A stretch of DNA of 64,000 bases from Salpingoeca rosetta (GCA_033442325.1 JAWQFM010000010.1:1331545-1395544), one strand, 5' to 3'; positions 1-64,000 are shown, counted from the first letter of the stretch. Made by a program: numbers and translations. Notes: generated from the letters alone by a model not told the origin.

Positions 1-1212
<1,212 letters not shown>

Positions 1213-1312
1213 NNNNNNNNNNNNNNNNNNNNNNNNNNNNNNNNNNNNNNNNNNNNNNNNNNNNNNNNNNNNNNNNNNNNNNNNNNNNNNNNNNNNNNNN
1301 NNNNNNNNNNNN
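1213..1312. other. Assembly gap (100 N)
   Basis: Run of N. Confidence 1.
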
Positions 1313-1363
1313 GTCAAAGCATGCGTGCAGTTGTGCGCCAGGACACTCTAGCGGAAAACGTAC

Positions 1364-8147
<6,784 letters not shown>

Positions 8148-8322
8148 CTTTGTCACGACGCGACGAAATTCTGTAATGATTCCAACAACTCTTCCACAAC
8201 AGTCACCAACAAGGTCGAGCGAGACAAGCGAAAGACAAAAAGGTGGACACACACACAGACACACACACAGACACACACACACACTGACACAGACACACAC
8301 GCAGACACACACACACATACTG

Positions 8323-8353
<31 letters not shown>

Positions 8354-8433
8354 GGCACAACCCAAAGCTCAAAGATAGTGATGTGATACCCTCGGTACGT
8401 CACGTTCAGCTCCACTCCACATGCTTGCTTGGT

Positions 8434-11400
8434 TCAAGGCTGCTCCTTTGTAACATCAAAGTCTGTCACTTGGCTCTCGTCGTTCAGGAATAGCGTCCTG
8501 CAGAATCACCAAAGCACAACAGCAGCACACCGTGAGCATTCATGCGCAGCAACAGATGGTGTCGCTCACATGCAGCAACCACACCAAAGAACACTCGACA
8601 AAGCAAGCGAATCCAAAGGAGGTGCAAAGCAGTCGGTCATAAAGCCCCCTCCCCGTCCCAAACAAAACACACGCACGCACACGCACACGCACGCAAACCT
8701 ACCCGTCAGCGTTGGTGCTCTGGGCGTTGGTGCGTGCCGCAGGCATTGGTGTGCCTGTTGCGGACTGGTGGCTAGACGATGGGTTCTTGGTCAGCGTGGA
8801 GGAGAAGACAGCAGAGTTGTCTGCCTCCAGCCGCTCCTGTCGAATCTGCGCGCCGAGCCGTCGCACCTGCGAACCAAGCCCGCTCAGGCGCGGGTCATAA
8901 CCGGACGACGTCATGCTGGTGTTGCCGTGCAGGCCACTGCCGCCACCGCCACCGCCACCGCCTGTCGTGTTCATCAGCAGCGACTGATCGCGCGCCCTGT
9001 CCAGCACACGCATGCTGCGGTCCTGGGCCTCGAGGTGCCGCTGCAGGTCAGTGGCCAGACGGGACTGGTCACGCCGCGTGCGCGACTCCAGCGAGCGCTT
9101 CTGCATCTGCAGCTTGGCAATGTCGTCCTCCAGCGCGGCCACGCGCTTCTTCAGCGTCACCACCTGCCGCTCCTTCTCGCGCACCGCAGACACCTGCTGC
9201 ATCAGCTGCGACTGCAGGTTCTTGCTCACCTCCCGCTGCCGGCTCGTCTCGCGGTCCGCCTTGGCCTTGTCCTCGTTGAGCTGCCGCAGGTTGGCGTCCA
9301 TGCTCACCAGCGCCTCCCGCTCCTTGGCGTGCCGCGCCTTGAGCACCTCAATCTGCCGCTCCAGGTCCGCAATCACGGCCGCGTTGTTGCGCTTCTCCCT
9401 GTTCGCCTGCGCCTTCTGCTGCAGGTTCTGCTGCTGCGCGCGCTCCAGCTCGCGCCGCTGCTCGTCAACCTCCCGCCGAAGCACCTCCACCTCGTACGCC
9501 GTGTTGCGGTGCCGCTGCTGCGCTGCCTCGTGCTCGGTCAGCTGCCCGCTCGCCTGCTCAAGCTCCCCGCGCATGCGTGCCACGTCCTCCTTCAGCTTGT
9601 CCTCGCTGTCCCGCGCGCGCTCCAGGTCCGCCTGTACGGCGCTGAGCAGCGACGACACGTGGTCCAGCTCGCCCTGCTTGTTGCGCGCCTGCGCCGTGGT
9701 CTCCGTCACCTCTGCGTTGAGGCGGGCCACCTCGCGCGACGCGTACGACGCCTCCTCCTCCGCCTTCTCCCGGCGACTCGTCTCCGCCTGCAGCGCCTGC
9801 TTCAGCCCGTCACGCTCCACAGCGGCAGCAGCGTGCTCTCCGCGCACCCTGTCCAGCACGGCCTCCGTGTCGCGCAGCTGCCCGCGCATGTCGCTGATGC
9901 GGTCCTGCGCCTCGTACAGCTCCGCCCGCAGCCCTTCCATCTGCTTGTGGAAGTTCTGCTTCTCCGTGGAGAACCCTTGCTTGACAGAGTCCAGCACGGC
10001 GCTCAACTGCGCCTGGTTGGCGGTGGCGGCGGCGGCCTGGTCACCGAGCTCCTCCTGCAGCGCCGTGATGCGCGCACGAAGATCGCCGTTCTCCCGCTCG
10101 AGCGCCTCGGCCCGCTCCGTCGTCGTGCTCAGCCGCGTTTCCAGCGCAGCCGCGTTGTTCTTCCCCGCGCGCTCGTTGGACTGCAGCCGCGACACCTGCT
10201 CCTCCTTGGCTGCCACGTCCTCGCGCAGCTGGTCCACCTGCTCCCGGTAGTCCCCCGCCGCCTTCTCCAGCTCCCGCACGCGCGCCTCCAGCGCGTCCCG
10301 CTGCTGCGCCGTGTCCGAGAACGTGCGCGCGATGGTGCGCAGCTGCTCCACGGGCTCCTTCGCCTGCGCGTCCCCAGCGGGCTGCTTGCGCGTGACCTCG
10401 TCAAAGTACCGCCGCACGCTGTCGCGCAGGGCCTGCAGCTCGGCCCCAAACTCCGACCGCTCCGCCTCGCTGCGTCGCAGGTCATCTTCCAGCTTCTCCA
10501 CCTCGGCCGCGTGCCGTGTGCGCAGTGTGGCCATCTCCGTGCTCGTCTCGTCCGTCAGGCGCGTGGACGCCGCCTTGGTGTCCTGCAGCTGTGCGGTCAG
10601 GCGCTCCACGTCCTGCTTCAGCGCATCCCGCTCCTCAACAAGGCGCCCCACCTTCCGCTGCAGGGCTGCCTCCGTGTCCGCGCGGTGCTGCCGCTCGCGC
10701 ATCACGTTCTCGTCGTGCGCCTCTCGCTCCCGCGCCAGCTCAGACTCCAGCTGCGCACGCGTCGACGTCAGCTCCCGCTGCAGCGCCTGTGCACGCAGCT
10801 CAAGCGCCGCCTTTGCCTCCTGGGCCTCCTCCAGTGCACGCGACTGCCGCGTGTTGGCGGCACTCAGCTCGCGCGACTCTGCGCCGTGCTGCGCCTTGAG
10901 GTGCGACACCTCCGCGTCCAGCTGTTCCACGTTGCGCCGCAGCCGGTCGCCAGCCTCCTTGAAGGTCTTCCGCTCCTCCTCAAACGCCTCGCGCGCCGAC
11001 GCCAGCTCTTCCTCCTTGAGGTCCAGTGCCGTTGCAAACGCCTGGGCGCGGTCCTGCTGGGCAGCGGTGTCCGCCTGTGCCGCGGCAATGTCGTGCTGCA
11101 GCTGTTCCACCTCGCGTGCGTGGCGTGTCTTCATGGCCTCCACCATCTCCTGCAAGTGGGCCACGTCGCGCTCGTGCTCCTGCTGCTGCCGCTCACGCTC
11201 ATCAAGCGCTTGCTCCTGCTCCTGCTGCAGGCGCCGCTGCAGGGAGTCCACCTCTGCCGCAAGCTCCTTCTCCCGTTCTGACAGTTCCTTCTCCCGCTTG
11301 GCGAGGCCCTGCACGGTGTCGTAGGCCTCCTGCAGCGCGTCGCCCTGCTTCTGCAGCTCCTGTTCGTGGCGCCGCAGCACGCCCACCATCTCCTCCTCGT

Positions 11401-14400
11401 GGCTCTTCTCCAGCTCCTCGTACTGCTTCTCGTGTGCGTCGCGCATGTTCCTGAACTCGCCCATGAGCCGCGTAATCTCCTTGTCCTTCTCCCTGCTCGT
11501 CTCCTCCTGCCGCTGCAGCTGCTGCTCAAGTGCACGGCACTCCCGCACCAGCGCCTCGGAGCTGCTGTCCACCATCCCCTGCAGCCGCGTGACCTCCTGC
11601 TCGTGCTGCTCCTTCTCCCGCTGCAGCACCTCCTGCAGGCCCTGCACCTCCGCCTCAAAGTTGGCTTCCAGCTCCAGCGCCCGCCCATGGTTGTCCTCTG
11701 TTGCCGCCTGCAGCCGTGCGACATTTGCCTCTGCAATGCGCAGCTGCGCCTCCACCTCGTCCCGCTGCCGCGCCGTGTTCTCGGCCTCAACCTCAAGCTC
11801 CAGCATGCGCTTGTACAGGCTGTCCTCGCTCGCGTCGTGCGCGGCGGCCAGCTCCTGCAAGCGCGTCTTCTGCCGCGCATGTAGCTCCTCCGTGTGGCGC
11901 ATGAGGTCGCGAAGCTCCTCCTGGTGCCGCCGTTCCTGCTCAACCATGTGCTGCTTCAGCCCCGTCAGCGCCGAGCTCGAGTCTGATGTGCTCCCCAGCG
12001 CGCCGCGGGCCTGCGCGATAACGCTCGCAGCGCCCACGACCTCGGGTGCGCGGTGTGGCGAGCGGTTGATGGCTGCACGCGCCGGTGCCAGTCGCTGCGA
12101 CGACGACGGGCTGAGCGTGTGCATGGAGTGGGCGCTGCGTGGCCGCGTTGGTGACGAGGTGGGGATGGCAGTGGAGACAGCATCGCCACGCGGCACAGAC
12201 GCCTGCACGCCGCGAATGTGCTCCATGCAGCGCTCCACCTTGGTCTTTGTGCTTGCGTCGGGCGTTGTTCCTGCGGCGCGCTCGAGGTCACGCAGGATGC
12301 GGTCGAGCTCGTCGTGCAGCGCCTCCTTTGCATCCGTCATTGCAGCCAGCCGGTGCTCTGCAGACGGTGGCGGTTGGGTTTGGTTTGGTCGCGGGGGGGG
12401 GGGGCGGTAGGTGGGGAGAGGAAAGGAGAGCGAGTGAGTGAGTGAGTGAGTGAGTGTGTGAGTGAGTGAGTGAGTGAGTGTGTGAGTGAGTGAGTGAGTG
12501 AGTGAGTGAGTGAGTGAGTGAGTGAGTGAGTGAGTGAGTGAGTGAGTGAGTGAGTGAGTGAGTGAGTGAGTGAGTGAGTGAGTGAGTGAGTGAGTGAGTG
12601 AGTGAGTGAGTGAGTGAGTGAGTGCGTGAGTGACAATGAGGTTGTTAGCGACCCATGCAGCGCGCGTGCAATGTGAAAGCGAGCACGTACCCAGGTCTGA
12701 GATGAGCTGGGAGTTCTCAACCTCCAGCATCTTGAGCGTCTCGTCGTACTCCTGACCCTGCTTCATCAGCTGCTGGTCAAGCTCGTTCAGCTGGGCACAG
12801 TATCACAGCAGCGCAGAGGTTGCAGAAGGAGGTGTTGTGTGTGAATGATTCAATGGCTGCATGACTGGGTGTGGAGGAACACTTGAGTGGATGTGTATGT
12901 AAGGGCGCGTTTGAAAAGGTGTTTCTGTGCGATGAAAGACAATGGCACGGCGTGATGTGCAAGTGACAAGACAACAATTAGCAAAGCGACACGGGAGCTG
13001 CATGCGTGAACAACACTTCCATCACTCACACACCCAACCTGCTCATCAAATGCAGTCTTGTCGTGGGCGTGCACGTCCCTGGCGTGTTGCAGCTCCTCCT
13101 TGAGTGCATCTGGTTGCATGGGAAGTGCGAGACCGTGTGTGTGTGTGTATGTGTGTGCGTGCATGTATGTGTGTGTGTGTGTGAAGGGGGGGGGGTGCAA
13201 CGCAATGCGAGGCACAGGCATATTCAAAAGCACGCGAGAAGCATACGGGCGCACACAAGGCAAACTGCCAGCACACTCAGTTGCCGCACCGTTGTCGGCC
13301 TCGACGTCATTGAGCTTTGAGATGAGGACGCGGGCTGCGTTGATGCTGCTCATGCCTTCCTGCACGCCGAGGACATTTCGCAGCGTATCGAGCTCTCCAC
13401 TGCAGCATGCAGCAGAGCAGACGCAGTGGCCATGGGCAATTGTAGTGTGCGTTCAACATGTGCACATGTGTGTGCGTGCGTGTGCGTGTGAAGGGATTCA
13501 TAGCCGTAAGAATCAGCATACGTGAACAAAATGGCGCGCAAGTGCACACACAGACACGCATACGCACGCACACACACACACACACGCACACACACACACA
13601 CACACAAACAAACAAAACACGGCTTATTCGCAGCATGGCACGACGTACATTGCTTCATCAAGCTCGCCCTCGGTCTTGATGACTTTGTCCGTGAGCTCCT
13701 GGCACGTCTGGTACATCACCACGAGCTGAAGACAGCGCAGCAAGTGGCGATGAAGCACGGTAAATTGGAGGCGTAGAAGCACTTTGGAGGTGTTGCACGC
13801 GAGAGCAAAGCGTGACGGCCAAGCACGCGTACATGTGCACATGAACGTGTTTGCGCGCACTTTGCACACACACACATGTAAAACACATGAGCATGCACGC
13901 ATGTACACAGACACTTCGCATACACACGCATGCACACACGCACACACATACGCACACGCACACACACACACACACACCTGCCGCCATGTTGGTGCCTCTG
14001 GTGGGACGTCGAGCTTTTGGAGATAGTCGATGATGATGTGCATGTTCTTGTGCAGCTCTTTCTCCTGTGGCGAGTTGAGTTGAGGTGGAGGTGGTCACGA
14101 AGGCGGTGAGAATTGAGGAAAAACATGAGAGGATGTGTGTGACGTGTGTTCGAGTGCAAAACGGTGTGCTGACAACCCAAAGCGTTGTCGATCATGGTGT
14201 GTGTGTGTATGCTTGAGAGGTATGGGAGACGTGGTGTGCAGATGTACAGCACCTTTGCCCGGGATTCAGTGGCGAAGACAAACTCCTCCTTGCGTCGCTT
14301 TGGAAGGCGCACGTGCTCATCGCTGTTGCCACACGGCAAACGGGTGGGCGAAGGCCAGTTGAGAGGGGAAGGGGAAGGGGAAACAGGTGAGTGGGATGGT

Positions 14401-16313
14401 GCATCACAAGTAAATGCAGATGAACTTGCGGATGCACACAGACAAAGACACACACACATACGCAGACACACGACAACACACAGACACAGACGACAGCACA
14501 GCACGCACAGACACAGACACAGACACATGGACGTACCGCCTGTGTTCGCGGACGGCGGTGAGGCAGGCGTTGAGCCACTGGATCTCCTCGTGCATGTGGT
14601 CCACCGTCTTGAGCAGCTGCGGGCGGTTCATCTTCGCATACTCCTGAGCACGCACGTGCACACACACACACATGGCAAGTGTGAATTAGCGCACATGAGG
14701 GAAGGAGAACTGAAACAAGCATGCGCATATACATGTTTCCCACGCAATGCAGGTCTCTCACAACATGCAGAGTGCAAAGCAAGTTTGTACTTGACATCAC
14801 GACTGCGACCAGCACCACTCATAAATACAACCGCCACAATGAATTCGACTGCTGCCGCTACAACTGCTTCCATCACCACCATCACCACGTGTCCACCACT
14901 ACCGCGTGGTCATGACCAAGCAATGTGTTCCATCTAACCGCGTCGAGACCAACCCTGCTGTCATCCAGGTTGTCCGCCCTGTTGCCCGTTGCAGACGGTG
15001 GGCGCCACGGCCGCCGGTGCTTGTCGGCGGAGGTTGGACGCGAAGGCGTGCCAGGCGCCCCCGTGTCCATGGCGGCTGCTGACGCGGTCGCTGCCGCGCG
15101 CTTGCGCAGGTGCGCAACCTCCTTTTCCCGCGCAGAGAGCTCGCTGCTCAGGCGAACCGTCTCGTCGTTGAGCTCGGCCACGTGCGCCTGCAGCTCCTGG
15201 ATGGTGGACTGCGCCTCCGTCGCGTACTTGCGCATGTCCTCGTCGTGCTCCGCGGTGAGCGACTCAACCTGCTGCTGCAGCTGCGCCACGAGGCGTGCTG
15301 TCTCCTCGTTGCGCTCGTCAAGCGCGGATCCAGACTCGTCTTCGTTGTCCTGCGCGGTGTCGTGGTGCGTTGCGGCTGCTGCCGCGTGCGTCTCCTCCAT
15401 ATCGGCGATGGTCTGGAGCGCGGCGTTGAGTTTCGAGGTGAGGTCCGCCTCACGGTCCCTGGCCTGGCGCAGCTGGTCCTGGAGTTGCGCCACGCTGCTG
15501 TCCATGCTGGCGTTGGCGTCGCCCGTGCTTGGGGTGGCTGGCTCGCTGCCGCTGCCGCTGTCGTTGGCACCGGCATTTGCGTTGTTGAGCTGGTCAAACA
15601 CGGTGGAGAGGTCGCTCTCCAGGTCCTTGACGGCGTCATGCAGACGCGCGTTCTCCTGCTCCAGCTCACTGGCGCGCTCCTCGGCGACAGCCACCATGTG
15701 CATGAGCTCTTCCTTCTCATGCTTCAGGCGCTGGTTTTCTTCCTGCGCCAGGGTGAGATTGTCCTCCATGCGGTTCTTCTCATCCTGCACGATCTTGAGG
15801 TCCTCGAACCTCACCCATTCCGGGACGCCTGTGCCGTCGTTCTCGTCCTTGTGATGCGCGACGCCGTTGGCGATGGGCGCCTCTGTTGAGTGGCCAGCGG
15901 TGGTCACGACATTCAGTGTGCGTCAGGATGCGTGTGTGCATGTGTGTGTGAGGGTGGATATGGGTGTGAGCGTGTGAGGGTGTGTGTGAGGATGTGCAGT
16001 GTGTGAGGATGTGCTGTGTGTGAGGATGTGTCTGTGTGTGAGGATGTGCTGTGTGTATACGTGTATGTGTGTGTATGTGTGTGACGATGTGCGTGTGCGC
16101 TTGGTGTGTGCGGATGTGTATGTGTGCAGGAGGCATTTTGCTCGCTCAAAGCACTGGCGCGCCAGTGTGCATGACAGCTTGGGAGCGCGGCAACGTGCAT
16201 GTTACAACACAAAAAGGAAGCTTTCTTGAACAAGAAGTGACATGGGTCCTTGGGGCCCACATGCATGTGCGTGTGTACGACTCACCTTCCTCAAGGCGCT
16301 CGCTGCGATCCAT
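8434..16313 (-). CDS. Very large coiled-coil protein (~1900 aa) of unknown family, possibly centrosomal or cytoskeletal
   Basis: First exon MDRSERLEE (ATG 16313). Long heptad-rich E/Q/R/L exons at ~14945-15910 and 8704-12357, with small exons between. Last exon TLFLNDESQVTDFDVTKEQP*, stop at 8434-8436. Confidence 0.8.
12432..12622 (+). repeat. (TGAG)n tetranucleotide microsatellite, intronic
   Basis: Near-perfect repeat that produces the LTHS run in ORF 8699..12766. Confidence 0.95.
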
Positions 16314-16778
16314 CCTTCACCCTTTGCTTCCCAGTGAACACGCACACCAAGTCCGAGCAAGCAAGGTGCGGCAAAACAAACAGCAAGCAGCGCAAAAGCA
16401 GTACGCAAAGGAGAAGAGGTGCGGGTGTTGTTGTTGTTGGGAAGAAGACGCAGAGGGACAACAAGAACAAGAAAAATAACGAGTATCACAAATGAAATTC
16501 TTGCCATACAACCAAGACAAGAATAGAGAGCAAGACAAAGGTTGGTTGAAGAGACAGGACTTTTGCTGGACTGTGTGGCTGTGGCGGCTCTGCTCTGACG
16601 GTCCTCGTTGGCACTTCGCTTCACCCATTTCTCTTCTGTTGCCACAACTTGCTTGCTTGCAGGTGACCGCGTTCACCGGCACCCCATAAGTGCAATTGCT
16701 TTGTGTCTCAAACACACACACACACGCACACATGCACACGCACACACACCACACGCACACACACACACACAGATTGCC

Positions 16779-19135
<2,357 letters not shown>

Positions 19136-19315
19136 CACTCGGCAGCGGGCGCGGGCATGTGTGTGATTGTGTGCTTGGACGTGTGTGTGTGTATGTGTGT
19201 GATTGTGTGCTTGTGAGAGTGTGTGTTGCATGCGTGTTGGGCACAGCGTGACCGGTTTAATTGACTTGATTTTCAGTCATCGTGAGAATGAACGATAATT
19301 CAACAGCAGGAATGC

Positions 19316-19358
<43 letters not shown>

Positions 19359-19422
19359 ACACACACACATACACAAATGCAGGCATACGTCGTATAGCAT
19401 CACATTGCACTAGAGACTGGTG

Positions 19423-19675
19423 CTACGCGACTCTCTCAAGGACGGCATAAAAGATGGGCCCCCACTGCGTTGAGTCGGGGAGGATATGCACGCCATACTT
19501 GGTCTTGTCACCAACAACGGGCTCTTGCGGTTGCACCACCTGCAGGCATGTAGGCAGTATGTGTGTGTGGAAGAGTTGTGTGTCAGACTGGTAATTGTGG
19601 TGCTTGAAACTACACATGTTGACAGGCTAGGGATGTAAGTAGACAAAGAAGATACAAGGACAGGTCCGCACACAC

Positions 19676-19714
<39 letters not shown>

Positions 19715-19740
19715 CAGACACACACACAGACACACACACA

Positions 19741-19776
<36 letters not shown>

Positions 19777-20421
19777 TTCCGACCTTGATCTGGTCCTTCC
19801 TGCGCTTGAGGACGCGGTGGATGACGCGGTCGTTCTCGTATCCGGAGAGCGCGCACGTGCTGTACACGATCCGCCCGCCAACCTGAACGGCCGCATTCGG
19901 TTGGAGGGGGAGATGGTGGGCGAGGTTGCAGGGAGGATGAGGGAAGGCGGCACTGTAAGAGCAGGATATCATTGCTGGATAGACACACACACACACAGCC
20001 GAACACACACACACACACAGACAGACGCACAGACGCACAGACACACAGGCATACAGACATACACACACTGACACACACACACACACACGCACACAAACGA
20101 AAGAGGAGCCACCATGGCATACACGAACACATGTACAAAGACTGATGCATACCCTGACAATGTCGATGGCTGCGACGAGCATATCCTCCTGTCGCTTTGC
20201 GTTCTGTTTGATGCGGCTACCAGACCACTCCTTCAGCTGCTTTGACTCCTCCAACACGTGCTGCACATGTTGTCTACATGTGTGTGCGCGCGTCCATATC
20301 CACAGTTCGAATTAACCGTATTCCTTGACTTGGGGGGGGGGGTAGAGACTTCTTTTCGAGATTGAGCAACCGCCAAGTGTACCTACACAGGAACACACAG
20401 GCGCAGGCCTTCTCACACACA

Positions 20422-20472
<51 letters not shown>

Positions 20473-20642
20473 CGATCAGAAGAGCAAGGGGCATCAAGGA
20501 GGATCTTGTCAAATGCATTCTGCTCAAAGCGGTTCCACCTGGAGTGATGCAGCAGCACATGAGGTTGGGGGGGGTGCGGGCGGTGGCAGACGAGCGAATG
20601 ATGAACAAAACCACAAAGTGGAGCCACTTGGAAATACACACA

Positions 20643-20685
<43 letters not shown>

Positions 20686-21342
20686 ACACACACACGCACT
20701 CACACATACACATACATACACATACACACACATCAGCACACGCATGCGTACTTTGCACCGTCGTGGCCCGTGACCTGAACACACGCGGCATGGATGTGTG
20801 CGGGGATGTACTCTCTCAACACTCGGCCAAGGCGAGCGCGCCGAGCAGCAGACCTGAGGACAGGGGTGTGGGTGTTGCCGATGACAATGATAGCGTGTGA
20901 GGTTCATGATCAGCACAACGTGGTCAGTGGAACAGTGCACGACGTTGTCGTAGTCTTTTGAAGCGACAGAATGAATGCACATTGCGTGCAAGGCAGAGTA
21001 GACATGTGGAAAGTGCACAACGCACGGGTCATTGGACGTCAGGAGGCCTCTGTCTCCCAAGTGTTCCGCCAGAATGAGAGACTTGCCACCAGGCGCTGCA
21101 CACATGTCGAGGACGCAGTCGCCCTCTGTCACATGCCGCGAAAGAGAAAGGGAAGGGAGGGGAGGGGGATGCGCACGTGCGTGAATTAGGCGTCGCTATT
21201 GGCGAGCACACTCAGAAGACCCACTGGTTGGCTGGCATGAGTTGCGTGCCCATTGGAAGCGGGGTGCATTCACACGTACACATCAACACAGGCAGGCAGA
21301 CAGACAGGTAGACAGGCAAGCACAGACAGACAGACAGGCGGG

Positions 21343-21412
<70 letters not shown>

Positions 21413-21467
21413 CACAGACAGACAGACACACAGACAGACAGACAGACAGGCAGACAGGCAGGCAGGC

Positions 21468-21565
<98 letters not shown>

Positions 21566-21932
21566 TCGACGTCGAGGGCAAGCGCTGGGAATATGCTGGC
21601 GCCGTCCATGAGATAGTAGGGCATGAGCCCGCTCTCTGCCATGGGCTGTGGCGGCTCAAAGTGTGGGGCGACGAAGCAGTCCGGCAGCCCTTGCACGGGC
21701 TTGGCATCGTCTGGCAAGTATGTGAGCGCCTCATCCCGTGCGAAGCCGTTGAGTCGTGCAACATGCTGCACCGGCGCCTTCAAGCACTCCCGCAACTTTG
21801 CCCACCTGCAGATGTGATATGCAGCGTGTGTGTGCGTGTGTGTGCGTGTGTGTGTGCGTGTGTGTGTGCGTGTGTGCGTGCGTGTGTGTGTGTGTGCGTG
21901 TGTGCGTGCGTGTGTGCGTGCGTGTGTGTGTG

Positions 21933-22005
<73 letters not shown>

Positions 22006-22132
22006 TGTGCGTGTGTGTGTATGTGTGTGTGAGTGTGTGTGTGTGTTCGTGCACACACTTCAGTTGAAGCTACCTGTCGCCGAAGATGGCCTGGTAGTGT
22101 TTTTCAAACACCACGGCACCGCGTGGAGGCAT
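19423..22132 (-). CDS. RsmB/NOL1/NOP2/Sun-family RNA m5C methyltransferase, NSUN3/NSUN4-like
   Basis: ATG 22132 ([21 protein letters not shown]). Motifs [71 protein letters not shown]. Confidence 0.92.
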
Positions 22133-22383
22133 GATCTTTGTCTTTGTATGCGAGTGTGAGTGTGTGTGTGTGTGTGTGTGTGCGAGAGAGAGAGTGTGTG
22201 TGTGTGTCTGTGCGAGTGTGAGAGAGAGTGTGTGTGCGGGTGATGTAGGGAGGACAGTGATGTGACCACGTGTTGTTGCTTTGTTGTTGTCGTATTGGCG
22301 ATTTGTGGGCACGCATTTCACGGCAATTGCGCACACCTTCGTCTCTCTCTCTCCAAACACAAGACAGGCGACAGACAACAGTG

Positions 22384-24252
<1,869 letters not shown>

Positions 24253-24322
24253 TTGCTGATGGCCATTGTTTGATTTCGCTCGCTCTTAGCTGCAGTGTGT
24301 GGATGTGTGTATGTGAGTGTGC

Positions 24323-24361
<39 letters not shown>

Positions 24362-24778
24362 GGTGTTGCGTGCGTGCGTGTGCGTGCATGTGCGTGCGTG
24401 CGTGCGTGTGTGTTTGCGTGCGTGCGTGTGCGTGCGTGCGTGTGTGTGTGTGCGCGTGCGTGTGTGTATGTGTGTGCGTGTGTGCGCCTGTTACATTTGC
24501 GCGTGCGTGCTGTCCGCTTGTGCGTGTGTGGTTTGATACTAAACAAGTTCTCGGTCGTTTATCGCAATGTCATAGCCTTATCAAGCACCACTTTAAGCCT
24601 GTGGTGCCCCTTCCTTGTTCAGATCCACCAACCCACCGTGCACGCATTCAGTCATTTAACCATTACCAACTCACAGAGCAAACCATTTCCACCAGCATCA
24701 ACCAGCATCACCCAAGCAAGCCAACACCAAGCAAACCATACCCCCCCCCCGGCTCAAGTACACACACCACCTCCAATG

Positions 24779-25804
24779 CTATGCGGCCGTCTGCTGTGCG
24801 GCGTCATACAGCTCGCGAGCAATCACACGCTGCAGTGACACGTGTGCAGCAAACGCCAGCGTGCACAGCGCGCCGGTCAGGGCAAAGAGGTGGGAGAAGG
24901 TGAGCCGACCAACCATGGTGAGGAAGACCACGACCATGAAGTTGAGGGGCACGCGGAAGATGTTGATGATGCTCGCGCGCTCCGTTTCCGGCAGCAGCTC
25001 GCTGCGCAGCGTGCCGAGCCCTGCGCGTGCAGTTGGGGACAGGAGATGATGCATGTTCGTACGTGCATGTGAATAGTGAATATGTGTTAATATGTGTGTT
25101 TGCGGGTGTCCATGCGTGTGAACACGTGTGAATGTGTGCGTGAGTGCGTGCGTGTGTGTGTGCATACTTTTGTGTGCAGTGGTGAGCAGCTGCTTGCAGA
25201 ACAAGCGACGAGCGTGCACACATGCAAACAGGGTGCCCACGCCACAAACAATCCCACATTGCCCCCTCCCCCTCCGTTTACCTGGGAAGACAACACCGCA
25301 GCAGGCCTCGAAGACAATGAAGAAGACAAGGGCAGCGCTGCGGCTCTCAACAGCGGCGGCGCCAAAGAGACAGACCGCTGCCGTGGCGAACGCATAGCCA
25401 ACCGTCTGCATCACAGGCACAGACTTGGAAATGGAGAAACGGAAGGCACAGCTGGCGACGGATGATCGTGATGATTTGTGTGTGTGTGTGTGTGTTGAGG
25501 CAGCGTGAGCGGTGCAGTGCATGCATCATACACACATTTACACAATGCACTTCACAGCCACAGAACACGCACACAGAGTACACTAACAATACGCACACAT
25601 GACATGCCACACCTGCCGGCCATGATGGCGAGCATGAATGTGCCGAAGATGACGCCGAGCGGCGGATGGACGTCCACATCGCGCGGATCGAGGACAGGCG
25701 TCCACATGAACACGAACATGTACATGGCGGCCTCAAACGTCGCCTGCACAGCGCCAAGCAGCAGGATCTTGCGCGAGGAGAAGATGGTGCGCACGCTGGC
25801 GGCG

Positions 25805-25894
<90 letters not shown>

Positions 25895-26029
25895 GTGGTG
25901 GTTATCTGTGAGGCTTGAGGTATTGGTGCCGTGCAACTTCAGAGAGCAACGACACAATCAAACGGAAGGCACAGATTGATGACAAACGAACCAGAGGCAG
26001 ATCAGCAGCAAGGATTGACACACGTGCAC

Positions 26030-26088
<59 letters not shown>

Positions 26089-27748
26089 GCGCGCGCGTAC
26101 CTTGCACCACAGGGGGCGTTTTTTCGGAGCAGTAGCTCGGGTTCGTCTTCCTCCCACAATGTCATGATCAGATATGCACACAGCACCAGGAAGCATACAG
26201 ACAGCAAGAAAGGCCGCAACGCTGCTCACACAAACACGCACACACATTTAGTAAGAATTGTGTGAGAGCCAAGTTCCCAAACCGTGTACTCGCTCCTGCT
26301 GTGCACAGATGTGTCTCTCTCTGACACGCACGCACACACACAGACACACAAGCTCCCCTCCCCTCTCTCTCTGTTTCTCTCTCTGTCTCTTTCTTACACG
26401 CGCACACACACTCTCCCACACTCACACAACCTTCTCCTCCCTCCCTCTTAAACCACGTCTAGTGTGACGCACGGTGGTGGCCGTGGAGTTCAGCGACAAA
26501 GTTGGCGAGAACGCCCGACAGAACAGCAACAACGCCGTTGCCAAAGGTGGCAATGGCAAAGGTTCTCGACACCCACTCCTCGGGAAAACCCTGCCCATTC
26601 ACATGGAACACACACAATGTTGTGTGTGTGTGTGTGTGTGAGGTGAAGGGCCGACAGGTGCTTAGACACGTGCAGCAACGAATTAGAAACCCTGTTCCCT
26701 CCTTCCTAAAGGAGACACCCCACTTCCACCACCAACTGCCACCAAACACACACACACACACACAACCACACAGCGCGACAAACCTTCTTGTTGTGTTGGT
26801 AGATCATCCAGCTCTCAAACGCGGAGGTGAGGAGGGAGGTGGAGAGGCCGCCCAGGATCCGGCCCAGCATGAGGAGGAAGAAGCTGCTAGACAGCTTCAT
26901 CAGGCAGCTGAGCGAGTAGAGGTAGCAGAATGTGATGCACAGCCGGCGCCGGCCATACCGGTCTGCCAGATTTCCCAGCAAGGGCCCAAACAGCATGGAG
27001 CTGACAAACCCGCTGATGTACAGCGCAGCAATTTGCTCCTGCAGCGAACGGTTGGAAGGTGGTGGTGGATGTGGTTTTGGGAGGTGAGAAAGAAGGGTAA
27101 TGAGGGTGTGAAACGCGAGCCAGGGACAAGGGCATGGGGGCGAACAAGTGAGCAGACAAAAGGTAGCTGCACTTTCACACACGCACATGCAAACGCGATA
27201 CAAGGTGGCCACACAGACACGCACACAGGAATAAACACGCAGACACAGACACAGACACAGATGCAAGCACAACCGTACACACAACCACACACACGCACAC
27301 GCACAGACACAGATGCAAGCACAACCGTACACACAACCACACACACGCACACGCACAGACACAGACACAGATGCAATCACAATCACAACCACACACACAC
27401 GTACCCTCTCACTCAATCACAACCATACACACCACCACACACACGCACACGCACACACACACACACACGCTCATACAATCACACAATCACACAATCACAC
27501 AATCGCACAATCACACCAACCTCGAGGAAGCCGTAGTGCTCGTAGAGCCTGTACAAGTAAGGTCCTTGGAGCCAATCTGCCATCATGGCCACAAGGTAGA
27601 TGCCAAGGTACTTGTACTGGAAGGTGACAAAGTCGGCATTCTTGGACAGCTTGTGGAACGTGCTCGTGTACACAAACGCCGCAATGGTGCCCACAGCCAC
27701 GCACCCAAACACCACATACACGGCTTCTTCAAACCCAGCCGCCGCCAT
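24779..27748 (-). CDS. MFSD5: MFS transporter, MFSD5/molybdate-anion transporter family
   Basis: ATG 27748. Peptides FQYKYLGIYLVAMMADWLQGPYLYRLYEHYG, IAALYISGFVSSMLFG..LADRYGRR, GRILGGLSTSLLTSAFESW, FEAAMYMFVFMWTP, PLGVIFGTFM, ERASIINIFRVPLN. Confidence 0.93.
25804..25892 (+). repeat. (GTT)n, i.e. a sense-strand (CAA)n tract just upstream of an MFSD5 splice acceptor
   Basis: Perfect repeat. The phase-2 junction AG|C GTG CGC places it in the intron. Confidence 0.85.
27251..27354 (+). repeat. 52-bp exact tandem duplication in MFSD5 intron 1
   Basis: ACAGACACAGATGCAAGCACAACCGTACACACAACCACACACACGCACACGC twice, followed by a degenerate third start. Confidence 0.85.
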
Positions 27749-28295
27749 CGCCCAGGGTGGTGGTGGTGGTGGTGGTCACTGGTCGATCCTCACACAGGCG
27801 GGAAGTTCAACTCAACACGCGTGACGTGAAGGCTCGTCCCGCTCACTCTGCGGTTGGAGGTGTTGTCACAACTGCGCTGGTGTCAATGCGCTCACTCGCT
27901 CGCTGCCTCCTTTGCCAGTCTTGTCTGGCTTTCTCACGATTATTGTTGAAATCACAAACAATTATCCACAACCGCCTCAAGAGCACCATCAACCACAGCC
28001 ACACACGCCCCCATCAGCACATGTGTCACGCTGTGACTGACTGAATGGACCGACCGACTGGTACTGCTCTGACTGACGCCCCGCACCATCCACGGATTCC
28101 ATCTCAAACAGCAGCTGCACTCACGTACCGCTTGCCCTCCTTTTGGTTGATTTCTTTTCCTCTTTTGTGTTTTCATCTACTTTCTCTTCTTCATCCGTGG
28201 CTCTTCTCTCTTTGCGCAGGCTTTCCCATTTGCCTCCACTCTTGTTGGAGCAGCGTTTCAGCTCCATCGCCCCCCTCCCGGTCCTTGTGTCTTGC

Positions 28296-30858
28296 ATGGT
28301 GGTGGGTCTCCGCTGTAGTTGCCGAAGGATGGTGCCGAGGTTACGCCGCTTACAGCTGCTGTGGCAGCGACGCTGGCGCACCATAGTTGTCATTGTACTG
28401 TGCATCACACTGCTCGCTGCTCTGCGCAGAAACAGATCCGCAAGGTACAATGCGTCCGACGTGCCCGACCTTACAAAGTGCCGAGCACCCAGCTTGGAGG
28501 TGGCACCTCTGATCACCGCATCCCTGATACACGATACAGCGGACGCCGCCGCCTTCCTTGACCTCCACCGCGTGGCCGAGGCCCCCTTCAACGATCTCAT
28601 ATTGTCTGCGTCCAGTGCCCGCAGCGGCGATGCCAACCGCAACCACGCTCGCGCAGATGTGGACCGCAATGCGCTGCGCCCAGTCACGCACAGGCAAACC
28701 CTCGCCCACTGCATTGCGCAGCACTACCTCGGCGCGATCCAGCAGCCCACGTGGTCGCATCCGTCCGTGTGGTTCGCCGCCATCCAGGCTGCTCAGCACG
28801 AGGGTGCAGCAGCACAGCAGCAGCGCGCAGCACGATCCGCACATGCCAAGGACGCCAACGACAACGCGGACAGCATTAGCAGTAGTAGTAGTAGTAGCGA
28901 AGGCGGTACAGCAGCCACCATGGATCAAGTGCGACGCAAGTGGTGGGCCCACATGGTGCAGCTTGCGCGGCTGCACATCCACCAGCAAGCAGACGGCGAT
29001 CCTGCAAGCGAGCAAGGCAAGGTGCTGGAGGTGCCGAGCGGGCTGCCCATCCACGATGAGTACATTTCCTCCCTCGTCAGCGCCCTGCTCATGCCCATGG
29101 ACAGCGATGCGCTCGCTTACTCGGCGCACGTTCCCAAGCACATCAACGTCCACACCACCATCTGCGGGGCATCCCCTGCCACGGCTCGCCGCTGCCGCTC
29201 TGGCCGCCCTATGCTCTCCCCTTCCGCGTCCCTGCAAGCAGCGACCGCCGTCTTCGCCTCGCGCTCCCTCGCCCTCACCAACGTGGCAGACACTTGGCTC
29301 CTGCAGCTGGCGCAGCACGTGCGCGCGGGCGGCGTGGTTGCCTTCCACGACGTCTACTTTGCCGGCGACGACCCCTCCCCGTGCGTGCTGGCAAACGCCC
29401 TGCACTCCCCTGCGGGCGACACCAGCGTCGTGTACGCCACGGAGGCCACCATCGCGTTCTTCCTCGCCCACTTTGATGTGGAGTGGTACCGGGACGTGCG
29501 CGTGTCCTTCCACCCGTCGCTCGCGTGTGAGAAGCGGGAAGTGTTCGCCCTGCTGCGGCGCCGCACCACGCTCCGCCCAGGCATCGCCACACCGCGGCGT
29601 GTGGACCTCACCATCACCTCCCTCCGCGCCATCAAGACGGCCTTGGCAGCAGCCCCGTCGTCCCGGCACCCGTCGCAGTGGCTGCAGCGCTTGTTGGACG
29701 CCGCCTTGCACCACTCGCCAAACGCATGGCCAAACCTGGCACACCGCCCCCACACCACCAACACCAACACCAACACCAACACAAACACAAACACAAACAC
29801 CAACGCCAACAACGACGGAGGTGCTGTGTCCTTGTTCCACGAAGCGTCACGCCCGCGCCGGTGGGCAACGAACGGGCTGTTGCACGACACAATGTCGCAG
29901 CTTGAGGCATTTGACGCCGTGGAGCGGCTCCTCGAAGGGGGCGTGCCCGATGGATGCAACCCAACCAGCGACATTTGCAACATCTTCTTTGTCTGGACGT
30001 CACATCGCGACACGTGGTCCTTCCTGAACAGACTGGCGGTGGAGTCCGCCCTGCGCATCTTCCCGCGTGCGCGCGTGATTATCGTGTCAAACACGCTTCC
30101 CGTCACCTTCTTCAACAGCCTGCAGGCATCGCACCGCGTGTATGTGTGGCGCATCGTGCCCACCCGCCTCGTGCGCGCCGGCGTTGCTGGCGGCAGGTGG
30201 CTGCGCGCTGCCCTGCGTGAGCAAGGCCCACATCTCCCCACGCACCAGAGCGACTTCCTGCGGTACGTCGTGCTGTACAAGTACGGCGGTCTGTTCAGCG
30301 ACACGGACCTGGTGTGGCTGGACGCGTCCCCGCTCGCCCACGCCATTGGCCGAAACTTCCTGGGCAAGATTGACAGCCGGCCCATCTTGGCGCGCTGCCC
30401 CTGGTGCGTTGACAGCACGTGGTACCTTGCCAACGGCGTGCTGCGCTTCCAGGCGCGCCACAAAATGCTTGCAAGTATTCTTGGGCACATTGACACGCTG
30501 CGCTACGACCCAAGTGACCGCCTGGCCATCGGGCCGCACCTTGTCACCAAGACGTTCAACGCCCTGCAGGACCCAAGCGTCATCTTAGTCGACGAGCATG
30601 TGCTGTTCCCCATGTCCGGACCAGATGTCCTGCAGTACATGGACCCACGCCCGCCCCACACGCGCCTGGCGGACCTGCTGACCTCCGCCGCTGTCCATGT
30701 GTTTGAGGCAACGTACAAGGCCGCTCCCTACGCCCCGACGAGCGCAATGCAGCAGCTGCTCGCGCTCACGCCCTGGGTGCAGATTGACCCCGTGTGCGAA
30801 TGTGTCTGGCAGCAAGACGACACCGACACCGACACCAACGAAGATAAGGGTGATGATG

Positions 30859-30892
<34 letters not shown>

Positions 30893-33575
30893 TGGTGGTG
30901 CTGCTGTAGGGGGTGACAGCACGAAGCGCAAGAAGACCAACCTGTGTCTGCCGTACAGTGCAACGGCTCGGTACAGGCAGGGGTCTCGCGACCACCTCGT
31001 GCGCATGTGTGTCAAGATCAGGGGCATCCACAGCGACGCTGATCAGAGCAGCACACCCAACAGCGACAGAAACGAGCGTGCTGCTGGTGATGGTGACAAC
31101 GATGAAGGTGCTGGTGGTGAGGAGAAGAGTCGTGACGGCACGAGCGTGGTTGGCTTGCCTGAGGACGGCGTGCTTGTGCTTGAGGCGCGGCTTGGGCGCG
31201 TGCAGACGGCGTACCAGGCCGCTGACAAGCGCATTGTCGTACCGCTGCACAGAGACATGACGCACACAGAGCTGCTGGAGCTGGCACAGCTGTGGTACGT
31301 GCACGGCGAGGAGTACTGCAACGACCACGTCACCGTGCAGGTGGTGCTTGCCTCGGGCGTGGTGTATGCTGAGGGCGGTGTTGATGTGATGACGCCGTGC
31401 TTTGGCGTCGCAGAGGCGCAGCAGCGGTACATTGGGCCCCCGCTGGCAAAGGGCACGTACACGTGGACAAACGCCGAGCACATGCTGCAGTGCACGCGGT
31501 TCAGCGAGGAGTATGCGGGGCCTGACCCCCTCATGTTCTGGCCGCGCAAGTACCGCAAGCTGGTGGGCGACATGGTGAGTCCTGCCACCGCCAAGTATGC
31601 CTTTGGCTACACGCCCGCGCTCACAGCAGCCAACGGGGCGGGCGAACAGCAGCAACGGCAACAGCCGCGGTACAAGGTTGGCCTGGTGGTGGTGGCAACA
31701 GGCTGGTACTACGCCTTTCTGGACGACTTTGTTGCCAGTGCTGAGGAGTTTTTCATGCCGGGCCACGAAGTGCACTACTTTGTGTTCACGGACAACCGCC
31801 CCTTTGCTGCTGGCCCTGCTGACCGCATGCACATTCTCCGGCAGCCCGTGTACGGGTGGCCCTTTGACAGCATGTTCCGCTACGAGAGCATCCTGCGTCA
31901 GCGGCACCACTTTCGCAACATGGACTACATCTTCATGCTTGACTCGGACATTGTCTTCTCAAACTTTGTTCGCGAGGAGATTCTCGGGGAGATGGTGGGC
32001 GTGACGCAGGCGTTTGCATTTGGCCTGGCGCGCAGCGAGTACCCTCTGGAGAGCAACCCCGCGAGCGTCGCCTATGTGCCACAGAGGTCCACGCCGTGCT
32101 ACTACGCCGGCGGCATCTTTGGCGGCACGGTCGAGGGGGCCGTTCGCTTCCTCCAGCACACGGCGTGGCTCATGGAGTGGGACATTATGCAACAGGTCAG
32201 CGCGGGCCACGACGATGAATCATACCTCAACCGCATCTTCGCGTGGAACCCGCCGGACGTTGTGTTGCCCGCAAGCTACATCTACCCTGAGCCGCCTTGC
32301 GATCGCGCGTGGCAAGCCGGCGGCAGGCGATATGACGGCACGTATCCGCCGCGCATTTTGAATGTGGGGTGTAGGAAGGTGCTGGGCCTGCAGCCGGGGA
32401 TGGGCCGTAAGACGCGCACAGAGGACGCAGGCACGCCGAAGGACTTTATGCTGCGGGAGGCACGCGCCCACGCCGCGGACATGACGCCAGGCACCGCCAA
32501 CGAGCAACAGCAGCAAGAACAGCAGCAGAAACAGCAGCATGGTGGTGAAGGGGCAGAGGATGCATTGCTGTCCACGCCGCTGTGGATGGTATCGTGCATC
32601 GACTCCTTGCCGGATGATCTCGACGACGGTGCGCATGATGACATGTGGGCGGACAGCATTGCCGCCGCACCACGGCGCCTGGCCAACCACACCAGGCACG
32701 CCGGCGTTGTTTATGGCATGAGCAACGCGCTCCTGCAGCGGTTCTGGGCGGCGCGGGCCTCGCAGTTGCACCCGCCCACGCTGCACGTGGTTGCCGTGTC
32801 CCGCTGTGATGCGCAGGCGGTGGCGGCGTTGCTGCAGCTTGTGCAGGCGGATGTGGTGCTGGTCACTGACCCGGGCCTGACGCCAGGGTGGCAGGTGAAC
32901 TTTGGCGTGTGGCGACGCATGCTGCAAGACAACAGTCGGCTGTGGAAGGCAGCGGGGCAGTCTGCAGGCGGTGATGGTGCTGGCGATGACGTGACGGCGC
33001 CGTTGAGGATCGCTGCTGCGTGCCCCTTCCCCAGCAGCAAGTACCGGCAGATGAACCTGGGCACGCGTGCTGTGGGCAATCTGCTGTGCGGGTGGGACAC
33101 GCAGGCTGCATCACACCCGAGCGATGGCCAGCGGGAGCGGGTGCTCGCCACAGACTTCCGCACGTACGTGTGTCGGGCGAAACCGCTGCATGATGTTGAA
33201 GACCACCAGGCGTTTATGGCACTCAAAGCGCCGCTGCTGTCTGCCATGAACAAAATCGGCGCACCTGTGGTGATGGAAGCAGATGCGCGCAGCAACCTTG
33301 GACTGCCCACACGCAGCGGCATTGACACACAACCACGCAGCCGTGGCGGCGGCGCTGCTGGGCGCGGTGGGGACGTGACGGGGAGCTTTGCACGGCGCAC
33401 GATGGCAGCCCTGCGCTCCCTGATGCAATCGGAGGGCGGTGCCGCTGTGGAAGTTGCATCATGTTTCACAGACATGCAGCCGTTTATTGCCGCGCCGGTT
33501 GTTGCGCGCACGTCTGCGAAGATGTGTTGCAGAACACGCTTCCTCGGTATGTGTTTGTCGTATCGAGAGTGCTAG
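28296..33575 (+). CDS. Intronless multi-domain type II membrane glycosyltransferase: TM, possible methyltransferase-like region, GT32 (A4GALT/A4GNT-like), GT6 (ABO/GBGT1/GGTA1-like), unknown C-terminal domain
   Basis: Single open frame; first ATG 28296, alternative 28329. TM WRTIVVIVLCITLLAAL. GT32 at ~29980-30720: IFFVWTS, AVESA, HQSDFLRYVVLYKYGGLFSDTD, LANGVLRF, GPHLVT. GT6 at ~31670-32300: KVGLVVVATGWY, SAEEFFMPGHEVHYFVFTD, DYIFMLDSD, YYAGGIFGG, DDESYLNR, YIYPE. Confidence 0.92.
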
Positions 33576-33659
33576 CCGGGCTGCTTTGCTCCTTTGCTTG
33601 CTCACATGTCGTGCAGCTTGTTCTGTGCTGTTCTTTATGTTAGCTCGATTTCAGCTTGT

Positions 33660-33762
<103 letters not shown>

Positions 33763-34067
33763 GGCACTATTCACTTGCTTTGTCCACGCAAGAAGTGAGC
33801 CGCAGACGTGAACAACACCAACTTTAGGGAATGGAGGTTGTCCATGTGCAATGTATTGACGGGGTGAACAAGAGGAAGTGGGTACGGGCTGGTGTAGAAA
33901 TGTTGTGGATGGGGTGTAAATGACTGGAGGGGGGGGGGGGCTGGTTGCGCCACGAACGAAAGCACTTTGAACAGAGACAATCGATGCACATTCGGGCGCA
34001 TGTCGTCGATCATGATACACCAAAAGAAGGAAGGAAGCAAGGAAGGAAGGGAGGGAGGGACGCTGAT

Positions 34068-34534
34068 TCACTTCTTCTTCTTCTTCTCTGTGGGTTTGGT
34101 TGCGCAGATGCGCGGGTGCGTGGGTGTGTGGGTGCGGGTGCATGTGAGAAAAGCAATAAAGGCACTGTGTGTATGCAAAGCAATGAAGCAACATGCGTGT
34201 GGGCAGCGGTTGTCCACATGAATGTGTACACGTGCATGTGTGCTTGCAACGAACGAACCAATCTGGCGCTTGATGAGCTGCTTGCGCTGGCTGCCCTTGC
34301 TGGCCCTGGAGAGGCGGCGGTAGTAGACAATACCGGCAACCAGCGCCGCCGCCACAAGCAGCGGCCACACCTGCTCCAGCAGCGCGTATGCCATCCTGTC
34401 GCAGGATGGGGTGGGGGGTGGGGTGGGGTGATGGATGAGCACAAAGGATTGCAAAAACCAAAGCAGGCGGTTGGTGTAAGGACACAATGAACGCATAAAA
34501 CAGTGTTGGCAATGAAGCGGTGTTGGCAAACCAA

Positions 34535-34585
<51 letters not shown>

Positions 34586-35135
34586 ACACACACACACACA
34601 CTCTCTCTCTCTCTCTCTCTGATGCAATGCAATGTCACACGCACCGCTGAGCGTCACGCCACCACGTTGGCGTCTCATAAGCGATGAGGGCAATGTCGTA
34701 GTTCAACTGCAGCAAGCAAGCAAGGAGGGACGCAAGCAAGGAGGCGTGAGTGATTCAGGCTCAGGGCACCAAGTATGCGATGAGGAAGGCAGGTGGGACT
34801 CGAGCAGTCGCTTACGTGTGCGCCATCCGGAACGGGCTTGTTCTTGATGCGAAGGCTGGGGTCATCAAAACCAAGCTCGGGCGGAATGATGGCCTGCACG
34901 CGAACACCGGGGCAGCGGCCCAGCAGTGCCTTCTCCACACCTGGAAGCCAGCCGGCGAGTGGGTGCGCGCGTGTGTGAGTGAGTGCGCGTGTATGTGGTG
35001 AGTGAGTGAGAGAGTGAGAGAGTGTGTGTGTTTGTACTGGGAGGGTCAAACACACTCGCGTGAGCTACCTGCATGCAATTGCAAGCAAGGAATCGCACAC
35101 AGACACACACAGACATGCACAGACAGACAGACACA

Positions 35136-35218
<83 letters not shown>

Positions 35219-35499
35219 CAACCTCGAAGGGCTTGGCCTTGACCGACCCTGAAGACGTGGCCGCGGCCGTTGCCATTCTCATCGGGGCCTGCGTAGTCGA
35301 TCATGTTGCCCTTGAACATGCCTGCGTACATGATGTGAGCAGCGTCGCCCTCACGCAGCTGCGCAGTTTGAACAGGCGCATGTCGAAACGCACAGTGAGA
35401 CGGCGAAGCAGCGAAGAAGGTAGAAGGAGAAGGAAAAGAAGAAGTAGGAGAAGTCGAGGAAAGAATAAGCAAATGAGAAGCCACGACTGCGACACACAC

Positions 35500-35576
<77 letters not shown>

Positions 35577-35861
35577 GCTACGGACCGGGGTGGTGCACGC
35601 CTCGCCGCTCTCCAGGACCTTGACCAGAAGGCCAGAGCCATCCACCTCCTCAAACTCGGCCAAGGCTTCTTCCTCCGTCATTGTTGGAGCACCTTCTTCA
35701 CTCTCCGTGTTGGTGGCAGGAGGGGGTGTTGCCGTTGCATCGGGGCTGCCTGCCTTTCCCTCGTCCACTTGCGCCACAACCAGCGGGCCGGTCGGGGTGA
35801 GACCACCACACACCACCAACACCACCGCAGCCAGCAGACACCACTGAACTCCACCACGCAT
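34068..35861 (-). CDS. ER membrane FKBP-type peptidyl-prolyl isomerase, FKBP11-like
   Basis: Signal peptide MRGGVQWCLLAAVVLVV. Peptides GDAAHIMYAGMF, VFRVGQGQALRG, LPGVEKALLGRCPG..IIPPELGF. C-terminal TM WPLLVAAALVAGIVYY and a poly-Lys tail EKKKKK*. Confidence 0.85.
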
Positions 35862-35961
35862 CTTCGTCTTTCTTTTTTGTTTTGCCTTTTTCTTCACTAT
35901 AAATGTGCATGCAATCACATCGAACAAAAGAAAAGTTGAGGTGGCGGTGCTTGATGTGGTT

Positions 35962-36056
<95 letters not shown>

Positions 36057-36057
<1 letters not shown>

Positions 36058-36184
36058 TACGACGCCTTTTGATCAATGAGGAAGGAAATCCTGCCTGCTT
36101 TTGTGCGCATTTGAATGCGATGCAGGTCGCGCCACTCCATGTGCAACGCTAACACCTGTGTGATGAGTTGTGCGCGCGCGCGTG

Positions 36185-36236
<52 letters not shown>

Positions 36237-38389
36237 GAGCCACGATGGGCGTGCAGGTGCATAACAACGAGATGACAGGGCAAGGAGAGGCGAATGAAGC
36301 AACGCAGAGCCACTCAAAACCCACTCACAGAGCCACTCACGTCGCGCTGTGTAATGTTGTTCAGCTTGTCAGAAGAGAAGTCGCCCTCCTTCACCTTCTT
36401 GCACGAGGCGCCCAACACTCCAAACAAGGTATTGGTCAACTGCACCAACCAAACACGTGCAGCAATTGATCACGACGTGTAAAAACACAGCTTGGGCCCA
36501 GGCCAGTGATGATTGTCAATTGAAGCAGCACAGGACACAAGAAACGCAACGCACTGAAAACACCGCACAGCGCATGCGACGCGTACACAATCACTACAGG
36601 CACACATACCTGCCACACGCGCCAGTGCTTCTCCACGAGAGAGAAGGTGATGAGGTATTTGCACGTGGGGTCGAAGGCTGTGGCCGAGATGGGCGCTGAA
36701 TGCGCTTGCACAACCTGGCCATGCACATTCGCAGCACGTGGCACATTCAAAGCCGTGTCATGAGCGATGTAAAATTAAACACGCGCACATGCACGCATGC
36801 ACGCGACACGCACCTTCCACACTGTTGCAGTCTTGAGGTCGAAGATGGTGAGCTTGCCATCCTGAGCGCCCACAGCGAGGCCTGCACCGCAGTGTGTTGT
36901 GCGTTGGTGGTACCCAAGGTGGAAGGGAGTGAACGCAACCAAGCGTACGGGAATGAGTATCATCAGCGTGTGAAGTGATACGGTGCGAACAAGCACGCAC
37001 AGAGCATGCATGGGGATGAGGGTGGGGCTGGTGCACTCCTCCCCGCTCGCCACAATCGCTGACGCACGTGCTGTGGCGGACGACGTTGACGGCACGCGCG
37101 CAATCATGGGATATGTGCGGCAGATGTCAGACAGCACACGCTTGGCGAGCTGTTCGCACAACACACAGTGGTTGATTGATTGTGAGGGATACAGATCCAA
37201 GTGCCACACACGTATCACAGCCCTGGCGTAGTTATTACAATACAGCCAAAGCACCAAACTCTCACGCACTCTTTGCCCGTCCTTTCGACATCACCTCACA
37301 CACGCACACACGCACGCAAACACACACACACACACACACGCACACTCGCACGCACACGCACGCACACACACGCACACGCAAACACACACGCACACCCATA
37401 CAGACAGACAAACACCACATCACCACCTTTGCGCATTTGGTGCGGGCGGTCTTGTTTGGATCAAGCGTGCGCATGACAGTGTCCACGATTGTCTCGAGCT
37501 GATCCAGCAGCGACGACGGGTGACGCAGCACCAACTTCCGCAGCAACTGTGCAGCCAGGGCGCGGTCGGTCAAGCAAGGTCGCGTAGTGTGCACGTGGAT
37601 GGAGGTGCATTTGGGAGGGTGCAAGTGTGCATGCGCGAGAGTGTGCATGTGAGGAAGGAAAGGAAGAGCAATGAGTGTGAAACACATGCATGTGTGCCCT
37701 ACAGCGCTACTCTCTCGTCGTCGTCATCATCATCGTACCGCGAGCATGCCCTCGGAGTAGTTGGCGTCGTCCCGCTCCACAAAGAACGTGAGCGCATGGA
37801 TAAACGCGCGAGGGGACTTGGTGACGACAACACTCAGTGCATGCAGGCACGCTGCGCTCAGCGTGGTGTCGTGCCCGCTGGCCAGACGAATGATGGTGAC
37901 TAGCATGGACTGCAAGCGCTTGCCATGCGACACGTGCATCGTCTGACACCCAGCTGTCACCGCCGTGATCGCCAGCACGCGGACGCTAGTGCCTGCAGCG
38001 AGCAGGATGAACAACGGGCGAGTAAAGCGGACATTGTGTGTGTGTGTGTGCGCGCGTGTGCGTGCGTGTGTGCGCGTGTGTGCGTGTATGGGTACGGATG
38101 TTTGTATCAGCTACAGCGGCAACGCAAGCACATGCACGCGAAGACATTTGCACGTCCATCCCCCCTCCCTCAACCGTCCGCACTTTCCAACGCCAGCACC
38201 CAGGGCAACTCACTGATGGTTGGCGCCATGATGATGCGCTCCAGCAGCGCCACCAGCTGCTCGGTGTTCTTGAATGTCGCCAGGTCAAGATCCATCAGAA
38301 TCGTCTCCAGAATCAGCGTTTCAACCTGCCACAATGGTGATCATTGTGGATGGCGAATGAGAACACGGGTCAGCACATGAACTCATGTA

Positions 38390-38422
<33 letters not shown>

Positions 38423-39375
38423 ACTTGTTGTGTACACATGTCATCCAACGGAGTGTAGCTTGTAACAATCACAGTCGCCACCACCACCACCACCTCGATC
38501 GTACGTCTGCAGTTGAGATGTGGTCCAGGGTCTGCGGGGTGTCCGCCTCCAGCTGGTGCAGCAGTCCGCGGCGGTCTGTGTCGCTCAGCTGAACACATGC
38601 GCAGCAAAAACCAACACAAGACACAAGCAAGCAGACAAGTAAGCGGTTTGCGTGAACGATCATTGGAGTGAGCGGGTGGATGATCGTTTCGTTGTTGTTG
38701 GTACTCATGGACACACCGCACACGCACACACACACACGTACGCGGGAGACGCCGCTGCGAATGAGAGCACGCGCTCCCTCGGCAAACTCCTCGCAGCGAT
38801 GCTGTGGAAGCACGCGTGAAACAGTCACATGTGTGAGCATGTGTGTGTATGTGTGAGTACGCGTGCACTTGGTTATGAGTTGGTGAAGGCACCATGATGC
38901 ACAAAAGCGCAGCAAGAGAAAGAGAAGTACACAGCACCTGAGCGGAAAAAAAAACACCACCGTCATCGGCAGCATCAACAACAACAACAAAGCACGCCCC
39001 CTCCCTTTTCTCCTGCATGCCGCACCTGCCAGAACCGTGCTAGCAAGCGGATGTCACTCGGCGCCGTGTGCGCAACATCGCGATGAAGATCATCGAGGAA
39101 GTGCGGCACAATGCTCAGCCACAGCGCCTGGTTCTCCCCCTGGCACTCAATCTCCTGCACGTGTCAAGTAAATGATTGAGTGCGCGTGTTTGTATGTATG
39201 TGTGTGCGTGCGTGGGTGTGCGTGGGTGTGCGTGGTGTGCATGTGTGCGTGTGTGTGCGTGTGTGTGCGTGTGTGCGCGTGTGTATGTGTGTATTCGTGC
39301 GTGCGTGCGTGCGTGCGTGTGAGCAGTTATCACATTCCAGATGGGCATGTTGAGCAAGCACGCTTCCCTCGCACG

Positions 39376-39469
<94 letters not shown>

Positions 39470-40425
39470 AACAAGCAAACATATCCTCCCCCTCCCTTCC
39501 CCCTCTCCCGCTCTGTGAGTGAACACAGCGGCGCACCGAGACGGCGTTGAGGAGAACGTAGACGGCAAAGCTGTGCATGGTGACAAAGTACGGCGTGAGC
39601 TGCCACCGCCGCTCCTTGGGCTGGTTCGGCAGCAGGAACGTCGGTTTGGCGTGAGACCCAGAGACACCGCACGCCACGTGCTTGCATGGACCAACGAGGT
39701 GCACTTTGCTCAGATCAAACGTCGAGTCCTCCCAGCGCAGCAGCAGCGAGAGCACAAAGTCGAGAATGGCGAGCTCTGTGCGTGCATTCAGGCCCTCGTC
39801 CTCCGCATCCTCCACAAACGACGTCTGGCGCTGGCGCCGCGGCTTTGGTGTTGACGACGACTGCGGAGACGACGTGAGTGACCCCGCGGGCGATCCGTGC
39901 TGCTGCTGCTGCTGCTGCTGGTGGTGGTGGTGGTGGTGGTGGTGGTGTGGTGCTGGCGCTGACAGGAGCCGTGAGGGCGTGGTTGTGTGCGACATGCGCC
40001 GTCCCACCGGCTGTCTGCGCCGGTGTTGTGACGATGTGGACGCACCGCCCAGCGCCGCCCGCGTCGCGCTCTTGTGATGATGGCGACGACCATCACCACC
40101 GCTGCCGCTGTTGTGGTGCTCCTCCTCCTCCTCCTCATGGTCCTCGTCGTGTTCCGGGTCGTCAAAGTCTGTTGTTGGGCGGATGCTGGTGTTGCGATGC
40201 ACGGGGCCACCAAACACGTCCTCCCCGTCCTCGCCACCACCGGCAACGGCGCTTGTGTTGGCGCTCACGCCATCATCGTCATTGTCATCATCACCATCTT
40301 CGTCGTTGTCGTGCATTGTGTGCTTGCGTGTCAGGCGGTGCGGGCTCAGGTGCGACGGTGACAGCGGTGTTCGAGCCGGCAGCCTGTCATCCCGCCGCTC
40401 CACAGCCGCATCCAACAAACTCCTA

Positions 40426-40520
<95 letters not shown>

Positions 40521-40949
40521 GTGTGTGTGTGTGTGTGCGTGTGTGTGTGTGTGGTGAGGGGGTTGAGTGTACCATTGAAAGAACGTGGTGTGACACTGAA
40601 AGTTGATCGTTGCAAGGAGCCCGGAACTCATCAACGACAGCAGCGCGTAACGGACTGCATCACCGCTAAACCCTACACGCAGTCAGCACATGCCCATGTC
40701 AATGGATGAAACCATGTCATGACCGTACAGGTAGAATGTGTCGTTGAGCTTGTGCAGGCGTGAGACGGTCTCCTCCAGGTTGACTTGAATAAACAGCACC
40801 TGCGTGGCAGCGAGGTGACAAAGTGAAGTGAAGCAAAGTGACACGAGTGCGAATGAGTTGGAGGCAGCCATTGCTGTAGTGATTCGCATCCACAGACGCA
40901 CAAACACTATCAAATACACACACTCTCACAAACGCACGCTTACAAACGC

Positions 40950-40980
<31 letters not shown>

Positions 40981-41356
40981 TTCAATCATGACACATCCAA
41001 CATATGTGCGTGTGTGCGTGCGTCAGTGTGCCTCACCACGTTGCCGGCGCTGTCGAGTCGACCCGTGACGACAGAGACGCCGCCGCTAACAGCTGCGGGC
41101 GCCTTTGCGTCCAACGGCACAGCAGATGCGGTGATGTTCTTTGCAATCTGCCCAGAGGCCGTGCCCTCGAGATGGCCCGTCTCCAGCTGCCAGATGTACG
41201 CCGCGCCGTTTGTGCACGACACTACCATGCTCTCCTCCGGTGGCAGCCAGTAGATGGACTGGTGACCCAAAGTTCGCAGCGGCAGCGGTAGGGGCGTGAG
41301 CGTCAGTTACGTTGTGGTCTGTTCTGTTGTTGTGTTGAGTGAACAGAAATTCAAGC

Positions 41357-41418
<62 letters not shown>

Positions 41419-43489
41419 CTTAAACAACAACAACAACTTAAACAACAACAACAACGACAACAACAACAACTTAAACGACAACTTAAACAACAACAACAAC
41501 GACGACGACAACAGAACGCCATTTGCATCGTGTTCAGTTCACCCAACGCACCTGCACGGGAAATGCGTGGCCGGCGAAGCGCAGAACACACGTCATGTGC
41601 AGGAGGTTGTAGATGGCGATGGAGTGGTCTGTGGCGGCGGTGAAGATGCACTGGCGCCACACGGGGCTCAGGTCCATGTGCAGATGCCCAACCCGCGTCA
41701 CCTGCAGGGCGAGGGAAAGCGCGTGTGTGCATGTGTGTATGTGTGTATGTGTGTGTATGTGTGTGTATGTGTGTGTATGTGTGTGTATGTGTGAACGTAT
41801 GCAACGGGTTATCCCAAAAAACTATCACACGAGGAGACACAAGAGCACATATGTGACAGCCGCGCGCTCCATTGCCCGCCCGACCTCGCCGCACTGCTGG
41901 TTGAACGTGTGGATGCGCTTCATGGTGCGCCGGTCCCATATGTGCAGATCAAAGTCCGCTCCAGACGACACTGATTCGTGAGGGGGGAGGTGATGTGAAG
42001 TGTGTGTGTGTGTGAGCTGGGGCACGTGTTTGAGGTGGGGCACGTGGGCATGCAGTGCATTGACAAACACTCTCGAGCATGCACAATACACGTGTGGTGA
42101 TGCGAATGAATGAACAAGAACAGATCCAGACGCAGGCAGTGCAATCAAAACAGCATCACCGCACGCATCAACAACAACACGAACAGCGCACCGAAGATAT
42201 TGGAGAGGGACCCGCGGCAGTGGAACAAACAGCGCACACGGCCCTGGTGGGCGTGCAGGCGCAAGGCTGGGGCGTCGTTGAACAGCGACGCGTACTTGGA
42301 CGGACGGTCAAACAGACTGATGAGGCACAACGCAGCATGATCGCGGACACACGGGTGAGTGAGGGGGGGGCTGAACTGAGAAGGGAACAATCGAACGAAA
42401 GACGGATGTGGCTCGATCCTGAAGAACGGTGCGCGCACACCCGCAGTCAATCACACATGCCGACAATTGCACACACCCACACATACATACACGCACACAC
42501 TGACAATTGCATACACATAAATGCACACACACACGCACACGCACACACACACACACACACCTCCAGAGCAGATGCGCCGTGTCGCACACAACCAAATCGC
42601 CCGACATCAGCCCAAACACATGCACGGAGTTCAGACTGCTCTGCTCATTCTGCAAAGGTCAATTGGGACACACAAATGGTTTTGTGCGTGCGTGAGTGAG
42701 TGGGTGGGTGGGTGACTGGGTGAGTGAGTGGGTGGGTGAGTGAGTGAGGGGAGTGAGTGAGTGAGGGGAGTGAGTGTGTGTGTGTGTCATGGGTTGTTTT
42801 GACACTGCAGCTGAGTCGCCCGCTTTTCTTTCCCTATGACAGCGAACACGGCGAAAAGAATGCGCGTGCCTTGAGCGTGAGCAGTGTGGCAATCTTGTCG
42901 TCTGCATCGAGAAACGGCAGCTGGTCCAGTTGTTTCTGGCAATCACACAACCATATCACACACACACACAACCAAATCACACACACACACACACACGACG
43001 GGATATGAGGGCCTGATGGTGCACATGTGTTCAAGATGACGGTCTGTCTCGCACACACGCCCGCAAAACCTACTCACGCACAAACACATACGCACGCACG
43101 CACGCACACACGTACCTGGGTCCATGCGTTTGCGAACGATGCATGCAGTTTCGCCTTGAGATTTGGGCCGACTTTCGTCACGCCATGGACATGACCGCCT
43201 GCTGTTGATGCATGCGCGTGAGGGCGTGCATATTGGGGCAGTGTTAAAGCCAGGCAGTACAAGGTGAAGGACGCGAGCATTCGCGCCCGCACGCTGCGGT
43301 GTAAGTGAAAAGGCAACAACCAATTTGCACAGGGCAACAACACCAGCAACAAGAACAGCACCACCATCACCACCAACACCATCACCACCAACACCATCAC
43401 CACCGACCTGACGCGGCCGTGATCAGCGGAATGTCAGAGTCAGATCGAATGCGATTCGCAGAAAAGCACACAGGACCCTCCTGCTCACA

Positions 43490-43583
<94 letters not shown>

Positions 43584-44070
43584 AGTCATTGACGTGTAAC
43601 CATAACAGCGGGGAGCATCACTCCGCCACCCCCTCCCCAATGCGACTGCTTTTAGCTTTTGTCTTCACCTCAATATTTTGCAGCTGCAGCGTTGACGTCA
43701 GTGCCAGCGCCACGGGCTCAATGTTTGGCCTCTGGTCCTGTTGGTGCAACAGCGACGGTGGAGAAGAAGTGACACCGAATGAGACGTGCTCAACCGCTCC
43801 GATGTGACGCTCGGTGGCAGCAAGATGGTGAAATGCACGACGCGCATGTGTGCAAGGTGGCATTAACGCCTCAATCACACACAGAACACACGCACTCATG
43901 CATTCACACGCACACACGCAAAACACACGCACTCATGCATTCACACACAGACCTGGTGGTTCTCCGGTGGGCAGACCTTGCATGGCTCGTTGGGATTTTT
44001 GCCGTCCACAAATTGCGCAACATCAAAGCACTTGATCTCACCGGCCTGACGCGTACACATGTGCATGAGT

Positions 44071-44127
<57 letters not shown>

Positions 44128-44252
44128 GTGTGAGGAAAACGGGGGAGGTGCGAGCTTGCGTGCGTGTATGCATGTGGGTGTGCGCATACGTGACTGCCGC
44201 ACAGACGGCAGGCAGTCGTGTGCCTCCGTTTTCACTCGCAAGCACGTCCTCG

Positions 44253-44293
<41 letters not shown>

Positions 44294-45962
44294 AACGTGC
44301 ACAACGGTTGCCACGATGTCGTACATGGGAGAAAGCGAGAAGCGATGACGTGTCCACAAATGACGCAAATGCGCAGCCCGTTGGTGACGAAAAATCAAAA
44401 GGGAACACCCCAACACACGCCAGCGTCTTTACATGCAGCAGCTGTGTGATTGTGCGTGCGTGCGTGTGTGTGTGCGTGTTGGCATCGTTGCCAGTGTGAG
44501 TGTATTCATGTCAAATGCGCGCAAGTGCAAGAAGAATGCATGTATGTGCATGTGGTGTGAGCGACGTGTGTTCGCCAACAGGAATTATGGTGTGCAATAT
44601 GAGCCAGTACCATTAACCGCCAGCAATCCACCTCTCGATTCCGCTCCCACAACACAATACACAACACAACACGCACACACACACACAACACAACAGACAC
44701 ACACGCAACACACAACACACACGCAACACACACACACAAGCGCGTGACTACACACCTCGCAGCTTGCTCTGCCGGCCACAGCGATGATGTGCTGGCAGCG
44801 CGGGGCCCAGGCCACGCCGCACACTTTCGGAAATTGCGAGCGGACGGAGTGGAGTGGAAGGCCTTTGGTGTCGGTCGTCATCTGCTGCCAGTTGAGCGGG
44901 AAGATGCTGACGTGCGCCGACGCGCTCGCAGCAACAAGCCCCGTGCTTTCCTCCCCTGTACAATTGGCCAGGTAAGAGAGCGCGTGAGTGAGTGTGTGTG
45001 AGCGCGTGTGTGCATGCACACAATCAACTGACTGTGACTGACATGTCCATGACCCTGTCATAATCATTTCCACACATGCCGTGTGTGTACACAAGATTGG
45101 AGTGACAACGACCCCCCCCCCTCCTGCAGCATCCCTGCTCTTGCTGCCACCACCATCACACACCTGACGGTGTCTTGTATGTCAGAGTGTCAAGCGACAC
45201 GTGCCAATCAGCGGAAATGTATCCACGAAGAAGGTGGTGCGTCTGACAAAGGCAGACATAGAGGGATTGTGTGTGTGTGTGTGCGTGTGTGTGTGAACGT
45301 GTGTGTGTGTGTGTGTGTGTGCTTGCAGGCATGAATACGTGATTGTGTGCAGGTACTTGTACATGAGTGCATGCACGTGCAAGTGCGCATTGTTGCAGGG
45401 TCACAGCGTTGCCAGGCATCGCTGCACAGACGTCACGTGCTCGCACCTTCATGGTTGTCAGATGCACAATGACAATGTCTGCAAAGTCGCCCGCAATGGC
45501 AGCAAAATGGTCGTGACCAAACACCTGTGCGCGAAACAACAACAGCAGCAGCAGCAGGCGTGAGGCACACCAGCCCAAACATGTGGTGTGGAGCGCATCT
45601 CCATGCCAAGGAGCAATCTCGCATGTGGGTCGCTAAGCAGACACGCGCGTGCAGGGCTACGTGGGCGAACCTCCCAGGGCTCAGGCGGGGGGGGGGGGGG
45701 AAGGCAGGAAGGCTGTACCTCGATGGAGCGGATGCGGCCCGGCACGACGTGTTTGTGGAAGTGGACAAGGCGCCCGTCGCAGGGATCCATGATGGCAATT
45801 GCGCTGCAACGACGACGCAGCAGCAACAGCGTAGCAAAGGGGGAAAACATGGGGTGCAGAAGAGCTGGTCGTCAGACAGGTGAAACAAGAGATATCAATA
45901 GCAAGATACACTGAAGAATACAAGCATGCACATCGAACACACACACACACGCGCGCGCGCAT

Positions 45963-46045
<83 letters not shown>

Positions 46046-46837
46046 TGCACGCACCCGTCTGCAAACCCGCAAAGGACAGCGGTGTCCCGTGCTCTGCTGG
46101 GAAGATCCTTGTGGTAGTCGCGCCAGCACTCTGTGATGCACGTGACCTCTGCATTGCTGACGAGAGACAGGGTCACCGGCGTGATCTGACAAAATGCCCC
46201 AAACCACGTGACACACGACGAAAGTTGTCGGTGAAAGCATACATACATGAGACACTGTGAGATCGAAAGTGCACGCAACATCAAGCGAGGTCTGACAGAA
46301 TGCAAAGGGCGGTTGCAGTCAGTGTGCGTGCTGGATGGCTGACGCCATGGATGATGGGTGTGCTTGCATTGTGCGCGACATGGCTGCGCACTGTACCTTG
46401 TCTTCCTTCAGAGACCAGAAGCACACCTACAACAATGGAATGGGGGCAAGAGGGAAGAGGGGTGTACTTGAAGTGAGCAAACACATGCAGCGATAGTGCA
46501 GTGATAGAAGCACACAGCCCAACAGGCTGCATGTGTCAAATCGCATGGCATCATCCAGCCAGAACAGCAACAAGTGTCATTCCTCAGCAGTTGCAATGCC
46601 ACTCAGGACACAGTAAGCACACACGCACACACTTATCCACACACGCATATATGCAATCACACATAAACACACACACACACACACACAAAAAAAGAAAATA
46701 AAAGAGTTGCGCACTTGGCCTGTCCTTGTGCCTGTGACCACGTGTTGTCTGTCTCGTGTGGCAAACGTTGCAGACACGGCATGCTGCGCGTCGTCCGTGC
46801 ACACCGCGAGCGGGATGCGCACACCAGTCGACCCCAT
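36057..46837 (-). CDS. WDR7: WD-repeat protein WDR7/rabconnectin-3beta (WDR72 family), >25 exons
   Basis: N-terminus MGSTGVRIPLAVCTDDAQHAVSATF..VVTGTRTGQ. Peptides LHAHQGRVRCLFH, VSSGADFDLHIWD, FAGHAFP, SIYWLPPEESMVVSCTNGAAYIWQLETGHLE, VDTVMRTLDPN, LAVGAQDGKLTIFDLKT, QAHSAPISATAFDPTCKYLITFS. Confidence 0.88.
41356..41512 (+). repeat. (CAA)n with a degenerate CAACTTAAA/CGA-interrupted tail, in a WDR7 intron
   Basis: Visible directly in the sequence. Confidence 0.9.
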
Positions 46838-46898
46838 GATGATGTCCACAAGCTGGAGCACTGCTCGCTTCCTCTTCCTCTATCCTCGATCTTTCCTT

Positions 46899-46946
46899 CT
46901 GAATTCAGTTTACACGACTGAATTCAGTTTACACGACTGAATTCAG
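46899..46946. promoter_or_regulatory. Three CTGAATTCAG palindromes separated by identical TTTACACGA spacers (19-bp period) in the WDR7/GLS divergent intergenic
   Basis: Palindromes at 46899, 46918 and 46937. Only 132 bp separate the two start codons (46837 minus, 46970 plus). The regulatory role is inferred. Confidence 0.6.
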
Positions 46947-46969
46947 GCGTACATGGATCGCTGACGACA

Positions 46970-51005
<4,036 letters not shown>

Positions 51006-51255
51006 CCACGCATAGTCAACCGTTGAGTGCGAGTGGGCACTTGCCCCTCCCCCACCCCTTGCTACATGACAACCTCTTTCGTAAGCTCACTGACGGGCAG
51101 CAAGCAATTGAACAGCATTCATTGGTCAAGGAAGCAAGAAGTGAGTGAGAAGGGTCAAGGTGTGACGAGTGAAGAAGAACCACCACAACACCACGCATCA
51201 CCCATCCGTCACACATCACACCACAACAACACAACACACAACACGACAACACACC

Positions 51256-52206
51256 ATGTCTGACAGGGTCGTTGACCCGTCTGCGTGGGAGGATGCATTG
51301 AGACCAGAGGATGTGGCGGCCGTGGCTGCGCTACAAGAGGCAGCCCCACCGCCCCCTTCTGTGTTGTCGCCGTTGTCATCATCGTCGGCAGCGACAGGCC
51401 CTCACGCGCACACCAACAAGATGGGCCACAAGCGCCGCAGTCGCGGTGCGCGCACGAAGCAGAATGACCTTGTGGGCACGCAGTCTGAGCGGGCGTCGCG
51501 GGCGCTGCGCAACGCCGTCAGCAAGGCCGACTATGAGGCCATGCTTGGAGCTGTAGACGACGGTGCGGACGTCAACTTTGCAGATGAGAAGGGCCGCACG
51601 GCATTGCACTTTGCAGCCGCCGCTGGACGCGACACCTTCGTGCAGTTCCTCATCTCCCAAGGAGCAGACCCCAACAAGCAGGACTCAAATGGTGTGTCTG
51701 TGTGTCTCTGTGTGTGTCTGTGTCTGTGTCTGTGTGCCTGTGTGTGTCTGTCTGTGTGTCTGTGTCTGTGTCTGTGTGTGTGTGTGTGTGTGTCTGTGTC
51801 TGTGTCTGGTCTGTGCCTCTGTGTCTGTCTGTCTGTCTGTCTGTCTGTGTGTGTGTCTGTGTCTGTGTGTGTCTGTGTGTGTCTGTCTGTCTGCCTGTCT
51901 CGATATCTTGTTGTGCACTTGTCACAACTCATCGCTGTTCATCGGTTCACACCCGCTCTCCTCCGGCTTGACCATAGGCAACACCGCACTGCACTTGGCG
52001 GCGTGCACGAACAACATCAAGGTCATCACTGCACTCGTGGACGGTGGCTGCGACATCAACATGCGCGATGGTACTGCTGCGTGTGGCGTGTTGCGTGCGC
52101 GAATGTGTGCGTGTGTGTGTCTGTCTGTCTGTCTGTGTATGAGCCTGTATGAGGACGAAGAGGGCATGTCACTGCGCTATTGGCTGCGTCGAGTGCGTGC
52201 TGCAAC

Positions 52207-52257
<51 letters not shown>

Positions 52258-52649
52258 ACACACATCGATCTCACTCGCTCGCTCGCACACAGGCAAGGGG
52301 CGAACACCGATTCACTTTGCGCAGTCGCATCTGCAGTTGCTGCGGCGTTACTCAAGCGACCCGGAGGCGTATCGGGGCAAAGTGCTCGACGTACGTATGA
52401 CAGCAGTGGGTACACACGAGTCAGTACGCACACGCGAGCCTCATCATACACCCTTGAGGTTCGTGGTGGCTCTCCTGTTGTCATTGTTAGGACACTCATG
52501 TTGCTGTCATCCACCCCTGTGCCGTGCTGTGTTGTGTGCCATCCATATCAGGTGGTGAACCTCTTGCTGGCATACTCCCGACGACACAACCGCGAAGCCG
52601 TCGAAGGCTTGAACGACGTGAGTTGCGCAAGTGGTGGCCTTGTCTGTCT

Positions 52650-52688
<39 letters not shown>

Positions 52689-52955
52689 TGTCTGTCTGTC
52701 TGTGTATCGGTCTATGTCTGTGTCTTAGTGTGGCGGCATACGCGCACGTACATGCACACACGCACACACGCACACACACACACACACACGAGTGCACATT
52801 GTACCAGCATCCACCCCCGCGTGTCTCACCATCATGACATCTCCTCTGTGCCCTCGTTGCAACAGCTGGTATCCCGCATCTCCACGCATTCGCTGGATGA
52901 GCTTGAAGACGTCCTCGGCGAGTTTGTCAACATGTCCCTCGCATCCCTCGAGTAG
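51256..52955 (+). CDS. ANKRD54: Ankyrin repeat protein, ANKRD54-like
   Basis: [58 protein letters not shown]-terminal helix [13 protein letters not shown]. Confidence 0.8.
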
Positions 52956-53139
52956 ACACACACACGCACACGCACACGCACACACGCACACGCACACGCA
53001 CGCACGCACGCGTAAACATTTGTCCACAACAGGCTCGTTATTGCACATATGCGCTTGCTCGTTATGAATAAGGCTGGTCTATTGAATTGTATGACGAGAC
53101 CTGCCTGTGTACACACACACACACACAGACACACACACA

Positions 53140-53204
<65 letters not shown>

Positions 53205-53408
53205 GAAGTGTAGCTGGAATAGATGACTCCAAAGCGTATGCGTGAAAGACGACACAACCTGGCATCATTCAAGCAATGCACACATATACGCACACACAGA
53301 GGCATGCACACACATACACACACACACAGGCACGCTCTCTCTTCCCCTCCCCTCTGCAGCCCTCCTGCTATCGCTATCTGTTTCTCAAGTCAATGATGTC
53401 ATGTCACG

Positions 53409-62004
<8,596 letters not shown>

Positions 62005-62174
62005 CGTCGGAGTGTGTGAGAAGAAGAAGAATGACGCAAATTCAAGACCAAGCAAGGACAACAACGAAGATGGTGCGTTGCTTGCTTGTTTGCTTGCTTT
62101 GCTTTGCTTGCTGTGTTTGGCTTGCACTGCATGTTGTGCATGCTGGATGCTCACTGACGTTCGCTCGCTTTGGG

Positions 62175-62611
62175 ATGCAGGGGTGGAACACGTTGGTGGT
62201 GGTGCTGATGTTATGCATCGTCGCCGTGGTGGTAGCACCTCTCGGCTTGGAGCTCATGCTCACCATCGCCGAAAGGTGTGTTTGGTCGTGCGCGCGCGCG
62301 CGCGTGTGTGTCTGTGTGTGTGTCTGTGTGTGTGTCTGTGTGTGTGTCTGTGTGTGTGTCTGTGTGTGTGTCTGTGTGTGTGTGTGTGTCTGTGTGTGTG
62401 TGTCTGTGTGTGTGTGTCTGTGTGTGTGTCTGTGTGTGAGGGAGAGAGGTACTCACGGTTGCTGTTCGGTCGATTACTTGCTTTCTGATCATGTGTGCGC
62501 TCAGGTTTGGCTTTCCTGGTGTGCGACGGAGCCGTGCCATGTTCAGAGTGGCAGCAGCCCTTGATCGGTGAGAGAGTGTGTCTGTCTGTGTCTGTGTGTG
62601 TACGTGTGTGT

Positions 62612-62656
<45 letters not shown>

Positions 62657-63068
62657 TGTGTCTGTGTCTGTGTGTGCGTTTGCGTTTGCGTTTGCGTTTG
62701 CCTGTGCCTTTCTTTGCCAGTGACATCCACTGCCACTGACCCACTGACCCTCTGACACTCTGACCCTCTGATGCTCTGACACCCTGACCCCCCCCCCACC
62801 TTCTTTGCTTAGCGGGAGTGTGATGGCCGAGTACGGGGTGGCTGTGGCAACACTGGCCATGATCCTGGTGCCCATCTACTTGCACTTTTGGGAGTACGCG
62901 CCGTTCTGGGAGTCCACGCACCGGCACCAGCACGACACGTTCCACTTTGTAGTGTATCACCTGCTGCCGTCTGTTTGGATCAACTCCAACCTCCTCTACC
63001 ACTTTTACCTCGCCTGCACTATCAAGCCCGATTCTCCGCGCCCAACCAACAGAGGACGGTGTGTTTCT

Positions 63069-63107
<39 letters not shown>

Positions 63108-64000
63108 TGCGTCTGTGTGTGTGTGTGTGTCTGCGTCTGTATATGCGTTTGTGTCTTCCTGTCTGTGTCTCTTTGTGTCTCTCGCTGCCTCTCCGTCCGC
63201 CGACGTTTATATTTCCCTGTTGCCCATTCTCTCACGTGATACTTCAACCACACACACACACACCCATGCGTATGAACGCACCCTCGCCATGGGTGCTCAC
63301 AGGCGATGCAAGGTGTGCAAAGGCCCAAAACCGCTTCGAAGTCACCACTGCTCGACGTGTAACCGCTGCGTGGAGAAGATGGACCACCACTGCCCATTCA
63401 CAGCCAACTGTGTTGGCAAAGGGAACCACAAGTACTTTTATCTCTTCGTGGTACGTGGCTTCCACATGGCTGTTTCCCCTGTTCATGTGGCTGTGCTTTG
63501 AGGGGCAGTCGGAGGGAGCTGCATGTGAGGTTCCACCCAAACGGAAGCGTAAACCCCCACTCACTCACACATTCACACACCCACATACACACACCCACAC
63601 ACTCACTCACTCACTTACTCACTCACTTACTCACTCACTCACTCACACTCACACACTCACTCACTCACACACTCACACACTCACTCACACATTCACACAC
63701 CCACATACACACACACACACTCACTCACTCACTCACTCACTCACTCACTCACTCACTCACTCACTCACTCACTCACTCACTTACTCACACACACACACGC
63801 ACGCACACACACACACGCACGCACACACACACGCGCACACACACACACTCATGTTTTTCTCATGCACAGACGTACGGGTGGTTTGCGACGGTGTACGCGC
63901 TCTGGCTCTCCATCCACCCGTACTTGGAGTGCGTGGAGATGGCAGATGTTACCGCCGACAAGGACGCGGGGCTGGGCGAAGAGGTGGAGGAAGAGGCCCC
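62175..64000 (+). CDS. DHHC zinc-finger protein S-palmitoyltransferase, continuing past the window end
   Basis: TM-rich first exons ([20 protein letters not shown]), then [48 protein letters not shown]. Confidence 0.93.

What the first reader, a model, noticed from the sequence alone, without database searches (positions are those of the whole stretch)
28296..33575. One-polypeptide glycan assembly line: GT32 fused to an ABO/Forssman-type GT6
Seen: one uninterrupted ORF with an N-terminal TM anchor, a GT32 domain with intact SD-x-x-R and DxD (DTD, 30300-30308), and a full GT6 domain, separated by low-complexity linkers (TN repeats, D/S/N, poly-Q). Known: in vertebrates A4GALT (GT32) and GBGT1/ABO (GT6) are separate single-domain Golgi enzymes acting on globo-series and blood-group glycans. 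GT6 has a patchy distribution, mainly vertebrates, bacteria and some phages. Glycosyltransferases are required for S. rosetta rosette development. Inference: a tandem enzyme building a blood-group- or Forssman-like surface glycan in a unicellular relative of animals. I do not know this architecture from a characterised protein.
Basis: partly seen in the sequence, partly recalled or inferred. Interest (0 to 1): 0.85.

Follow-up and report, generated by a model that had tools for sequence, protein, structure and literature searches.

The report
Choanoflagellate multi-domain GT32–GT6 glycosyltransferase
This is a real, transcribed, intron-free gene for a 1759-residue membrane-anchored enzyme that joins an A4GALT-like and an ABO-like sugar transferase (plus three more modules) in one chain; the layout is shared by a small uncharacterised protist family, so it is an interesting variant of known enzymes, not a new kind of system.

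Summary
An uninterrupted ORF (ATG 28296, stop 33575, + strand) encodes a type II membrane protein. It has a GT32 domain with DTD at 30300-30308 and a GT6 domain with DSD, the ABO Glu303 equivalent, and the 'AGG' GalNAc-type donor code. Three stranded RNA-seq runs cover the whole ORF in sense with no splice joints.

- a choanoflagellate-only N-terminal extension;
- a conserved Cys-containing beta-sandwich between the two transferases;
- a C-terminal GT-A-fold domain, a degenerate relative of B4GALNT1-like (GT12) domains.

The architecture is not unique. About eight to twelve 50%-identity clusters share GT32-sandwich-GT6-C-term, among them a Salpingoeca infusionum transcript. Other GT6 fusions (GT6+GT12-like, GT11+GT2+GT6, GT31+GT6) are common in metagenomes. 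The same genome holds an old paralogue whose GT6 domain has lost its catalytic motifs.

The family's GT6 domains form one clade, sister to GT6+GT12-like fusions and not to vertebrate ABO/GBGT1. The 'blood-group/Forssman' product is unproven: donor GalNAc is predicted, the acceptor is unknown, and published UEA-I staining of S. rosetta is negative.

Verdict: new variant of a known kind, moderate interest.

The parts
28296..33575 (+). Complete coding sequence, 1759 aa plus stop, with no intron detected
   Evidence: ORF list and translation. Stranded RNA-seq X16-X18 covers 28284-33655 in sense with no joints. The Atlas holds the identical 1759-aa protein.
28296..28430 (+). Basic cytosolic tail (aa 1-28) and single transmembrane anchor (aa 29-43): type II topology
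   Evidence: Kyte-Doolittle maximum of 2.39 at aa 27-43. The tail has 9 K/R and 0 D/E.
28473..29930 (+). N-terminal luminal extension. Its conserved core is aa 319-450 (nt 29250-29645). It occurs only in the choanoflagellate-type members and the paralogue. Possibly a degenerate class I methyltransferase-like fold.
   Evidence: Alignments A1 and A4. The paralogue is 64% identical over the core. The Atlas feature search points to SAM methyltransferases at 0.85-0.88, which is a lead only. No Pfam or PDB sequence hit.
29757..29804 (+). (TN)8 low-complexity linker, lineage-specific
   Evidence: Reads were skipped at this repeat.
29958..30800 (+). GT32 catalytic domain, A4GALT/A4GNT-like, with S-D-x-x-R (nt 30249) and DxD = DTD (nt 30300-30308)
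   Evidence: PF04488 at 38.6 bits. Profile hits to plant and rotifer 'alpha 1,4-glycosyltransferase' proteins at E 2e-27. hhalign 99.9% probability, E 6e-36, 260 columns. D669 and D671 are invariant in the family.
30801..31646 (+). Conserved Cys-containing middle module (predicted Ig-like beta-sandwich) with two lineage-specific low-complexity inserts, including (SN)5 at 30861-30890
   Evidence: Invariant Cys, Pro and Asn-Asp columns in 10 sequences. AF2 model: mean pLDDT 61, core 75-92, all-beta. VIA-align best Z is 8.8 (B4GALNT1 aa 137-260); the remaining matches are generic sandwiches at Z about 7.
31647..32393 (+). GT6 catalytic domain with DxD = DSD (nt 31941-31949), donor-code tripeptide AGG (nt 32106-32114), Glu1308 = ABO Glu303 (nt 32217-32219), and Gln1238 at the ABO His233 position
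   Evidence: PF03414 at 133 bits. phmmer to ABO GTA/GTB at 1e-27, BoGT6a at 2.6e-27 and alpha3GalT at 3e-23, with alignment. Motif table across 152 GT6 domains.
32493..33530 (+). C-terminal GT-A-fold module, a degenerate GT12/GT2-like (B4GALNT1-like) domain that is probably non-catalytic
   Evidence: AF2 model: pLDDT 72.8, pTM 0.77. VIA-align Z 13.7 to human B4GALNT1 aa 272-485; 101 chains reach Z>=8, and the 50 listed matches are GT-A or NDP-sugar transferase folds. Foldseek E 1e-4. hhalign 87% probability, E 3.7e-6, to the GT2 domain of sister GT6-GT2 fusions, which itself hits B4GALNT1 at 2.8e-29. The DDD motif is reduced to a single Asp.
33662..33761 (.). (GT)n microsatellite just downstream of the stop codon; not part of the protein

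Best explanation
The gene encodes a type II membrane protein of the secretory pathway, most likely Golgi. Its large luminal part is a chain of five modules:
- a lineage-specific N-terminal extension;
- an A4GALT/A4GNT-like GT32 retaining alpha-glycosyltransferase;
- an Ig-like beta-sandwich;
- a metal-dependent GT6 retaining alpha-1,3-transferase whose donor-code tripeptide (AGG) predicts UDP-GalNAc;
- a C-terminal degenerate GT12-like GT-A domain that probably no longer catalyses.

Shown: domain identities, intact catalytic motifs in GT32 and GT6, sense transcription without splicing, conservation of the whole layout in a protist family, and a single origin of the family's GT6 domain.

Inferred:
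- Both active domains work on the same luminal glycan. Characterised members of both families cap terminal beta-galactosides or beta-GalNAc, at O4 and O3 respectively.
- The sandwich and the pseudo-GT domain act as spacers or as acceptor-holding modules.
- The family arose when a GT32 plus sandwich unit was added in front of an older GT6+GT12-like two-domain enzyme, whose GT12-like domain then decayed.
For: Domain identity:
- Pfam hits above the curated cut-offs for both domains.
- ABO and BoGT6a alignments show DxD, the Glu303 equivalent and AGG. AGG is the experimentally decoded 'A' (GalNAc) motif (PMC5377540).
- The GT32 profile is homologous over its full length to PF04488+PF04572 alpha-1,4-glycosyltransferases.
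- One TM segment with a positive-inside tail.

Expression:
- RNA-seq from three stranded runs covers 26-29 of 30 bins in sense. There are no joints and no internal clusters of starts or ends.

Conservation and history:
- Seven full-length proteins share the GT32, middle, GT6 and C-terminal modules, with invariant catalytic residues. One is a complete ORF on a S. infusionum transcript.
- Local HMMs extend the family to P0024, P0025, P0027 and several fragments.
- The family's GT6 clade has 100/99 support. Its sister group is GT6+GT2 fusions, at 97/87.
- The C-terminal fold and its remote homology to B4GALNT1-like domains.
Against: - No biochemical data exist for any member.
- RNA depth is low (1-17x). 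Short reads cannot prove that one molecule spans both domains.
- Reads were skipped at three low-complexity repeats, so a small in-frame intron there is not strictly excluded.
- Acceptor specificity cannot be read from the sequence. The ABO His233 position is Gln, and the usual 'HDE' before the catalytic Glu is 'DDE'.
- PF04572 (Gb3_synth) does not score on this protein itself.
- The paralogue keeps its GT32 domain under constraint while its GT6 motifs are gone. So the GT32 part can apparently be useful without an active GT6 partner, which weakens the idea of obligate coupling.
- The methyltransferase-like reading of the N-terminal extension rests on a sub-threshold feature search only.
Confidence: 0.6

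Rival explanations
1. It is a co-polymerase. Like LARGE1, EXT1/2 or chondroitin synthases, the two active GT domains alternate to build a repeating alpha-linked disaccharide polymer for the extracellular matrix, rather than capping a glycan once.
For: Two-GT-domain fusions in animals and bacteria are often polymerases (established knowledge; LARGE1 and K4CP appear among the fold matches). The extra beta-sandwich and pseudo-GT modules could hold a growing chain.
Against: From established knowledge of the families, all characterised GT6 and A4GALT-type GT32 enzymes add a single sugar to beta-Gal or beta-GalNAc acceptors. An alternating polymer would need each domain to accept the other's alpha-linked product, which is unknown for either family. 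The paralogue retains GT32 without an active GT6.
Confidence: 0.12
2. Only one domain is catalytically relevant. The protein is effectively a single-activity transferase, and the other GT domain serves as a lectin-like or scaffolding module, as pseudo-GT domains do in other multi-domain enzymes.
For: The C-terminal GT12-like domain has clearly decayed while being retained. The paralogue's GT6 has decayed in frame while the ORF is kept. Domain decay with retention therefore happens in this family.
Against: In the window's protein, and in all full-length relatives, both DxD motifs, the GT32 S-D-x-x-R and the GT6 catalytic Glu are invariant. This argues for selection on both active sites.
Confidence: 0.15
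3. It is a three-step assembly line. The C-terminal GT12-like domain is still an active beta-GalNAc/Gal transferase, so the chain makes a globo/Forssman-like trisaccharide (alpha4-cap, beta-GalNAc, alpha3-GalNAc) on one polypeptide.
For: The three GT modules have their nearest characterised relatives in A4GALT, B4GALNT1 and ABO/GBGT1, which in animals include glycosphingolipid enzymes. One Asp survives at the DxD position.
Against: The DDD motif is reduced to one Asp, and its position differs between members. The beta2 Asp ('VVVVD') is lost in the choanoflagellate members. There is no Pfam or PDB sequence hit.
Confidence: 0.08

Closest known systems
Vertebrate GT6 enzymes (ABO GTA/GTB, GBGT1 Forssman synthase, GGTA1 alpha3GalT)
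   Same: Same Pfam family. DxD metal motif, catalytic Glu (ABO E303) and the YY-x-GG-x-FGG donor loop, with AGG as in non-primate A transferases. Type II membrane orientation.
   Different: Here the GT6 domain is internal to a 1759-aa five-module chain. The ABO His233 position is Gln, as in alpha3GalT, and 'HDE' is 'DDE'. In the tree it is not sister to the vertebrate clade (AU p 0.042 against an exclusive clade).
Bacterial GT6 (Bacteroides ovatus BoGT6a, PDB 4AYJ/4AYL)
   Same: Similar sequence distance (E 2.6e-27). AGG-type GalNAc code occurs in Bacteroides A-type genes.
   Different: BoGT6a-type enzymes have NxN and are metal-independent single-domain proteins (PMC3961637). This protein keeps DxD and is multi-domain.
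A4GALT (Gb3 synthase) / A4GNT and plant 'alpha 1,4-glycosyltransferase family' proteins (GT32, PF04488+PF04572)
   Same: Full-length homology of the catalytic domain (hhalign 99.9%, 260 columns). DxD = DTD and the H-x-S-D-x-x-R motif are conserved.
   Different: About 22-31% identity. The Pfam Gb3_synth model does not score on this protein. It is fused to other modules. Donor and acceptor are unknown.
Human B4GALNT1 (GM2/GD2 synthase, GT12; PDB 9H6J)
   Same: Best structural match of the C-terminal module (Z 13.7, 179 residues, rmsd 3.0) and also of the middle sandwich (Z 8.8, aa 137-260). The sister GT6+GT2 fusions hit it by sequence at 2.8e-29.
   Different: No direct sequence hit from the window's domain. 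The DDD motif is degenerate. The two matching pieces are separated here by the GT6 domain.
Bi-domain glycosyltransferases (LARGE1 GT8+GT49, EXT1/2 GT47+GT64, K4CP/CHSY)
   Same: Two GT-A catalytic domains on one type II polypeptide. The principle of coupling consecutive additions.
   Different: Different GT families. Those are co-polymerases combining a retaining and an inverting step. Here both active domains are retaining alpha-transferases of capping-type families.

Membership tests
CAZy GT6 / Pfam PF03414 | Profile match above the curated cut-off | tested here: met
   127.5-133 bits against a cut-off of 25. It is the only locus in the genome above cut-off.
CAZy GT6 / Pfam PF03414 | DxD metal-binding motif (ABO D211-V-D213) | tested here: met
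   D1216-S-D1218 aligns to ABO DVD. Both Asp are invariant in the family.
CAZy GT6 / Pfam PF03414 | Catalytic Glu (ABO E303 / alpha3GT E317) | tested here: met
   E1308 aligns to E303. 'DE' is kept in nearly all of the 152 domains.
CAZy GT6 / Pfam PF03414 | Donor-determining tripeptide (ABO 266-268) | tested here: met
   A1271-G-G. AGG is decoded as A/GalNAc-specific in PMC5377540. This is a prediction only.
CAZy GT6 / Pfam PF03414 | Conserved C-terminal Lys (alpha3GT K359) that binds the UDP diphosphate | tested here: inconclusive
   R1360-K1361 are invariant in the family, but the Pfam and PDB alignments end before this point.
CAZy GT6 / Pfam PF03414 | Retaining alpha-1,3 transfer of Gal/GalNAc to a beta-Gal/GalNAc acceptor | not testable with these tools
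   Needs an enzyme assay.
CAZy GT32, A4GALT/A4GNT branch (PF04488 + PF04572) | PF04488 match above cut-off with DxD | tested here: met
   34.1-38.6 bits against a cut-off of 23. DTD at aa 669-671.
CAZy GT32, A4GALT/A4GNT branch (PF04488 + PF04572) | PF04572 (Gb3_synth) C-terminal region | tested here: inconclusive
   No Pfam hit on this protein. Relatives P0005 and P0027 give faint hits. Profile-profile alignment covers that region with 99.9% probability.
CAZy GT32, A4GALT/A4GNT branch (PF04488 + PF04572) | alpha-1,4 Gal/GlcNAc transfer to a beta-Gal acceptor | not testable with these tools
   Needs an enzyme assay.
CAZy GT12 / B4GALNT-like (C-terminal module) | GT-A fold | tested here: met
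   Z 13.7 to B4GALNT1; 101 chains reach Z>=8, and the 50 listed matches are GT-A or NDP-sugar transferase folds.
CAZy GT12 / B4GALNT-like (C-terminal module) | Sequence-level homology | tested here: inconclusive
   No Pfam or PDB hit. hhalign gives 87% probability, E 3.7e-6, to GT2 domains of sister fusions, which hit B4GALNT1 at 2.8e-29.
CAZy GT12 / B4GALNT-like (C-terminal module) | DxD (DDD) motif after beta4 and Asp after beta2 | tested here: not met
   The window has T-D-P where GT12-like relatives have D-D-D. The beta2 Asp is replaced ('VVYGM').
Bi-domain (two active GT) enzymes | Two catalytically competent GT domains on one transcript and polypeptide | tested here: met
   Motifs are intact in both domains. 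One ORF with continuous sense RNA coverage. The relative P0002 is a single transcript ORF. Activity itself was not tested.

The most novel reading that the evidence does not exclude
The closest unicellular relatives of animals carry, on one polypeptide, relatives of three enzyme families that in animals include the glycosphingolipid enzymes A4GALT, B4GALNT1 and Forssman synthase GBGT1 (and the blood-group transferase ABO). Under this reading the chain makes a globo/Forssman-like alpha-GalNAc-capped glycan. The 'vertebrate' ABO-type chemistry would then predate animals and began as a fused assembly line that was later split or lost.
Probability: 0.08. Interest if true: 0.75.

Novelty: new variant of a known kind. 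Interest (0 to 1): 0.45.

Why it matters
GT6, the ABO blood-group family, has a puzzling distribution. Its origin in vertebrates has been ascribed to horizontal transfer (PMC3516806, PMC3961637).

An intact, DxD-type, GalNAc-coded GT6 is expressed in a choanoflagellate and embedded in a conserved multi-GT chain. This gives a tractable non-vertebrate eukaryotic system for asking what GT6 enzymes do outside vertebrates and bacteria, and how multi-domain transferases couple steps. Gene knockout is available in S. rosetta (bioRxiv 10.1101/2024.07.13.603360).

The exhaustive search also shows that GT6 is far more widespread (about 2500 clusters at 50% identity) and far more often fused to other GT domains than the older literature states.

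The finding does not by itself change the picture of ABO evolution. The tree places this family with metagenomic GT6+GT12-like fusions, not next to vertebrates.

Tried and rejected
- **GT6 domain alone, word-indexed search.** The search for homologous proteins gave nothing. This is a limit of the word filter and not evidence of absence; the exhaustive HMMER search found 2503 clusters.
- **Sequence searches of the other modules.** PDB and Pfam searches of the N-terminal, middle and C-terminal modules gave no meaningful hits. A single-sequence PDB search of the GT32 domain gave only a weak Och1 hit at E 0.58.
- **Atlas feature search of the middle module.** No usable hit.
- **Brew et al. 2010 (PMC2988317).** This paper would name the 'protozoan' carrying a GT6, but it is not held. 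I could not establish whether choanoflagellates are the 'two unicellular eukaryotic species' mentioned in PMC3961637.
- **Taxon names for the metagenomic family members.** None could be obtained. Only S. infusionum is named.
- **Assembly or annotation artefact, or chance ORF.** Rejected on ORF statistics, RNA coverage and conserved homologues.
- **Low-complexity linkers as retained introns.** No splice joints were seen, although reads are skipped inside the three repeats, so this is unlikely rather than excluded.
- **Exclusive sister relation of this GT6 to vertebrate GT6.** Marginally rejected (AU p 0.042).
- **Not used.** Complex prediction was not used, because no protein-protein binding is claimed.


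Full report
**1. Observation**

The + strand carries an open frame from 28143 to 33575. Its first ATG is at 28296, which gives 1759 residues. At the local base composition, the chance of 1810 codons without a stop is about 7e-26. GC rises from about 0.52-0.56 in the flanks to 0.60-0.67 inside the ORF.

The only strongly hydrophobic stretch is aa 29-43. It follows a tail with nine Lys/Arg and no acidic residue. This is a type II (N-in) anchor, with the rest of the protein in the lumen.

Pfam places two domains above their curated cut-offs:
- Gly_transf_sug (PF04488) at aa 581-675;
- Glyco_transf_6 (PF03414) at aa 1124-1330.

**2. Transcription**

Three stranded RNA-seq runs of the same species label (X16-X18, raw reads) were laid on 27900-33655. 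They cover 26-29 of 30 bins. Almost all pairs have the first mate on the minus strand, which in the usual stranded libraries means + sense RNA. Depth is 1-17x and rises toward the 3' end. No joints, no indels and no internal clusters of starts or ends were seen.

Reads are skipped at three low-complexity repeats (28868-28906, 29742-29817, 30849-30906). A short in-frame intron there cannot be strictly excluded, and short reads cannot prove a single molecule.

Independent support comes from a relative, P0002. It is a complete 1590-aa ORF on one Trinity transcript of Salpingoeca infusionum. The ESM Atlas also holds the window's 1759-aa sequence letter for letter.

**3. The GT6 domain**

phmmer against PDB sequences gives:
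- ABO GTA/GTB at about 1e-27;
- Bacteroides BoGT6a at 2.6e-27;
- bovine alpha3GalT at about 3e-23.

Using the printed alignment and ABO numbering (chain index + 61), the key positions map as follows:
- D1216-S-D1218 is the DxD motif (ABO 211-213).
- E1308 is ABO Glu303.
- A1271-G-G occupies ABO 266-268.
- Gln1238 stands where ABO has His233.

AGG at 266-268 was shown experimentally to confer A (GalNAc) specificity. It is the motif of pig, dog, cow, horse and frog A genes and of bacterial A-type genes (PMC5377540). The DxD motif, in contrast to the NxN of most bacterial GT6, goes with metal dependence (PMC3961637).

The domain is therefore predicted to be a metal-dependent alpha-1,3-GalNAc transferase. 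The acceptor cannot be read from the sequence.

**4. The GT32 domain**

A single-sequence PDB search was uninformative. A profile of ten family members (A7) did find single-domain proteins from plants and rotifers at E down to 2e-27. These are annotated 'alpha 1,4-glycosyltransferase' or 'lactosylceramide 4-alpha-galactosyltransferase-like', and all carry PF04488+PF04572.

Profile-profile comparison gives 99.9% probability and E 6e-36 over 260 of 283 columns. The match includes the H-x-S-D-x-x-R and YGG-x-Y-x-D-T-D motifs. The domain thus belongs to the A4GALT/A4GNT branch of GT32. The Pfam Gb3_synth model itself does not score on this protein.

**5.

An alignment of seven full-length relatives (A1) shows three more conserved blocks.

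(a) *N-terminal extension (aa ~60-545).* It is present only in the window, in P0001 (marine metatranscriptome), in P0002 (S. infusionum) and in the paralogue. Its conserved core is aa 319-450. The Atlas feature search points to class I SAM methyltransferases at 0.85-0.88, below the tool's own reliability line. A Gly-rich SAM loop is not conserved. I treat 'degenerate methyltransferase-like fold' as a lead only.

(b) *Middle module (aa 836-1117).* It has invariant Cys, Pro and Asn-Asp positions in all members. The AF2 model is all-beta, with mean pLDDT 61 and a core of 75-92. VIA-align gives generic Ig-like sandwiches at Z about 7. The best match is human B4GALNT1 aa 137-260 at Z 8.8.

(c) *C-terminal module (aa 1400-1745).*
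- The AF2 model has pLDDT 72.8 and pTM 0.77.
- VIA-align gives Z 13.7 to the catalytic domain of human B4GALNT1 (aa 272-485). 101 chains reach Z>=8; the 50 listed matches are GT-A glycosyltransferases or NDP-sugar nucleotidyltransferases. Foldseek agrees.
- The acidic motifs are degenerate. The GT12/GT2 'DDD' is reduced to a single Asp, whose position differs between members (T-D-P in the window). The beta2 Asp is lost in the choanoflagellate members.
- I read this module as a retained pseudo-glycosyltransferase domain.

**6. Distribution of the architecture**

A length-matched search found six clusters with PF04488+PF03414. The exhaustive HMMER search with the GT6 profile found 2503 clusters at E<=1e-3 and 264 at E<=1e-30.

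Local HMMs of each module show the full GT32-middle-GT6-C-terminal layout in P0002-P0006, P0024 and P0025. P0027 has a shorter version, and there are several fragments. Apart from S. infusionum, all members are unnamed metagenome or metatranscriptome sequences. One of them lies on a 45-kb contig where Arf is called as two adjacent partial genes (possibly intron-split, hence eukaryotic).

Other GT6 fusions are frequent:
- GT11+GT2+GT6 (P0119);
- GT2+GT6 (P0075, P0088);
- GT31+GT6 (P0092);
- GT6+GT6+GT2 (P0028);
- GT6 followed by a GT2 domain (P0037, P0039, P0040, P0043, P0045).

So 'GT6 in a multi-GT polypeptide' is a common theme, and GT32-GT6 is one conserved version of it. Searches of the held literature found no description of this architecture. 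PMC3961637 only remarks that GT6 genes occur 'in two unicellular eukaryotic species'.

**7. Phylogeny and history**

The tree was built in IQ-TREE (LG+C20+F+G4 by PMSF) from 66 GT6 domains.
- The family forms one clade with support 100/99.
- With 97/87 support it groups with the GT6+GT2 fusions.
- The vertebrate clade is anchored by a catfish GBGT1-like and a frog ABO-like protein and lies elsewhere.
- Forcing family plus vertebrates into one clade costs 23 log-likelihood units (AU p 0.042), a marginal rejection.

The GT2 domain of the sister fusions is B4GALNT1-like (E 2.8e-29). It aligns to the window family's C-terminal module with 87% probability (E 3.7e-6, 171 columns).

The most economical history is this. 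An ancestral GT6+GT12-like two-domain enzyme acquired a GT32 plus sandwich unit at its N-terminus. The GT12-like domain then lost its catalytic motifs. In choanoflagellates a further N-terminal extension was added.

**8. Paralogue**

PF03414 scores above cut-off at only this locus in the 55.4-Mb genome. PF04488 revealed a second long ORF on contig C36 (L004, 1961 codons).

That ORF shares the N-terminal extension (64% identity), GT32 and the middle module (71%). Its GT6 region differs:
- it is interrupted by very long poly-Q and low-complexity inserts;
- it has D-A-A in place of DxD;
- it has 'DDVT' in place of 'DDES';
- it scores below the Pfam cut-off;
- the protein ends without the C-terminal module.

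Synonymous divergence is about 1.1 over most of the gene but 0.10 over the first half of GT32. This indicates an old duplicate with a recent gene-conversion tract. dN/dS is about 0.2 throughout. GT32 function is therefore kept without an active GT6 partner, which tempers the idea that the two activities are obligately coupled.

**9. What the product might be**

Characterised A4GALT/A4GNT-type and GT6 enzymes all act on terminal beta-Gal or beta-GalNAc, at O4 and O3 respectively (established family knowledge). A fused enzyme could therefore decorate one glycan terminus with two alpha-linked sugars.

The 55.4-Mb size is consistent with S. rosetta as I recall it, but the name was not verifiable. 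Wild-type cells show:
- faint cell-body staining with DBA, SBA and VVL (GalNAc);
- patchy cytoplasmic staining with GSL-I;
- no staining with UEA-I (alpha-Fuc) or ECL (LacNAc).

This is compatible with some alpha-GalNAc epitopes. It speaks against a bona fide H/A blood-group structure. GT11-like matches in the genome are marginal. The link to rosette development is untested; the two glycosyltransferase genes identified there are different genes.

**10. Verdict**

This is a new variant of known kinds, a multi-domain Golgi-type glycosyltransferase built from GT32, GT6 and a decayed GT12-like domain. It belongs to a small conserved protist family and is of moderate interest.

Noticed in passing
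L004:2845-8730 (-) = G000:C36:397845-403729: An old paralogue (1961-codon ORF, first Met at codon 161). It has the same N-terminal extension, GT32 and middle module. Its GT6 is degenerate: DxD is D-A-A, the catalytic Glu is lost, and there are huge poly-Q/poly-N inserts. It has no C-terminal module. dS is 0.10 over the first half of GT32 against about 1.1 elsewhere, which suggests a gene-conversion tract.
   Followed up: partly
P0119 (1062 aa, metagenome): A single polypeptide with GT11 (alpha-1,2-fucosyltransferase family), GT2 and GT6 (DAD, AGG) domains. On paper this is a candidate complete H-plus-A blood-group assembly line in one chain. Its organism is unknown.
   Followed up: no
P0037, P0039, P0040, P0043, P0045 (metagenome, 635-727 aa): GT6 followed by a B4GALNT1-like (GT12) domain (profile to human B4GALNT1, E 2.8e-29). 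This is the sister clade of the window's family and the likely ancestral two-domain unit.
   Followed up: partly
P0028, P0031, P0038 (about 1190-1290 aa, metagenome): These proteins carry two GT6 domains in tandem. In P0028, which also has a GT2 domain, both copies lack an intact DxD. P0031 and P0038 keep DxD in both copies and have unusual donor-code tripeptides (HAT, HGS/HGT).
   Followed up: no
window 33662-33761: A (GT)n microsatellite of about 50 units lies 87 nt downstream of the stop codon.
   Followed up: yes
model m0b4a1d37d5de and m9bcc661bf992 (window aa 830-1120 and 1400-1745): The middle sandwich and the C-terminal GT-A module both have human B4GALNT1 as their top structural match, on adjacent segments of that enzyme (aa 137-260 and 272-485). 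In the window they are separated by the GT6 domain. This may hint that GT6 sits inside an ancestral B4GALNT-like unit. The sandwich match is only slightly above background.
   Followed up: partly
L001:1-301 (JGI metagenome contig Ga0208629_100091): Next to a family member (P0014) lies a 1290-aa gene with GT15 (Glyco_transf_15) and Nucleotid_trans domains, another multi-domain glycosylation enzyme on the same 45-kb contig. Arf is called as two adjacent partial genes there, possibly intron-split.
   Followed up: no
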